Position numbers and translations under genes: made by a program. From NCBI GenBank assembly GCA_030740155.1, contig JASLXV010000054.1, positions 55,645 through 119,644 on the forward strand: a stretch of DNA of 64,000 nt. Reading direction: 5' to 3'. Every line of letters begins with the position of its first letter. Within the stretch, counting starts at the first letter, position 1. This stretch comes from Dehalococcoidia bacterium (GTDB taxonomy: Bacteria; Chloroflexota; Dehalococcoidia; Lucifugimonadales; UBA3495). The notes under the pieces were generated by a model, which was given only the letters and a program-made list of their open reading frames with translations, made no database searches and was not told the DNA's origin. Shown here piece after piece: positions 1-64,000 of the stretch.

Positions 1-4
1 CCTG

Positions 5-805
5 GTGGTGCTGGCAGTGACGCTGTGGACACAACTGGAGCGGCGGTTCATCTTCTTCCCGTCCTCCGACATCGTCTCCACACCGGACGATGTGGGACTT
101 GCCTACGAGGACGTGTTCTTCACCACCAGCGACGGTTTCCGGTTGCACGCCTGGTTCGTACCCGGCACGACAGACATCACCCTGCTGTGGTTTCACGGAA
201 ACGGGGGGAACATCAGCCATCGGACCGATGATCTGGCGATGTTCCATCACCGGCTCGGGATGAACCTGATGATTATCGACTACCGCGGCTACGGCAGGAG
301 CGATGGGAAACCATCGGAGCAAGGCACCTACCGGGACGCCCGGGCGGCCCTGCGCTACCTTGAGGGAATGCCCGGCGTATCACCGGAGAGGATCGTCTAC
401 TTCGGGCGCTCCCTGGGGGCCGCGGTGGCGGTGGAGTTGGCCGTCGACCACCCCCCACTGGCGCTGGTCCTGGTCTCTCCCTTCGCCTCAATCGGCGACA
501 TGGCCCGCATCGCCTTCCCCCGATTGCCGGTCGGCTGGCTGGTCCGGAACAAGTACAACTCCCTGGCCCGCGTGGCCAAAGTCCAACGCCCCCTGCTCAT
601 CCTCCACGGAGACCGGGACGAAACGGTGCCCATTTCCCAGGGGGAGAAGCTCTTCGCGGCGGCGAACCCGCCCAAGCGGTTTCAGGTCCTGCTTGGGACG
701 GGGCACAACGACTCCCTCGCCGGCGGCGAGACAGACCATTGGGAGGTGCTGGAGGAGTTCTTGGCCGAATTGACGGCCGGTGAAGCCGGTGCCGAAACCG
801 ATTGA
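5..805 (+). CDS. Alpha/beta hydrolase (ABHD13/BEM46-like); probably 5'-truncated by the window edge
   Basis: FHGNGGN, DYRGYG, GRSLG nucleophile elbow, HGDRDETVP and GHND motifs. Confidence 0.85.
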   Translation: MVLAVTLWTQLERRFIFFPSSDIVSTPDDVGLAYEDVFFTTSDGFRLHAWFVPGTTDITLLWFHGNGGNISHRTDDLAMFHHRLGMNLMIIDYRGYGRSDGKPSEQGTYRDARAALRYLEGMPGVSPERIVYFGRSLGAAVAVELAVDHPPLALVLVSPFASIGDMARIAFPRLPVGWLVRNKYNSLARVAKVQRPLLILHGDRDETVPISQGEKLFAAANPPKRFQVLLGTGHNDSLAGGETDHWEVLEEFLAELTAGEAGAETD

Positions 806-830
806 CATCCCCGGTCCGGCTCAATATCAT
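802..830 (+). promoter_or_regulatory. Sigma70-type promoter for the selenoprotein gene
   Basis: TTGACA (802-807), 17 bp, TATCAT (825-830). Confidence 0.7.
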
Positions 831-862
831 CCTCCCCTTTCGACATCGGCTGGGGATGCACC

Positions 863-1126
863 TTGGCAACCACGAAAAAGCTGGAGTTGGAAATCCTTTA
901 CTGTCAGGATTGAGGCCACGCCCCACGCGCCGCCTGGATGGCGGGAGAAGCCTTGAGCCGCGCTGATGGGCATATCGCCAGCTTCAAGCTGACCCCCGGG
1001 CCCCACGGCAAGTTCGACGTAGTTGTCGATGGCCAGGTGATAGCCGAGCACCGCCACGAGCCCAACGCCCACATCTTTCCCGACCTTCAAGACCTGATGA
1101 AGGTGATCAACACCCGCGTCGGCTGA
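863..1126 (+). CDS. SelW/SelT/SelH (Rdx family) selenoprotein with CxxU motif
   Basis: TTG start at 863 after GGGGA; reads MATTKKLELEILYCQD-TGA(911-913)-GHAPRAAWMAGE in frame with ORF 938-1126, which has the Rdx-type G-x-F-D-V-x-V-D-G and FPD motifs. Confidence 0.85.
930..944 (+). promoter_or_regulatory. Putative bacterial SECIS hairpin
   Basis: CCGCC-TGGAT-GGCGG stem-loop about 20 nt downstream of the in-frame TGA. Confidence 0.55.
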
Positions 1127-1240
1127 CTAGCCGGGCGCCGTGGAAGCCACCGGGTGCCGCCGGAGTCAACTTTCACTGCCTCCGGACGCACCCCGTAGCG
1201 CGGCGGCTAACCGCAGCGCCCAATACCGGCGAGCCGGAGG

Positions 1241-1435
1241 CTAGACCTTCTCGGCGTAGTCCAGGTTGTGCAGGTATTTGTTTCCCTCCCCTTCGCCCTC
1301 CACGATCACCACTTCATGCACGAAGTCGTCGTTGGCTTCCAGTGTCTGGGTGACCCCCGTGGTCTCGACCACCAGGCCGCCCCGGGTCTTGAACCGCAAC
1401 CCGGATTCGATGCTTTCCTGCTTCGCGTAGCTCAA
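1241..1435 (-). CDS. Small hypothetical protein (64 aa)
   Basis: TTG start at 1435 preceded by strong GGGGAGGGG RBS; coding-like composition. Confidence 0.6.
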   Translation of the reverse strand: MSYAKQESIESGLRFKTRGGLVVETTGVTQTLEANDDFVHEVVIVEGEGEGNKYLHNLDYAEKV

Positions 1436-1531
1436 TGAACTCCCCTCCCCTTCGGATAGTTTTCTGACTGGGCATCCTATAAGCGAACTTGATCTATTTT
1501 TCCCGCCCTCAGCCCAGATCGGCATCTCAAG

Positions 1532-1719
1532 GGCGTGGGAAAACCCGGCGCCAGAAGTCTACAAACCCTGGTGGCCGGAGTCAAGCTTTTTGCGGGTAGC
1601 CCATCGCGTGGAACGGAACTCCTTGAAGGCGTTCCATCGTCGGCCGCACCGGCGGCAGAACTCTCCTTCTGGCACTTGACGTTGGCCGTTGCGGTATATC
1701 CCGCCGGCCTGGGCATGCC
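1532..1719 (+). ncRNA. Rod-shaped structured RNA, 6S RNA candidate
   Basis: Nested pairings GGCGTG/CATGCC, 1565-1585/1675-1695 (GTCAAG/CTTGAC core) and TGGAACG/CGTTCCA; about 188 nt; many G-U pairs favour the + strand. Confidence 0.55.
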
Positions 1720-1777
1720 GTGCTCTCCCCTGTAGCGTCCATTGCCGGCGAGCCAGAGTACTTCCCGAGGCGAACCT

Positions 1778-2071
1778 CTACACGCCCGAGATTATCTCCG
1801 TTTCGTAATCCAGCAACACCAGGTCATCCCGGCTCCGCTCAACGAAAGAGACCACGTGAGAAAGGATTTCATGGGCGTGAGCGGAATCGTTGGTGACGCA
1901 GCATACTCCCAGCGTCAGCCGTTGCCACAGGTCATTATCGGCCACCTCCGCCACGGCCACGTTAAATTGGTTCCTGATCCGCGCCGTCAAGGAGCGGGCC
2001 ACCTGTCGTTTGGCCTTCAAGCTGTTGGCATCCGGCAAATGCAGCATCAGCCGGCACACCCCAATATGCAA
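1778..2071 (-). CDS. DUF503 (YlxP-like) protein
   Basis: SLKAKRQV...RIRNQFNVAVAEV..NDLWQR signature; TTG start after GGAGG. Confidence 0.85.
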   Translation of the reverse strand: MHIGVCRLMLHLPDANSLKAKRQVARSLTARIRNQFNVAVAEVADNDLWQRLTLGVCCVTNDSAHAHEILSHVVSFVERSRDDLVLLDYETEIISGV

Positions 2072-2128
2072 TTCCAGCCTCCGGAGGCGTTTCATTCCGT
2101 CAGATTGACACGCAGATTGACACGGGAT

Positions 2129-2146
2129 TTGTGCCAATCTTCACAA
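2129..2146. promoter_or_regulatory. Rex operator upstream of rex (autoregulation)
   Basis: TTGTGCCAATCTTCACAA versus consensus TTGTGAANNNNTTCACAA; lies just upstream of a TTGACT -35 box at 2152. Confidence 0.7.
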
Positions 2147-2316
2147 ATACCTTGACTCGATCCAAATCCTCATTATAGATTATAGACGGATTAAACCTGA
2201 GTTGGGTCCATCAATTGAAACCCGGTTGGTTTTCGCTCACCGCCGTTCAGCCAGGCCGCGCGGGCCGGATTGCCGGTTTGCCGGCTTGAACGAGGTGTGA
2301 AGGAGCACATATTGCC

Positions 2317-2979
2317 ATGGCGGGTAAGCCTGAACCGCAGCGGCAGCCCAGGCCTGAGGTTCCAGAGGTGGTGGTCACGCGGCTGCCACAGTACGTCCGC
2401 ATCCTCGGACGCCTGGAACAGGAGGGCTCCGAGGTAGTCAGCTCCCAGCAACTGGGGGAAAAGCTTCAGGTAACCCCCGCTCAGATACGGAAAGACCTCA
2501 GCTATTTCGGCCGGTTCGGCAAGCAGGGCCGGGGTTACAGCGTCCGCCATCTGCTGGACCGGTTACGGGAGATCCTGGGCCTCGATATCCACTGGGACGT
2601 GGCGGTGGTGGGCGTGGGCCGCCTGGGAAGGGCCATCATCAGCTATCCCGGTTTCACCCCCGACGGGTTCCGTCTGATCGCCGCTTTCGATGCCAACCCG
2701 GAAGTCGTGGGCCGGAAGGTGGGCGGCCTGACCGTGGAATCCATGGAGAAACTGGAAGAGCAGTTCAGGATCAAACAAATCAGCATAGCGATCGTGGCGG
2801 TCCCCGTCAGCCACACTCAAGAGGTGGTTGACCTCCTGATAGAGTGCGGTGTCCGGGCTATCGTGAACTACACGCCGACATCGCCCCAGGTCAGCAAAGG
2901 GGTGAAGATACGGAATATCGACCCGGTGCTCTCACTCCAATCGATGACCTACTACCTGACCGATCCCGAGCCTCGATAG
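2317..2979 (+). CDS. rex: Redox-sensing transcriptional repressor Rex
   Basis: RLPQY, QIRKDLSYFGRFGKQGRGY winged helix, GVGRLG Rossmann motif. Confidence 0.97.
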   Translation: MAGKPEPQRQPRPEVPEVVVTRLPQYVRILGRLEQEGSEVVSSQQLGEKLQVTPAQIRKDLSYFGRFGKQGRGYSVRHLLDRLREILGLDIHWDVAVVGVGRLGRAIISYPGFTPDGFRLIAAFDANPEVVGRKVGGLTVESMEKLEEQFRIKQISIAIVAVPVSHTQEVVDLLIECGVRAIVNYTPTSPQVSKGVKIRNIDPVLSLQSMTYYLTDPEPR

Positions 2980-3059
2980 TCCGGTACCGGCGCCCCGTAC
3001 ATCCAGCAGGGGGCGCCTCGCCTTCGAGGGCCGGGCAACCCGGCCCGCCGGTTTAGCCT

Positions 3060-3518
3060 TTATCCGGAAGCGCTTGGGCCGGAGTCCGCCGCACCCGGCG
3101 AGATGCCGCTCCGGACCCGCCGCCGGCGGACCACGTTCAAACGAATCTGGGCCCGCCGGATGGCCATTACCGCGCGCTCCATCTGCAGGTCCTCTGCCTG
3201 GTGGGCCAGGCGCTCTTTGGCCCGTTCCACCGCCGTCTGGGCCCGGGCTTCGTCAATCTCGTCGGCCCGCTCGCAGGCATCGGCCAGGATGGTCACCTTG
3301 TTGCCGATGACCTCCATGAAGCCCCCAGTAACGGCCAGGAAAGTACCCTGTCCATCTATGCGAATCGCCACTTCCCCGGGTTGTAGAATGGTCATCAGAG
3401 GGGCGTGGTGAGGCAAAATTCCCAGTTCACCATCAATTCCGGGGGCGACCACCATCTCCACATCGTCACCGAAGACTTGCCGCTCCGCGGTGATGATCTC
3501 CAACTGCATCGTTGCCAT
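3060..3518 (-). CDS. atpC: ATP synthase F1 epsilon subunit
   Basis: GELGILPHHAP, GGFMEV; operon position. Confidence 0.96.
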   Translation of the reverse strand: MATMQLEIITAERQVFGDDVEMVVAPGIDGELGILPHHAPLMTILQPGEVAIRIDGQGTFLAVTGGFMEVIGNKVTILADACERADEIDEARAQTAVERAKERLAHQAEDLQMERAVMAIRRAQIRLNVVRRRRVRSGISPGAADSGPSASG

Positions 3519-3529
3519 GGCGCAGCCCC

Positions 3530-4939
<1,410 letters not shown>

Positions 4940-4951
4940 TTACTGTTCCCT

Positions 4952-5815
4952 CTAGCCCTCGAGGGCTATCATCCCGCCAACTAGGTCCAGAAGCTCATTG
5001 GTGATGCTGTCCTGGCGCAGCTTGTTCATGACCAGGGTCAGGTCGTCGACCAACCCGTTAGCGTTGTCCGTGGCGGCGCGCATGGCCACCATCCGGGCCG
5101 ACTGCTCGCTGGCGATGGACTCCAGCAGGGCGTGATACACCTCCATCTCCACGAACCGCGGCAGCAGGTTCCCCAAGACCGTGATGGGATTGGGCTCGTA
5201 GATGTAGCCCACCCGTTCCGGCGCGGTGAGGGCTGCCGGTGTCACCGGCAGCAGCTTCTCCACCACGGGCACCTGGGACAGGGTGGACACGTACTTGGTG
5301 TAGGCCAAGTACACCTCATCCACCTCCCCTTCCGTGTACGCGTCGATCACCAGGTGGGAGACGGCCATGGTATCGGCCTGAGCCGGACTTTCTCCCATGT
5401 CGGTGAATACCGCCTTCAAGTCTTGCGAAGTGCGGACCATGAAATCGCGCGCCTTTCGCCCAACCACGATCACCCGGCAGGGCGCGGCCTGCTCCAACAC
5501 GAACTGGCCCACTCTGCGATTGAGGTTGGAAACCAGGCCGCCGCAGAGACCTCGGTCCGGGCTGATCGCCAGGACCCCGATCCGCTGCACCGGCCTTTCG
5601 CGAAGCAGAGCGTGGGGCCCTCCGCCTTCCTCGCTGGGCTGGGCCGCCAGGTGGGAGATGATCTCCTGGATCTTCTCTGCGTAGGGACGGCCCTGAGTGA
5701 CCGCCATCTGCGCCCGGCGCATCTTGGACGCGGCGATCAACGACATGGCGTTGGTCACCTTGCCCGTGTTTTGCACGCTTCGTATGCGGCGGCGCAAGTC
5801 TCTTACATTGGCCAC
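4952..5815 (-). CDS. atpG: ATP synthase F1 gamma subunit
   Basis: DRGLCG, SEQSARMVAM, RQDSITNEL. Confidence 0.98.
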   Translation of the reverse strand: MANVRDLRRRIRSVQNTGKVTNAMSLIAASKMRRAQMAVTQGRPYAEKIQEIISHLAAQPSEEGGGPHALLRERPVQRIGVLAISPDRGLCGGLVSNLNRRVGQFVLEQAAPCRVIVVGRKARDFMVRTSQDLKAVFTDMGESPAQADTMAVSHLVIDAYTEGEVDEVYLAYTKYVSTLSQVPVVEKLLPVTPAALTAPERVGYIYEPNPITVLGNLLPRFVEMEVYHALLESIASEQSARMVAMRAATDNANGLVDDLTLVMNKLRQDSITNELLDLVGGMIALEG

Positions 5816-6104
5816 GTGGTCATTCCCTTTTTCAACATCCCCAGAGGGGGCCGGTCTTCCACATCAGCGAGGGGCCATCGCCAGACCTGCTGGCAAGTTT
5901 CATTCCTCGTGGCGGGCCGGTCCCCACCGACTGCGGACAATTGCTTCGAATCTAGTGCCCCTGATGCACCCCCCTACTACGAAGGGGGTCGAGCTTCCGG
6001 TCAGGACCAGAGTCCCCGGCCTACAGTTTCACCATCCTCCCCTGCGTCTGGGGAGCGACCGTTGCGCCGGCGTAACGACAGTTGTCGCAATCGTCAGGAG
6101 GGGC

Positions 6105-7616
6105 CTAGGCGGTGAAGGTGGCCTTGAAATCGGTGATGGCCTTGGTCAGCTCGGCCTCGACCTCCGTCGTCAGGTCCCCGGTTTCACCGATGCTCTTCAT
6201 CAGGTCCGGATTGGCGCTGGTCACCTGGCGAAGCAACCCGTCTTCAAAAGCGCCGCACTGGTCCAGGGGCAACCCTTCGAGGAGACCCTCGTTGACCGCG
6301 TACAGGATGACCACCTCTTCCGCGAGGGACAAGGGCCGGTATTGGGGTTGCTTCAATACCTCGGTGGCCAGCTGGCCCCGGGTCAGTTGGGCCCTGGTGG
6401 CCGCGTCCAGATCAGAGGTGCCGAACTGGGCAAAGGTGGCCAGTTCCCGGTACTGGGCGAGGTCCAGCCGGAGCCGCCCCGCCACGCGGCGGATGGCCCG
6501 GCTCTGAGCGGCGCCGCCGACGCGGGAAACGGAAAGGCCGACGTTGACCGCCGGACGGATCCCGCTGTTGAACAACTCCGGCTCCAGGTAGATCTGGCCG
6601 TCGGTAATGGAGATAACGTTGGTCGGAATGTAAGCCGAGACGTCTCCCGCCTGAGTTTCTATGATGGGAAGCGCCGTAATGGAGCCGCCGCCCAATTCAT
6701 CGCTCAGCTTGGCTGACCGCTCCAGCAGGCGGCTGTGCAGGTAGAAGATGTCTCCGGGGTAAGCCTCCCGCCCGGCGGGCCGGCGCAGCAAGAGGGACAT
6801 CTGCCGGTAGGCCCAGGCGTGCTTCGTCAGGTCGTCATAGACGATCAAGACATCCTTGCCCTGGCCCATGAACTCCTCGGCCATCGAGCACCCCGCATAG
6901 GGGGCAATATACTGTAAGGGCGCGGATTCCGAAGCCCCGGCGTTGACCACGATGGTGTGGGCCATGGCCCCGTTTTCTTCCAGTATGCCCACCACCTGGG
7001 CCACCTTGCCCTGTTTCTGGCCGATGGCCACGTAGATGCAGACCAGGTCGCCGCCTTTCTGATTGATGATCGTGTCCAGCGCGATGGCGGTCTTGCCGGT
7101 GGTCCGGTCGCCGATGATCAGCTCCCGCTGTCCCCGGCCGATGGGTATCATGGCGTCCACGGCCTTGATGCCCGTCTGTACCGGGGTATCCACCGATTTG
7201 CGGGCCACCACGTTGGGAGCGGTCCGTTCCACCGGCTGGGTGCCAGTGCTGGCGATAGGACCCTTGCCGTCCAGGGGCCGCCCGAGGGGATCGACAACGC
7301 GGCCGATCAGCGCATCGCCCACCGGCACTTCGATGATCCTGCCGGTGGACCGCACGCGGTCGCCTTCCTTCACCGAGTTGGGATCGCCCAAGATGGCGGC
7401 CCCTACCAGGTCTGCTTCCAGGTTCAGCGCCAACCCCAGGACATCGTTGCCAAAGTCCAACAGCTCGTTGGCGCGGGCGCCTCGCAGGCCCTGGATACTG
7501 GCAATACCGTCGCCTACTCCCACCACCGTTCCCACGTCCACCAGGGTCAGGTCGCCGCCGAACTCCTCAATCTGCCGCTTGATCAGAGATACAATTTCCT
7601 GTCCCCTAGTCGCCAT
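6105..7616 (-). CDS. atpA: ATP synthase F1 alpha subunit
   Basis: [31 protein letters not shown]. Confidence 0.99.
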
Positions 7617-7812
7617 TGGCGCCGCTCCTTCGTAACCCCTTAAAGCGTGTTATCTGCCCGCCAGTCCCGGCTCGCCAGGTCCAGCTCCGTCTTGTTATTC
7701 ATTAAAAAAGCCAGGTCTTCCCGCCAAAGTTGAAAGGCCGTTCGCCTCTTCGGCGGCTCCGGCCTGGCCGGAAGGCCTTAACTCGACCCTGTTTTCGCCT
7801 TTCGCCTGGCTC

Positions 7813-8364
7813 TCAGGCCCCCGTGGTCATAACCTCTGAGTGCAATCGGCCGCGCAAAGAGTCCAGCTGGGACCGGGTGCTGCCGTCCAACAACTGGTCC
7901 CCAATTTGGATAACCAGACCGCCCAGGATGGCTTCATCCACCTGAGTGGAGACCACGACCTCTTTCCCGGCCAGCTTGGAGACGAATTGGGTAATCTGCT
8001 CCAATTCCTGCTGGTCCAGAGGCACGGCCGAAATCACCTGAACTCGCTGCCGGCCCAGGTGCTCATCCAGGAGAACCCCATACGACTCCCGAACCTCGGG
8101 GACCAAATCCACCAGGCCCTTTGCAACCAGAAGGTCGACCAGGTTGCGGATCAGCGGGTGGACCTCCGGCAGCACTTGACCGATGGCATTAAATTTGCTC
8201 TCAACGGGAACGTCCGCGTGCTTCAGGAAAGCCATGAAGTCCTCGTTCCCAACGGCCTGATCGACGGCCTCCAGATCGCTGGCCCACAGGTCCAGATGGC
8301 CGCCTTCCTTCGCCAGCTCGAACATCGCCTGGGCGTACCGCTTTCCCGAGATTTTTCGCGGCAT
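7813..8364 (-). CDS. atpH: ATP synthase F1 delta subunit
   Basis: RYAQAMF, ILGGLVIQIGDQLLDGS. Confidence 0.95.
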   Translation of the reverse strand: MPRKISGKRYAQAMFELAKEGGHLDLWASDLEAVDQAVGNEDFMAFLKHADVPVESKFNAIGQVLPEVHPLIRNLVDLLVAKGLVDLVPEVRESYGVLLDEHLGRQRVQVISAVPLDQQELEQITQFVSKLAGKEVVVSTQVDEAILGGLVIQIGDQLLDGSTRSQLDSLRGRLHSEVMTTGA

Positions 8365-8371
8365 CGGCTAC

Positions 8372-8893
8372 TTAACCCCTCGGCCCCCCGGCATGCTCCC
8401 CTTCTTCCAGCACCTGAGCAATCAACTCCTGATGAGCCTGCCGGTCCAGGGAACGCCGGATCACCCGCTCGGCCGCGGTAATGGCCAAGTCGCCAAAGTT
8501 GGCCCGTACCTCTTCAATGGCCGCGTCCCGCTCCCGCTGGATGTCAGAACGGGCGCGCTCCACGAATGCCTCCGCTTCCTGCTGGGCCCGTTCCATCTCC
8601 TCACCACGAAACCGCTCAGAGGCCTCCCGGGCCTGTTCCAGCAACTGCTGTCCCTCCCGGCGGGCTTCGTTGAGCTGCGCCTCGACGGCTGCCTCAGAGG
8701 TGGCCGCCGACGCCTGGGCCCGTTCCGCGGCTTCCAGGCTCTCCTGAATACGCCCGGACCGCTGGTCCAAGACGCGAAGGAGCGGCCTGTAGGCGAAGAA
8801 GACGAGCACACCCAACAGGATGAGGAAGTTGAGGACGTACGCTATCAGACTGGGTAGGTTGACTCCCAGCTCAGTGATCCCCAGTAGCGTCAT
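8372..8893 (-). CDS. atpF: ATP synthase Fo b subunit
   Basis: N-terminal TM helix followed by charged coiled coil; operon position. Confidence 0.95.
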   Translation of the reverse strand: MTLLGITELGVNLPSLIAYVLNFLILLGVLVFFAYRPLLRVLDQRSGRIQESLEAAERAQASAATSEAAVEAQLNEARREGQQLLEQAREASERFRGEEMERAQQEAEAFVERARSDIQRERDAAIEEVRANFGDLAITAAERVIRRSLDRQAHQELIAQVLEEGEHAGGPRG

Positions 8894-8894
8894 G

Positions 8895-9155
<261 letters not shown>

Positions 9156-9376
9156 TTATCCTCCTACGACGTTCTTCATTTCAAATTTCCAGAATGATCG
9201 CACCGGACCAAGCCGGTTAATCGCCCAAGTCCCAACCCTTCAATCGACTCCGGATTTCACCCGGTTTCAGCCCGGTTCACCCGGGCATTGGACGGGCCGC
9301 CTCCGCGACCGGAGCGTTTCCGTCCCTCGCCGATCGTGGCGGCGCCGTCTCCCAACCGGAGGCGCACTGCATCAGC

Positions 9377-10360
9377 TTAATGCTCTTCATGCCGGACCGC
9401 AACTGAAAGGAACACCACGGTGAGGCTAGCGAAGATCACCGACTGAATCAGCCCCACCAGCAGCTCCAGGCCGAACACGAACTGGGTGGCCACGAAAGGG
9501 ACCAGGAAGGTTATCATCACGACCAGGATTTCTCCGGCCGTCATGTTGCCGAAGAGCCGGAAGGTGAAGCTCACCACCCGCACCAACTCACTGGTAAGCT
9601 CTAGAAACCCCACGAAGGCGTCGATCAAGCCCATCGGCTTACCCCGGAGCAGATTCCCCAGGGCAAAGAATTTCTTTAAGTAGGCGAACTTGTGGGCTCG
9701 GAGGCCCCAGTACTCCACGAAAACGAAGGAGACCAACGCCAGCGCCAGGGGCATGTTCAGGTCCGTTCCCGCCGACCGCAGCAGGTGGGCCTTGATGTCC
9801 CCATCAACGACGAAGCCAAGGAACTGATAGAAGGGGAGAAGGGCCAGCCAGGCGTTGAACAGGACGAAGAAGAAGATGGTGGCGACAATCGGGAAAGCCT
9901 TCTTCGCCATTTCGGAGCCCAGAACGCTGCTGCAAAAACCGAGGAGCGCTTCAAACAGGACTTCCACCAGGCCTTGAAAGCGGCCGGGCACCAGGCTCTT
10001 TTTTCGGGCAGCCATGACAAAGAAGAGGATGATGACGAGGGTGGCGAACCAGGACGCGAGGAGGGTGTTGGTGACGGCGAACTGGGTCATACCCAGCGGC
10101 TTCGAGTGGGCCTCTTCGGCAGCGTCCTCCGAGGCTTCTCCGTCGTGGGCTCCAGTGTCGGTTAGGCCGAGGTGTTCATCGCGAGTGGAGGAGGGGAAAA
10201 CCGGCTGGGGCGGAAGGTGGATCTCCGGTTTATCCAAGAATTGATCGGTACCAAACATGGCCGAACCGATGGCGCCGAACGTGAAACCCGCTACCAGCAG
10301 CGCCACCATGCCCAGGCCAACCACTACCAGCAGCTTCTTCGCTACAGTCCCCGATGGCAC
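9377..10360 (-). CDS. atpB: ATP synthase Fo a subunit
   Basis: PGRFQ, FRLFGNMTAGE, IQSVIF. Confidence 0.96.
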   Translation of the reverse strand: MPSGTVAKKLLVVVGLGMVALLVAGFTFGAIGSAMFGTDQFLDKPEIHLPPQPVFPSSTRDEHLGLTDTGAHDGEASEDAAEEAHSKPLGMTQFAVTNTLLASWFATLVIILFFVMAARKKSLVPGRFQGLVEVLFEALLGFCSSVLGSEMAKKAFPIVATIFFFVLFNAWLALLPFYQFLGFVVDGDIKAHLLRSAGTDLNMPLALALVSFVFVEYWGLRAHKFAYLKKFFALGNLLRGKPMGLIDAFVGFLELTSELVRVVSFTFRLFGNMTAGEILVVMITFLVPFVATQFVFGLELLVGLIQSVIFASLTVVFLSVAVRHEEH

Positions 10361-10602
10361 TAGCGATTCCTGCCCTTTCCGCTCATATCACCCCGTTTGG
10401 CGCTGTTCAGGACCGGCTGCACCAATTTATAGAGACCCCAAAAAGCCACGACCGTGCCCAGCACGGTACCCAATGCAAAAAACAGGGGTGTGGTGCCTGC
10501 CAACTTGTCTAGTCCGAGCCCCCCGACTATACCCAGCACAATGCACGCGGCTACGTACCAGCCGAGCCCCAGGAAGCGCAGACCAATGACCCAACCGTTC
10601 AT
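10360..10602 (-). CDS. AtpZ/AtpI-family small membrane protein
   Basis: Two TM helices with GxxLD..GTTP motif; first gene of the atp operon. Confidence 0.85.
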   Translation of the reverse strand: MNGWVIGLRFLGLGWYVAACIVLGIVGGLGLDKLAGTTPLFFALGTVLGTVVAFWGLYKLVQPVLNSAKRGDMSGKGRNR

Positions 10603-10614
10603 CCTCGAAAAACC

Positions 10615-10650
10615 TCGTGAATCGTATCACGATGTTTTTGCAAAAGTCAA
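10615..10650 (-). promoter_or_regulatory. atp operon promoter with overlapping Rex-like operator
   Basis: Minus strand TTGACT, 18 bp, TGn-extended TACGAT; palindrome TCGTGAATCGTATCACGA at 10615-10632 covers the -10 box. Confidence 0.65.
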
Positions 10651-10750
10651 TCGAAGCCGGGGCCACTAAATTCGTGCCCAGCGGCAGAGAAAAACCCAGG
10701 CGGTCGACACGCCTGGGTCTATTTCCTCGCTGGGGCGGCCGTCGCCCACG

Positions 10751-11311
10751 TCACTTGCCCGGCCGTTCCTTGCCGAAGTCCTCCAGGTCCAAGGTGTCGA
10801 TGAACTCGGTGAACGCAGACATCCGCCGCAACTCCTCCTCGTCGAGTTCGACGGGCGCTCCCGACCCTTCCCCTTCCGCCGGTTCGGAGCCGATGGGCTT
10901 GCCAGTCTCCTTGTCCAGCAGGATCCCAGCCTTGTCCAGGACCGATTCCTCGGCGTAAATGGGCACTTGCGCCCGCACCGCCAGGGCTACCGCATCGCTG
11001 GGCCGGCAATCGATCTCCTTGGCTTCCCCGTTGGTCTGGATAGAGATCTTCGCGTAGAAGGTATCGTTATGTAAATCATTGACCAGGATATGCTTGACCG
11101 ACCCGCCCAGAGTATCTATCACCGTACGGAGCAGATCGTGGGTCAGGGGCCGGGGCACGCTGAGGTCTTGGAGTTTAACCGCGATGGCATCGGCCTCCGC
11201 GGGGCCGATCCAGATAGGCAGATACCGGTCAGCGTCCTTCTCTTTCAGGATCACTACCCGCTGATAGTTCATCGAGCTGACCCGTACGCTGTCTATGGTC
11301 ATCTCCAGCAT
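10751..11311 (-). CDS. Bifunctional nuclease family protein (DUF151)
   Basis: LPIWIGPAEA, RPLTHDL, DCRPSDAVALA. Confidence 0.93.
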   Translation of the reverse strand: MLEMTIDSVRVSSMNYQRVVILKEKDADRYLPIWIGPAEADAIAVKLQDLSVPRPLTHDLLRTVIDTLGGSVKHILVNDLHNDTFYAKISIQTNGEAKEIDCRPSDAVALAVRAQVPIYAEESVLDKAGILLDKETGKPIGSEPAEGEGSGAPVELDEEELRRMSAFTEFIDTLDLEDFGKERPGK

Positions 11312-11622
11312 TCCTGCTGCCTCCGTGCCCTGCCTTGACCTCTGGAAAAATTGTATGCCCCACCAAGAATCAATGTCAACCCAACTTCACCCCGGGCCTG
11401 GCTTGCACCCCCTTGGAATAGAGGCAGGGCAGCCCCTCACCGGTCCTCACTCTATCGGGCCTCCCGCCGGTCTCCCAGGTGCGGCTCCAGCGGACCGCGT
11501 CCGGGGGCTCCTCCTGCCCTCAAGCTGCATCTAACTTAGCTACAGTTGAGTGTATAATACCGATTGGAAGCCCCCCAAGGGGTGTTTCTCCCGTCATCAA
11601 GCAAACCCGCCGGAGGCGCTGT

Positions 11623-14079
11623 ATGCCCAAGAATAATGAACACCGGGTGCCATGGCAACAGACTTGCTGGAGCTGCAACAGCGAGGCCTTCGGCTTCCAG
11701 TGTACCGACGAGCTTACGCCTTTGGACCGCTTGATCGGCCAGGACCGGGCGGAGGAGGCCCTCCGCTTCGGACTGGAGGTCGACAAGCCCGGCTATAACC
11801 TGTTCGTTACCGGGTTGACCGGTACCGGCAAGACCAGTGCGATAAAATCCCACCTCCAAATGATCGTCGGTGAACTGGCCCGCCAGGACCGGCGGAAACA
11901 CATCAGCGACTGGTGCTACGTTTACAATTTCGACGACGCCGACCGGCCCCAGGTCCTCCGCCTCCCCCCTGGCACCGGCAAGACCCTGCGCAACCGGCTG
12001 AGTGAAACCCTGCGGGTGCTTGGCGTGGAGGTCCCCAAGGTCTTCAAGAGCGAGGACTACGAGACTCAGCGCCGCAGCCTGGAGGAGGCCGACCGGCAGG
12101 CCAGCCGGACCTTGATGGCTCAACTGGAGAAGGCAGCCGAGGAGGCCAGTTTTGGCGTGCAGGTCGCTCCCTCGGGCGTGACCATATTCCCCTTGTTGAA
12201 TAAGCGGCCCATGGACCCCGAGGAGTACCAGGCGCTGGACCCCGAGCAAAAGAAAGCCATCGACAGCAAAAGGGGCCAGCTGATGCAGCGAACCCAGGAC
12301 GTGGTGGCCAGTATCCGGGAGATCGAAAAAGGCGCCTCGGAAAAGTTACAGAACCTGGAACGGGCGTCGGCCCGCGAACGGGTCGACGACATTTTCCAGG
12401 ACCTCATCGACTCCTATCCGGACATTGGCGACCTGAAGCGATTCCTCGAGCGGCTGATGAGCTACGTGTTGGACAATCTGGACCTGTTCAAGGAGTCTGA
12501 AACGCCGCCGCCGCCGCTAACCCCCGGAACCGCGCCATCCATGGGGAGCGATATCCTGACCATGAGCCCTTTCCTTCCCTTCGAGGTCAATGTCCTGGTG
12601 GACAACAGCGACGTGGACCGCGTGCCGATCATCATCGAGCCCAATCCCAACTGGGGAAACCTTTTCGGGCGCATCGAGCGGCGGGCCATCATGGGCGCTT
12701 ACGTCAGCGATCACGCCATGCTGAAGCCGGGGGCTTTCCACCTGGCCAACGGCGGCTACCTGGTGATCAACGCCCGGGATGTGTTGTCCTCCCCCCATGT
12801 TTGGGAAGGCCTGAAGCGGTCGATCCGTAACCGGGAGGTCCGCCTCGAAGACCCGACGGAGCAAGCCGGATTCTTTATCCCCCAGGGGCTGCGTCCCGAG
12901 CCGATCCCGCTTCACGTAAAGGTCATCGTCACCGGGGACGAGGCCATCTACCGGCTGCTGAACTCGGTGGACCAGGAAGACTTCTGGGACCTCTTCAAGG
13001 TCAAAGCCGAGTTCGATTTCCGTGTCGAACTCACCGACGACAACCTGCGGGCCTACTGTGCTTTCATCTGCCGCATCTGTGCCGACGAGGAGCTTCTGTC
13101 CTTCGAGTCGGGCGCCGCCGCCGAGGTGGTGGAGTACGCCGCCCGGCTGGTGGCCGACCAGAATAAACTCTCCACCCGGTTCGGACAGATCAAGGATCTG
13201 CTCATCGAGGCCGACTATTGGGCCCGCAAGGAATCCTCCCCGCGGGTTCAGGACCTGCACGTGCGTCAGGCAGTGGCCCACAAGCTCTATCGCCTGAACC
13301 TGGTGGAAGAACGCATGAGGGAAATGGTGGCCGATGGGTCGTTGCTGATCGAGGTGAGCGGCTCGGTGGTGGGCCAGGTCAACGGGCTGGCCGTTTACGA
13401 CCTGGGAGACTTCAGCTTCGGCCGCCCCGCCCGGATCACGACCCAAACCTTTGCCGGCCGGGAAGGGATCATCAACATCGAGCGGGAAGCCTCCCTCAGC
13501 GGCGCCACCCACGACAAGGGGGTTTTGATTCTCAGCGGCTACCTGGGAGCCAAGTACGGCCAAAGACGGCCCTTGACCCTCTCCGCCAGCCTGTGCTTCG
13601 AACAGTCCTACAGCGGCGTCGACGGGGACAGCGCCTCCTCCGCCGAGGTGTATGCCATTGTCTCAAGCCTTTCTGCGTTACCCCTGCGGCAGGACATTGC
13701 AGTCACCGGTTCGGTCAACCAGAAGGGGGAAATCCAGCCCATCGGTGGCGTCAACCAGAAGATAGAGGGGATGTTCGACCTGTGCCGCATCTCCGGCCTG
13801 ACCGGAACCCAGGGGGTCCTGATCCCTCATCAGAACCGCCGGAACCTGATGCTTCGCGCCGACGTGGTGCAAGCAATCAGAGAAAACCAGTTCCACATCT
13901 ACGCCATCAAGAACATTGACGAAGGGCTGGAAATCCTGACGGGCTATCCGGCCGGCGAGCGCCAAGCCAACGGCAGATACCCGAAAGCCACCGTCGGCCA
14001 CCTGGTGGAAAAGCGCCTGGAGGAGCTGAACCAGTCCATGCGCGGGTATTATGACGAGTTGCTGACCACCGCGAAATAG
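11623..14079 (+). CDS. Lon-like ATP-dependent protease (LonC/YcbZ-type AAA+ fused to S16 domain)
   Basis: IGQDRA, GLTGTGKT, ANGGYL, DGDSAS catalytic Ser and GGVNQK Lys; ATG at 11623 preferred over 11479. Confidence 0.9.
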   Translation: MPKNNEHRVPWQQTCWSCNSEAFGFQCTDELTPLDRLIGQDRAEEALRFGLEVDKPGYNLFVTGLTGTGKTSAIKSHLQMIVGELARQDRRKHISDWCYVYNFDDADRPQVLRLPPGTGKTLRNRLSETLRVLGVEVPKVFKSEDYETQRRSLEEADRQASRTLMAQLEKAAEEASFGVQVAPSGVTIFPLLNKRPMDPEEYQALDPEQKKAIDSKRGQLMQRTQDVVASIREIEKGASEKLQNLERASARERVDDIFQDLIDSYPDIGDLKRFLERLMSYVLDNLDLFKESETPPPPLTPGTAPSMGSDILTMSPFLPFEVNVLVDNSDVDRVPIIIEPNPNWGNLFGRIERRAIMGAYVSDHAMLKPGAFHLANGGYLVINARDVLSSPHVWEGLKRSIRNREVRLEDPTEQAGFFIPQGLRPEPIPLHVKVIVTGDEAIYRLLNSVDQEDFWDLFKVKAEFDFRVELTDDNLRAYCAFICRICADEELLSFESGAAAEVVEYAARLVADQNKLSTRFGQIKDLLIEADYWARKESSPRVQDLHVRQAVAHKLYRLNLVEERMREMVADGSLLIEVSGSVVGQVNGLAVYDLGDFSFGRPARITTQTFAGREGIINIEREASLSGATHDKGVLILSGYLGAKYGQRRPLTLSASLCFEQSYSGVDGDSASSAEVYAIVSSLSALPLRQDIAVTGSVNQKGEIQPIGGVNQKIEGMFDLCRISGLTGTQGVLIPHQNRRNLMLRADVVQAIRENQFHIYAIKNIDEGLEILTGYPAGERQANGRYPKATVGHLVEKRLEELNQSMRGYYDELLTTAK

Positions 14080-14254
14080 GTGCTTCGTCCCCAGGGTTCT
14101 TGGCCGTCTTCAGCCACCCCCGGAAGCGACGCCTCGAACCGTCCGCGCTCTCACGAAAGGCAGACCCCTTCCCTGGCTAGAGGCTTGCCTCGCAACCGTC
14201 GTTCCGAGTGTCGTGCCCCGGTGGGCCGCCACCGGCGGATGATAATCCACTTTA

Positions 14255-14349
14255 AGAGCAGGAGCGAGGCAACGAGGAATCTGGTGCGCGGTTCCTCGTT
14301 AGCAAAGCGGACCGGCCACCCCAGACTCCTCGCTTCACTCGAAGTAACA
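14255..14349. repeat. Degenerate palindromic repeat doublet (GTCA..GAGCGAAGCGAGGAATC type)
   Basis: GAGCGAGGCAACGAGGAATCTG ... CAGACTCCTCGCTTCACTCGAAGTAACA; related to 18924-18977 and 39590-39680. Confidence 0.55.
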
Positions 14350-14644
14350 TGCTCCGGGGTGCTCTTGAGGCAAGTGGTTGGATGGGGGTTAGAGGTACGA
14401 GTGGCTGCGATAACCGGCTAAGGAACGAGGCGCTTGGCTCCGGGTCCTTTCCGGGCAGGGCCGGCAATAATGAGCGCACCCCAGGATTCAACCGACATCG
14501 GGGAACGGTTGAGGACTGGGGTGCTTTACTGCCGGCGCGTCCGCGGCTGGGACCACCCCGAGGCGTTCCCGCCTGGGGCGTCGCCACCCGGCCGGAGACA
14601 GTTGCCTTTGCTAGCGGTGTACCCCGGGGGGATACCGGTTTGGG

Positions 14645-15160
14645 CTATTCGTCGGCGTAGCGCCCGTTGTTGAGACCCGCCGCCGCCTGGTCTGCCAGGA
14701 CTTCAATCCCTTTGCGGACCGATCCGGTCAGGTTGGCCAGTTCCCTTTCCAAGCCACGCAGGCTGCGCAGGGCGTAGGCATCGGCCTCGGTTTGCCTGGA
14801 TCTGGCCTGGGCCTCCGTCTGATCCAGCATACGGCCGCACCGCTGTTCGGCGTCCTTCAGGGTTTCCTCGGCCCGGCTCTCCGCCAGCGCCACCAGTTCA
14901 CTCGTCTCCAGCCGCTGCCTGAACTCGTCCTCGGCCTGGGACTTGGTGCGCCGGGCGTCTACTTGCGCCGAATTGATGATGTGGTCCTTCTGGGACAACA
15001 CCTCTTCGGCAGCCCGGACTTCCTGAGGAATGGCCAGGCGCAACTGATCCACCAGTTCAGTGACCTTCTTTCTATCTATGAGAATATTCCCACTCACCGG
15101 CACTGTCTTGCTGGTTTCGATCAGGGTTTCCATTCGGTCGATAATATTTATGATATCTAT
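14645..15160 (-). CDS. Conserved coiled-coil protein downstream of coaD (DivIVA/ATPase subunit H-like); possible ATA start
   Basis: IIDRMETLIE...VDQLRLAIPQEVRAAEEV pattern typical of the rsmD-coaD-X cluster; RBS AAGGGGG precedes ATA at 15160. Confidence 0.7.
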   Translation of the reverse strand: MDIINIIDRMETLIETSKTVPVSGNILIDRKKVTELVDQLRLAIPQEVRAAEEVLSQKDHIINSAQVDARRTKSQAEDEFRQRLETSELVALAESRAEETLKDAEQRCGRMLDQTEAQARSRQTEADAYALRSLRGLERELANLTGSVRKGIEVLADQAAAGLNNGRYADE

Positions 15161-15188
15161 GATGTCCCCCTTCTTCCGGCCACTGCCC

Positions 15189-15677
15189 TCACAAGACCGG
15201 CAACCCGAATTTTGTGTAAACCGCCTCGGCCACATGGGGAGGTACCATACTGTTGACATCCCCGCCGAGTTGGGCCACCTCCTTTAGGAGGCTGGAACTG
15301 ACGAACATATGCTCTTGGGAAGTCATGAAGAATACCATGTCGAGGTTTGGCTCCAATCGACGGTTCATGAAAGCCATATCGAACTCGTACTCAAAATCCG
15401 AGCCGCTTCTCAAACCTCGGACGATGGCCTCCGCGCCGGTCTGTTTGGCGAAACGGACCACGAGTCCCTCGAACTTGGTCACCTCTACGTTGGGCAGGTG
15501 CTCGACGGCTTTTTCAAATAGCCGAACCCGTTCGTCGGAGTTGAATAATAGCTTCTTGGATGGCACCGCATAAACCGCCACGACCACCTTACCGAATAGG
15601 GCCGAGGCGCGCTGGACGACATCCACATGTCCCAGACTTACCGGGTCGAAGCTGCCGGGGTAAATAGCAGTTGTCAC
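15189..15677 (-). CDS. coaD: Phosphopantetheine adenylyltransferase
   Basis: YPGSFDPVSLGH, RGLR, SSSLLKE. Confidence 0.97.
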   Translation of the reverse strand: MTTAIYPGSFDPVSLGHVDVVQRASALFGKVVVAVYAVPSKKLLFNSDERVRLFEKAVEHLPNVEVTKFEGLVVRFAKQTGAEAIVRGLRSGSDFEYEFDMAFMNRRLEPNLDMVFFMTSQEHMFVSSSLLKEVAQLGGDVNSMVPPHVAEAVYTKFGLPVL

Positions 15678-16231
15678 AGGTCGTTTTCTCTCACGTAGAA
15701 GTCCACCACATTGTCTCCATAGCGCCGGTGGGAAACTAGGCTCAAGAAGCCGTACTGAGGCGAAAGTGACAGGTGTTTGGAGTGCCCCGCCACCACATGG
15801 CCGCCGCCGACGATCAGCCGGGGCGTGGCTCCGATCCTTTCCAGCACTTCATCTAAATCTAGCATCCGATAGGGCGGATCCAGTAATACCAACTCATACG
15901 GGCCGGGCAGGGTGGCCAGGCTCCGGTCCACATCAGTGCAGTAAACCCTCGCGCTGGCGGTGAAGCCGGTGGTCTCCAGATTGGACTGGATCACCTGACA
16001 CTGACGGCGGTCTCGCTCCACGAAGTCAGCCCAACCGGCCCCGCGGCTCAAAGCCTCTATTCCCAGGCTGCCGGTACCCGCGAAAAGGTCCAGTACCCTC
16101 TCTGGTTGATCCAACTCACCCTGGAGTATGTTGAAGATGGCCGCCCGCACTCGCTCCGTGGTAGGACGCGCACCGGGGGCGACGGCCCCCTTCAGCCTCT
16201 GTCCCTTAGCTTTACCACCAACCACTCGCAT
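15674..16231 (-). CDS. rsmD: 16S rRNA m2G966 methyltransferase
   Basis: RPTTERVR, LDLFAGTG, DPPY, YGD. Confidence 0.94.
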   Translation of the reverse strand: MRVVGGKAKGQRLKGAVAPGARPTTERVRAAIFNILQGELDQPERVLDLFAGTGSLGIEALSRGAGWADFVERDRRQCQVIQSNLETTGFTASARVYCTDVDRSLATLPGPYELVLLDPPYRMLDLDEVLERIGATPRLIVGGGHVVAGHSKHLSLSPQYGFLSLVSHRRYGDNVVDFYVRENDL

Positions 16232-16636
16232 TGGTCCTGCAAAGCTGGATTATACATAATGTCAAGTTCTTTTCCTAGCAAACGCCGGGCCGGTTTCGAG
16301 CATTTTGTGGCCTGCGTCCGCTCGGTTTGCCGGGTATGGACCCCCGCCACGGGCTCCTTAGACCGGAAGGCCGGCGGGCGCGTTACGAGCCGCCCGCCCA
16401 AGTTGACGCTCCTAGCCGCCTATGCTAACATCCAGCCCACCTGTGAACCTATTGCTTCACCTTACTTCACCGCGCCCCCGCGGCGTTTGAAACGGTTTCA
16501 TATTCTGCCTGTGCCGGGCCGAATACAGGGTAAGAGGATTGGTCGCCTGGTCGCCTTCGAGCCCAATGGATTCACAGACTCGCTGGGGGAGCTATAATAG
16601 ACTGGTGACAACGGCACTCAAGGGAACAGAACCGGA

Positions 16637-17575
16637 ATGAACCTTCGCCACCAGTTGGCTAGCGCCGCCCCGGATCAGGATACCGTGCTCACCTTGGGTG
16701 TGTTCGATGGGGTCCATCTGGGTCACCAGCACCTAATTCGGCGGCTCATCCAGATGGCTGGGCCGGCCTGTGTGCCGGCCGTCCTCACCTTCAGCAACCA
16801 CCCCGCCACCGTACTGCGCCCCGGCACCCACATCGGTTACCTCAATACTGCCGCGGAAAAGGTCCGCCTGATCCAAGAGCAAGGCGTTGAGCTGGTGGTT
16901 AGCCTGGATTTCACCCCGGAGGTGGCGCGAGTCAGCGCCAAGGATTTCTCCGCCATGCTCGTCGAGATCTTTCGAACCAAAGGGCTGGTGCTGGGCCCCG
17001 ACGCGGCGCTGGGCCACAATCGAGAGGGCACCGTGGACTACCTGAGGCGCCGCGGCGACGAGCTGGGGTTTTGGGTCGAGACGGTACATCCCCTGGTCCT
17101 GGACGGCGCCGAAGTGAAGAGCAGCCGCATCCGCACGGCCGTCTTGCAGGGGGATATGGCCGCCTGCGCCCGGCTGCTGAGCCGCAAGTTTTCCATCAAC
17201 GGCCAAGTGGTGGAAGGCGACCGTCGCGGCAAGCAATTGGGCTTCCCCACCGCCAACTTGGAAGTAGAGCCAGGCATGATGGTGCCCGGGGACGGCATCT
17301 ACGCCACCTGGGCCGACATCGACGGAGTTCGGCACCCATCGGCCACCAGCATCGGGGTACGCCCCACCTTTGGGCTGACCCAGCGGTTGGTGGAGGTATA
17401 CGTGATCGATTTCGATGGCGATCTCTATGGAAAGGACCTGTGCGTCGAGTTCGTGGGCAAGCTGCGGAACCAGCAGACCTTCCCCGGCGTTGAAGCGCTG
17501 ATCGATCAGATCAACCGCGATGTGGCCGGCTCCCGGCTGGTCCTGGCGGAAGACCGGAGGACCCACGTTGCTTGA
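16637..17575 (+). CDS. ribF: Bifunctional riboflavin kinase/FAD synthetase
   Basis: GVFDGVHLGH, SSRIR, GFPTAN, GVRPTF. Confidence 0.96.
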   Translation: MNLRHQLASAAPDQDTVLTLGVFDGVHLGHQHLIRRLIQMAGPACVPAVLTFSNHPATVLRPGTHIGYLNTAAEKVRLIQEQGVELVVSLDFTPEVARVSAKDFSAMLVEIFRTKGLVLGPDAALGHNREGTVDYLRRRGDELGFWVETVHPLVLDGAEVKSSRIRTAVLQGDMAACARLLSRKFSINGQVVEGDRRGKQLGFPTANLEVEPGMMVPGDGIYATWADIDGVRHPSATSIGVRPTFGLTQRLVEVYVIDFDGDLYGKDLCVEFVGKLRNQQTFPGVEALIDQINRDVAGSRLVLAEDRRTHVA

Positions 17576-18800
17576 CGCCGAAACCGTCAAGAAGATTACG
17601 GAGCGGGGCGTCAGCGACATAATCTCCCGGGGTGAGTTCGTTAACCTGTTGCAGAGGGGCGCCCCCCTCCGGCTGAAGATGGGGTTCGACCCCAGCCGCC
17701 CCGATATTCACCTGGGCCACGTGGTAGGCCTCCGAAAGCTCCGCCAACTCCAGGAGCTGGGCCACCAGGTCATCTTGATCGTCGGCGACTGGACCGCGCA
17801 GATCGGCGACCCCAGCGGCCAGTCCGCCACCCGCCCCATGCTGACCCACCAGGAAGTGATTGACAACGCCGAATCCTACCTGCGCCAGTTTTTCAAGGTG
17901 GTGGACAAGGACCGGGCGGAGGTTATTTGGCAGAGTGAGTGGTTCGGTAAGTTCACCCTGGCAGATGTAATCGGGCTGACGGGAAAGTTCACCGTGGCCC
18001 AGTTCTTGGAAAGGGATGACTTCGCCAAGCGGTTCAAGGAACACAAGCCCATCGCAATTACCGAACTGCTGTACCCGCTCCTTCAAGCCTACGATTCCGT
18101 GGCCATCCGGTCGGATGTGGAGTTCGGGGGCACCGACCAGATGTTCAACCTGCTGGTTGGGCGGGAACTCCAGCGCATGATGGGCCAGACTCCCCAGCAG
18201 TGCTTCCTGATGCCCCTCCTGGTGGGCACCGACGGCGTGCAGAAGATGAGCAAGAGCCTGGACAACTACGTCGGGGTGGAAGAGCCGCCCATCGAAATGT
18301 ACGGCAAGCTCATGTCCCTGCCCGACGAGCTGATTGCTCCCTACTTCGGCTACCTCACCGACATTCCCGACGCCGAATTGGCGGCCATGTCCCATGACCT
18401 ATCTTCCGAGGCATTCAACCCGATGGGACTCAAGAAGCGCCTCGCCCGGGAAATCGCCGCCCAGTTCCACGGCAAAGAGGCGGCGGACGCGGCCCAAGCC
18501 CACTTCGAGCGAGTGGTCCAGCGCCGGGACCTGCCCGACGAGATACCGGAAAAGGCTTTCACTCAGTTCGGTACCGAAGCCGGGGAGATCAAGGCGCCTC
18601 GGCTGAGCAGGTACCTGGTAGACCTTGGGCTGGCGGAAAGCAGTTCAGAGGCCAAGCGTTTCATAACCCAGGCAGCCGTGGTCCGCCACCGATCGGGCAC
18701 ATCCGTCACCCTCGACTCAGACACTGCCGTAATGGATACGCGCCCGGATGACGTAATCCAAGTCGGCAAACGCCGCTTTGTCCGCCTGGTGGAGCGGTAG
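17568..18800 (+). CDS. tyrS: Tyrosine--tRNA ligase
   Basis: GFDPS..HLGH, YPLLQAYD, GGTDQ, KMSKS, C-terminal S4 domain; TTG start overlapping the ribF end. Confidence 0.96.
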   Translation: MLDAETVKKITERGVSDIISRGEFVNLLQRGAPLRLKMGFDPSRPDIHLGHVVGLRKLRQLQELGHQVILIVGDWTAQIGDPSGQSATRPMLTHQEVIDNAESYLRQFFKVVDKDRAEVIWQSEWFGKFTLADVIGLTGKFTVAQFLERDDFAKRFKEHKPIAITELLYPLLQAYDSVAIRSDVEFGGTDQMFNLLVGRELQRMMGQTPQQCFLMPLLVGTDGVQKMSKSLDNYVGVEEPPIEMYGKLMSLPDELIAPYFGYLTDIPDAELAAMSHDLSSEAFNPMGLKKRLAREIAAQFHGKEAADAAQAHFERVVQRRDLPDEIPEKAFTQFGTEAGEIKAPRLSRYLVDLGLAESSSEAKRFITQAAVVRHRSGTSVTLDSDTAVMDTRPDDVIQVGKRRFVRLVER

Positions 18801-18923
18801 CCGGCCGGCACCCCCCCGGTCCCTTCGTGCGCCAGGATTCGAACCTTGCCCTCACCCACCTTTAGCCATGGTTCTTCGGGTTTCTGCATGGTGGTATCAC
18901 CGAACGCCAACCGGTTGACCAGC

Positions 18924-18977
18924 TGTCATGCTGAGCGAAGCGAAGTATCTCAGACGTGTGGCAAAGAGACTCTTCGC
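18924..18977. repeat. Palindromic repeat doublet (TGTCATGCTGAGCGAAGCGAAG type)
   Basis: TGTCATGCTGAGCGAAGCGAAGTATCTC ... GAGACTCTTCGC. Confidence 0.55.
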
Positions 18978-19031
18978 CGGCGCCCAGAGTGCCAATCCAA
19001 AGGCCCACACCGACCCCCCGGCCGCTTCTCG

Positions 19032-19060
19032 TTGACACTCCACTCAGCGCTGGCTAGACT
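19032..19060 (+). promoter_or_regulatory. Sigma70-type promoter of the mutase gene
   Basis: TTGACA, 17 bp, TAGACT. Confidence 0.6.
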
Positions 19061-19209
19061 GAAATCAAACGTCACGCCCCGGCGGGCCTGGCCCGGTTTC
19101 GAAACGATTCTCCCAGCCAACCAGGGCTGTCCCCAGGGCTATCCAAAGTCCCCGCGCGGAATCTCAGGAATCAGGGCGAAGAGATTTCGACCGGCAAGAA
19201 GGAAGCATC

Positions 19210-20808
19210 GTGACTTCCCAACGGAAGAACACTTATAAAACCCCGTCCCAAATAAAGGTGGAGCCGGTCTACACCCCGGAAGACCTGCGGGACACCGACT
19301 ACGCCGGTGACGTGGGACTGCCCGGCGAGCATCCCTACCTGCGGGGCATCCACCCCACGGGCTACCGGGGACAGCTCTGGACCATGCGAATGTTCGCCGG
19401 TTTCGGCCGCCCCGAAGAAACCAACCAGCGGTTCAAGTTCCTGCTCGGCCACGGCCAAACGGGCCTGAGCGTGGCCTTCGACATGCCCACCCTCTACGGG
19501 TATGACACCGACGACCCGAGGGCGGCCGGAGAGTTCGGCAAATGCGGCGTCGCTATTTCGTCGCTGGCCGACATGGAGACTCTCTTCGACGGGATACCCC
19601 TGGGTCGAGTCACCACCTCAATGACCATCAACGCCCCGGCGGCCATCATCTGGGCCATGTACATCGCCGTGGCCGAGAAGCAGGGCGTCTCTCCGGATCG
19701 CCTCGGCGGCACCATCCAGAACGACATCCTGAAAGAGTACATCGCTCAGAACGAGTACATCTTTCCCCCTAACCCGTCCATGCGCCTGGTCGTGGACACG
19801 GTGGAGTTCGCCACCCGGCAGCTGCCCCGGTGGAACCCCATCAGCATCAGCGGCTACCACATTCGCGAGGCCGGTTCCACGGCGGTACAGGAGCTGGCCT
19901 TTACCCTGGCCGACGGGTTCGAGTACGTCCGGCACTGCCTGGCCCGCGGGCTCGATGTAGACGAATTCGTTCCCCGGCTTAGCTTTTTCTTCAACGTGCA
20001 CAACAACTTTTTTGAGGAAATCGCCAAATTCCGGGCGGCCCGCCGCGTCTGGGCCAAGGAGTTGCAGGGGACTTTCCAGGCCCGGAACCCACGGTCCCAC
20101 CGGCTCCGCTTTCACGCCCAGACCTCCGGAGCCAGCCTGACCGCCCAGCAGCCGGAAAACAACGTCGTGCGGGTATCTTTACAGGCCCTGGCCGCGGTGC
20201 TGGGCGGCTGTCAATCGCTCCACACCAACGGTAAGGACGAAGCCTGGGCCTTGCCTTCGGAAGAGGCGGCGTTGCAGGCCCTTCGCACCCAGCAGATCAT
20301 CGCCCATGAGACCGGAGTTACCGACACCACCGACCCCCTGGGCGGCAGCTACTTCCTGGAGATCTTGACCAATCAGGTGGAAGCCGGCAGCTACGATTAC
20401 TTCAGCCGCATCGAGGCCCTGGGAGGCGTCATACCGGGCCTGGAGGCTGGCTTCTTCCAGAAGGAGATCGCCGACGCCTCCTACGCCTATCAGCAGGAAG
20501 AAGACCGGCGGGAACGGATTACCGTGGGCGTCAACGAGTTTCACTCCGACGCCACGTTGGACATCCCTCTGTTGCGGGTTGACGAGGCGGGCCAAGAGAT
20601 ACAGGTCCAACGCCTCGAGGACGTGCGGCGCCGGCGGGACGACCGGGCCACGGCCGCCAAGCTTCGGGCGCTGGAACAGGCGGCTCGCGGGTCCGACAAT
20701 CTGATGCCGCCACTGTTGGAAGCGGTCAGAGCTTACGCCACCCTGGGCGAAATGATGGACGTGCTCCGTGACGTTTTTGGAGAATACCAGCCGTCCTGGG
20801 GCTTCTAG
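19210..20808 (+). CDS. B12-dependent acyl-CoA mutase, substrate-binding subunit (isobutyryl-CoA mutase-like residues)
   Basis: [36 protein letters not shown]; no DxHxxG B12-binding domain. Confidence 0.9.
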
Positions 20809-20970
20809 TCTACTGTCTCATAAATGGTTTGATACCCTGCCCGTCATCCCGGCGAAGGCCGGGTTCCAGCAAAAGCTTCTCTGGATTCCGGCCTTCGCCG
20901 GAAAGACGCCGGTGGTGAGTGTGCCGCATGATTTCGCTGGTGTAAAGCTATTTACGAGACTGTACACTAG
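20805..20970. mobile_element. MITE-like composite element: about 32-bp terminal inverted repeats around a CGTC-type palindromic doublet
   Basis: CTAGTCTACTGTCTCATAAATGG vs reverse complement CTAGTGTACAGTCTCGTAAATAG; CTAG at both ends; inner CGTCATCCCGGCGAAGGCCGG ... CCGGCCTTCGCCGGAAAGACG. Confidence 0.75.
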
Positions 20971-21142
20971 CTCAGGCTCATGCCAACGGAGGCCGCTGAC
21001 CTCTCCCCTCGGGGTTTCTGCCCTGAGGAGGCCCCCCTTTTCGTCCTCCCGGCTATTCCCGGCCTGTCTCGGCCCGTGAGCCAGCGCTCCGATTGTTCTG
21101 ATTGGCTTCCGGCAGCCCGGCCCGCGCGTCCGGCAAATCTTG

Positions 21143-21166
21143 AGGGCCCCGGCGTGCCGGGGCCCT
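21143..21166. terminator. GC-rich hairpin between the convergent mutase and EF-G paralog genes
   Basis: AGGGCCCCGGC/GCCGGGGCCCT inverted repeat. Confidence 0.45.
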
Positions 21167-21210
21167 TAAACGTTATCCTTCGCCACGGAGGCAGCCCCCC
21201 GCGCCGGTGC

Positions 21211-23256
21211 TTACTCCTGCTCGCGGGCCCGCTTTATCTCTTCAATGACACGTTGCTCGATGTTGGGAGGCACGGGATCGTAGTGGTCGAATTCCAGCTT
21301 GTACACCCCTCTGCCTTGGGTCAGCGACCGTAGGTCCTGGGCGTAACGCTGGGTTTCCGCTCGCGGGACTTCCGCCTCGATAACCGTGACGCTCTCGTGG
21401 GGAGTCATCCCCAAAATGCGGCCCCGCTTCCCATTCAAGTCGCTCATGACCTCGCCGGTGTAGGCATCGGGCACGGTGACCGTGAGCTTCATGACCGGCT
21501 CAAGCAGGATGGGACTGGCTTGGGAAATCCCTTTGCGCAGAGCCTGATTGCCGGCGATTTCAAAGGACATTCCGGACGAGTCGACATCATGGTAGCTCCC
21601 GTCGTAGATGACGGCTTTCAGGTCAACGATAGGGAACCCGGCCAGAACGCCTTGCTCCAACGCCTTGGTAACCCCTTTTTCGACAGATGGTATGTACTCC
21701 TTGGGCACCCTGCCGCCCGTGACCTCATTCGCGAACTCGAATCCCTGAGTCCGCTCCAGCGGCTCCAGCCTGAGCAGCACGTGACCGTACTGGCCATGGC
21801 CACCGGTCTGCTTCTTGTGGCGGTACTCGGTCTGGGTCACCTGGGTTATGGTCTCTTTGTAGGCAACCCGGGGCAGCCTCACCCGCAAATCAGCGCCGAA
21901 CTTGCGGCGAATCTTATCCATCGCCACATCGACCTGGGCTTCACCCAGTCCCGTGAGCAAGCTCTCGTTGGTATCGGAATCCCGGGAATGGCGCAGGCTC
22001 GGGTCCTCCTCCGCGATCCGGCTCAGCGACGTCGACATCTTGTCCAGGTCGGCTTTGGTGGCCGGCGTAACGGCCACGCAGTGAAAACCCTCCGGAAACT
22101 TGATCCTCTCGAAGGTCACCAGTTGGTCCCGCGCGCACAGGGTATCCCCCGTGACGGTCGACGCCAGCTTGCCGATAGCGCCAATATCGCCGGCGCCCAC
22201 CTCGGACACATTATCCTGAGACTTGCCCCGCGGCAAATAGAGCTGCCCAATCCGCTCCGACTGCTCCCGGGCGCTGTTCCACACCTCCGAGTTGCTCTTC
22301 ATGGTGCCCCGGAAGACGCGAAACACGGACAGTTTTCCCACGAAGGGGTCCGCGGTTGTCTTGAACACGAACGCCGCCAACGGCCCGTCGGGGTCGGTCT
22401 CACATTCGACCGGCTCTTTGCTGGGTAACCCGGCCATGCCGGGTTTGACCCCATCGGCGGGAGAGGGAAGGAACGTCAGAACCATCTCCACGAACTCCTC
22501 CACTCCCATGTTCTTGATGGCGGAGCAAGCGAGAATGGGCACCATTTCACCTTTCTGGATGGCGGAGCGCGCCCCGGTTTCGATCTCCTCCTGGGTCAAC
22601 TCTTCGCCCTCGAGGTATTTATCGGCAAGGGCGTCATCGCTCTCAGCCGCGGCCTCAATCAACCGCTCCCGGGCGGCCTCCAGCTCCTCGGCCATCTCCG
22701 AGGGAACGTCGGCCGGGGGATTGATGACACTGATCATCCCCTGGAAGTCCTGGGCTTCTCCGATAGGTAAATTAAAGGGGACGCATTTATTGCCGAAGGT
22801 CCCTTGGATATCGGTAACACAACGGGAGAAGCTGGCGTTTTCCCGGTCCATCTTGTTCACCAGGAACATTTTAGGCAGCCCATTGGCCTCGGCCATGCTC
22901 CAGGCGCGCTCGGTGCCCACATCGACACCGGATTGAGCAGCTACCAAGATGACGGCGCTCTCCACCACGCGTAAGGCGGCGGTCACTTCTCCCAGGAAAT
23001 CGTCGTAGCCGGGGGTGTCGAGGAAATTTACTTTTTGGCCATCCCAGGCACAGGAAATCAGGGTGGTTTGGACGCTGCTGCCGCGTTTCACTTCCTCCGG
23101 CTCGTAGTCGGAGACGGTGTTTCCGTCCTCCACGCGGCCCACACGGGTAGTTGCGTTTACGTTGAACAGAAGGGTTTCGCTCAGCGAGGTTTTGCCGGCC
23201 CCGCTGTGGGAAACTAAAGCTACGTTTCGAAGGTTCCGGACATCGACTGTGGGCAT
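21211..23256 (-). CDS. fusA: Elongation factor G paralog (EF-G2-like)
   Basis: SHSGAGKTS, DTPGY, NKMD, EEDP, KKQTGGHGQYG, DGSYHDVDSS; switch I RGSSV instead of RGITI; not in the str operon. Confidence 0.9.
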   Translation of the reverse strand: MPTVDVRNLRNVALVSHSGAGKTSLSETLLFNVNATTRVGRVEDGNTVSDYEPEEVKRGSSVQTTLISCAWDGQKVNFLDTPGYDDFLGEVTAALRVVESAVILVAAQSGVDVGTERAWSMAEANGLPKMFLVNKMDRENASFSRCVTDIQGTFGNKCVPFNLPIGEAQDFQGMISVINPPADVPSEMAEELEAARERLIEAAAESDDALADKYLEGEELTQEEIETGARSAIQKGEMVPILACSAIKNMGVEEFVEMVLTFLPSPADGVKPGMAGLPSKEPVECETDPDGPLAAFVFKTTADPFVGKLSVFRVFRGTMKSNSEVWNSAREQSERIGQLYLPRGKSQDNVSEVGAGDIGAIGKLASTVTGDTLCARDQLVTFERIKFPEGFHCVAVTPATKADLDKMSTSLSRIAEEDPSLRHSRDSDTNESLLTGLGEAQVDVAMDKIRRKFGADLRVRLPRVAYKETITQVTQTEYRHKKQTGGHGQYGHVLLRLEPLERTQGFEFANEVTGGRVPKEYIPSVEKGVTKALEQGVLAGFPIVDLKAVIYDGSYHDVDSSGMSFEIAGNQALRKGISQASPILLEPVMKLTVTVPDAYTGEVMSDLNGKRGRILGMTPHESVTVIEAEVPRAETQRYAQDLRSLTQGRGVYKLEFDHYDPVPPNIEQRVIEEIKRAREQE

Positions 23257-23673
23257 CGAGACTCCCCCTTATCCCAGCGGGATGAAGTTAACCCCGCAAG
23301 CTCAATCCAGGACCGAAGCCGATCGGGAGCACGAAACCGCCAGTTGCTTCCCATCGCTACCGCGGCCACAGCTTAATCTTATCGGCTCCGGAGCTTCCGG
23401 GCAACACCTGGCCTAAATTCCGGGTCCCGCCCAAAATGAGCCGGCCCCGGATAATCCGTTTCGAGTTCATTTCAGCAACCAATCCAATGGCTTCGGCCGC
23501 CGCGGAGCAATGCACTTCCGGTGACATTCCCACTCTCACCCTCCTCTGAACCGGGGGGGGGCAATGCCTCTCACGCCGTTTCCCTCCGGCTCTTTACCAG
23601 GCTATTATTGGGGGGTGTGGCCGCCGGCCCCCTCGGGCTCCGATGGGTTTCTTGCCCGGAGCGTCCGGCGATA

Positions 23674-23701
23674 TTGACAGTATCTGGCACCTGGCTATAA
23701 T
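23674..23701 (+). promoter_or_regulatory. Near-consensus sigma70 promoter for the RidA/AsnC pair
   Basis: TTGACA, 16 bp, TATAAT. Confidence 0.7.
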
Positions 23702-23787
23702 GAACAGGCGCTCGGAACGGAGTTCGCGTCAGCGGCGCGGTTCCAGACACCGGGCCTCACCCAAACGTCTCTACAGGAGGTGCCGAT

Positions 23788-24174
23788 ATGCCGGTCAAAG
23801 AGATCATCACCTGCCCTCAGATTGCCTCGGGGCAAGCGCCCCTATCCCAGGCCACCCGGTTCGGGAACCTGGTCTTTGTCGCAGGCAACACGGGACGGCA
23901 CCCCACGACCAGTGTGGTGGGCAAGGACATCAAGGAGCAGACCGCCTTTGCTCTGCAACGGATCCAGATGATCCTGGAAACAGCGGGCTCTTCCCTGGAC
24001 AACGTGCTGACCAACACCTGCTACGTCACCAATCGAGAGGACTTGAAGGGTTTCAACGAAGTCTACGCCGGGTATTTCAAGAACGACCGGCCGGCGCGCA
24101 CCACAGTCGTCGTCAATTTCGGATCGCCGGACAACCTCGTGGAAATCACATCTACCGCATTTATCTCCGACTAG
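23788..24174 (+). CDS. RidA/YjgF family protein
   Basis: FNEVYAGYF..RPARTT, LVEI. Confidence 0.9.
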   Translation: MPVKEIITCPQIASGQAPLSQATRFGNLVFVAGNTGRHPTTSVVGKDIKEQTAFALQRIQMILETAGSSLDNVLTNTCYVTNREDLKGFNEVYAGYFKNDRPARTTVVVNFGSPDNLVEITSTAFISD

Positions 24175-24183
24175 GGTGCCACC

Positions 24184-24417
24184 TTGTCAGCTAGGGCGTT
24201 CATCCTGATAGAAACTCAGGTGGGAAAGAGCCAAGAAGTGGCCGCTGCCTTGCGGCGCATGGAAGGGATCAAGTCGGCCGATGTCATCACGGGCACCTAC
24301 GACGTGATCTCCCTCATCGATGCCGCGGATATGAGCGCCGTGGCCGACCTGGTAACCGGCCGGGTGCAGGCGATACACGGGGTCATGCGGACGATCACCT
24401 GCGTGACCGCCGGCTAG
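24184..24417 (+). CDS. Stand-alone Lrp/AsnC ligand-binding domain protein
   Basis: AFILI..., ITGTYDVI, GVMRTITC; no HTH. Confidence 0.85.
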   Translation: MSARAFILIETQVGKSQEVAAALRRMEGIKSADVITGTYDVISLIDAADMSAVADLVTGRVQAIHGVMRTITCVTAG

Positions 24418-24565
24418 ACCTTCTCCGGCCGTGGCCCTTCCCCCAGGAGTCCGTTGCCCGTTGGCCCTCGGGTCATGGCCCGCGGGCTCAGCCGCTGGCC
24501 CGGCGCCCCCGGATACTCCCTCCAACCCCATGAAGCCCGGCACCCGGCGAACCGCTTCAGGCCGC

Positions 24566-24874
24566 TCAGATCTTCTTTAGGACCACGTGGGAGCGGTTGA
24601 GGGTGTGGGGACGAACCTGGCTTGCCCAGTCGCCTTTCTCCGATTCCGCCTTCCAGGCGTCGCTGAAGGGAATCTCCGGTGAGTCGATCTCGTACAGGGC
24701 GGTATACCGGGCCACGCCGTCCACGTCGGCCGATTCCAGCCGGTAGCGGGTGCAGCCGTGGCAACCGGGGGCGTTAAGAATATTGGGAACGTGCTGGGTG
24801 TCGTAGATTCGGTTGAATGCCTCTTCGTGCTCGGCGGGTATGTCCATCTGCACCACGTACAAATAGTCTGCCAT
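24566..24874 (-). CDS. EthD/DUF4286-like dimeric alpha-beta barrel protein
   Basis: EEAFNRIYDTQHVPNIL..PG; Y.ALYEIDSP; paralog of 38315-38974. Confidence 0.65.
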   Translation of the reverse strand: MADYLYVVQMDIPAEHEEAFNRIYDTQHVPNILNAPGCHGCTRYRLESADVDGVARYTALYEIDSPEIPFSDAWKAESEKGDWASQVRPHTLNRSHVVLKKI

Positions 24875-25253
24875 AGTTACGACGCCTCCCTCAGGTTAAT
24901 CACCCCTCGAACCGCTCTATTGAATCGCCCGCACGGGCTGCCACCGGCGCCAAATTCCTGAGCCGGGAGGGCGTTCGGCGTCCCGAGTCCGCCGGCAGGC
25001 AACCGAGGAACGACTCTTTCAGAGCGATGGCCACGGGGGTTTTTCCACAGGGATTATAGGCGCGGGCCGCAACCGGTACAAGTTCGTCCGGAAAAGACGG
25101 CGAGCAATAATGCCGCGCCCTCGACGGCCACACCAATTACCCGGAGGTGAAGATCGTGGCCCGGTCCCGCCGGAGCTCTGATTTTCAGGTGAGGCAGAGC
25201 CCCACGGGCCCGTATCGCCCCGGGGGTCCCGTGGTAGTTCCTCGACCGGGCTG

Positions 25254-25802
25254 CTAATACGTCAGCGCCGAGGTGACGCCCTCGGGCAGGTCCACCTCCA
25301 GGGCTTGCAGGCAGTTGGCCAGAGCCTGGTAGTAGCCGGCCACAACCAGCAACTCGATGATTCCCGCGTCTCCAATCCGGGACCGGAGGGCTTCGAAGGT
25401 CACGTCGGAAACCCGATGCTGGCGGAGCAGCTCCAGGAAGAACTGGACTACCACGGCGTCGTCGGGCGCCAGCCCCACCGGCGCTCGAAACTCGCGGATC
25501 GCGCTGATTATGTCATCCGATAGCCCCGCGGCCCGGGCCGGCGCCTGGTTGACCGTCCAGACGTAGTGCCCGTTGACTTCCCGCGCGGCGGTGAGGACTC
25601 CCAGGGCCTTCACCCTGGGGTCCAGCTTGCACTCGTAGCGGGCGTAGCTGCCCAGCCTCCCGAATCGGCCCGCCACCTCCGGGTTGTTGAAGAGTGCGGC
25701 GTAGTTCGGGACCGGGTCCCCGCGCTTGTTCCAAAACTCGTCCCAGAGCTTCTGGTCTTCCGGACTCAGGTCTTCCCGTTTTGTGAGAGGCACTCTGGCC
25801 AT
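25254..25802 (-). CDS. Carboxymuconolactone decarboxylase/AhpD-like protein
   Basis: LGVLTAARE...YVW, AGLS, VSDVTF, IELLVVAGYY. Confidence 0.8.
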   Translation of the reverse strand: MARVPLTKREDLSPEDQKLWDEFWNKRGDPVPNYAALFNNPEVAGRFGRLGSYARYECKLDPRVKALGVLTAAREVNGHYVWTVNQAPARAAGLSDDIISAIREFRAPVGLAPDDAVVVQFFLELLRQHRVSDVTFEALRSRIGDAGIIELLVVAGYYQALANCLQALEVDLPEGVTSALTY

Positions 25803-25885
25803 GGCGCTCTACCTCCAACTACAAATGAAACCGGAGCATACCCAAGCCGGCTCCAAAACGTGGGGCCAGCCCGGCAAGAATTGTC

Positions 25886-28141
25886 TCACTTCGCCAGCAG
25901 GGCGTCCAGGACCGCACCGGGAGACATGGGTAGATTCCGCAGCCGGTGGCCGGTGGCCCGGGCGATGGCGTTGGCGATGGCCGCCATCGGTGGAATGATG
26001 GGCGCTTCGCCCACGCCGCGCACGCCGAATGGGTGCCCCGGATTGGCTACCTCCACGATAATCGTGTTGATCAGGGGTAGGTCCAGCGCGATGGGCATCC
26101 GGTAATCCAGGAAACTGGCGTTGAGCATCCGGCCTTCTCCATCGAAGAAATACTCTTCGTTCAACGCCCAGCCGATGCCCTGCGCCACACCACCCTGTAT
26201 CTGCCCTTCCACGTAAGCGGGATGGATAGCCTTGCCGGCGTCCTGCACCGCGGTGTAGTTCAGGATGGCCACCTTCCCAGTATCCGGGTCCACCTCCACG
26301 TCCACGATGTGGGTGGTAAACGCCCCACCGACTCCCTTGGGGTTGACGCTGACCTGGCTGGATATGGGACCGCCGGTGTCGTTCAGCCTCTCCGCCAGCT
26401 CCTTGAAGGTCAATCTGAGGTCTGGGTCCGACTTGTGCCGGAACACGCCGCCGGTCAGGGCGACGTCCTCAAGGGGCACGTCCCAGATTTTCGAGGCCCG
26501 CTGCACCATCTTGGCGCTAATGTCCTGGGCGCATTCGTAGGCGGCCCATCCGGTGGCGAAGGTGGTGCGGCTGCCGCCGGTCAGGAAGGTGTAGCCCACC
26601 GACTCGGTGTCCCCCACGCTTGGGTGGACGTCCTCGGCGGGGATGCCCAGCACCTCGGCGGCCTGCATGGCGATGGACACCCGGGTGCCGCCGATGTCGG
26701 TGGAGCCTTCGACCAGGCTGACGGTGCCGTCGGCGTTGACCGCAATGGAGCAGCTTGACTGGAAACCAATGTTGAACCAGAAGCCCGACGCCACTCCCCG
26801 GCCGCGCCAGGGCCCTTCGAGGGGAGAGAGGTAATGCTCACTGGCCTTGGCGGCCTCCAGGCATTCCACGTTGCCGATGCGGCGGAACCTCGGTCCATCG
26901 ACGCGGCGGGTGCCTTCCTTGGAGGCGTTCAGCAGGCGGAACTCGACAGGGTCCATGCCCACCTTTTCGGCGAGTTCGTCGACCACCGTTTCGACCGCAA
27001 AGGCGGCGTTGGGAGCGGCTGGTGCGCGGTAGGCCGCCGTCTTGGGCTTGTTGACCACCACGTCGTAGCCATCCACCCGCGCGTTCTCCAGGTCGTAGGG
27101 GGCGAACATGCACTGGCCCCCCGCGTCGACCATCGCGCCGGGAAAGCTGCCGGCCTCATAGACCAGGTAAGCATCGCCGGCGGTGAGCTTCCCCGCCTTG
27201 GTGACCCCCATCTTCACCTTGATGTAGGTCCCGGAGGTGGGGCCGGTGCCCTCGAAGACATCGGACCGCGACATGACAATCTTGACCGGTTTTCCGGTCT
27301 TGGCGGAAAGCAAAGCGGCCAGCGGCTCGAGGTAGATGTTGATCTTGCCACCAAAGCCGCCGCCGATCTCCATGGGCACCATCTTTATCCTGGACACCGG
27401 CACATCCAACACCTTGGCGAGGTCTTCACGAGCGGTGAAAGCCCCCTGGGTGCTGCACCAGACCGTTAGCCGGCCGTCGGCGTTCCAGAGGGCCGAGGCG
27501 TTCTGCGGCTCGATGTAGCCCTGGTGGACCGTGGCGGTGGTGTACTCGTGCTCCACGGTGATATCGGCCTCGCCGAACCCCTTATCCACATCGCCTTTTT
27601 CGTACCTCAGGTGGGATGCCACGTTGCTCAGCTTGCCGGTTTGCTCGCCCAGTTCCCTGGTGGTCAGATCGTCATGGAGAAAGGTGGAGCCCTCTTTCAT
27701 CGCCTCCCGGACGTTGGTCACCGGCGGCAGCACCTCGTACACTACGTCGATCAGACCCAAGGCTGTATCGGCAATATGCGGGCTGGTTGCTGCCACGGCG
27801 GCCACGGCGTGGCCCTTGTACAGGACCTTCCCCCTGGCCAGGAGGTTGTCACTAGCGAAGCGTAGGTCCTGGTCTGGGTTCTCCATCCGGGCCACCGGCA
27901 TGTCCTGGCCGGTGATCGCGGCCTTCACGCCAGGGAGCGCCAGGGCTCTACTTACATCGATGGACCTGATCCGCGCGTGGGCGTGGGGGCTGCGCAAGAC
28001 TTTTCCGTGAAGCATCCCGGACGCCTGAAAATCCCCGCCGTATTTGGCCCGGCCGGTCACTTTATCGGTACCGTCATGGCGGATCGGGCGAGTGCCCACC
28101 ACCTTATATTCCGTATTGGAAAGAACGATATTGGACGCCAT
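25886..28141 (-). CDS. Xanthine dehydrogenase-family molybdopterin-binding subunit
   Basis: RSPHAHA, GGGFGGK, AYRAP, GGSR, EGQIQGG, RGVGE; ATG at 28141 after GAGGTG. Confidence 0.93.
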   Translation of the reverse strand: MASNIVLSNTEYKVVGTRPIRHDGTDKVTGRAKYGGDFQASGMLHGKVLRSPHAHARIRSIDVSRALALPGVKAAITGQDMPVARMENPDQDLRFASDNLLARGKVLYKGHAVAAVAATSPHIADTALGLIDVVYEVLPPVTNVREAMKEGSTFLHDDLTTRELGEQTGKLSNVASHLRYEKGDVDKGFGEADITVEHEYTTATVHQGYIEPQNASALWNADGRLTVWCSTQGAFTAREDLAKVLDVPVSRIKMVPMEIGGGFGGKINIYLEPLAALLSAKTGKPVKIVMSRSDVFEGTGPTSGTYIKVKMGVTKAGKLTAGDAYLVYEAGSFPGAMVDAGGQCMFAPYDLENARVDGYDVVVNKPKTAAYRAPAAPNAAFAVETVVDELAEKVGMDPVEFRLLNASKEGTRRVDGPRFRRIGNVECLEAAKASEHYLSPLEGPWRGRGVASGFWFNIGFQSSCSIAVNADGTVSLVEGSTDIGGTRVSIAMQAAEVLGIPAEDVHPSVGDTESVGYTFLTGGSRTTFATGWAAYECAQDISAKMVQRASKIWDVPLEDVALTGGVFRHKSDPDLRLTFKELAERLNDTGGPISSQVSVNPKGVGGAFTTHIVDVEVDPDTGKVAILNYTAVQDAGKAIHPAYVEGQIQGGVAQGIGWALNEEYFFDGEGRMLNASFLDYRMPIALDLPLINTIIVEVANPGHPFGVRGVGEAPIIPPMAAIANAIARATGHRLRNLPMSPGAVLDALLAK

Positions 28142-28426
28142 ATCACACACCTCACCGGCGCTGTTGTCGAAGCTAGAAACCCTCCGGAGTTTATCATACC
28201 GCCCTCCGGTTCGAGGCCCCTTCCGGTTCGGCGGATGGGACCGGTGCACGGGCGGACCATTCCCGTGTATACTGGGCCGGGCGGCCGCCCTGGGTTTGTG
28301 CTCAGAGACCTGGTTTCGCCACGGCATCACTCGGCATCATTCGGAAGGCGGACGCCATAACACAATGGCATCGAACCCGCGGTCCGCTCCCCTCGGCCGG
28401 CGGACCACCCTGGAGGATCGTCCCTG

Positions 28427-29668
28427 ATGGAAGGAAACATGGAGCCCCTGCGCGACATTCGTGTGCTGGCCGTCACGGTGTATTTGGCCGGGCCTTTTTG
28501 CGCCATGAATCTCGCCCGGATGGGCGCCGAGGTCATAACCGTCGAGATGCCGGGCCGGGGGAACCCGGTGCGAGGAATCGGCAACTACGCCGGGCCCGCG
28601 GGAAACCACCCAGTGAGCCAGGGCGACCAGGACCTTTCCACCATGTACCTGAAGCGGGCCCAGGGGGTCAAGAGCGTCACGCTGAACCTGAAGGACCCCA
28701 AGGGCCGTGACATGCTCTTGAAGCTGGCCGAATCCTGCGACATCTTCTTGGAAAACCTGGCCCCCGGGTCCATGAAGGCCATGGGTCTGGGTTACCCCGA
28801 GGTGTCCCAGGCCAATCCGGGGATAGTCTACTGCTCCATCTCCGGCTACGGGCAGGACGGTCCCTACGCCAACAAGCGGGCCCACGACCCCCAGATCCAG
28901 GGGATGAGCGGCCTCATGGACATCAACGGCGAGGAGGACGGGTCTCCCATCAGGGTCGGGTTCCTCATCGGCGACCTCGTCACACCCCTGTTCGCCTGTT
29001 ACTCCATTCTGGCGGCCCTGCGGGAAAAGGATCGGACCGGCCGGGGGCAACACCTGGACGTTTCCATGATGGACACGCTGGTATCCCTCATGTTCATGGA
29101 GAACCTTGAGGAAAACATCGAGGAAGGGCGGCCCCTGCGGACCGGCAACTTTACCCGTAGCGGGCCCACCGGCCTGTACCGGGCCAGCGACGGCGACCTT
29201 GTCCTGACCGCCAGCGGCGACGACCAGTGGGTGCGGCTGGCCAAAGCCCTCGACGCCCCGGAGCTGACCGAGGACCCGCGCTTCGCCACCAACTACGCCC
29301 GCACCACCCACATAGAGGAGGTCCGGGAAGCGGTCCAACGGTTGATCGGCGGCATGAGCCTCGCGCAGGCCCTGGAGCGGTTGGAGGCCGGTGATGTCCC
29401 CTGCGGGCCGGTTCGATCCGCGGCAGAAGTCCTCGCCGACCCCCATTTCTGGGAGCGGGGCACCCTCCAACCCATGCGCCACGCCGCCCTCGAAGAGCCG
29501 GTGCAGGGAGGCGTGGGGGCGGGGTTCCCGGTGCTGTTCTCCGGGAAGCCGCTGCCGCAGTTGGCCGGCGCGCCGGCCCTCGGCATGCATAACGACGAAA
29601 TCTACGGCCGCCTCCTGGGACTGGGAAAAGAGGAACTGGAACGCCTGATGGAAGAGGGCGTACTGTGA
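28427..29668 (+). CDS. Family III CoA-transferase (CaiB/BaiF)
   Basis: LAGPF, GAEVI.VE, ENLAPG, SISGYGQDGP; catalytic Asp in IGDLV. Confidence 0.92.
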   Translation: MEGNMEPLRDIRVLAVTVYLAGPFCAMNLARMGAEVITVEMPGRGNPVRGIGNYAGPAGNHPVSQGDQDLSTMYLKRAQGVKSVTLNLKDPKGRDMLLKLAESCDIFLENLAPGSMKAMGLGYPEVSQANPGIVYCSISGYGQDGPYANKRAHDPQIQGMSGLMDINGEEDGSPIRVGFLIGDLVTPLFACYSILAALREKDRTGRGQHLDVSMMDTLVSLMFMENLEENIEEGRPLRTGNFTRSGPTGLYRASDGDLVLTASGDDQWVRLAKALDAPELTEDPRFATNYARTTHIEEVREAVQRLIGGMSLAQALERLEAGDVPCGPVRSAAEVLADPHFWERGTLQPMRHAALEEPVQGGVGAGFPVLFSGKPLPQLAGAPALGMHNDEIYGRLLGLGKEELERLMEEGVL

Positions 29669-29675
29669 AGCCCAG

Positions 29676-29738
29676 GTCAGCGGTAAGCCTTCAGCGGCCA
29701 GGCCAAGCGGGGGCTAAAAGCTGAGGGCTGAACGCTAA
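29676..29738. repeat. Inverted array of 7-bp TCAGCNN/NNGCTGA units
   Basis: GTCAGCGGTAAGCCTTCAGCGG ... GCTAAAAGCTGAGGGCTGAACGCTA; related to 35961-36000 and 55225-55763. Confidence 0.55.
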
Positions 29739-29789
29739 TAACTCCTGAATGGAGTGTGGGACAAGATTCTCTCGGCGGGGGTAAGTGAA

Positions 29790-30692
29790 ATGACTTTCAA
29801 GGCCAAACCATTACGATCGGAGCTGTTCGTTCCCGGCAACAAGGAAGACTGGATGCGCAAGGCGCCCCGGTACGGGGCCGACGCCTTGATCCTGGACCTT
29901 GAGGACTCGGTGCCGCCCGTTGAGAAAGCCGGAGCGCGGGTCCTGGTCCGTAAAATGCTGGAGGAGCTGGGCCCCACCGGCCAGACCCTTATCGTCCGCG
30001 TGAACCGGCTGGAGACCGGCCTCACCGGCGATGACCTGGAGGCGATTACCTGCCCCTACCTCTACGCCATCATGCTACCCAAAGTCGAGGGGCCGGCGGA
30101 TGTGGTCGAAGCGGACATCCTGCTGAAACTCTTCGAGCGCCGGGCCGGCATGGAGGTGGGCCAGGTACTGATCGACCCGGGACTGGAATCGGCCGAGGGA
30201 ATGAGGCTGGCTTACGAAGTCGCGACCTCTTCAGCCCGGGTGGCTCACATGGGCGCCGCCGGCGGCAAGGGCGGCGATCCGGCCCGGTCCATCGGCTTCC
30301 AATGGACCCCCGAGGGCATGGAAACCCTCTTCTTCCGCTCCAAGGTGTTGCTTGATTCCAGGGCCGCGGGGATTCCCTACCCCGTCACCGGCGGCTGGAT
30401 GGACCTCCATAACCTGGACGGCCTCAGAGAGGCCGCCGAGCAGGCCCGGAGGCTGGGATATACAGGGATGCACCTGATTCACCCATCCCACGTGCCGGTG
30501 GTCAATAAAGTGTTCACCCCCAATCAGGACGAGATCGCCCAATGGCAGGGGGTGATCGCGGCCATGGAGGAAGGGCGAAAACGGGGAGACGCCGCCGTGC
30601 CTTTCCAGGGAGACATGATCGACATAGCCCACGAGGAGACCGCCAAGATCATGCTGGCGAGGGCCCGGGAGTTGGGCGTCCTCAACTCCTGA
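29790..30692 (+). CDS. CitE/HpcH-family CoA-ester lyase
   Basis: RSELFVPG, LDLEDSV, VRVN, LPKVE, IHPSH. Confidence 0.9.
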   Translation: MTFKAKPLRSELFVPGNKEDWMRKAPRYGADALILDLEDSVPPVEKAGARVLVRKMLEELGPTGQTLIVRVNRLETGLTGDDLEAITCPYLYAIMLPKVEGPADVVEADILLKLFERRAGMEVGQVLIDPGLESAEGMRLAYEVATSSARVAHMGAAGGKGGDPARSIGFQWTPEGMETLFFRSKVLLDSRAAGIPYPVTGGWMDLHNLDGLREAAEQARRLGYTGMHLIHPSHVPVVNKVFTPNQDEIAQWQGVIAAMEEGRKRGDAAVPFQGDMIDIAHEETAKIMLARARELGVLNS

Positions 30693-30771
30693 GGAGGCCA
30701 GCCAGCTACCGGCCAAGACACGACTCAGATGACCTCACATGGGCGAACCTTACGACGAGCAAGCAACCCTC

Positions 30772-30808
30772 AAGTCCCCCTTTGGTAAAGGGGGATTAGG
30801 GGGATTTC
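30772..30808. repeat. Solo copy of the DUF559 element-1 terminal repeat
   Basis: AAGTCCCCCTTTGGTAAAGGGGGATTAGGGGGATTTC closely matches 53321-53359. Confidence 0.8.
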
Positions 30809-30889
30809 ACGTGAACCCCGCCACCCATAAATGCCCCCGATCAAGGTCAGACATCAATGAAACGATCAGCCAGTTAGTAGTGAGAAGCG

Positions 30890-31627
30890 ATGTCAAAGGG
30901 ATTTGACCGGTTCGTTCCCCTTCAAGGTTGCGTCAACTTCAGGGACCTTGGCGGCTACCCCACCCGGAACGGACGGACCGTCAAATGGCGCAGATTATTC
31001 CGCAGCGACGGTATTCACCATATGACCCCGGAAGACGCCCGGTACGTTCAGCAAACCCTCGGCGTGGCCACCATTGTCGATCTGCGCAACACCGATGAAG
31101 CTCAAAGAGACGGACGGGGGCCCATGGCCGAAGCCCCGGTTGAGTTCTATAGCGTGCCTTTCCTCAAAGAGAGAGGGAATGATCCACCCAATCCTTCCGA
31201 GGACCCGGTGGTCCGGCTGGGCGGCATCTACCAGTGGATATTCCAAAACGCGGGCGGCCTGATAGCCGAGACGCTGATTAAGCTGGCCGCGGACGGGAGC
31301 CTGCCGGCCGTGTTCCATTGCACCGCCGGGAAGGACCGGACCGGCATTCTCGCCGCCCTGATCCTCGGTATCTTGGGCGTGGACGATGAAGAGATAATGG
31401 GGGATTATCTCCTTACCAACCAGCGGCTGGACCAACTCTTCGAGCGGCTGCGGACTATACCGGGAAGCGAAGACCGCCCGCGGGAGTCGTTCGCGGCGCC
31501 GGCCAAGGTACTGGAGCAATTTCTGAAGGATCTGCGCGGCAACTACGGTGACGCGACGAGCTACGCTCGGGCCCACGGCGTTACCCAGGCTACCATCGCC
31601 GGGTTAAGGGCCTCCCTGCTGGAGTGA
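30890..31627 (+). CDS. Tyrosine-protein phosphatase family (PtpB-like)
   Basis: NFRDLGGY, HCTAGKDRTG P-loop, DYLLTN. Confidence 0.92.
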   Translation: MSKGFDRFVPLQGCVNFRDLGGYPTRNGRTVKWRRLFRSDGIHHMTPEDARYVQQTLGVATIVDLRNTDEAQRDGRGPMAEAPVEFYSVPFLKERGNDPPNPSEDPVVRLGGIYQWIFQNAGGLIAETLIKLAADGSLPAVFHCTAGKDRTGILAALILGILGVDDEEIMGDYLLTNQRLDQLFERLRTIPGSEDRPRESFAAPAKVLEQFLKDLRGNYGDATSYARAHGVTQATIAGLRASLLE

Positions 31628-31730
31628 CGGTGAAGTAGATCCGGCATCACTTCGAATAGCCAATCGTTGACCGTTCTCTGACCCGTGCCACGGAATGATT
31701 TTGAATTCGATTTCCTGCGGGAGGCGCGCC

Positions 31731-32456
31731 ATGGCCACCTACGTGCTGATTCACGGCGCAGGCCATGGGGGCTGGTGCTGGGACAAGGTCGTCCCCCTGT
31801 TGCGAGCCGCGGGGCATAACGTGGAAGCTCCGGACCTGCCGGGCCACGGCGAAGACAAGACGCCAATCTCGCGAGTAACCCTCCAGGCCTACACCGACCG
31901 GGTCTGCCGGGTCCTGGATGCCCAGCCCGAGCCGGTGGTGCTGGTGGGCCACAGCATGGGCGGTATCGTAATAACCCAGGCCGCCGAATCCCGGCCGGAA
32001 AAGGTCGGAACGCTGGTGTATCTGACCGCGGTCCTAGCTCCCTCCGGCGTCTCGATCCTTCAAACCCTCGAAGGGGATGGCGCGACGTTGGAGGATGCGA
32101 TGGCCCGAAGGACCATGATTCTCTCGGCCGACCGAAGCTACGTCACCTTCGAGGAAGGTACGCTCGCCGGCAGGTTCTACAACGACTGTTCCGAGGCGGA
32201 CGTGGCGCGGGCCAGGTCCCTTCTGGTGCCCCAGGCTTTGGCTCCCTTACAGACACCCATCAGGACCACCGAAAAGAACTTTGGCCGGATCCCCAGGGTG
32301 TACATCGAGTGCCTGCTCGACAAAGCGGTTCCCCCAGAAATGCAGAAGGGAATGTACACCGCCTTGCCGTGCCGGAAGGTCATCTCCATGCATACCGGCC
32401 ACTCGCCATTCTTCTCCGCCCCGGAGGATCTGGCCAAGAACCTGGTTTCGTTGTAG
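31731..32456 (+). CDS. Alpha/beta hydrolase (methylesterase-like)
   Basis: LIHGAGHGGWCW, GHSMGG, GHSPF. Confidence 0.9.
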   Translation: MATYVLIHGAGHGGWCWDKVVPLLRAAGHNVEAPDLPGHGEDKTPISRVTLQAYTDRVCRVLDAQPEPVVLVGHSMGGIVITQAAESRPEKVGTLVYLTAVLAPSGVSILQTLEGDGATLEDAMARRTMILSADRSYVTFEEGTLAGRFYNDCSEADVARARSLLVPQALAPLQTPIRTTEKNFGRIPRVYIECLLDKAVPPEMQKGMYTALPCRKVISMHTGHSPFFSAPEDLAKNLVSL

Positions 32457-32673
32457 CCGGCATGAGGTTAGCCCTCCTGGGGCCGCGCCATGGCCCCGTT
32501 GAAACACGGCTGGCATATCCATCCCGGCCCCCCCAGCAATCGTAGCGCAGCAGTAGCCTCGGCCGGGTGTACAATACTTTGGCGCATGGAGCGCCGGCGG
32601 TCTCTGAGCCACATTCTCTGAAGAGCGGACCCCGGACTTGGACGCCAATCGTTTCGACAGCCAGGTGACAAGA

Positions 32674-33918
32674 ATGACCTACGCCTTGCTTGAAGGCCTG
32701 CGCGTGCTGGAGCTGGGGCAGTTTCTCTCCGCCCCATACTGTGGCAAGCTTCTGGCCGACATGGGAGCGGAGGTCACCAAGATCGAACCGCCCGGCGCCG
32801 GCGACCACGCCCGCCAGTACGGCCCTTTCCTCGGCGACGACCCCCACCGGGAACGCAGCGGCTTATTCCTGTACCTCAACGCCAACAAGCGAGGCGTCAC
32901 CCTGGACCTGGGCACACCCACCGGCCAGGGAATCCTCCGGGAGTTGGTGTCGCGCTCCGACGTTCTGGTCCACAATCTTCATCCGCTGGAGATGGACCGG
33001 TTGCACCTCGACTACGAGGCGGTCAGCCGGGCCAACCCCAGCCTGGTAATGGCATCTATCACCCCCTTCGGGGTAACCGGTCCGTGGCGGAACTACACGG
33101 CATACGACATCAACCTGGCCGCCGCGGGAGGCGTCTGCGAGGGTCTCGGGGAGGCCGTCCGGGAACCACTGACCTTCGGCACTCCCCAAGTGGGCTACTT
33201 CGCCGGCCTTGCCGCCGCCTCAGCTATCGTAATGGCCCTTTTGGCTGTCACCCCCGTCCCCTCTCCCTCAGGGAGAGGGGTGGCCGAAGGCCGGGGTGAG
33301 GGTCAGCACATCGACATCGCCGAGGTGGAGACGCTGGCCGGAATCTACAACGGCCCCGAGGCGCTGATGGCCGTGTACCAATGGCGCATGACCCGGCGCA
33401 CCGGGCACCATGCCCTCGACTTCCCATACCCCAACTGCCTCCTGCGCTGCAAGGATGGATACATCTTCGTCGGCGCTCCCGAGGGCCGTCAGTGGGGCAA
33501 GCTCTTGGAGCTGATGGGAAACCCCGAGTGGTCCAAAGAACCCCGCTTCAGAAACCGGACCGACATGAACAACCTCTACGCCGACGAGGTCGACGGCTAC
33601 ATGGAAGCCTGGCTCATGGACCACACCAAGGCGGAGCTTCTGGAGCTGGCCCTGGAGCACCGGGTCCCCCTGGCGCCGGTGCGCGGCTTTGACGAGGTGC
33701 GCCACGACGAGAGCCTGGCCGGCCTGTTCGTGGACATCGACCGGACTGACACCGGCCCGCTGCCCTACCCCGGCCCGCCCTATGTTCTGAGCGACGCCGC
33801 CGAGGACGCTCCCTCACCCGCTCCCTTCCTGGGCCAGCATAACCAAGAGATCTATTGCGATGTTCTGGGTTTTTCCGGCGAGCAGCTGGTGAAGCTGTAC
33901 CAGACCGGTATCATATAG
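32674..33918 (+). CDS. Family III CoA-transferase subunit lacking the catalytic Asp (BbsE-like), with an in-frame repeat insertion
   Basis: GAEVTKIEPP, NANKRGVTLDL, SITPFG; QVGYFAG at the position where active members have Asp. Confidence 0.88.
   Translation: MTYALLEGLRVLELGQFLSAPYCGKLLADMGAEVTKIEPPGAGDHARQYGPFLGDDPHRERSGLFLYLNANKRGVTLDLGTPTGQGILRELVSRSDVLVHNLHPLEMDRLHLDYEAVSRANPSLVMASITPFGVTGPWRNYTAYDINLAAAGGVCEGLGEAVREPLTFGTPQVGYFAGLAAASAIVMALLAVTPVPSPSGRGVAEGRGEGQHIDIAEVETLAGIYNGPEALMAVYQWRMTRRTGHHALDFPYPNCLLRCKDGYIFVGAPEGRQWGKLLELMGNPEWSKEPRFRNRTDMNNLYADEVDGYMEAWLMDHTKAELLELALEHRVPLAPVRGFDEVRHDESLAGLFVDIDRTDTGPLPYPGPPYVLSDAAEDAPSPAPFLGQHNQEIYCDVLGFSGEQLVKLYQTGII
33258..33303. repeat. Palindromic repeat inserted in frame in the CoA-transferase
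   Basis: CCCCTCTCCC-TCA-GGGAGAGGGG, GGCCGAAGGCC, GGGGTGAGGG; translated as PSPSGRGVAEGRGEG. Confidence 0.75.
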
Positions 33919-34021
33919 TGGGCTCCGTCGGGCGACGCCCCCCACATCCGTATCAGGGAGGTTGAAGGAAGAAGCAACAGCCGGAGAATCCTAACTAAGC
34001 TCGTCACGCGCGGAGGATACT

Positions 34022-34612
34022 ATGTCGATGGACGCTCCTTATCCTGTCACGGTCGAAGGCGTGTTGGACCCCGGCCTCAGCCGGTGGCTTTGGCTGTTCA
34101 AGTTGATCCTGATCATTCCCCATATCTTCGTGCTGGCCTTTTTGTGGGTGGCTCTCGTTATCGTCACCGCGGTCGCTTTTTTCGGCATTCTGTTCACCGG
34201 CCGGTACCCGAGGGGCATCTTCGACTTCAACGTCGGAGTCCTACGATGGACCTGGCGAGTGAGCTACTACTCTTTCGGCGCCCTGGGGAGCGACCGTTAC
34301 CCGCCTTTTAGCCTCAAGCCGGCGGATTATCCGGCCACGCTGGAGGTGGAATATCCGGAGCAGCTATCCCGCGGCCTGGTGCTGGTCAAATGGTGGCTCC
34401 TGGCTATCCCCCACTACCTGATACTGAGCGTCGTTCAAGACGGCCTCAATGGCCTTCTGGTGTTTTTCGCGGCGGTGGGTCTCCTTTTCACCGGCCGGTA
34501 CCCCAAGGACATATTCGAGCTGGTCATCGGCATCAACCGGTGGACCTTGAGGGTTATGGCATACGCTCTCCTCATGCGAGACGAGTACCCGCCCTTTCGC
34601 TTGGGTCCGTAG
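34022..34612 (+). CDS. DUF4389 membrane protein
   Basis: Two repeats of LSR.L..K..L.IPH...LFTGRYP..IF...RW..RV..Y...D.YPPF. Confidence 0.9.
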   Translation: MSMDAPYPVTVEGVLDPGLSRWLWLFKLILIIPHIFVLAFLWVALVIVTAVAFFGILFTGRYPRGIFDFNVGVLRWTWRVSYYSFGALGSDRYPPFSLKPADYPATLEVEYPEQLSRGLVLVKWWLLAIPHYLILSVVQDGLNGLLVFFAAVGLLFTGRYPKDIFELVIGINRWTLRVMAYALLMRDEYPPFRLGP

Positions 34613-34707
34613 GCCCCGTCGCTTAATTTGCCACCCGCAGGTCAGATGTCTTTGGTCACTGCCATCAAGGGCCAGCTACCGGCTGATAGCCGAAACCTAA
34701 CGGAGGG

Positions 34708-35952
34708 ATGAGTCTTTTGGGCGCCGACGAGCATTCAAAACCCAACGGCCCGCTCCACGGATACCGGGTCCTGGACTTCGGCTGGGTCCTGGCCGGGGCC
34801 ATCCCCGGCATGGTGCTGGCCGATATGGGCGCCGAGGTCATCAAGGTGGAAAGCCGTCAGCGCTTGGACTACATGCGCTTGGGCCGTCCCATCATCGGCA
34901 CCAAGCCGGACCCGGAGCAGCACCCCATGTTCCACAACGTCAACCGGAGCAAGCTCGGCATTACCCTCAACACCGGCCACCCGGAGGCGGTGGAGCTGGC
35001 CCGCCGGCTGGCCGGGCACTGCGACGTGGTCATCGAGAATTTCTCGCCCGAAGTCATGCACCGGTTGGGGCTGGGCTACGAGACCCTGCGCCAAATCAAG
35101 CCGGACATTATCATGGCCTCCATTTCCTCCAACGGGCAGACCGGCCCCCTGCGGGACCTGCGGGCCTACGCCCCATCCGTGGGGGCGCTGGCCGGACTCG
35201 ACAGCACCATAGGCTACGAGGGAGAACGTCTCCTGGGCATGAAGCACGCCTACGCCGATATCTGCGGGGCCCTGCACGCCATTTTTGCAATCACCGCCGC
35301 CCTGTACCGGCGAAGGCGTAACGGCAAGGGCCAGTACATCGACGTCTCCATGCTTCGGGCAACGGCCGCGACCATGGGGGCCGGCCTCATGGAGTACGTA
35401 ATGACCGGCCGGGTAATGCGGCCCAAAGGCAACCACGACCCGGTGATGGCCCCCTACGGCAACTACCCCTGCCAGGGGGACGACCGGTGGGTCTCCATCG
35501 CCGTGCGAACCGAAGACGAGTGGCAGGGCTTGAAGCGGGCCATGGGTGAGCCCGGCTGGACGGACAAGCCCTTCTTCTCGAGCCGCTACGCGCGATTAGA
35601 GCACCGCCGGGAGCTGGACCAGCATTTGTCGGCCTGGACGATGCTCCGGCCGGCGGAGGAAAACATGGAGCTACTCCAAGCCCACGGCGTGGCCGCCATC
35701 CCGGTCATGGGCGCTGAAGAGCGGCTGTTCAACGCCCACTTCCGGGACCGGGAACTGTATCAGGACATCGACCATCCAGCGTTGGGGACCGAGCCCATTT
35801 TCAACCTGATGTGGAAGCTCAGCCGAACTCCTCCAGCCATCCAGCGGCACGCCCCTCTCATGGGAGAGCACAACCATCAGGTCTTCGGCGGAATCCTGGG
35901 CCTGCCCGACGCCGAAATCCAGCGATTGGAAGAGGCTCAAGTCCTCTGGTAA
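34708..35952 (+). CDS. Family III CoA-transferase (BbsF-like, catalytic Asp present)
   Basis: GAEVIKVES, NRSKLG, ENFSP, GQTGP, YADIC. Confidence 0.92.
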   Translation: MSLLGADEHSKPNGPLHGYRVLDFGWVLAGAIPGMVLADMGAEVIKVESRQRLDYMRLGRPIIGTKPDPEQHPMFHNVNRSKLGITLNTGHPEAVELARRLAGHCDVVIENFSPEVMHRLGLGYETLRQIKPDIIMASISSNGQTGPLRDLRAYAPSVGALAGLDSTIGYEGERLLGMKHAYADICGALHAIFAITAALYRRRRNGKGQYIDVSMLRATAATMGAGLMEYVMTGRVMRPKGNHDPVMAPYGNYPCQGDDRWVSIAVRTEDEWQGLKRAMGEPGWTDKPFFSSRYARLEHRRELDQHLSAWTMLRPAEENMELLQAHGVAAIPVMGAEERLFNAHFRDRELYQDIDHPALGTEPIFNLMWKLSRTPPAIQRHAPLMGEHNHQVFGGILGLPDAEIQRLEEAQVLW

Positions 35953-36022
35953 AGTGGGATATCAGCGGTCCGCCTCCCACGGGTGAAGGCTGATAGCTAT
36001 AAATGCTTCCTAGGGAGACACG

Positions 36023-37255
36023 ATGACTCAACAAGACGAACGCTCCAAGGTGGTAGAAACCCTTCCCGAGGTGGATGGCATCTCCGAGGAGGCCGTCGCC
36101 AACGCCAAGGCGATGATCGGGATGCGGCTGCGCACCGAGCAGTTCACCCGAGACGCATCCCTGGGCGCGCTGCTCAACTTCGTCAACGGAATCGGCGACG
36201 CCAACCCGCTGTTTCGGGATCAGGAATACGCGGCAAACACCAAGTACGGCTCGGTCATCGGCCATCCGTGCGCTCCCTACATGCGCCACTGGTCCGGCCG
36301 GACCCGGTGGGGACTGCCCGGCATCCACGGCTTTTTCGCCGGCAACGACTGGGAGTTCTTCCGGGTGATGCGCCCGGGCGACGCCGTCAATTGCGTGGAG
36401 CGGGTGCTGGACGTGCAGGAGAAGGAGAGCCGCTACTCCGCCAAGTTGGTCATCCAGTATGTCGAGACCATCTACAGCAACCAGCGGGACGAACTGGTGG
36501 CCCGGGTGGTCGGATGGTGCACCCGCCACCAGCGAAAGGCATCCCGGGAGCGGGGCAAATACGCCAACATTCCCAAGCGTCACCAGTACACCGAAGCGGA
36601 GTTGGAGGCCATCGACGAGCAGGTGTTGAAAGAGGACTACCGAGGCAGCCGGCCCAGGTACTGGGAGGACACCAAGATCGGCGAAGAGCTTGATCCCGTC
36701 GTTCGAGGCCCGCTGTCGCTGCAGGACGTCAGCGCCTTCCTGGTGGGCACCGGCCGCTCCAGCGCCCACGGCGTACTGCTGCGGGAGGCGCTTCGCCACC
36801 CCGGCCATTTCTTCCGCAACCCGGAAGCCGGGGGTGGTCTGGAATACACCGGCATCGGGCATATGCGAGACTCGGTGGCCGAGGCCGTGGGCGTACCCGG
36901 AGCTTACGATTACGGCCCCCAGCGGGTCTCCTGGATGGGCACCCTCCTGACCAACTGGATGGGCGACGACGCCTTTCTGAAACGGCTGCGGATAGAGACC
37001 CGCCGCTTCAACGTCTACGGGGACACCCAGTGGTGCAAGGGCAAGGTGGTCCGGAAGTACGTCCACGACGGCGCCCCTCTGGTCGACCTGGAGATCTGGG
37101 CCGAGAACCAGCGGGGAGAGTTGACCGCGCCGGGGCACGCCACCGTGATGCTACCTTCCCGGGACCCAAAACTGCCCTGGTTCACCGACGGCAGCGGCCT
37201 CAAGCTCCGGGAAGTGCCCAGGGACGAGAACACTCCGCCCATCCTGCCGGCGTGA
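36023..37255 (+). CDS. Double hot-dog (MaoC/FAS1-like) acyl-CoA dehydratase
   Basis: IGDANPLF, HGFFAGNDWEF, YDYGPQR, TNWMGDD. Confidence 0.85.
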   Translation: MTQQDERSKVVETLPEVDGISEEAVANAKAMIGMRLRTEQFTRDASLGALLNFVNGIGDANPLFRDQEYAANTKYGSVIGHPCAPYMRHWSGRTRWGLPGIHGFFAGNDWEFFRVMRPGDAVNCVERVLDVQEKESRYSAKLVIQYVETIYSNQRDELVARVVGWCTRHQRKASRERGKYANIPKRHQYTEAELEAIDEQVLKEDYRGSRPRYWEDTKIGEELDPVVRGPLSLQDVSAFLVGTGRSSAHGVLLREALRHPGHFFRNPEAGGGLEYTGIGHMRDSVAEAVGVPGAYDYGPQRVSWMGTLLTNWMGDDAFLKRLRIETRRFNVYGDTQWCKGKVVRKYVHDGAPLVDLEIWAENQRGELTAPGHATVMLPSRDPKLPWFTDGSGLKLREVPRDENTPPILPA

Positions 37256-37512
37256 CACGCCGCAGCAGATTTCTTCTCCGGCTGTCGCGGGGTGCAACGC
37301 GCAATGTCCGGTTCTCCGACCTGACTGACTTGGTGCAAAGCTTCGGGTTTGAGTTGGCTCGCATCAGCGGCAGCCACCATATATTCAAACATCCCCATAT
37401 TGCCGAGCTGATCAACATCCAGGAGGTCGCCGGCCAAGCGAAACCCTATCAAATTCGACAATTCCTTCGGCTAGTCGAGCGACACAATCTGCGAATGGAG
37501 GACCGAGAATGA
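37252..37512 (+). CDS. hicA: HicA-family toxin
   Basis: RFSDL...GF..RISGSHHIF...AKPYQIRQ; GTG start overlapping the upstream stop. Confidence 0.85.
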   Translation: MTRRSRFLLRLSRGATRNVRFSDLTDLVQSFGFELARISGSHHIFKHPHIAELINIQEVAGQAKPYQIRQFLRLVERHNLRMEDRE

Positions 37513-37730
37513 ACCACTACCACATCAACATCTTCCACAGTGAGGAGGATGGCGGGTACATTGCCGACATTCCAGACCTCGAGTCATGCTCCGCTTTCGG
37601 AGATACGCCGGAGAAAGCTCTAGCCGAGCTGAATCACGCCAAGACAGCCTGGTTGGAGGCGGCACACGCCGAAGGAAAACCCATTCCACCCCCTCGCTAT
37701 AGACCAGTCATTTACCAGGCGTCCCCCTAG
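37509..37730 (+). CDS. hicB: HicB-family antitoxin (short form)
   Basis: EDGGYIADIPDL..CSAFGDTPEKAL...GKPIPPP; ATGA overlap with hicA. Confidence 0.9.
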   Translation: MNHYHINIFHSEEDGGYIADIPDLESCSAFGDTPEKALAELNHAKTAWLEAAHAEGKPIPPPRYRPVIYQASP

Positions 37731-37807
37731 TCCGCCATCGAGTCACTCAGTCACTGATCACCTGAACAAGCGCCGGAGACCTTCGAACACCTCAGGGGAG
37801 AAAAATC

Positions 37808-38014
37808 ATGGCGATCAGCGCCTACAAATGCCCCAAGTGCGCCAATACTGAATACGAAACAAGCGAGTTCCGGGCCACCGGAGGCTTCCTGTCCAAGGTG
37901 CTAGACATACAGAACCGCAAGTTCACCACGGTAACCTGCACCCGGTGCAGCTATACCGAGATGTACAGGGCGGACAGCAGCAAGCTGGGAAATATATTTG
38001 ATATGTTTACGTAG
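37808..38014 (+). CDS. Zinc-ribbon protein (DUF2082-like)
   Basis: CPKC ... SKVLDIQNRKF ... CTRCSYTEMY. Confidence 0.85.
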   Translation: MAISAYKCPKCANTEYETSEFRATGGFLSKVLDIQNRKFTTVTCTRCSYTEMYRADSSKLGNIFDMFT

Positions 38015-38314
38015 CGCGCCCCGCTGCCCGCTCGTCTTCTTTGGGTTGGGCAAAGGAACATCGGCGGGCGGTGACTCCCCCCTGGCGTTCTTCCACAACT
38101 CCGGCCCGGGTGGACCGCCCCGGAAGAAGGAAAGGTCATCTGGCAGCCTCCCTGCTAATGCTCAAAAAGATAGCCAGGGGAGTGCGAGAGGCCTCGCCCC
38201 TCGCGTCTTCGTTAGTGGGGAGGGGCTGAAAATTATCCGGGTTTGGCAACCGGTGCACCAACGCCGGCAATTATGTATTATAGGTCTGCCCGAAGTTAGA
38301 ATTGGGGGGGAATT

Positions 38315-38974
38315 ATGGCCAACAAGAAAGGCAAAGGGCTGTTGATGGTTTTTGTCGACGTACCCGCCGACAAGGAGGATGACTTCAACCGCTGGTACAA
38401 CGAAGAGCACATCCCCGAGCTGCTGACCATTCCCGGCGTGCTGAACGCCGCCCGCTACGAGGCGGTCAAGAGCGGCCCGAAGCACCTGGCCTGCTACGAG
38501 CTGGAGAGCCCCGCCGTGGTGGATAGCGACGCCTGGACGAAACGGCCGAAATCTGATTGGGCCTTGCGGGTCGGACCCCAGGTGATCGGCTCCAATTTCC
38601 TCAACCCCGTCTTCGAGATTATCCGTCCGGCGACGCTGAGCCCCGAAGCCGCCCAGAGCGACATGGCGCCCGCCCTTCAGATCGGCCGGATGGACATCTC
38701 GCCGGAGCACGAGGACGAGTGGAACCAGTGGTACAACAACGTCTACACGACCAACTACGAGAAGGTGCCGGGGTGCATCCGGGCCCGGCGGTTGAAGGGA
38801 GTGAAGGGCCTTACCGGGTACGGCGTCATCTACGAGTTCGTGAACGAGAATGTATCCGAGCAGCCGGAGTGGCTCAAACAGCGGGACATAAACCCCGACA
38901 ACGCCCGGATGCGTTCCCTCATGCGGCACGCCCCTCTGTCTCCCGGCGTCTGGAAGAAGACTTTCCAGCTCTAG
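38315..38974 (+). CDS. Two-domain EthD/DUF4286-like protein
   Basis: Internal duplication FNRWYNEEHIPELLTIPG / WNQWYNNVYTTNYEKVPG. Confidence 0.7.
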   Translation: MANKKGKGLLMVFVDVPADKEDDFNRWYNEEHIPELLTIPGVLNAARYEAVKSGPKHLACYELESPAVVDSDAWTKRPKSDWALRVGPQVIGSNFLNPVFEIIRPATLSPEAAQSDMAPALQIGRMDISPEHEDEWNQWYNNVYTTNYEKVPGCIRARRLKGVKGLTGYGVIYEFVNENVSEQPEWLKQRDINPDNARMRSLMRHAPLSPGVWKKTFQL

Positions 38975-39164
38975 CCATTTGACCGGAGGCCACCGCCAGC
39001 GCCGGGGGAGCGCTGGCGGCGGAGTTGGTCGAGGGGCCGTTCCACGGGTGCCGGATCGTTGCGTCCCGGCGGTCAACTGGAATAAGCTTAGTTCAATGCC
39101 AAACAAAGGGCCAAACAAAGGGCCAAACGAAGCGTCTCACGCCTCCGTTCCCCGCTGAGCTGCC

Positions 39165-39557
39165 ATGGAAGACAACCAGGGCCGGCAAAGCCCGGCTGGA
39201 GGCGGCGCACAACGACACGACCACCGTGCCGCCAGCCGGCGTGGCCTGACTACCGCCCTGGCACTAACCGGCGGGTACCTGCTGGTGGAGATAATTGGCG
39301 GGCTGATCGCCAACTCCGAAACCAACGCGGTGCACGCGTTCATCAGGCGGGCGAGAGATCGGGAGCTGGAGTTCGAGCAGCTGGAAGACGACCTGATGGA
39401 CCGCCAGACCGGCAGCACCTGGGACGTGGCCTGCGGGATCGCCGTCGACGGGCCCTTGCGAGGGGAGGTCCTGCAAAGGGTGCCCTACATCACTGCCTTT
39501 GACTGGGCCTGGGAAGACTTCTATCCCCACTCGGAATTCTACCGGCGGAGCGGATGA
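39165..39557 (+). pseudogene. Chimeric ORF: CzcD-like N-terminus fused to a DUF3179-like C-terminus
   Basis: HDH..RRGLTTALALTGGYLLVEIIGGLIANS, then D.QTGSTW...G.AVDGPLRG..L......FDWAWEDFYP. Confidence 0.6.
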
Positions 39558-39589
39558 ACCGGCGCTAAGCCAACTCGATTGCTGCCGGA

Positions 39590-39680
39590 TGTCCTTCCGA
39601 GAGAAGCGAGGAATCCCAGCGTATCAGCGAGATTCCTCGCGGGGTCTATCCTGGGTCAAGCCGAAGGGCTCGCAATGACA
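39590..39680. repeat. Palindromic repeat doublet (GTC..GAGAAGCGAGGAATC type)
   Basis: TGTCCTTCCGAGAGAAGCGAGGAATCCC ... GAGATTCCTCGC ... GCTCGCAATGACA. Confidence 0.65.
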
Positions 39681-39737
39681 AGAATCAGGTTTGGGTTGCG
39701 TGAGCAGAGCATCTCGTAAGAGGCTCGGTACCCAGCA

Positions 39738-40250
39738 CTTCATCCCGGCAAAGGCCTAGAAGCAGCAAGCGTTTCTCTGGATTCCGGCCTTCGCCAGAAT
39801 GACGAGAGGAGCGCGGCGGTAACAAGGGGAATGTCGCAACTGCCGTGGAGGGGTGCGGGAGTGTCGAGGTGAGCATGACGAGAAGGAACACCCTCGTGCC
39901 TCACCATCGTCGTTCCGGCGGAAGCCGGAACCCAGGGCGGCAACCTTGCGTGTACCTCCTGGCCAGCAGGCGAAACGGTACGCTGTACGTGGGCGTCACC
40001 TCCAATCTCGTCCAACGTGTCTGGCAACACAAAGGGGACCTGGCCCAAGGGTTCACCCAGCGATACGGCGTGCACGCGCTAGTGTGGTACGAAGCGCACG
40101 TTACGATGGAGAGTGCGATTGGGCGAGAGAAGAGAATCAAGGATTGGAAGCGGTCCTGGAAGATCGCACTAATTGAGGAGTCGAATCCCCGATGGCGCGA
40201 TTTGTATGAGGAGCTTGGTTAGCTGGATTCCGGCCTTCGCCGGAATGACG
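39738..40250. mobile_element. CGTC-type palindromic repeat cluster enclosing a GIY-YIG nuclease gene
   Basis: Doublet at 39738-39804; inverted pair 39908-39935 and 40223-40250 (24/28 identical) brackets the nuclease domain. Confidence 0.8.
39875..40222 (+). CDS. GIY-YIG nuclease (UPF0213/YhbQ-like); start uncertain
   Basis: VYLLASRRNGTLYVGVTSNL..RVWQH...AIGREKRIK.WKR.WK..LIE..NP.W.DL. Confidence 0.9.
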   Translation: MTRRNTLVPHHRRSGGSRNPGRQPCVYLLASRRNGTLYVGVTSNLVQRVWQHKGDLAQGFTQRYGVHALVWYEAHVTMESAIGREKRIKDWKRSWKIALIEESNPRWRDLYEELG

Positions 40251-40375
40251 AATGTGAGGGGATTCGGTGAAGCATTCACCCCTCCGGCCAGGTGCCGATA
40301 TGGGGATGCCTCAGCCGGTTCAGGCGGTTGAAGCTTCCGCGAAGCCTATCATCTCCAGGGTGGACGGACGCTTCC

Positions 40376-41803
40376 TCACGAAACCGGGGGCCGCTTGTCG
40401 CTCCAGGGCCGGGCTTGCTCGAAGGCGGCCGACGCCTGCAGCACCTTGGCCTCGGCGCCCCGGGGGCCGATGATGTGCAGGCCGATGGGCATGCCATCGG
40501 CGGAGAAGCCGCAGGGCACGCTGGCCGCGGTCTGCCCCGTCATGTTGATGGGAAATGTAAAGGGCAGGTAGCCCCAGAAGGGTTCCACTTCTCTGCCGCC
40601 GATGACCGAGGGGCGTTGCTCGATGGGAAAGGCCGGCACCGCCATGGTTGGCGTCAGCAGCAGATTGTATCCCCGGCCATATCCATCGAAGAAGTCCTCC
40701 ATCTGCCGCCGCAGCTGGTCCACCCGCAGCAGCGCCCGGTTCAGGTCCGCTCCGCTCAGATAGGCCCCGTGCTCCAGGGCCCGCAGCCCGTAATCGGTGA
40801 AGTCCTCCCGGTGGTCGTCCAGCAGGTGGCCGTAGGAAGAGTAGGTGGCGGTGGCGAAGATGTCCCAGAAGGCTGGAAACGGGTCTTCGATGGCCAGGGC
40901 CGGCTCTTCCACCGTCGCGCCCAGCGCCTCGAAGAGCCGCGCCGCTTCCCCGGTGATCCGGGCCACCTCCGGGTCGACCGGAGCGTAGCCCAGATCGGCG
41001 CTCCAAGCTATGCGCCAGCCTCGGACGCCCCCATCCAGGTCCGCCATGAAGTCGGGGGGTTGCTCCCGCATGGAGGTTGGGTCCCGCGAGTCGGGGCCCG
41101 CAATCACCTGCAGCAGCAGGGCCGCATCCCGAACTGTCCGCGACATGGGTCCCGATTGGGAGAATTGATTGGCCGCGGGGCGGCCGTAGCCTCCGTACCG
41201 AGGCACCCGGCCCTGAGAGGGTTTGATGCCGAACACGCCACTGAAGCTGGCCGGAATCCGAATCGAGCCGCCGCCGTCGCTGCCCGTGGCAAGCGTGCTC
41301 ATCCCGGCCACCAGGGCCGCCGCCGCGCCGCCGCTGGAGCCGCCGGGCGTCCGTTCCGTGTTCCAGGGATTGCGGCAGGCGTCGCCCAGCTTGTTTTCGG
41401 TGGTGCCCGACTGCCCGAATTCCGGGGTATTGGTCTTGCCCAGGATGATGGCGCCCGCCCGTCGCACCCTTTCCACCACCACCGAGTCGGCGTCGGGAAC
41501 GCGGCCGCGAAACACCAGCGAGCCCAGCGTGGTGGGTATGTCCTTGGTCATCTCCAGGTCCTTCACGGAGATGGGGATGCCGTGAAGCGGCCCAAGAGAG
41601 TCACCCCGCTGGACGGCATCCTGGGCGGTACGCGCCGTGGCCAGGGCCTGGTCCGGGCACAGGGCCAGGTAAGCGTTCAGCCGGGGGTTCAACTCCTCGA
41701 TGCGGCGGTAGAACAACTCCGTAAGCTCCACCACCGACACTTCCCTGGAACGGATCAGCCGGCTCAGGCCGGTCGCCGAGGCGAAGCAGAGGTCCGTATC
41801 CAT
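40376..41803 (-). CDS. Amidase signature family enzyme
   Basis: GIPISVKD, GKTNTPEFG, GGSSGG, GSDGGGSIRIPAS. Confidence 0.95.
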   Translation of the reverse strand: MDTDLCFASATGLSRLIRSREVSVVELTELFYRRIEELNPRLNAYLALCPDQALATARTAQDAVQRGDSLGPLHGIPISVKDLEMTKDIPTTLGSLVFRGRVPDADSVVVERVRRAGAIILGKTNTPEFGQSGTTENKLGDACRNPWNTERTPGGSSGGAAAALVAGMSTLATGSDGGGSIRIPASFSGVFGIKPSQGRVPRYGGYGRPAANQFSQSGPMSRTVRDAALLLQVIAGPDSRDPTSMREQPPDFMADLDGGVRGWRIAWSADLGYAPVDPEVARITGEAARLFEALGATVEEPALAIEDPFPAFWDIFATATYSSYGHLLDDHREDFTDYGLRALEHGAYLSGADLNRALLRVDQLRRQMEDFFDGYGRGYNLLLTPTMAVPAFPIEQRPSVIGGREVEPFWGYLPFTFPINMTGQTAASVPCGFSADGMPIGLHIIGPRGAEAKVLQASAAFEQARPWSDKRPPVS

Positions 41804-41824
41804 GGTTGCTCACCAATCCGAAGA

Positions 41825-41853
41825 TTGACGGTGCCACGGGAGGTGGCTACAAT
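41825..41853 (+). promoter_or_regulatory. Sigma70-type promoter with a palindrome in the spacer
   Basis: TTGACG, 17 bp (GCCAC-GGGAG-GTGGC), TACAAT. Confidence 0.55.
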
Positions 41854-41909
41854 CGCGCTCATTATAGCAGCCGCCACCGCGGCCCTGAATTCCAGATAGG
41901 AGGAGTCTC

Positions 41910-42959
41910 TTGTCCCTGGTCGGAATCATCGCCAACCCGGCGGCCAGCAAAGACATCCGCCGGCTGGTCGCCCAAGGCCGGGTGGTTCCGGACTGGGAGA
42001 AGGTCAACATCGTGCGCCGGGTCCTTCTCGGCCTCCAGGCGGTCGGCGTCCAGCGGGTGGTGGCCATGCCCGACAGCTCCCACCTGGTGGAGCGGGCCCG
42101 AGACGACTCCCGGCTCTCCCTGGAGTTGGCTCTGCTGGAGATGCCCGCCCACTACGAGGAGGGGGACACGATCCGGGCCGCCGGGCTGATGCACGATCTA
42201 GGGGTTGCTTGCCTGGTGACCCTTGGCGGCGACGGCACCAACCGGGCGGTGGTCAGAGGCTGTGCCACCCTGCCGCTGGTGGCCATTTCCACCGGGACCA
42301 ACAACGTGTTCCCCGCAATGGTCGAGGGCACCCTCGCCGGCCTGGCTGCCGGTCTGCTGGCCCGGGGTGATCTCGACCTGGAACGAGTCTCCATACAAAG
42401 CAAGACCCTGACGATATACGTGGACGGCGAGTACCGGGACATGGCTCTGGTGGACGTGGCCTTGTCCCGGGAACGTTTCGTGGCGGCCCGGGCCATCTGG
42501 GATACCGGCACCCTCTATGAGGTGTTTCTAACCCGCGCCGAACCGGCGTCCATCGGCCTTTCCTCCATCGGAGCCCAGCTGCAACCGGTGTCCATGGCCG
42601 AGGAAGGCGGGTTGCACTACTGCCTCGCCGGGGCCGATGACGGGGAGCCCAGCAGCCCTGCGGGCAACCCCGGCCCTGAAGGCCAGCCAGGAAGTCAGCC
42701 AGAGAGCCAGATGGTCCTGGCCCCCATCGCCCCGGGGATTGTCAGTCAGGTGCCGGTTAGCTCCTGGCGGCGGTTGGCCGACGGCGAACGGGTGTCGATG
42801 GAGCGGCGGCACTGCACCGTGGCCCTGGACGGCGAGCGGGCCTTTACAGTAACTCCCGGCCAGCATTTAGAGGTGTCGGTTGAGCGCAACGGCCCTCCGG
42901 TGGTGCAGGTGGAAGCGGCGTTGCATGAGGCGGCCTCGCGCGGCCTTTTAAGGGTCTAG
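41910..42959 (+). CDS. AcoX-like ATP-NAD kinase family protein
   Basis: GIIANPAASKDIRRLVA, LGGDGTNR, STGTNNVFP, ALDGER. Confidence 0.85.
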   Translation: MSLVGIIANPAASKDIRRLVAQGRVVPDWEKVNIVRRVLLGLQAVGVQRVVAMPDSSHLVERARDDSRLSLELALLEMPAHYEEGDTIRAAGLMHDLGVACLVTLGGDGTNRAVVRGCATLPLVAISTGTNNVFPAMVEGTLAGLAAGLLARGDLDLERVSIQSKTLTIYVDGEYRDMALVDVALSRERFVAARAIWDTGTLYEVFLTRAEPASIGLSSIGAQLQPVSMAEEGGLHYCLAGADDGEPSSPAGNPGPEGQPGSQPESQMVLAPIAPGIVSQVPVSSWRRLADGERVSMERRHCTVALDGERAFTVTPGQHLEVSVERNGPPVVQVEAALHEAASRGLLRV

Positions 42960-42960
42960 C

Positions 42961-43701
42961 TTGCTATCCGGCCTGGAACTGCTGATAGCCCTGGCCATCG
43001 TCACCCTCGGCGCCCTGGTCATGGGCACCGTCAGCTTTGGGCTGGGGCTGGTGGTGGCGCCGGTGCTCTTGCTGTTCGTTGCCCCCCAATCGGTGGTGGT
43101 CATCGTCAACACCCTCATCGGCATCCTGCTGGTGGCCGTGCTGATTCAAACCCGCCGCCACCTAGACTTGAAGGTGGTATGGAGGATGACCCTGGGCGGC
43201 CTGGTAGCGGTGCCCATTGGGGTGCTGGCGTTGGACTCGGCCAGTCCGGCTACTCTTCGGATAACCATCGGCCTGGTAATCCTGGGCCTGGCTCCCCTCA
43301 CCCTCTGGAAGGTCAAGCTGCCGTTTTTCCACAGCCCTTCATCCGCCCCGTTCGTCGGTTTCCTTACGTCTTTGTCGATTTCCGCCCTGAGCATCGGCGG
43401 GCCCCTGGCGGCCATATACGTCATCGCCCAGAGATGGCCCCCCCAGGTCATACGGGCTACCCTGGCGTTCTACTTCATCTCGGTCAACATCTTGGCCTTC
43501 GCCCTGTACGCCCGAGCCGGGCTGGTGGATCGAGATACGGTGGGCAACATTGCCATCCTGCTTCCGGGCCTCATAGCCGGCTTCGGCCTGGCCACCCTGA
43601 TAGTGCGCCGGATGGACGCCCAGGTGTTCCGCTACGTAGCCCTGGCGGTCATCGTGGTTGGCGGAGTGCTGCTGCTGGGGCGGGAGCTAACCGGGCTATA
43701 A
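42961..43701 (+). CDS. TauE/SafE sulfite exporter family protein
   Basis: FGLGLVVAP, IGGP, RATL; about 8 TM helices. Confidence 0.85.
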   Translation: MLSGLELLIALAIVTLGALVMGTVSFGLGLVVAPVLLLFVAPQSVVVIVNTLIGILLVAVLIQTRRHLDLKVVWRMTLGGLVAVPIGVLALDSASPATLRITIGLVILGLAPLTLWKVKLPFFHSPSSAPFVGFLTSLSISALSIGGPLAAIYVIAQRWPPQVIRATLAFYFISVNILAFALYARAGLVDRDTVGNIAILLPGLIAGFGLATLIVRRMDAQVFRYVALAVIVVGGVLLLGRELTGL

Positions 43702-43742
43702 CCGCGGGACGGCCAGCCCCGGTTCGTCCCCTGGAAAAGGCC

Positions 43743-43810
43743 ATCAAATGCTCATATCGTGGTAGGCCGCCAGCGCGGCGGTGATGCCGTCGCTGACCGC
43801 GGCGCTCGAC
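43743..43810 (-). repeat. Duplicated 3' end of trxB (att-like direct repeat)
   Basis: 62/68 identical to 45392-45459, including the stop codon. Confidence 0.9.
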
Positions 43811-43905
43811 ACCCTATCACTTGTGTCGCGCCAGGCCGTGGGTTAGCATCTCAGTACCAATGCCAGGCAGTAGAATACGCCGGCCCATCGAAAGAGGTTG
43901 CCGAA

Positions 43906-45303
43906 ATGGTCGAGAGAACTGTATCCGAGTGGCTAATAGACCAGGGTCACCCCTCGATGATGGGGAAATCCGTGATCGTGAGTCCCGACTGTCGGCGAGT
44001 GGCCTACATGGTTGAACCTGTTACGGTCTCCAGTTGTTTTGTTGTGGTAGACGGGCAGGAGGGGAAGCACTACGATGGCGTAGAGAAAGGGTCTCTCGTT
44101 TTCAGCCCCAACAGTCAGCGGGTGGCCTATGTGGCTCGTGCGGGCAAGAAGCGGTTTGCAGTTGTGGACGGGCAGGAGGAGAATCAGTACGACAGGATAG
44201 AGGAACAGTCTCTGGTTTTCAGCTCCGACAGCCGACGGGTGGGATATGTGACTCGTGCAGGCAAGAAGCGGGTGGCGGTCTTGGACGAGCAGGAGGGCAA
44301 GCAGTACGACAGGGTAGCGGAAGGGTCTCTCCGTTTCAGCCCCGACAGTCAACGGGTGGCCTACGTGGCTCGCGCGGGCAATAAGCAGTTTGTAGTTGTT
44401 GATGGTCAGGAGCAAGAGCAGTACGACAGGATAGAGAAACAGTCTCTGGTTTTCAGCCCCGATAGTCAGCGGATGGCATATGGGGCTCGTGCGGGCAATA
44501 AGTGGTTTGTAGTTGTGAACGGGCAGGTAGACCGGCAGTACGACAGGATAGAGGGAGGTTCTCTCGTTTTCAGCCTCGACAGTCAGCGGGTGGCCTACGT
44601 AGCTCGCGAAGCGAAGAAGCACTTCGTGGTTGTAGATGGTCAAGAGCAAGAGCAGTACAACGAGATAGGGAAATGGTCTCTCGTTTTCAGCCGGAACAGT
44701 CAGCGGGTGGCCCACGCGGCGAATGCAGGCGGGTGGAATGGGAAGTGGCGTGTCATTGTGGATGGTCAGGAGGGGAAGCACCTCGATGGGGACACCGACG
44801 GCGTAGTGTCGATCATATTCAGCCCGGACAGCCAAAGGTTGGCCTACGAGTTCAGTAGGTGTGAAGGAGGAGCTTATGTGGTCGTGGTGGACGGTCAGGC
44901 ACAGAAGGAGTACGACCGTGTGGAAGGTGGCCTTGCTTTTAGCCCGAATAGCCGACGAGTGGCCTATGTGGCTAGCCAGGGATGGCTGCCGTGGTCGGAT
45001 CATTGGTTTGTAGTATTGGATGGGCGGGAACAGGAGCTTTACAACACGATAGCAATAGAGTCTCTAATGTTCGCTCCCGACAGCCGGCGGGTGGCTTATG
45101 TGGTCTGGGCTGCTACGCGAAGACTGGGTGTCGTGGTACACATGAGGTCGCTGGTCGTGATTGACGGGGAAGAGGGGAGCCAGTACAACGCCATCCCCGC
45201 TCCCTCTGGAGGTGGAGGCATCATCTTCGACTCGCCCAATCAGCTTCACTACATAGCGCGAAAGGGTAACGCCTTCTATCTGGTGGAGGAGCGTTTGGCA
45301 TGA
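43906..45303 (+). CDS. TolB/WD40-like beta-propeller repeat protein
   Basis: About 10-11 repeats of about 39 aa (LVFSPDSQRVAY...VVVDGQE..QYD); exact 117-bp period at 44101-44700; lower GC3 than neighbours. Confidence 0.8.
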   Translation: MVERTVSEWLIDQGHPSMMGKSVIVSPDCRRVAYMVEPVTVSSCFVVVDGQEGKHYDGVEKGSLVFSPNSQRVAYVARAGKKRFAVVDGQEENQYDRIEEQSLVFSSDSRRVGYVTRAGKKRVAVLDEQEGKQYDRVAEGSLRFSPDSQRVAYVARAGNKQFVVVDGQEQEQYDRIEKQSLVFSPDSQRMAYGARAGNKWFVVVNGQVDRQYDRIEGGSLVFSLDSQRVAYVAREAKKHFVVVDGQEQEQYNEIGKWSLVFSRNSQRVAHAANAGGWNGKWRVIVDGQEGKHLDGDTDGVVSIIFSPDSQRLAYEFSRCEGGAYVVVVDGQAQKEYDRVEGGLAFSPNSRRVAYVASQGWLPWSDHWFVVLDGREQELYNTIAIESLMFAPDSRRVAYVVWAATRRLGVVVHMRSLVVIDGEEGSQYNAIPAPSGGGGIIFDSPNQLHYIARKGNAFYLVEERLA

Positions 45304-45392
45304 CGTGGTCCGGTGCGGGCCAGGGCAGACCCTGTGCTGCGAAGGTGTTTGCCCCGGCTATCCGCTGACGGCCCCGAACGTGGTATCAGCTA

Positions 45393-46313
45393 TCAAACGC
45401 TCATATCGTGGAAGGCCGCCAGGGCGGCGGTGATGCCGTCGCCGACCGCGGCGCCCAACTGGCGGGTCGACTCCGCCCGGACATCGCCGCAGGCGTAGAC
45501 TCCCGGAAACTTGGTCCGCATGTGGTCATCGGTGACAATGTGGCCCATGTCATCCGTCTCGAGCATGCCATTCAGAAACTCGGTGTTCGGATGGAAGCCG
45601 ACGTAGATAAACGCGGCGGCGGTAGGATAGTCGTACACCTCGTTTGTTTTGAGGTTCTTGACCCGGGCGGATACTAGAAGTTCGTCGCCCACGAACTCTT
45701 CGACCACGTGGCTCCATAGGAACTTGAAATTGGGCTTGTTGAAGGCCCGCTCTTGCAGCACCTTGGTGGCCCTAAGCTCGTCCCGGCGGTGGATCACGGT
45801 GACCGATTTGACGATGCCGCTGAGATAGTGCCCCTCGTCCAGGGCAGCGTCGCCCCCACCGACCACCACAACGTCCTGGCCCCGGAAGAAGTTGCCGTCG
45901 CATACTGCGCAATAGGAAACGCCCCGGCCTGCCATCTCGTCCTCGCCCGGCGCGCCCAGCTTGTTGTGGCTCCCGCCCGTGGCGATGATAATGGCCTTGG
46001 CAGTGTAGTCCTTGCTGTCGGTGTGGACCACCTTGACCGGCTTATCCAGGTCTTCCAGGCTTTCCACCTCCGTGTACTCCACCTCGGCGCCGAAGCGGGT
46101 GGCCTGCTCCTCCATGCTCATGGCCAGCTCGGGTCCTTTGACACCCTTGGGGAACCCCGGGTAGTTCTCGATCTCGTCGGTGATCAAGAGCTGCCCGCCG
46201 GCTCCGAGGGACTCTAGGACCACTGTCTTCAGCATCGCTCGGGAGGTGTAAAGGCTCGCTGCGAGCCCGGAGGCGCCTGCTCCGAGGATGATGACATCGT
46301 ACTCTGCTTCCAT
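45393..46313 (-). CDS. trxB: Thioredoxin-disulfide reductase
   Basis: GAGASG, ENYPGF, CAVCDG, GGGDAA, HRRD, GD. Confidence 0.95.
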   Translation of the reverse strand: MEAEYDVIILGAGASGLAASLYTSRAMLKTVVLESLGAGGQLLITDEIENYPGFPKGVKGPELAMSMEEQATRFGAEVEYTEVESLEDLDKPVKVVHTDSKDYTAKAIIIATGGSHNKLGAPGEDEMAGRGVSYCAVCDGNFFRGQDVVVVGGGDAALDEGHYLSGIVKSVTVIHRRDELRATKVLQERAFNKPNFKFLWSHVVEEFVGDELLVSARVKNLKTNEVYDYPTAAAFIYVGFHPNTEFLNGMLETDDMGHIVTDDHMRTKFPGVYACGDVRAESTRQLGAAVGDGITAALAAFHDMSV

Positions 46314-46347
46314 TCTCTCTGTTCGCCTCCAGTCTAGTCGGGTCGGA

Positions 46348-47292
46348 TTACCGGGCGGCGTGGGCCGTCCGGCGGAAGTATTCTACCGTGCGGCGCAGGC
46401 CTTCTTCCAGGCCAACCTGAGGGGCCCAGCCCAGCTCCTCAGCCGCACGGGTGCTCTCCAGGCTTATTTGGTAAACATCGCCCAGGCGGGCCGCGCCATG
46501 CACGGCTGCCCACTTATAACCTATGATGCCTTTCAATATTTCGAAGATTCGGTTGATGCTGGTCCTCTGACCGGTACCGATGTTCATCGCCATGCCGACC
46601 CCCCGGTCCACGGCGCGGATGTTGGCCTCGACCACGTCATCGACGTTGACAAAGTCGCGCTCCTGTTCACCGTCCCCGAAAATCTCGGGCTGTCTGCCCT
46701 CCAGCATGGCCTGGCTGAAAATGGCGATCACCCCGGCCTCGCCATGGGGGTCTTGCCGGGGACCGTAGACGTTCCCATACCGCAGGCAGGTATAGTTGAG
46801 GCGGTATAGCCGCCGGTAAAAGTCGAGGTACTGCTCCCCAAGGTATTTGGACATGCCGTAGGGAGACAGAGGCTTGACGGGATGGTCGTCCGGGCAGGGG
46901 TCCACCTCGGGGTCCCCGTAGAGAGCGCCCCCGGTGGAAGAGTAGATGAACTTCTCGATGCCGTGACGCCGCGCCGCCTCCAGTATCCGCAGGGTGCCGT
47001 TGACGTTGATCCCGCCGTCTGTGACGGGGTCCCTGATTGATTGGGTGACGCTGGTTTGGGCGGCCAGGTGGAACACGATATCCGGCTGCTCTCTCTGGAA
47101 TACATCGTTGACGGACGGGTGGGTGATGTCGGTGTGGTGGAAGGTGGCGGCCCGGTTCAGGTTCTTCAACTTTCCGCTGCTCAAGTTGTCTACAATAACC
47201 ACGCGATATTCCAGGGCCAGTAGCCGGTCCACCAGGTGGGAGCCGATGAACCCCGCCCCGCCGGTTACCAGCGCTGTCTTGCCTTCCGCCAT
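46348..47292 (-). CDS. NAD-dependent epimerase/dehydratase (UDP-glucose 4-epimerase-like)
   Basis: TGGAGFIGSH, STGGALYG, YGMSK, NVYGPRQ. Confidence 0.92.
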   Translation of the reverse strand: MAEGKTALVTGGAGFIGSHLVDRLLALEYRVVIVDNLSSGKLKNLNRAATFHHTDITHPSVNDVFQREQPDIVFHLAAQTSVTQSIRDPVTDGGINVNGTLRILEAARRHGIEKFIYSSTGGALYGDPEVDPCPDDHPVKPLSPYGMSKYLGEQYLDFYRRLYRLNYTCLRYGNVYGPRQDPHGEAGVIAIFSQAMLEGRQPEIFGDGEQERDFVNVDDVVEANIRAVDRGVGMAMNIGTGQRTSINRIFEILKGIIGYKWAAVHGAARLGDVYQISLESTRAAEELGWAPQVGLEEGLRRTVEYFRRTAHAAR

Positions 47293-47661
47293 TAGGACCT
47301 CGATCGATGAATTCAGCAGGAAGTATCATAAACCCGCCCGCCCGTTAGCACAACGGAGGGTAGTACTCGACGCCGCGCCTGAGGATTCAGCCTGCTTTGC
47401 GTTGACCTCCGGCTTGGCCCAACGAATCACCGGGAGAATCGAGAAGGCGGTTTTGCCTCGCCAAAGATGGGCAACCCAGCCCAATCTCAACCTCATCCAG
47501 CTTGGCAATCCCCGTCCTGGCCGCTATTTTCAGGGTAGGCCCGTCAAATCTAACGCGCCGCCCTACTCAGGCGTGGCGCTGCATCTAGCGATGTGCCTAG
47601 GGGTATGATAGAGTGGCTTTTGCTTGGCAGGGTTTATTTTCGAACGGCCACAGGAGTAAGC

Positions 47662-48558
47662 ATGGCGGAGCAGATTGGATTTATCGGACTCGGGATCATG
47701 GGAAAGCACATGGCGCGCAACCTGATGAAGGCGGGCTATGCCCTCACGGTGTACGACATCGTGGGCGCGCCCGTGGAGGAGTTGGTCACCGAAGGGGCCA
47801 AGGACGGTTCTTCCTGCAAAGGGGTGGCCGCCGCCGCCGGCAAGATCATCACCATGCTTCCTGATTCCGCCGACTCGGAGAAGGCGATTCTGGGGCCCAA
47901 CGGGGTGCTGGAAGGGGCAAAGTCCGGCTCCGTCATCATCGACATGAGTTCGATTGCACCGCTGGTCTCACAGAGAATCGCCGCCGAGTGCGCCAAGAAG
48001 GGCGTCGAGATGCTGGACGCGCCGGTGAGCGGTGGTGAGCCCGGCGCCATCAACGCCACCCTGGCCATCATGGTCGGGGGCAAGCAGAAAGTGTTCGACG
48101 ATTGCTACGACCTGATGAAGATCATGGGCGGCAACGTGGTCCTGACGGGCGACATAGGCGCCGGCGGCGTCACCAAACTGGCCAACCAGATTTGCGTGGC
48201 GGCCAACATCGAGGCGTTGAGCGAAGCCCTGGTGCTGGCCCAACGGGCGGGCGTGGACCCGGAGAAGGTGTTCAACGCAATCCGGGGAGGCCTGGCCGGC
48301 AGCGCCGTGATGGAAGCCAAGGCGCCGATGATGCTGAGCCGGAACTTCCAGGCCGGCTTCCGCATTCGCCTCCACCAGAAGGACCTGCGCAACGTGATGC
48401 AGACAGCCCAGGAACTGAGCATTCCCCTTCCGGTCACCGCCCTGGTGCAGCAGATGCTGGCGGCGTTGGTCAACGAGGGAGAGTCCGAGGCAGACCATTC
48501 CGCCATCCTCCACTTCCTGGAGCGTCTGGCCAAGGTGGAAGTCAAGAAGGGCGGCTAG
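47662..48558 (+). CDS. garR: 2-hydroxy-3-oxopropionate reductase
   Basis: GFIGLGIMG, DMSSIAP, DAPVSGG, KLANQ, IRGGLAGS, LHQKDL. Confidence 0.85.
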   Translation: MAEQIGFIGLGIMGKHMARNLMKAGYALTVYDIVGAPVEELVTEGAKDGSSCKGVAAAAGKIITMLPDSADSEKAILGPNGVLEGAKSGSVIIDMSSIAPLVSQRIAAECAKKGVEMLDAPVSGGEPGAINATLAIMVGGKQKVFDDCYDLMKIMGGNVVLTGDIGAGGVTKLANQICVAANIEALSEALVLAQRAGVDPEKVFNAIRGGLAGSAVMEAKAPMMLSRNFQAGFRIRLHQKDLRNVMQTAQELSIPLPVTALVQQMLAALVNEGESEADHSAILHFLERLAKVEVKKGG

Positions 48559-48588
48559 TGGCCCCGGACCCGAGATCCAGGCCGGCGG

Positions 48589-49287
48589 CTAGCCGGCCTG
48601 GACTATGGCGATGGTCTCGATAACCACGGGCTCCTTCGGCCGGTCCCCGGGACCTCTGGTCGCGACGATAGCTTCCACAACATCCTGACCCTGGACCACG
48701 CGGCCGAATATGGTGTGGGCCCCGTTCAGGTGAGGTGTGGGCGCCAGCGTGATAAAGAACTGGCTCCCGTTGGTGCCGGGTCCGGCGTTGGCCATGGCCA
48801 GAACTCCGGACTTGGCGAACGTCACCGAGGGGTCGAATTCGTCCTGGAACCTGTAGCCGGGCCCGCCGCTCCCGGTCCCCGTGGGGTCGCCTCCCTGAAT
48901 CATGAAGTCCGGTATTACCCGGTGGAAGACCACCCCGTCGTAGAACCCGTCCTTAGCTAGAAACACGAAATTATTGACGGTTATCGGAGCTTTGTCGGCC
49001 AGTAACTCCAGGGAGATCGCACCGCAATTGGTCTTGATGGTCGCGGTGTAATTTGCACTGGGCTCGATAGACATCGAGGGCGGGCTGTCATATTGCTTCA
49101 AGGCTCCTCCGGTTGCGGCCTGAGCTGGCGCGCATTTTGAATTAGAGGCTCCGGCGACCCCTGCATCGGGAGCCGATGCGGGAATTGCCGTGGGAGCCGG
49201 GCTTGGCGTGTCAGTTGACGTGACCAACGTACACGCCATCAGGAAAAGTGCGATTGCGAGAGTGCCGAGCAAAACCAGCGTTCTCAT
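48589..49287 (-). CDS. Cyclophilin-type peptidyl-prolyl isomerase, probable lipoprotein
   Basis: FHRVIPDFMIQGGDP, MANAGP.TNGSQFFIT; LMAC lipobox. Confidence 0.93.
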   Translation of the reverse strand: MRTLVLLGTLAIALFLMACTLVTSTDTPSPAPTAIPASAPDAGVAGASNSKCAPAQAATGGALKQYDSPPSMSIEPSANYTATIKTNCGAISLELLADKAPITVNNFVFLAKDGFYDGVVFHRVIPDFMIQGGDPTGTGSGGPGYRFQDEFDPSVTFAKSGVLAMANAGPGTNGSQFFITLAPTPHLNGAHTIFGRVVQGQDVVEAIVATRGPGDRPKEPVVIETIAIVQAG

Positions 49288-49626
49288 TGCATCTACCTAT
49301 CGTACCTCAAATATTTGCACCGCGCGGTGTCCGCTCCATGGACGAGGACCGCGGAACGGGACCGCCAGACCCCGAGCCATGGGATGCACCGCAAAGAGTA
49401 TACCCGATTCCCGTCGCAAAAAACCTGCTCAATCATTGAGATGTTGCACGAAATTGACCGCCGCCTGATCCGCCGGGGCCGGCCTGAATCGCCTATGTGT
49501 CGAATGGGGAGCCAGCCTAAACCTGGTCCGGGTCAAACTGCCGGAGCCGGTGGTGGGTGGGCACTTGACCGCTGGCGGGACGGGCCGTTGCGGCTTCCTA
49601 GTTTTGTCCGGCGCCCGGCTTCTCCC

Positions 49627-50118
49627 TTACTGCCTCTCTCGCACGATCCGGCGGGTCTCGGTGATCTGGCCGGCGTGTTCTCTGAGATGGGACGCCACGG
49701 ACTGAACGATTTGGCCGGCGGATACGGATTTTCCTTCGCCGCGGTGTCCCAGCCGGTTCAGGTCCTTGGGGTCGATACCCCCAACTGTGGCCACAGCGGC
49801 GTCGTTGGCGGCGATCATTTTCTGTCTGAGATCGGCCACACTGTGCTGGGCCATGCCGGCTACGGAGGCCGTCCGCAGTTCACCCTCGGCGGCATTGCGG
49901 GCAACGTTGGGGTCATCCTCTCTGGTTATCAAGATTGCTTTTGAAACCCAGAAAGATTGAACCTCCGTGATATGGCCCATCAGTTGGGCCACGGTCCACT
50001 CGCCGGGCTCCGGCACTTCCTTTGCTTCCGCCTCCGAAATCCCCTCGATGGCCGAAAGCACGGCCTCACGGGCGGAGCGCAAGCCCTCTTGCAGTTCTTG
50101 AATCTCATTATTGCTCAT
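49627..50118 (-). CDS. DinB/YfiT-family protein
   Basis: GEWTVAQLMGH ... HLREHAGQI metal-binding pattern; ATG at 50118 after GGAGG. Confidence 0.82.
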   Translation of the reverse strand: MSNNEIQELQEGLRSAREAVLSAIEGISEAEAKEVPEPGEWTVAQLMGHITEVQSFWVSKAILITREDDPNVARNAAEGELRTASVAGMAQHSVADLRQKMIAANDAAVATVGGIDPKDLNRLGHRGEGKSVSAGQIVQSVASHLREHAGQITETRRIVRERQ

Positions 50119-50358
50119 GTGGGACCTCCTTGCTGATGCTGTTTGTGAAGCAAGCGGCTTCGGGCGGAAAATGTAACCTTGAAACCGCCGGCCGAATCCT
50201 GCTGGAGGCGTGGGAGAAACCTGGGGCAGGGTAATTCCCTTTATCTTTCCAGGCCCCTCTCGGAGTTTTTTCTCAAGCGCAGCCGAGGGGCTCAAGGCGA
50301 CAAAGGCACTTCGCCGACCCGACCCAGAGCATACCAAAAAGTCGCGGGCAGGGGAAGC

Positions 50359-51666
50359 TCAGAAGCGATATTCGTCTTCGTCGTTGGGGTCCAGAAGGTC
50401 CGGGTCCTCCCAGGGTTGGAGGCCTTCGCCGGTGTCCACGCGAGGGCGCAACCGCCTGATGGCGAGGCGCGTCACCACCACCAGGGCTACGGCCGCCGCC
50501 AAGCCACCGATGAGCAGCGTGCTGAAACTCACCCAGGGAGAACTCCTCGCCGGAGACCCGGGGGCCGGCGCCGGTGGCCGCTTGGCGTCAACGGCCCACA
50601 GGTCCTCGAGCCCGTTAACGTCGAATCCATAGGCCGTGAGCAGGGCTTGCTCCGTCGTGCTGCCCTGGCCCAGTTCTCCAATGAACTGCTGGAACGGCTC
50701 GACCCCATACTCCTCGATCAGGTAAGCCAACACGCTCTCCGCCTTCTGATAGAAGGTGGTTATGGCCAGGGGGGTCCCCGAGACCCTGGTCATGGCCCGC
50801 AAAGGCAGGCCCCGGGAACTCAGGCTTTTCCCGCTGTAGGGAGTAGCGCCCGGCGCCACGTAGCTGGCAAACCCCTCGTCCAACCAGGAGGGCAGTGGGA
50901 GGGCGTTGGGTTCCAGCGCCTGGTCCAGCAGCAGATGCGCCGCCTCATGGACGATGATGCCGGTCTGGAATCCCACGCCAACGAACCCCCCGGTGGCGGG
51001 AAAGGCGAACCCCCCGAAAAGATGCAGTTCGTCGGTGGTCCGGCTTTGCCGGGGAAAGGCGTCCTCCGCCTCGTCGGGCCGGTTGTAGATGACTCCTCTG
51101 ATTGGCCGGCCGGTCTCTATCCGAAGCAAGTTGAAGATGTGGTCCAGCCGCTCCTCCACATCGCGGGTCACCGCCTCGACCTTGGATCTTCGCAGGTCAT
51201 GGTACAGCAGGAGCAGAGGACCGGCCTGAATCCGCTCCCACTCGAAACGATCGTCGGTGTACTCGATCACATTGGGGGAGGTTTCATGGACGTTGCCTCG
51301 GGCATCACGAATGACGTAGTAGTACTCCAGCGTGGCGCCGGGAGGCAGGTAGTTGGACCCGCCTATGCTGAGCCTGAAGCTCGCGGTGACGTGACGCCCG
51401 GTATTGAAGCCGGAATAGGCGTAGGACCAGATGCCATCTTCGAGGGTGCGGTAAAACAGCCGTACCTCGACGATCTCCGCCTCCCCCTCGGCGGCCAGCG
51501 TGAAGCTGATGCCGTCGGGGAAGTTGATCTCCGCGCGCGAGTCTAGGACCCGGATGCCGCCGCCGGACGCCCGGACCGGCGCAACCAGCAGGAAAAGCGC
51601 CAGGGCGGCGGCCAAGATGGCCACCGCCAGACGCGGGGCGGAGCTTACTGGTCGATGCATAAACAT
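50359..51666 (-). CDS. Secreted/membrane-anchored peptidase MA family metalloprotease
   Basis: Signal-like N-terminus, HEAAH ... WLDEGFA gluzincin motif, C-terminal TM; start uncertain. Confidence 0.82.
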   Translation of the reverse strand: MFMHRPVSSAPRLAVAILAAALALFLLVAPVRASGGGIRVLDSRAEINFPDGISFTLAAEGEAEIVEVRLFYRTLEDGIWSYAYSGFNTGRHVTASFRLSIGGSNYLPPGATLEYYYVIRDARGNVHETSPNVIEYTDDRFEWERIQAGPLLLLYHDLRRSKVEAVTRDVEERLDHIFNLLRIETGRPIRGVIYNRPDEAEDAFPRQSRTTDELHLFGGFAFPATGGFVGVGFQTGIIVHEAAHLLLDQALEPNALPLPSWLDEGFASYVAPGATPYSGKSLSSRGLPLRAMTRVSGTPLAITTFYQKAESVLAYLIEEYGVEPFQQFIGELGQGSTTEQALLTAYGFDVNGLEDLWAVDAKRPPAPAPGSPARSSPWVSFSTLLIGGLAAAVALVVVTRLAIRRLRPRVDTGEGLQPWEDPDLLDPNDEDEYRF

Positions 51667-51847
51667 CCGAACATGACCGGAGACCGCGTCCTGGGGCCAA
51701 ATCCCCCTGTTTCCCCTTTTTAAAAATGGTGTATGGACCGGAGACATAGCTTACGCCTGTTCGGAGACATGGTGGACACAAGACCTGCCGCAGCCTGGAT
51801 ACTTGCAGTGTCTTCTCTCTATTATACGGCCCTCAAAGCTCCCTCGG

Positions 51848-52966
51848 CTAACTGGCTCCCTCCGCCCGCTGCCGGGGCGTCTCGGCCGCCGAACGCTCCC
51901 GGCCCAATAGGGCGGCCTTGCGCTCGGGGCCCCAGCGGTACCCGCCAAGGCCTCCGTCCTGTTTGACCACCCGGTGGCACGGTACCACCAGCGGGACGGG
52001 GTTGGCTCCGCAGGCGCGGCCCACCGCCCGCGCGGCGGCCGGCCGGCCCACCGCGGCGGCCACCTGCTGATAGGACCGGGTCTCGCCATAGGGAATGGTC
52101 CGCAGGTACTCCCACACCTGCCGCTGAAAGGCGGTGGCACGGATGTCCAGCGGCAGGTCCGGATAAGCCAGGTCCCCCTTCAGATGGCGCACCAGGGCCC
52201 CGGCGGATTCGCCAAGGACTCCATCATCCGGGTAGAGCTGGGCCCCTGGGAACTCCTGCCGTAATTCGGCATCCAACTCCGTGTTGGAGCCGCCCAGTTT
52301 TACGGAGCACAGTCCTCGCTCGGTGGCAGCCACCAGCAGCCGGCCCAACGGACAGGCCACGATGGTGTAGGTGATGCTGGCCCCCCGGCCACCCCGGCGA
52401 TAGGAGGCCGGGCTCATGCCCAGATGCCCCGTTGACCCCTCGTACAGACGGCTGGTGGAGCCGTACCCAGCGTCATACATCGCGCCGGTAACGTCCCATC
52501 CTTCTCTCAGCCGGGCCTTGAAGCGGTCCCGCCGGCAGGCATCGGCATACTGGCGGGGCGTGATGCCCATCAGCCGCTTGAAGACCCGGTGGACGTATCC
52601 GGGGCTGGCGCCAGCCTGGCCGCTGAGCTGGGCCAGGGTAGGCGGGCCGTCCGGATTACTTTGAATATACCGGCAGACAAGATTCACTATCTCCAGTGGC
52701 CGGCCAGCAGAAAAGGGTTGGTCGGGACGGCAACGGCGGCAGTGGCGGAAGCCCGCCCTCTCCGCCGCCTCGGGCTCTGGAAAGAAGACCACCTGCTCCC
52801 GATTGGGCCGCCGGCTGGGACAGGAGGGCCGGCAGTAGACCCCAGTGGAGCGAACGGCGTACACGAAGGCGCCGTCAGACCGTTGGTCACGGGCCAGCAC
52901 GGCCTGCCAGCGGCGGTCCGGGTCACCATGCTCGATGGAAGAGGGTTGCACTTTGAGCGTTGCCAT
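51848..52966 (-). CDS. ada: Bifunctional Ada regulator/O6-methylguanine-DNA methyltransferase
   Basis: GVYCRPSC and CRRC Zn site, AraC-like HTH, PCHR. Confidence 0.95.
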   Translation of the reverse strand: MATLKVQPSSIEHGDPDRRWQAVLARDQRSDGAFVYAVRSTGVYCRPSCPSRRPNREQVVFFPEPEAAERAGFRHCRRCRPDQPFSAGRPLEIVNLVCRYIQSNPDGPPTLAQLSGQAGASPGYVHRVFKRLMGITPRQYADACRRDRFKARLREGWDVTGAMYDAGYGSTSRLYEGSTGHLGMSPASYRRGGRGASITYTIVACPLGRLLVAATERGLCSVKLGGSNTELDAELRQEFPGAQLYPDDGVLGESAGALVRHLKGDLAYPDLPLDIRATAFQRQVWEYLRTIPYGETRSYQQVAAAVGRPAAARAVGRACGANPVPLVVPCHRVVKQDGGLGGYRWGPERKAALLGRERSAAETPRQRAEGAS

Positions 52967-53068
52967 CTTATCAGCCTGCCTCGAAACGGTTGTAAATGCT
53001 TTTGAGGTTCCTTCCTAAAAAGGCTTCCATAACCCAGCGTACTGTACCTCTCAGGGAAAATCTATCCG

Positions 53069-53085
53069 AATCTTGCGGGCAAAGT
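53069..53085 (-). promoter_or_regulatory. Putative Ada box
   Basis: Minus strand ACT-TTGCCC-GCAAGATT resembles the AAT-N6-GCAA Ada site; about 100 bp upstream of ada. Confidence 0.4.
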
Positions 53086-53251
53086 TTTGCCGTTAGTAGG
53101 AAGCCGCGATCTGGCTCAATAGGATTGCTCTTTTGGTCATGTTTGCACCCTTGAGCGACGATATCGGGAGCACCAGCCTCGAATTGCCTGACATTATCTG
53201 AAATATAAAACTTTGTTTAATCATAATTCGAAGATTACTGACTTACACCCG

Positions 53252-53281
53252 TTGTTAAGTCGTACATTCGTTCTATATAAT
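53252..53281 (+). promoter_or_regulatory. Promoter of the imuB-dnaE2 cassette with a LexA-like box
   Basis: TTGTTA, 18 bp, TATAAT; GTAC-ATTC-GTTC at 53262-53273 resembles GAAC-N4-GTTC. Confidence 0.6.
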
Positions 53282-53320
53282 CCGATACCCGAAAGTAGAC
53301 CGTTCGCGGCTGAATACGAA

Positions 53321-53788
53321 GTTCCCCCCTTTGTAAAAGGGGGGGGCAGGGGGGATTTCCCCGCCAAATAAGAAGCCCTGAAGAGTTATCCCACAATGCT
53401 CAAATACAACCTCAAACAGACTCCACGCCACTTGCGTAAAGAAATGACCCATTGTGAGCAGATGCTATGGGCACAGCTGCGTAAGAAACAGCTCCGCAGT
53501 GTGCAATTCTATCGGCAGAAGCCCATAGGAACTTGTATTGTAGACTTTTACGCGCCCAACGCTAAGTTGGTGGTGGAGGTGGATGGATCACAACACCTGG
53601 GTCTAGAGCATACGCAGAATGACGCGGAACGGGATGCCTGCCCGGCAAGCGCAGGCCTGCGGATACTGCGCTTTAGCAACATGCAGGTATTGCAAGAGCT
53701 TGATGCGGTGGTGGATATCATCCTAAAAGTTCTTGTGAATCAAGTAGACGAAATCCCCCCTGACCCCCCTTTAACAAAGGGGGGATTC
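53321..53788. mobile_element. DUF559 element 1: endonuclease gene between about 39-bp palindromic terminal inverted repeats
   Basis: Left GTTCCCCCCTTTGTAAAAGGGGGGGGCAGGGGGGATTTC; right (reverse complement) GAATCCCCCCTTTGTTAAAGGGGGGTCAGGGGGGATTTC. Confidence 0.8.
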
Positions 53789-53800
53789 GCTAATGCCTGA
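53396..53800 (+). CDS. DUF559 (Vsr-like/YcjD) endonuclease-domain protein
   Basis: LRKEMT..E..LW..LR, F.RQ.PIG..IVDF, VEVDG.QH, D.ERD, LRF.N; low GC. Confidence 0.88.
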   Translation: MLKYNLKQTPRHLRKEMTHCEQMLWAQLRKKQLRSVQFYRQKPIGTCIVDFYAPNAKLVVEVDGSQHLGLEHTQNDAERDACPASAGLRILRFSNMQVLQELDAVVDIILKVLVNQVDEIPPDPPLTKGGFANA

Positions 53801-54983
53801 ACGCTTGATCGCCTGCGTACTGGTCACCCACCTTCCCATGAAAGCGGAGCTGCGGCGGTATCCCGAGCTTCGGGGAAAGCCGGTCGTTATAACGGAATGC
53901 TACGGCTCCAAGGATCTGGTGCTGGACAGCTCTCCCGAGGCCCGGGGAGTTGTCGCCGGCATGCCTCTTCAAGAGGCCGTGTCCCGGTGCAAGGACACGG
54001 TCTTGCTCCGGGCGGATGCACCGCACTACGAGTCGGCCTTCGACGCGGTGATCTGCTCCCTGGAGCAGCGGAGCCCCCTGGTGGAGAAGGCCGATCTGGG
54101 CCGCGCCTACGTGGGGCTGGACGGACTGGAAGCCATGTACGGGGATGAGGCCAGGCTCATAGCGTCGCTGCTCCAGGCGGTGCCCCAGGAGTTCAATCCT
54201 CGCATCGGAGTGGCCGGGGGGAAATTCCCGGCCTACGTCGCCGCGGTGACCAGCCGCAGCGGCCGGGCCACCAGGGTTCCGGAAGATGTAGCCGGGTTTC
54301 TCAAGGAACTCTCCGTCGACCTGTTGCCCCTGTCCTGGGACAACAAGACCCGCCTACACCGCTTCGGACTGCACACCTTGGGCCAGCTGGCGGCCCTTTC
54401 TGCAGGTTCGATCCAAGCCCAGTTGAAGGCTGAGGGGAAACGGGCCTGGGAGCTGGCCGGCGGCATCGACCGCAGCCCGCTGCTGCCCTTCCAGCGCGAG
54501 GAGGCGGTGACGGAATTCCTCACCTTCCCTTCGCCGGCCGTAACCCAGCCCGCTATTTTAATGGCGGTAGAGACGCTGCTGGGCCGCGCTTTTAGCCACC
54601 CCCAAATCCGCGGCAAGTATGTGCGCACGGCTGCCATCGAGAGTCAGGTGGTCCGTCACCCCCCGTGGACCAGGCACTTCGCCTTCAAGGAGGCGGTGGG
54701 CAGCAAAGAGAGGGCCCTGTTCGCCCTGAAATGCCGGATGGATACAACCGTCCTGCCCGGCCCCTTGGAAGACATGAAGCTCACTCTGGCCGGGTTCACC
54801 GGCGAGTCCGGCATCCAGTCCAGCCTTTTCTCGGATGTCCGCAAGCGGGAGCAACTCCGGGAGATGATGCGGCAACTGGAGGCCCTCCTGGGCGGCAAAC
54901 CGCCCATCTACCAGGTAAAGGATGTAGAGCCGTGGTCCAGAATCCCCGAGAGACGCCAGGTCTTGGTGCCCTTCGACCCCTGA
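53793..54983 (+). CDS. imuB: ImuB-like inactive Y-family polymerase (N-terminal and central part)
   Basis: ARGVVAGMPL, SPLVE, RIGVAGGKF.A.VA, clamp-binding-like QSSLF, PWSRIPERR; lacks catalytic acidic motifs; upstream of dnaE2. Confidence 0.8.
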   Translation: MPERLIACVLVTHLPMKAELRRYPELRGKPVVITECYGSKDLVLDSSPEARGVVAGMPLQEAVSRCKDTVLLRADAPHYESAFDAVICSLEQRSPLVEKADLGRAYVGLDGLEAMYGDEARLIASLLQAVPQEFNPRIGVAGGKFPAYVAAVTSRSGRATRVPEDVAGFLKELSVDLLPLSWDNKTRLHRFGLHTLGQLAALSAGSIQAQLKAEGKRAWELAGGIDRSPLLPFQREEAVTEFLTFPSPAVTQPAILMAVETLLGRAFSHPQIRGKYVRTAAIESQVVRHPPWTRHFAFKEAVGSKERALFALKCRMDTTVLPGPLEDMKLTLAGFTGESGIQSSLFSDVRKREQLREMMRQLEALLGGKPPIYQVKDVEPWSRIPERRQVLVPFDP

Positions 54984-55219
54984 ACCTCCCGGTACCCATC
55001 GCCGTTGAGGAGGATGCCCGCCAGCGGCCCCTGGCCCTGATCCAACGGGGCCGCAGGCTCAGGGTGGTCACGATAGATGGCCGGTGGAAAATCGACGAGG
55101 AGTGGTGGCGGGAAAACCCCATCCTCAGGATGTACTACCAGGTGACCACCGGGGACGGCCGGCGCATTACCGTTTTTCGAGACCTCACCACCGGGAAATG
55201 GTACCGGCAAAGGGGTTAG
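54932..55219 (+). CDS. ImuB C-terminal-domain-like small protein (overlapping, -1 frame)
   Basis: RPLNLPVPI...RGRRLRV...WKIDEEWW...RMYYQV...G....VFRDL..G.WY; GTG at 54932. Confidence 0.7.
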   Translation: MVQNPRETPGLGALRPLNLPVPIAVEEDARQRPLALIQRGRRLRVVTIDGRWKIDEEWWRENPILRMYYQVTTGDGRRITVFRDLTTGKWYRQRG

Positions 55220-55224
55220 GGCAA

Positions 55225-55763
55225 GCGATCAGCGGTCAGCGAGAGCACTCCCTTCCCCCCTTTGGGGAAGATCACATAAGTCCCTTCCCCACTTGTGGGG
55301 GAAGGTTAGGATGGGGGAATGAACGTCGCAAAAGCCAGAGAACTGAGGAAGAACCCCACAGAATCCGAGCGAACTCTATGGAAACACCTTCGCATGCGCC
55401 AGATCAATGGCTACAAGTTTCGCCGTCAGCAGCCTATTGGACGATACATTGTCGATTTCGTGAATTTCGAGAGAAGAGTGGTTATAGAACTGGACGGCGG
55501 GCAACATTCCCAACAAATAGTTTATGACTCAATAAGGACTGCCTGGCTGGAGGCTCAGGGATACCAAGTGCTCAGGTTCTGGAACAATCAGATTCTAAAG
55601 GAAGCTGAAGCGGTTAAAGCAACCATACTAAAAGCCTTGGAATGTGAGTGCGATGCCCCACCTTAATCCTCCCCCACAAGGGGGGAGGAGAGGTCGAGCC
55701 ATGGAGGACTCTCCAAACCATTCACATCTTTCATCCAGACCCTGAAAGCTGACCGCTGACCGC
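55225..55763. mobile_element. Nested insertion: heptamer inverted repeats enclosing DUF559 element 2
   Basis: Outer GCGATCAGCGGTCAGC / GCTGACCGCTGACCGC (15/16); inner palindromic TIRs at 55282-55317 and 55656-55691. Confidence 0.75.
55319..55666 (+). CDS. DUF559 endonuclease-domain protein
   Basis: ARELRKNPTESE..LWKHLR, KFRRQQPIGRYIVDF, IELDGGQH, VLRFWNN; low GC. Confidence 0.92.
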   Translation: MNVAKARELRKNPTESERTLWKHLRMRQINGYKFRRQQPIGRYIVDFVNFERRVVIELDGGQHSQQIVYDSIRTAWLEAQGYQVLRFWNNQILKEAEAVKATILKALECECDAPP

Positions 55764-55766
55764 CAC

Positions 55767-58700
55767 ATGTACGTCGAACTCCACTGCCACAGCAACTACT
55801 CCTTCCAGGAGGGGGCCTCTTCCGTGGAGGAACTACTCGTCCGCGCCAAGGAACTGGGCTACCCGGCGCTGGCCCTCACCGACCACGACAATCTGTGCGG
55901 GGCCATGCACTTCGCCGAGGTGGCCCGGAGCCTGGACCTACAGGCCATCACCGGCGCGGAGGTCACCCTCAAGGACGGCTCCCACCTGACCCTGCTGGCC
56001 GAGACGCGGCAGGGATACCGCAACCTGTGCAACCTCCTCTCCTACTCCTACATTACCGGCGGCCGCCGAACCCCCGGTTTGGACCCCAGACACCTGCCCG
56101 AGCTGGCCGAGGGCCTCATCCTGCTCACCGGATGCCGGAAGGGCCCAGTCTCCAGCCTGCTGGCGGAAGGCCGGCCGGAGGAGGCCGAAGGGGCGCTACG
56201 CCAATACCTGGACTGGCTCGGAACGGCCAACGTCTTCGTGGAGCTGCAGCAAAACCTGGTCCAGGGCGATACCCAGCGCAACCGGCGGCTCATCGAACTG
56301 GCCCGCGGGCTAGGCGTGGGAGTGGTGGCCGCCAACAACGTCCACTACCACGTCCCGGAACGCCACCGCCTCCAGGACGCCCTGGTCGCCATCAGCAACA
56401 ACCAGAGCCTGGAGAACACCCACCCGCAACGCCGTCCCAGCGGCCAGTTTTACCTCAAGTCTCCGGAGGAGATGGCCGGCCTGTTCCGGGGATGCCCGGA
56501 AGCCATTGAGAACACCTTGAAAATAGCCGGCCGGTGCGCCTTCGACCTCACCAGAGACCTGGCCTACCGGTTCCCCGATTACCCCGTGCCCGAAGGCTTC
56601 ACCCCCCAAACCCACCTGGAAAACCTCTGCTACCAGGCCGCCGGGCGCCGCTATGGCAGCGTCACCGAAAAGGTAAAGGCGAGACTCCAGGAAGAGTTTA
56701 GCCTGGTCCAAAGGCATAACCTGGCGGGGTTCTTTCTGATTTACTACGACATCATCCAGATAGCCCGCCAGATCATGATCGAGCTGGGCCTGAGCGACGC
56801 GGAGATACCCCTGGAAGAGCGGCCGCCGGGAAGGGGACGGGGCTCATCGGTAGCCATGCTGGTGGGTTACCTCATCGGCCTCTCCCACATCGACCCCCTC
56901 GAGTTCAACCTCTCCCTGGACCGGTTCCTATCCGACGACATAGGCTCGGTCCCCGACATAGACCTGGACTTCCCCCGAAACATCCGGGAAGAGCTGATCA
57001 AACGGGTCCATGAAAAGTGGGGATGGGACCACGCCGCCCTCACCGGGATGATCAGCACCTACCAGCTAAAGGGGGCGGTCCGGGACCTGGGCAAGGCGCT
57101 GGGGCTTCCCCTGCAGGAGGTCGCCAAGCTGGCCAAGAGGGCCGAGTCCTACAGCGCCAAGAGCCTGCAGTTGGAGATGCTGACCCTTCCCGAATTTCGG
57201 GACAAGGTGGACGCTCCGGTGTGGCGCGACCTCATCGACCTGGCCGCCCAGCTCGACGGCTTCCCCAAGTACTTGGCCCAACACCCCGGCGGGATGATTG
57301 TCAGCTCTTCTCCTCTCATCGACATGGTGCCGGTGCAGCCGGCCGCCATCGAAGGCCGCTATATCTGCCACTGGGACAAGGACGGCATCGACCAGGCCGG
57401 TTTCGTGAAGATCGACTTTCTCGCCCTGGGCACCCTATCCCAACTGCAGGATATCCTCCTGCTCATCGAAGAGCGGGAGGGCCACTACATCGACCTGAGC
57501 CGCATCGACTTCAATGACTCGGCGGTGTACGAGATGCTGCACCAGGCCGACACCATCGGCATATTCCAGGTGGAATCGGCGGCCCAGATACAGACCATCC
57601 CCCGCATCAAACCCCGGAACCTCACCGACATGGCCTACGAGGTGGGCGCGGTGCGACCCGGCGTTGGGGCCAATGACGGGGTCACCCTGTTCATCCAACG
57701 GCGTTCCCTGGGCATCCCCTGGGACTACGACCACCCCCTGGAGCAGCGGGCGCTGGAGCGGACCCTGGGGGTCATTCTGTTCCAGGACCAGGTGAACCAG
57801 CTGGCCATCGACGTGGCCGGGTTCAGCGGCGCCGAGGCCGACCAGCTCCGGCGGGCCTTCATCCGAAAGAACAACCAGACGCTCGTCGCCTTCTACTGGG
57901 AAAAGTTCCGGCAGGGTTCCCAGGGTCTGGGCGTCCCCGAGGACGTGGCCCAGACGATCTTCAAGAAGTTCAACGGCCAGTACATGTTCCCGGAGTCCCA
58001 CGCCTTCGCCTTTGGTGTAACCGCCTACCACATGGCCTGGCTCAAGCACTACTACCCCCTGGAGTTCTTCGTCGCCATCTTCAACCAGCAGCCCATGGGG
58101 TTCTACAACCTGGAGACATTGAAAGAGGACGCCAAACGGCACGGGATCACCGTGCTCAACCCCGACATCAACGCCAGCATCGAAAAGTGCATCATCAAAG
58201 ATGAATCCCTGTTGCTGGGGTTCTTGCGGGTGAGAGGAGTGGGCAAAACCGCGGCGGAATCGATCGTCCGGGCAAGGGAGCGAGATGGCCTCTTCAGCAG
58301 CCTCGCCGATGCCATGGAGCGGACCGGGTTGCTGCGGGAAGCCGTCGAAAACCTGGTGGCGGCAGGTGTCTTCGACTCGCTGCAAGCTGCCGCCGGACGA
58401 ACCGGGGAAATCCCCCCCGCCGGCCCAGGAGCGATTGGCGAGTCGCCCCCACCACAAGATAGATTCGAAGGCAGGCTTGCCAAAACCCTTAGCTCCCCTT
58501 TCGTAAAGGGGGGATGGGGGGATTTCGACACTCCCACCATCAAACCGCGGCCGACGCCCGGCGCAGCCAGCACATCGGACCGCCGGGCGACGCTGTGGGA
58601 AGTGGGTCTGCGCTACCATCCCACGAAATCCGGGCCTGGCGGCTATCAACTGGCGCTCTCCCTTCCCGTCGAGCAGGACATGGCCGAACTGCCTCCCCAA

Positions 58701-59102
58701 AGCCGGTGGGAGGTCATGCTCGATGAATACCGCACCATGGGCCTTCACCCGGCGGGGCACCTGATGGCCATGCTGCGGCCCCACTTGCCCCCAGGGGTCC
58801 ACAGCAGCCGGGAAATTCTGGAGCTGGCCGATGGCACGGAGGTAACCGTGGCCGGCCTGGCGATCCGCCGGCAGCGTCCCCTAGGCAAGACCGTGTTTGT
58901 CACCCTGGAGGACGAGTTTGGGCACATCCCCCTGGTGGTATGGCCCAAGGTGTACGAGCAGTACCGGCTGGTCTTGCGGGAGTCTGTCCTGATAGTAAAG
59001 GGGGAAATTTCCCGCAGGGAGGGCACCATGAACGTAGCGGTCAAGCACGTGGCGAGGGCCAGGGGGGGCCAAAACCTACCTAAGGCCAAGAACTGGCAAT
59101 AG
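55767..59102 (+). CDS. dnaE2: Error-prone DNA polymerase DnaE2 (ImuC) with a 60-aa repeat-derived insertion
   Basis: YVELHCHSNYSF PHP domain, GRGS, PDIDLD, QHPGG, KIDFL, FPESHA, NQQPMGFY, OB fold; downstream of imuB. Confidence 0.92.
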   Translation: MYVELHCHSNYSFQEGASSVEELLVRAKELGYPALALTDHDNLCGAMHFAEVARSLDLQAITGAEVTLKDGSHLTLLAETRQGYRNLCNLLSYSYITGGRRTPGLDPRHLPELAEGLILLTGCRKGPVSSLLAEGRPEEAEGALRQYLDWLGTANVFVELQQNLVQGDTQRNRRLIELARGLGVGVVAANNVHYHVPERHRLQDALVAISNNQSLENTHPQRRPSGQFYLKSPEEMAGLFRGCPEAIENTLKIAGRCAFDLTRDLAYRFPDYPVPEGFTPQTHLENLCYQAAGRRYGSVTEKVKARLQEEFSLVQRHNLAGFFLIYYDIIQIARQIMIELGLSDAEIPLEERPPGRGRGSSVAMLVGYLIGLSHIDPLEFNLSLDRFLSDDIGSVPDIDLDFPRNIREELIKRVHEKWGWDHAALTGMISTYQLKGAVRDLGKALGLPLQEVAKLAKRAESYSAKSLQLEMLTLPEFRDKVDAPVWRDLIDLAAQLDGFPKYLAQHPGGMIVSSSPLIDMVPVQPAAIEGRYICHWDKDGIDQAGFVKIDFLALGTLSQLQDILLLIEEREGHYIDLSRIDFNDSAVYEMLHQADTIGIFQVESAAQIQTIPRIKPRNLTDMAYEVGAVRPGVGANDGVTLFIQRRSLGIPWDYDHPLEQRALERTLGVILFQDQVNQLAIDVAGFSGAEADQLRRAFIRKNNQTLVAFYWEKFRQGSQGLGVPEDVAQTIFKKFNGQYMFPESHAFAFGVTAYHMAWLKHYYPLEFFVAIFNQQPMGFYNLETLKEDAKRHGITVLNPDINASIEKCIIKDESLLLGFLRVRGVGKTAAESIVRARERDGLFSSLADAMERTGLLREAVENLVAAGVFDSLQAAAGRTGEIPPAGPGAIGESPPPQDRFEGRLAKTLSSPFVKGGWGDFDTPTIKPRPTPGAASTSDRRATLWEVGLRYHPTKSGPGGYQLALSLPVEQDMAELPPQSRWEVMLDEYRTMGLHPAGHLMAMLRPHLPPGVHSSREILELADGTEVTVAGLAIRRQRPLGKTVFVTLEDEFGHIPLVVWPKVYEQYRLVLRESVLIVKGEISRREGTMNVAVKHVARARGGQNLPKAKNWQ
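58407..58526. repeat. Element-1 repeat remnants inserted in frame in dnaE2
   Basis: GAAATCCCCCCC (58407-58418) and CTCCCCTTTCGTAAAGGGGGGATGGGGGGATTTC (58493-58526). Confidence 0.8.
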
Positions 59103-59153
59103 GCCGAGCGCCCCCAGCTTGACCTATCCCCAGAACGGGTGAAACCAACCAGT

Positions 59154-59191
59154 CCTCTCCTCCTTGCGAAGGAGGAGATAAGAGAGGGGGT
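59154..59191. repeat. Hairpin plus purine-tail repeat with DUF559-TIR architecture, between convergent genes
   Basis: TCTCCTCCTT-GCG-AAGGAGGAGA followed by TAAGAGAGGGGGT. Confidence 0.6.
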
Positions 59192-59200
59192 CAAAAACGG

Positions 59201-59641
59201 TCAAGACGGTCGGAAAGACGCAGTCCCTTCCAGCTCCGCCTTCATGTTATCGAGGAACTTCTTCTCGTGGACGTTCCCTACCAGGGGCACGATCAGCCTC
59301 GTCAGGAACGACGTTCCCGGCATTTTGCCCATTTTGGCTTTCCGGGTGACCAGGGTCCCATCCTCTTGCGCCTCGACCGTCATCGCGAAATCAAGCTCCC
59401 AACCGTTGGGCATGACCACGTGAAACCCGAAACGTTCGTTCCGAGTCAGCTCGGTCACGGTCAGCCGGTCGGGCTCCTCGTTCCTGTCATGGGCCGAAGT
59501 GTACCTCATTCCAACGGATGGCCGGCCCCTCTGCCGGGCCTTGATGGTAACGTCATGGGCCGCCCATTTGGCGTGGCGGGTGAGGTCGCACATTGCTCTG
59601 AATATCCGGCTGGGTGGCGCCTGAATGAAGACCGTAGGCAT
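59201..59641 (-). CDS. SRPBCC (START/polyketide cyclase) family protein
   Basis: IQAPP..IF...DL..H..W, VG..Y, GTLVT, L..MKAELE. Confidence 0.7.
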   Translation of the reverse strand: MPTVFIQAPPSRIFRAMCDLTRHAKWAAHDVTIKARQRGRPSVGMRYTSAHDRNEEPDRLTVTELTRNERFGFHVVMPNGWELDFAMTVEAQEDGTLVTRKAKMGKMPGTSFLTRLIVPLVGNVHEKKFLDNMKAELEGTASFRPS

Positions 59642-59993
59642 TCCCCTTCCTTCCCCGGTCCAACGTGTCCCGGTCCAACGGGTCTTCCGCGAGGTATGCC
59701 TCCCGTGACCGGCGCCCCATTATACCCCGTCGCCCGCGGGTCCGTCTCCCTTTTTGCGTCAGGCCATTCCTTGTTCGCGCGGAAGCCCGGAGCATCACAA
59801 CATCCGAAGCCTGATCCACCGTCAGGACCGTTGGGGCACTTTCCCACTTCGAGCCCCGGCTCGGTACTGACGGGCCCGCCCCCCGAAGATACGCTCCTCA
59901 CGTCTCGTGCGCCTCGGATTCCAGACAGAACCCCCCGTTTGAGTTTGGCACAACACGGTATCTTTCTGTCTTGATAATTGCTCTTTTCTGATA

Positions 59994-60039
59994 TTGACCA
60001 CCGAAAAACCATTCGCCATAATTAGATTGGTTTCAATCG
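59994..60039 (+). promoter_or_regulatory. Sigma70-type promoter with a downstream palindrome
   Basis: TTGACC, 17 bp, CATAAT, then GATTG-GTTT-CAATC. Confidence 0.5.
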
Positions 60040-60218
60040 ACCGGGCGGCGGGAGCGCTCGCACAAAGCGGCCACATCCCGATGGCCAGCGGGGCGCCGGC
60101 GGTCCGGAGGATACCCGGCCGTCGCCGGAAGGGCCGGATCCGCTGGACAGAACCGGAAGACCAAAGGCTTCCAACTGCTACAACACCCGAACGCGACGAG
60201 CGAAAGAGAGGGTTAACC

Positions 60219-61055
60219 ATGGATATAGGCAAGACCCGAATCGAAGCTGGCACGGTTACATTCGCCCTTCAACACCGGTATCTGGACGGAGGAGCGCCCC
60301 ATGCCGTGGGCGGCGGCAGCCGAGGCGGCGGCAATCCCACCCAGGGTGTCTGCATACAGGTAGCCGGCGACGTGGCCGGCACACCAACGGAGCTTTTGCG
60401 CTTCGACTGCTTCGACGTTGATGCCCACTACCACTATGGGCCCGAGAAGAATAACGAGCGAATCATGCTGGACCCAACGGTGACGGGTAACCCCATAGGC
60501 TGGACCATCAAACAGCTCCGTACCCGGCTCCCCGGCATGATCGAGAAAGCCGGCTACGAGGATTTGGCCCGTAAAATCGACGCCGGGCTCGTGTCTCAGA
60601 AGCTGGAAGAGGTGGAAGCGGCCGCCCGCCAATTGGCCGCCCAGGGCCGCAACAACGTGACTCACAATCGGGGCGACCAGGTAATTGAGGCTGGGAACAT
60701 ACGGTTTGGCCTGGAACTGCGGGCCGTGGGGACCGACGGAGGCATGGCGATTCATGTTCTGGCGGACGTGGCCGGCCAGGAGATCGAGCTGCTCGCCTTC
60801 GATTGCTTCCGGGACTACCCTCACTACCACTACGGGCCCAGAAACCGGAATCAGCGGATTTTTTGGGACAAGACCCTGGTGCCCGACCCCTTCGCGTGGT
60901 GTCTGGACCAGTTCCGAGCCGGGAAGCTGCCGGCCATGATTGAGCGGGCGGGCTACCCCAGCATCGCCGCGGCGGTAGATCAAGACCTGGTCGCCTCTAA
61001 TCTGCCCGAGATCGAGAACACAGCCACTGCCATGGTCAATGCGGGCTCCGGGTAG
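60219..61055 (+). CDS. Hypothetical protein made of two tandem homologous domains
   Basis: IEAG...ELL(R/A)FDCF...HYHYGP...LP.MIE.AGY occurs twice; ATG at 60219 after GAGGG. Confidence 0.75.
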   Translation: MDIGKTRIEAGTVTFALQHRYLDGGAPHAVGGGSRGGGNPTQGVCIQVAGDVAGTPTELLRFDCFDVDAHYHYGPEKNNERIMLDPTVTGNPIGWTIKQLRTRLPGMIEKAGYEDLARKIDAGLVSQKLEEVEAAARQLAAQGRNNVTHNRGDQVIEAGNIRFGLELRAVGTDGGMAIHVLADVAGQEIELLAFDCFRDYPHYHYGPRNRNQRIFWDKTLVPDPFAWCLDQFRAGKLPAMIERAGYPSIAAAVDQDLVASNLPEIENTATAMVNAGSG

Positions 61056-61261
61056 GAGCCGGGTCCCCCAGCCTGGTTGCCCCACTCGTTGCACCGTGTT
61101 AGAGTATCTTTCAATTTCAGGTGGTCCGAACAAACTGTCTTGGTGGCTTCCGCCCAACTTCGAACCGGGGCCTGAATGGCCCCGGTGGATTTCAGATCGA
61201 AGGCCGCGATAGTGACTGCCAAATCATTATTCAATAACCGGGATACGTCAGGAGGCGCCTA

Positions 61262-62008
61262 GTGAAAAAACATGCCCTGCTGGCGTTTCTTTTGTGGGCT
61301 GTCCTGACCGCGGCCGGCGAGGCCGTGGCAATAACTTGGGACTACTTCCCCCTGGGCGCGGCGGAAGAGGCCGAAATCGTCGACGACGCTTTCAACGCCT
61401 TGGTGGTGATGTCCGTCCCGGTGATCGCATTCGTGCTGGCCGTCATGATCTACAGCGTTCTCCGCTTCCGCCAGCGGGGTGAACAGCTAGAAGACGGGCC
61501 TCCCATCCACAGCAACAAGCGGTTTGTGATCACGTGGTTTACAGTCACCTCTCTCCTCACCGTCGTGCTCATGATCTTTCCGGGCACCCTGGGCCTCCTA
61601 GAGCTGCGGGACCACTCCGACCCGGAAGATCAGCTGGTGGTCGCAGTGCAAAGCAGCCGGTGGATCTGGATTTTGACCTACCCAGAACAAGGGTTGACGA
61701 CCACTGAGATGGTACTGCCCATAGGCCGGGAAGTACGTTTCGAGGTCACCTCCACCGACGTGCTCCATTCCTTCTGGGTGCCCGCCTTCCGGATGAAGAT
61801 CGACGCGGTGCCCGGGCTGAAGACCTTTGTTTATGCGACGCCCGACAGAATAGGCACATTCAAGGATGACCCCGGCTACCGGCTCCAGTGCGCCGAACTG
61901 TGCGGCCTGGGCCACTCGGATATGCGGGCCATCGTCCGCGTGGTGGCGCCCGAAGAATTCGAGGCCTGGGTAGCCGAAAACAAGCCCAGCGCATCCCTGA
62001 CCCGCTAG
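61262..62008 (+). CDS. coxB: Cytochrome c oxidase subunit II
   Basis: DVLHSFWVP, KIDAVPG, CuA motif CAELCGLGHSDM. Confidence 0.95.
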   Translation: MKKHALLAFLLWAVLTAAGEAVAITWDYFPLGAAEEAEIVDDAFNALVVMSVPVIAFVLAVMIYSVLRFRQRGEQLEDGPPIHSNKRFVITWFTVTSLLTVVLMIFPGTLGLLELRDHSDPEDQLVVAVQSSRWIWILTYPEQGLTTTEMVLPIGREVRFEVTSTDVLHSFWVPAFRMKIDAVPGLKTFVYATPDRIGTFKDDPGYRLQCAELCGLGHSDMRAIVRVVAPEEFEAWVAENKPSASLTR

Positions 62009-62018
62009 GAGTATTAGG

Positions 62019-63893
62019 ATGGCGATGGCGTTTCTGCCTTTGTTGAGGGGGTGGGCCTTCGGCGGCGTGGGCTTCCTCCTCGGAAGTGGATTGGCCGCGG
62101 GTATACGGCAATGGATGGGCAATGACCCCTGGGTGGCGGAGCCCCTCATCACCGTGGGGTACGTCTTCGGCCTCATTGGCTGGCTCCTGGGCGTGGGCCT
62201 CTGGGGCACATGGGCCACGGAGTGGACGGGCGGTTCCCCCAGGGAGTACCCGGCCACCGGCTGGCAACGATGCTTCCGCTACAACACCGACCACAAAGTC
62301 ATCGGCCTCCAGTACCTGGTCACCTTCGTCGTGTTCCTTCTGCTGGCGGGAGCCCTGGCAATGCTGATCCGGGTAGAACTGTTGGGTTCCGGCAAGGTCA
62401 TCCTGGATTCCAACGACTACAACACCACCATGGGCCTCCACGGTATGATCATGATAGCCGTGGCCGTGGCCACCATCATTGGAGGGTTCGCCAACTTCCT
62501 GGTACCCCTTATGATCGGCGCCGACGACGTGGCCTTCCCCCGGATCAACGCCCTCAGCTTCTGGATCATCCCGCCGGTGGCCGTATTGATGCTTCTCTCA
62601 CCCTTGATGGGAGGGTTTGACTCCGGCTGGACCGCGTACCCACCGCTGAGCGTGCTCAACGCCTCCGGCCAGCTACTGATCTTGCTGGCCTTCTTGACCT
62701 TTGGTCTGTCCTCAATCCTGGGCGGCCTCAATTTTGTGACTACGATCATCCTCTTCCGTGCTCCGGGAATGACCTGGTCCCGGATACCAATCTTCGTTTG
62801 GTCCATCTTCGCTGCAGCCCTACTCAGCGTGACGGCCACCCAGTTCGTGGCCTTTGGACTGCTGACCGTCATCCTGGACCGGGTTGCCGGGACGTCTTTC
62901 TACAATGCCGCCGAAGGGGGCAATGCCCTCCTCTACGAGCACATCTTCTGGTTCTACTCCCATCCCGCGGTGTACATCATGGTGCTCCCGGGCTTCGGAA
63001 TCGGCCTTGAGGTGATAACCCACTTCTCCCGCAAGCCCCTGTTCGCCTACAAGTGGGCGGCGGGCTCTTTCTTAGCCATCGCGGCGATGAGCTTCATCGT
63101 TTGGGCCCATCACCTGTTCACCAGCGGGATGCCCGATTACCTCCACCTTCCCTTCATGATCTCCACCGAGTTGATCTCCATCCCCACGGGAGTGGTGTTC
63201 CTCTGCGGCCTAGGGACCATCTGGGCGGGACGGCTGTGGCTGACTACGCCCATGCTCTTCGGCCTGGGCTTCCTGCTCAACTTCGTCATCGGCGGCATCA
63301 CGGGCATTTTCCTGGCCGACGTGCCCACCGACATTCACCTGCAAGATACCTACTTCGTCGTGGCCCACTTCCATTACACCATCATGGGAGCCGAAATCTT
63401 CGCGGCTATGGCCGGCGTCTACTATTGGTTCCCCAAAATCACCGGCCGCACGTACAACGAGATCTGGGGAAAGGTCCACTTCTGGTGGATGTTCTTGGCC
63501 TACAATCTCACCTTCATACCGATGTTCTGGGCCGGCTTGCACGGAATGAATCGCCGGAATCCCCTTTATCCCGAGGACCTGACCGACATCAACGTGTTCA
63601 TCAGCATCGCCGCCTTTCTCTTGGGCGCCAGCATGGTGGTGTTCACGGTCAACCTGGTCTACTCCTGGGTAAGAGGCAAGGCAGCCCCTTCCAACCCGTG
63701 GCACGCCAGGACCCTGGAGTGGCAGACCTCTTCACCACCTCCATTGGAGAATTTCCCCTACCCTCCGAGAGTGGTGGGCAGCCCCTACGATTACGGCGTC
63801 CCCGGCTCAGTCCACGCCGTAGTCGGCGTAGCCGGCGCATCCGACGCGCCGGAACCTCCCTCTACGAAAGCGGGCCAAGAGGAACCAACATGA
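62019..63893 (+). CDS. coxA: Cytochrome c oxidase subunit I (A2 type)
   Basis: DHKVIG, GWTAYPPL, YSHPAVY, WAHH, HFHY. Confidence 0.97.
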   Translation: MAMAFLPLLRGWAFGGVGFLLGSGLAAGIRQWMGNDPWVAEPLITVGYVFGLIGWLLGVGLWGTWATEWTGGSPREYPATGWQRCFRYNTDHKVIGLQYLVTFVVFLLLAGALAMLIRVELLGSGKVILDSNDYNTTMGLHGMIMIAVAVATIIGGFANFLVPLMIGADDVAFPRINALSFWIIPPVAVLMLLSPLMGGFDSGWTAYPPLSVLNASGQLLILLAFLTFGLSSILGGLNFVTTIILFRAPGMTWSRIPIFVWSIFAAALLSVTATQFVAFGLLTVILDRVAGTSFYNAAEGGNALLYEHIFWFYSHPAVYIMVLPGFGIGLEVITHFSRKPLFAYKWAAGSFLAIAAMSFIVWAHHLFTSGMPDYLHLPFMISTELISIPTGVVFLCGLGTIWAGRLWLTTPMLFGLGFLLNFVIGGITGIFLADVPTDIHLQDTYFVVAHFHYTIMGAEIFAAMAGVYYWFPKITGRTYNEIWGKVHFWWMFLAYNLTFIPMFWAGLHGMNRRNPLYPEDLTDINVFISIAAFLLGASMVVFTVNLVYSWVRGKAAPSNPWHARTLEWQTSSPPPLENFPYPPRVVGSPYDYGVPGSVHAVVGVAGASDAPEPPSTKAGQEEPT

Positions 63894-63934
63894 GGCCCGC
63901 CTACGTTACCCCAATTCCCGGAAGGAGGTAACCC

Positions 63935-64000
63935 GTGAAGAACTCCGACCTGAAGCCGCCGATGCGGGTTGGGTTGCTGGTTTTCATTATTCTGGTGGTC
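63935..64000 (+). CDS. Start of the next oxidase-operon membrane subunit (partial)
   Basis: AGGAGG RBS, GTG, MKNSDLKPPMRVGLLVFIILVV running off the window edge. Confidence 0.5.
   Translation, partial: MKNSDLKPPMRVGLLVFIILVV

Follow-up and report, generated by a model that had tools for sequence, protein, structure and literature searches.

DUF559 genes encode predicted Vsr-type nicking nucleases that, on balance, probably act in trans on their cognate BoxC/triplex repeats and keep this repeat family spreading in a RAYT-like manner. This reading is built on sequence comparison and starts from two DUF559 genes, D1 and D2, each lying between its own repeats in a 64,000-nucleotide stretch of a Dehalococcoidia genome (GenBank GCA_030740155.1, contig JASLXV010000054.1). 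We refer to the stretch as the window, number positions within it, and call its genome G000. The underlying observation is real. Contigs from three DNA runs span elements 1 (X14 and X17) and 2 (X14, X17, and X18), so the elements are not assembly artefacts.

D1 and D2 are the only PF04480 matches in the whole 3.6-Mb genome. The Pfam matches (Table 1), the 40% identity between the proteins, and GC contents of 51% for D1 and 47% for D2, against 62–65% in the surroundings, bore out an earlier sequence-only reading of two low-GC, diverged DUF559 genes. Both products are single-domain proteins of 115–134 aa, free-standing between genes, and no cytosine methylase adjoins the DUF559 genes in the window. 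The D2 fold is that of a Vsr/I-Bth0305I-like nuclease without a separate DNA-binding domain; structure comparison gave Z scores of 11.9 for the I-Bth0305I catalytic domain and 10.8 for Vsr. Residues D46, E57, H63, and D70 (D2 numbering) are invariant among 13 aligned sequences. The dN/dS ratios (0.04–0.26; 0.09–0.18 for D1 where measurable) indicated purifying selection. D1 has two codons fewer at its N-terminus than its relatives and a few unusual substitutions, which are suggestive of decay, though its predicted catalytic residues are intact.

Table 1. Positions of the cassettes, host genes, and repeats in the window
Feature	Position	Strand	Remarks
Solo type-A repeat with degenerate second tail	30765..30806	+	copy at 30775
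Solo type-B repeat	33249..33302	+	in frame within CoA-transferase gene
SOS-box-like motif overlapping -10 hexamer	53262..53281	+	upstream of slot 1
Element 1 left triplex-motif repeat, type A	53324..53357	+	C-run/TTT hairpin and G tail
D1, DUF559 gene, 134 aa	53396..53800	+	slot 1; Pfam E 6.7e-32
Element 1 right triplex-motif repeat	53752..53784	-	read through by D1
imuB-like Y-family polymerase gene (host)	53793..54983	+	PF00817
Small host gene, 95 aa, DUF6504-like	54932..55219	+	conserved between imuB and dnaE2
Left heptamer arm of older four-helix-bundle cassette	55224..55239	+	
Element 2 left end	55250..55316	+	tailless hairpin 55250-55270, then full type-C motif 55283-55316
D2, DUF559 gene, 115 aa	55319..55666	+	slot 2; Pfam E 8.5e-44
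Element 2 right triplex-motif repeat	55656..55689	-	contains D2 stop codon (TAA)
Four-helix-bundle C-terminal remnant and right heptamer arm	55721..55764	+	12 codons and stop
dnaE2 error-prone polymerase gene (host)	55767..59102	+	
dnaE2 linker insert, 66 codons, in frame	58383..58580	+	type-A repeat at 58493-58524
Solo type-C variant	59156..59191	+	between dnaE2 and convergent gene

Each gene had been described as bounded by its own inverted repeats with G tails facing inward, and this was confirmed. The element 1 pair (53325-53359/53750-53784) spans 35 nt at 80% complementarity, the element 2 pair (55281-55316/55656-55691) spans 36 nt at 81%, and the G-tails of both point toward their genes. 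All four flanks fit a class II purine-motif intrastrand triplex design (G/C-rich, stems of at least 8) with 0 mismatches. They appear to belong to the BoxC/PIT/triplex-motif (TM) class, with a triplex predicted; being of types A and C, they do not match the exact TMECO consensus. The left repeat of element 1 showed a G-run length variant in two DNA runs. The translation signals ascribed to the repeats can be read as claimed: D1 draws its C-terminus from the right repeat of element 1, through which its frame passes, and its stop overlaps the imuB ATG, before which this repeat is the sole G-rich stretch and would provide the ribosome-binding site. The left tail of element 2 ends 2 nt before the D2 ATG and is likely the D2 ribosome-binding site, and the right repeat supplies the D2 stop. 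The double structure of the element 2 left end, a tailless hairpin followed by a full motif, recurs in slot 1 of G022.

Solo repeats predicted near 30772, in dnaE2, near 33258, and near 59154 were located at 30775, 58493, 33249, and 59156. At the first site, G001 has the same hairpin with its tail on the opposite side. At 33249, a type-A repeat is nested in a type-B repeat in G001 and the repeat is absent from G022; at 59156, G001 carries a different repeat family. The dnaE2 linker measures three codons in many relatives. Genome-wide, G000 contains 133 triplex motifs, against 0 in two shuffles, and of randomly drawn 340-bp segments 0.025% had motifs at both ends; motif-flanked genes are therefore not a product of chance. 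The strict type-B pattern had no matches in G000, where close type-B variants are present.

The two genes occupy two reused slots of the imuB-dnaE2 operon. Relatives hold DUF559, four-helix-bundle, or GIY-YIG cassettes in these slots, always in the sense direction and layered on one another's remnants. In the window, element 2 is nested in a heptamer-armed four-helix-bundle remnant, which aligns with four-helix-bundle genes in the same slot of G001 and G007. The D1 and D2 clades are each found in both slots and are swapped between G000 and G022. The D2 genes of G000 slot 2 and G022 slot 1 have heptamer arms and a four-helix-bundle remnant in common, and the slot-changing unit includes both. 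Single-contig junctions joining 55241 to 53312 and 55763 to 53789, which were left uncounted, may point to an exchange of slots among co-occurring relatives. As the sequence-only reading held, the cassettes leave the operon unbroken, and the empty sites sought in relatives were found at both slots and at the dnaE2 linker; they look like losses rather than pre-insertion states. A joint from 55317 to 55656 in the read contigs skips D2 exactly and may represent a gene-less doublet from elsewhere, because its sides are only repeat-length. As for the host genes, NCBIfam polymerase IV families score below cut-off against the imuB-like product, and in one look-alike cluster of the 95-aa gene 63% of the members carry DUF6504, a lead only.

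The motif upstream of slot 1 is conserved: the operons of most relatives have it ahead of imuB. It is likely the LexA-type promoter of the operon, the box itself being a putative LexA site. The lexA and recA genes of G000 gave no match to this box pattern, and a LexA literature search returned no result. Placement under probable SOS control, as proposed earlier, stood for this window and fell as a general rule. The imuB-dnaE2 operon houses 19 of the 114 family matches, from one related group; uvrB, uvrD, and recQ are further neighbours, and the majority of the remaining loci are metabolic operons. DNA-repair neighbours were present at about 4–5 of some 30 distinct loci (a hand count in one family and order sample that omitted 7 of 147 flanking proteins because of their size), and placement is lineage-specific.

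We observed a motif within 200 bp of 111 of 124 DUF559 family hits, and on both sides of 79 (the 124 include nine copies from the genome G136 and fragments). Across phyla, the motif was present at 72 of 80 DUF559 loci and in 3 of 145 control windows; at E. coli ycjD, TMECO lies about 160 bp beyond the gene end. Repeat type tracks protein clade, not host. All 14 motif-bearing rows of the D1 clade (16 rows) are type A, and no row outside the clade is. The suggested check for repeat–protein co-variation gave a Mantel rho of 0.63 between protein and repeat distances (permutation maximum 0.23, n=99). Furthermore, for same-genome pairs with a protein distance above 0.45, the repeats were nearer to those of the closest protein relative in another genome than to each other in 11 of 11 cases. 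These results, together with the empty sites at both slots, sustained the proposed pairing of a nuclease with a cognate repeat. Linkage alone, however, makes a gene co-vary with the repeats beside it, which counts against our preferred explanation. At the hairpin foot, where a tetranucleotide tag was looked for, A-R-T stands before the C-run of 71 among 210 flanking motifs.

Repeat number was compared with gene presence. In genus g2, genomes with an intact gene (n=14) had a median of 56.5 repeats and those without it (n=39) a median of 1; in genus g21, the medians were 93 (n=18) and 3 (n=17), and genomes with broken genes had 0, 1, 6, 7, and 52 repeats. Because intact-gene genomes usually carry many more repeats, the enzyme likely spreads them. 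Of the other genera, g12 showed a weak dose effect (p 0.06) and g13 none (p 0.44), and in g7 none was apparent for D1. On a recA tree with seven independent pairs, contrasts agreeing in direction numbered 4.6 and opposing ones 0 (median p 0.0625, above 0.05). Type-A repeats were present in 17 of 17 D1 carriers, and 155 type-A-negative genomes yielded 0 D1 hits; D1 was absent from 31 of 48 type-A genomes. E. coli strains with ycjD have 15, 23, and 34 motifs and those without it 2, 2, 11, 11, and 13, the strains being phylogroup-structured. Three gene-less, repeat-rich g2 genomes nest within gene-bearing clades. No DUF559 was found in G100, G112, and G195 (single contig, 93–96% complete; 122–291 repeats), a search for hidden DUF559 in five repeat-rich genomes, run without a positive control, found none, and five type-A-rich genomes yielded no D1-type gene. 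G000 (93.7% complete) has 36 type-B hairpins and no gene flanked by type B. Causality could also run from the repeats to gene retention, because the empty sites look like losses.

The sequence-only reading proposed an autonomous unit of 0.4–0.5 kb, repeat–gene–repeat, that would move itself by homing-like cutting and repair, or by excising from and reinserting at hairpins, with solos as its scars. Several results agree with such a unit. Host loci number roughly 30, and the clades are swapped between the slots of G000 and G022. Of 59 cassettes, 40 have the start codon no more than 12 nt from the left repeat, and of 55, 27 have the stop inside the right one. Another phylum holds a gene that is 69% identical and carries the same repeat pair (L328). 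Finally, a solo hairpin remains where the gene was lost (G059 has one tailless hairpin in place of the hairpin-tail-gene-tail-hairpin of G072). We nevertheless consider it improbable. The family survey covered 203 genomes and returned 114 matches spread over 90 of them, mostly one apiece, against tens to hundreds of solos. Residence is long, with the same locus retained across a genus and ycjD always at one place in the 3378 E. coli genomes, of 5426, that carry it. For most pairs, the dS of DUF559 roughly matches or exceeds the host imuB value; as it was not clearly lower, we rejected recent horizontal transfer of either D1 or D2 within the family. The expected target duplication did not appear above chance: at the ends of the 37 inward cassettes, the longest direct repeats averaged 2.46, versus 2.30 ± 0.27 when shuffled. 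Flank orientation varied among the 79 two-sided hits (60 inward, 12 outward, 6 tandem, and 1 reverse tandem). No DUF559 family gene was present in 50,697 phage records, and 17 of 72,556 plasmid records had one, mostly chromosome- or chromid-sized among the matches listed. In addition, the unit that changes slots takes along the heptamer arms and the four-helix-bundle remnant.

That last result agrees with gene and repeats being cargo of a separate transposase or of the heptamer/four-helix-bundle system, merely accumulating in tolerated slots. In G136, the one multi-copy genome, nine copies lie between outer inverted ends of 11 bp accompanied by a 6-bp duplication, and eight of the nine have lost the start codon; such outer ends were noticed in G136 only. 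The earlier claim that no transposase is present agreed with our scan of 43 and 7 window ORFs, which beyond 48 kb covered the operon and a minority of the other ORFs. A genome-wide search of G000, limited to PF01609, PF01610, and PF01797, returned ISL3 and IS4/IS5-type transposases and no RAYT/IS200 (PF01797) match. These resident transposases were rejected as mobilisers: the ISL3 element has unrelated ends of its own, and the 2 kb on either side of the four transposase hits, including the IS4/IS5-type ones, contain no triplex motif. Hitch-hiking would explain gene moves and not clade-specific repeats or the dose effect; we regard the cargo explanation as very unlikely. A host-serving Vsr-like nuclease, which would repair or resolve non-B DNA and be kept where repeats abound while the repeats spread without it by slippage or template switching, seems to us unlikely as well, if less so. 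The fold, purifying selection, vertical residence, repair-gene neighbours, and gene-less repeat-rich genomes are consistent with it, as is the replication-linked motif instability proposed in the main text of PMC4666352. It leaves unexplained the clade-specific repeat framing, even within one genome, and the few repeats in most relatives without an intact gene; moreover, the neighbours are mostly metabolic genes.

In our preferred explanation, each DUF559 protein would act in trans on its own repeat version. A nick at the folded hairpin would allow host recombination and repair to copy repeats to new hairpins or dispensable sites, the palindromic hairpin serving as the crossover core. A crossover core of this kind would account for the inward, outward, and tandem layouts, the double-tailed solos (12 of 56 type-A hairpins in G000), the single-hairpin scars, and the missing target duplication. 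The gene, which is usually single-copy, downstream of a co-directional host gene, and at one long-held locus per lineage, would itself move only rarely. Four-helix-bundle cassettes with heptamer arms would have been the first to open both slots, which were then reused. More tentatively, and with some doubt, DUF559, GIY-YIG, and four-helix-bundle proteins may form a transposase-free, repeat-propagating class, each keeping its own folding repeat, inserting into hairpins or one another, and succeeding one another in fixed slots; DUF559 would then be the missing BoxC enzyme and the hairpin the crossover site.

Comparison with known systems places the window repeats closest in build to BoxC/PIT/TM (TMECO), described in the main text of PMC4666352 as a pyrimidine stem, loop, purine stem, short loop, and mirrored purine tail. 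Those repeats are likewise intergenic, form doublets, undergo palindromic deletions, and differ strongly in copy number between close strains, and our TMECO pattern recovered 23 copies in K-12, equal to the figure published there. The window flanks differ as stem variants A and C, and some window copies lie in frame in genes. Relevant passages of 10.1101/2021.07.10.451892 describe REP/REPIN-RAYT as a single-copy, non-jumping enzyme gene with cognate flanking repeats and hundreds of non-autonomous repeats, fewer without the gene and absent from mobile DNA. The DUF559 system resembles it in having a mostly single-copy gene framed by cognate repeats, with no phage and few plasmid records. The window enzyme is a 115-aa Vsr-type nuclease, whereas RAYT is an IS200-like tyrosine transposase (Y1_Tnp); the DUF559 gene sits at different loci in different lineages, and close relatives of it occur in more than one phylum. 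REP repeats carry a GTAG tag, which the triplex motif in the window lacks. We know of no strand-transfer chemistry for a Vsr-type fold. EDxHD homing endonucleases (I-Bth0305I; PMC3239194) and Vsr share the catalytic fold and the invariant Asp/Glu/His/Asp set, but DUF559 has no NUMOD DNA-binding domain, intron or intein host, or fixed homing site. TIR insertion sequences and MITEs (IS5 and ISL3 types) also place a gene between inverted repeats, with gene-less doublets and solos elsewhere; in contrast, DUF559 cassettes have no DDE transposase or target duplication, variable repeat orientation, single copies, and long residence. The four-helix-bundle (23S rRNA IVP, TIGR02436, heptamer arms) and GIY-YIG (REP-like arms) cassettes share layout, sense, and slots, whereas their proteins and repeats are unrelated to the DUF559 system. 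We found no publication treating these cassettes together.

The suspicion of an undescribed system was upheld in part: no publication linking DUF559 and BoxC was found, though such a link could exist in subscription journals or in the PMC4666352 supplements, but the repeat is already known (BoxC/triplex) and the slots are shared with unrelated cassettes. The main text of PMC4666352 reports BoxC/triplex repeats in more than 260 genomes, links them to local genome instability, and names no mobilising or maintaining factor or partner gene ("endonuclease" and "ycjD", 0 occurrences each). If the preferred explanation is true, DUF559 would provide a second enzyme chemistry for the REP/RAYT lifestyle and a function for a widespread DUF. 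BoxC is a folding repeat of E. coli that has stood unexplained for 30 years. Its origin becomes directly testable, as a single-copy nuclease predicts repeat number, and ycjD of E. coli K-12 is a ready case. The succession in the imuB-dnaE2 slots presents compact operons as landing pads for small selfish cassettes, and the in-frame copies present a route by which repeats enter essential proteins.

D1 and D2, the two DUF559 genes of the window, were assigned by domain match, are low in GC, share 40% identity and were the only DUF559 genes recovered by a genome-wide profile search of the source genome (G000). Each lies within a separate inverted repeat pair (35–36 nt), and the elements are spanned by contigs from three DNA runs. 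Domain match, GC and repeat search thus confirmed this part of the sequence-only reading, and the repeats carry translation signals as it had described. A triplex-motif scan of G000 gave 133 matches, versus 0 in two shuffles, with hairpins of main types A (76), B (36) and C (23). The pyrimidine stem, purine stem and mirrored purine tail have the same build as the BoxC/PIT/TM motif in the main text of PMC4666352, where no partner gene is named; the accessible text of PMC2267715 mentions BoxC only as a known family. In E. coli, the E. coli triplex motif (TMECO) lies ~160 bp beyond the end of ycjD, a DUF559 gene, with a degenerate copy at the 3' end, and in strain CFSAN061770 an intact copy overlaps the gene end.

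In the family and order sample, 111 of 124 DUF559 matches had a motif within 200 bp (both sides 79; none 13), where the background rate was 3.2% counting either side and 0.025% requiring both. Across phyla, the motif occurred at 72/80 DUF559 loci versus 3/145 control windows. Six of these 80 matches lie in open frames >300 aa (L376, L388, L404 and three more), possibly as in-frame insertions in host genes. A protein tree of 116 rows and 109 columns left many forks open; in it, only type A repeats accompanied the D1 clade (support 99), only type E a second clade (support 100), and types B and C the large D2 clade (support 97). Protein and repeat distances were correlated (Mantel rho 0.63), and repeats tracked the protein in 11/11 same-genome pairs with a protein distance >0.45. 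The co-variation proposed as a check on the earlier claim was therefore found and, judged from sequence, the pairing of DUF559 with BoxC/triplex repeats is general and specific.

Because co-variation with a gene's own flanks is expected from linkage alone, genome-wide repeat counts were tested. Median counts in genus g2 were 56.5 with an intact gene (n = 14) and 1 without (n = 39); in genus g21 the 18 intact carriers had a median of 93 and the 17 genomes without the gene one of 3, and g21 genomes with a broken gene held 0, 1, 6, 7 and 52. On the g2 recA tree, 4.6 of seven independent pairs pointed in the same direction and 0 in the opposite (median p 0.0625), and three repeat-rich, gene-less exceptions nest within gene-bearing clades. 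Three E. coli strains with ycjD held 15, 23 and 34 motifs and five without held 2–13, a comparison covering 8 of 11 strains from non-independent phylogroups. The effect was weak in genus g12 and not seen in g13 or g7. Type A repeats were present in 17/17 D1 carriers, and D1 was absent from 31 of 48 type A genomes. Our search found no DUF559 gene in G100, G112 and G195, despite 122–291 repeats, and no gene matching the type B repeats within G000.

The structure prediction for D2 was good (pLDDT 87), and the model matched 3HRL (Z 16.6), the catalytic domain of I-Bth0305I (Z 11.9) and Vsr (Z 10.8); a YcjD–Vsr link had already been made in the accessible part of PMC1189080. D46, E57, H63 and D70 were invariant across 13/13 sequences, including D1 and D2. 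I-Bth0305I is an EDxHD homing endonuclease with a NUMOD region in the available text of PMC3239194, whereas D2 has none. From the model, we infer nuclease activity for the DUF559 protein.

The operon positions proved to be recurrent slots, slot 1 before imuB and slot 2 between a small host gene and dnaE2. In 75 imuB operons, DUF559, four-helix-bundle (TIGR02436/PF05635) or GIY-YIG (PF01541) genes filled 40 slots, and slot-occupant matches were in sense orientation in 46/46 cases. The imuB tree (47 rows) implies a minimum of 9 changes of occupant at slot 1 and of 15 at slot 2. Sister genomes differ, D2 in G000 standing where G001 has a four-helix-bundle gene, and the arrangement of the window is reversed in G022, whose slot 1 carries D2 and whose slot 2 carries D1. 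As D2 in both G000 and G022 lies between the same heptamer arms with the same four-helix-bundle C-terminal remnant, arms, remnant and D2 likely changed slots as a composite. In genus g7, a four-helix-bundle gene was succeeded by D1 and then GIY-YIG, leaving a repeat tail or gene fragment behind. The dnaE2 linker forms a third slot, of 3 codons in many relatives, 66 in the window and up to 130 with stacked repeat families.

The sequence-only reading had also placed the elements under SOS control. An SOS-box-like motif, a candidate LexA box, is conserved upstream of imuB; the pattern searched for had no match at lexA and recA of G000. The imuB–dnaE2 operon holds 19 of 114 family DUF559 matches, all from one related group, and neighbors elsewhere in the family are mostly metabolic. 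Selection for SOS control would account for the repeated filling of these slots no better than tolerated, transcribed space.

Features in the window and related genomes (C numbers, G000 contigs)
Feature	Location	Observation
D1	53396–53800	slot 1
D2	55319–55666	slot 2
imuB start	53793–53810	first codons apparently stem from a heptamer arm that has decayed; N-terminal extension common to several relatives without DUF559
Ada/Ogt alkylation-repair gene	51848–52966	divergent from imuB operon; likewise in G003, G007
CoA-transferase family III gene	32608–33915	triplex repeat in frame within linker; possibly a few more copies in frame elsewhere in G000
Repeat site	33249	in G001, one repeat type nested in another
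GIY-YIG gene	39890–40251; C17:19728; C59:11590	three loci, 93–96% identity; window copy between own inverted REP-like hairpins
Gene-less repeats	20842–20908; 39740–39805	related to GIY-YIG arms
Inward heptamer-arm pairs	C20:77322; C38:87319; C69:72234/90857/101418; C95:41722; C105:16944	listed among eight more, mostly short
PD40 (WD40-like) match	43702–45300	gene with ~10 internal 117-bp repeats
71-bp near-duplicate	43740; 45389	region of the PD40 gene
Slot 2 of L039 (G019)	4360–5330	~0.9 kb that by eye resembles the remnant of a group II intron, plus gene-less inward repeat doublet; doublet also in slot 1
NUDIX-side slot	L319 (G076); L320 (G109)	unrelated membrane-anchored coiled-coil gene; DUF559-filled in relatives

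G000 yielded no intact four-helix-bundle gene. The GIY-YIG sequences suggest movement more recent than that of DUF559.

The claim of a minimal TIR-bounded mobile unit did not hold. None of 37 inward cassettes showed a target duplication, two-sided flanks were inward (60), outward (12) or tandem (7), and DUF559 occurred in 90/203 family genomes as 114 copies, mostly one per genome, at lineage-specific loci retained across genera. An autonomous TIR transposon was rejected on these grounds, and a cassette moving autonomously in any form is improbable given the lack of duplication and the mostly single, resident copies. The upstream gene was co-directional in 70/73 cases, dN/dS was 0.04–0.26 with dS near or above that of host imuB, and mobile-DNA records gave 0 phage and 17 plasmid-database matches. 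In E. coli, ycjD occupies a single location in 3378/5426 genomes, alternating with eefRABCD in the available text of PMC12817139. The sole amplified case is G136, where separate inverted ends of 11 bp, with a duplication of 6 bp, enclose nine near-identical copies; the start codon is lost in 8/9. The cassettes (L155, L160, L162, L172, L176) lie in both orientations with one hairpin repeat family as target, and the outer ends presumably resemble IS5-type ends. Since these copies sit inside separate ends, the cassette can travel as cargo; that DUF559 is purely the cargo of other systems, as G136 would favor, seems very improbable. A nuclease serving the host, with passive repeats, is unlikely.

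We lean toward a RAYT-like model, in which the DUF559 nuclease would act on its own repeat family. Single copy, residence and absence from phages match RAYT traits in the available part of 10.1101/2021.07.10.451892, and REP/RAYT works alike, but the DUF559 enzyme is not of the RAYT type. The proposed empty-site search recovered scars of gene loss, a tailless hairpin in G059 (versus G072) and a microhomology join in G107, and 12 of 56 type A hairpins in G000 were double-tailed. Because the hairpin is palindromic, the two cassette ends are also direct repeats; crossovers within it could produce all four layouts and double-tailed solos without extra duplication. By nicking the folded repeat, the nuclease might start such crossovers, and the nick may let host repair copy repeats.

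The pairing, its specificity, the dose trend, residence, slot succession and loss scars are observed. The repeat and the protein family were each already known, and their pairing was not found in the literature searched (subscription journals lay outside its scope). New here are the dose test within genera and in E. coli, the empty-site scars and the succession of three gene families in the operon slots.
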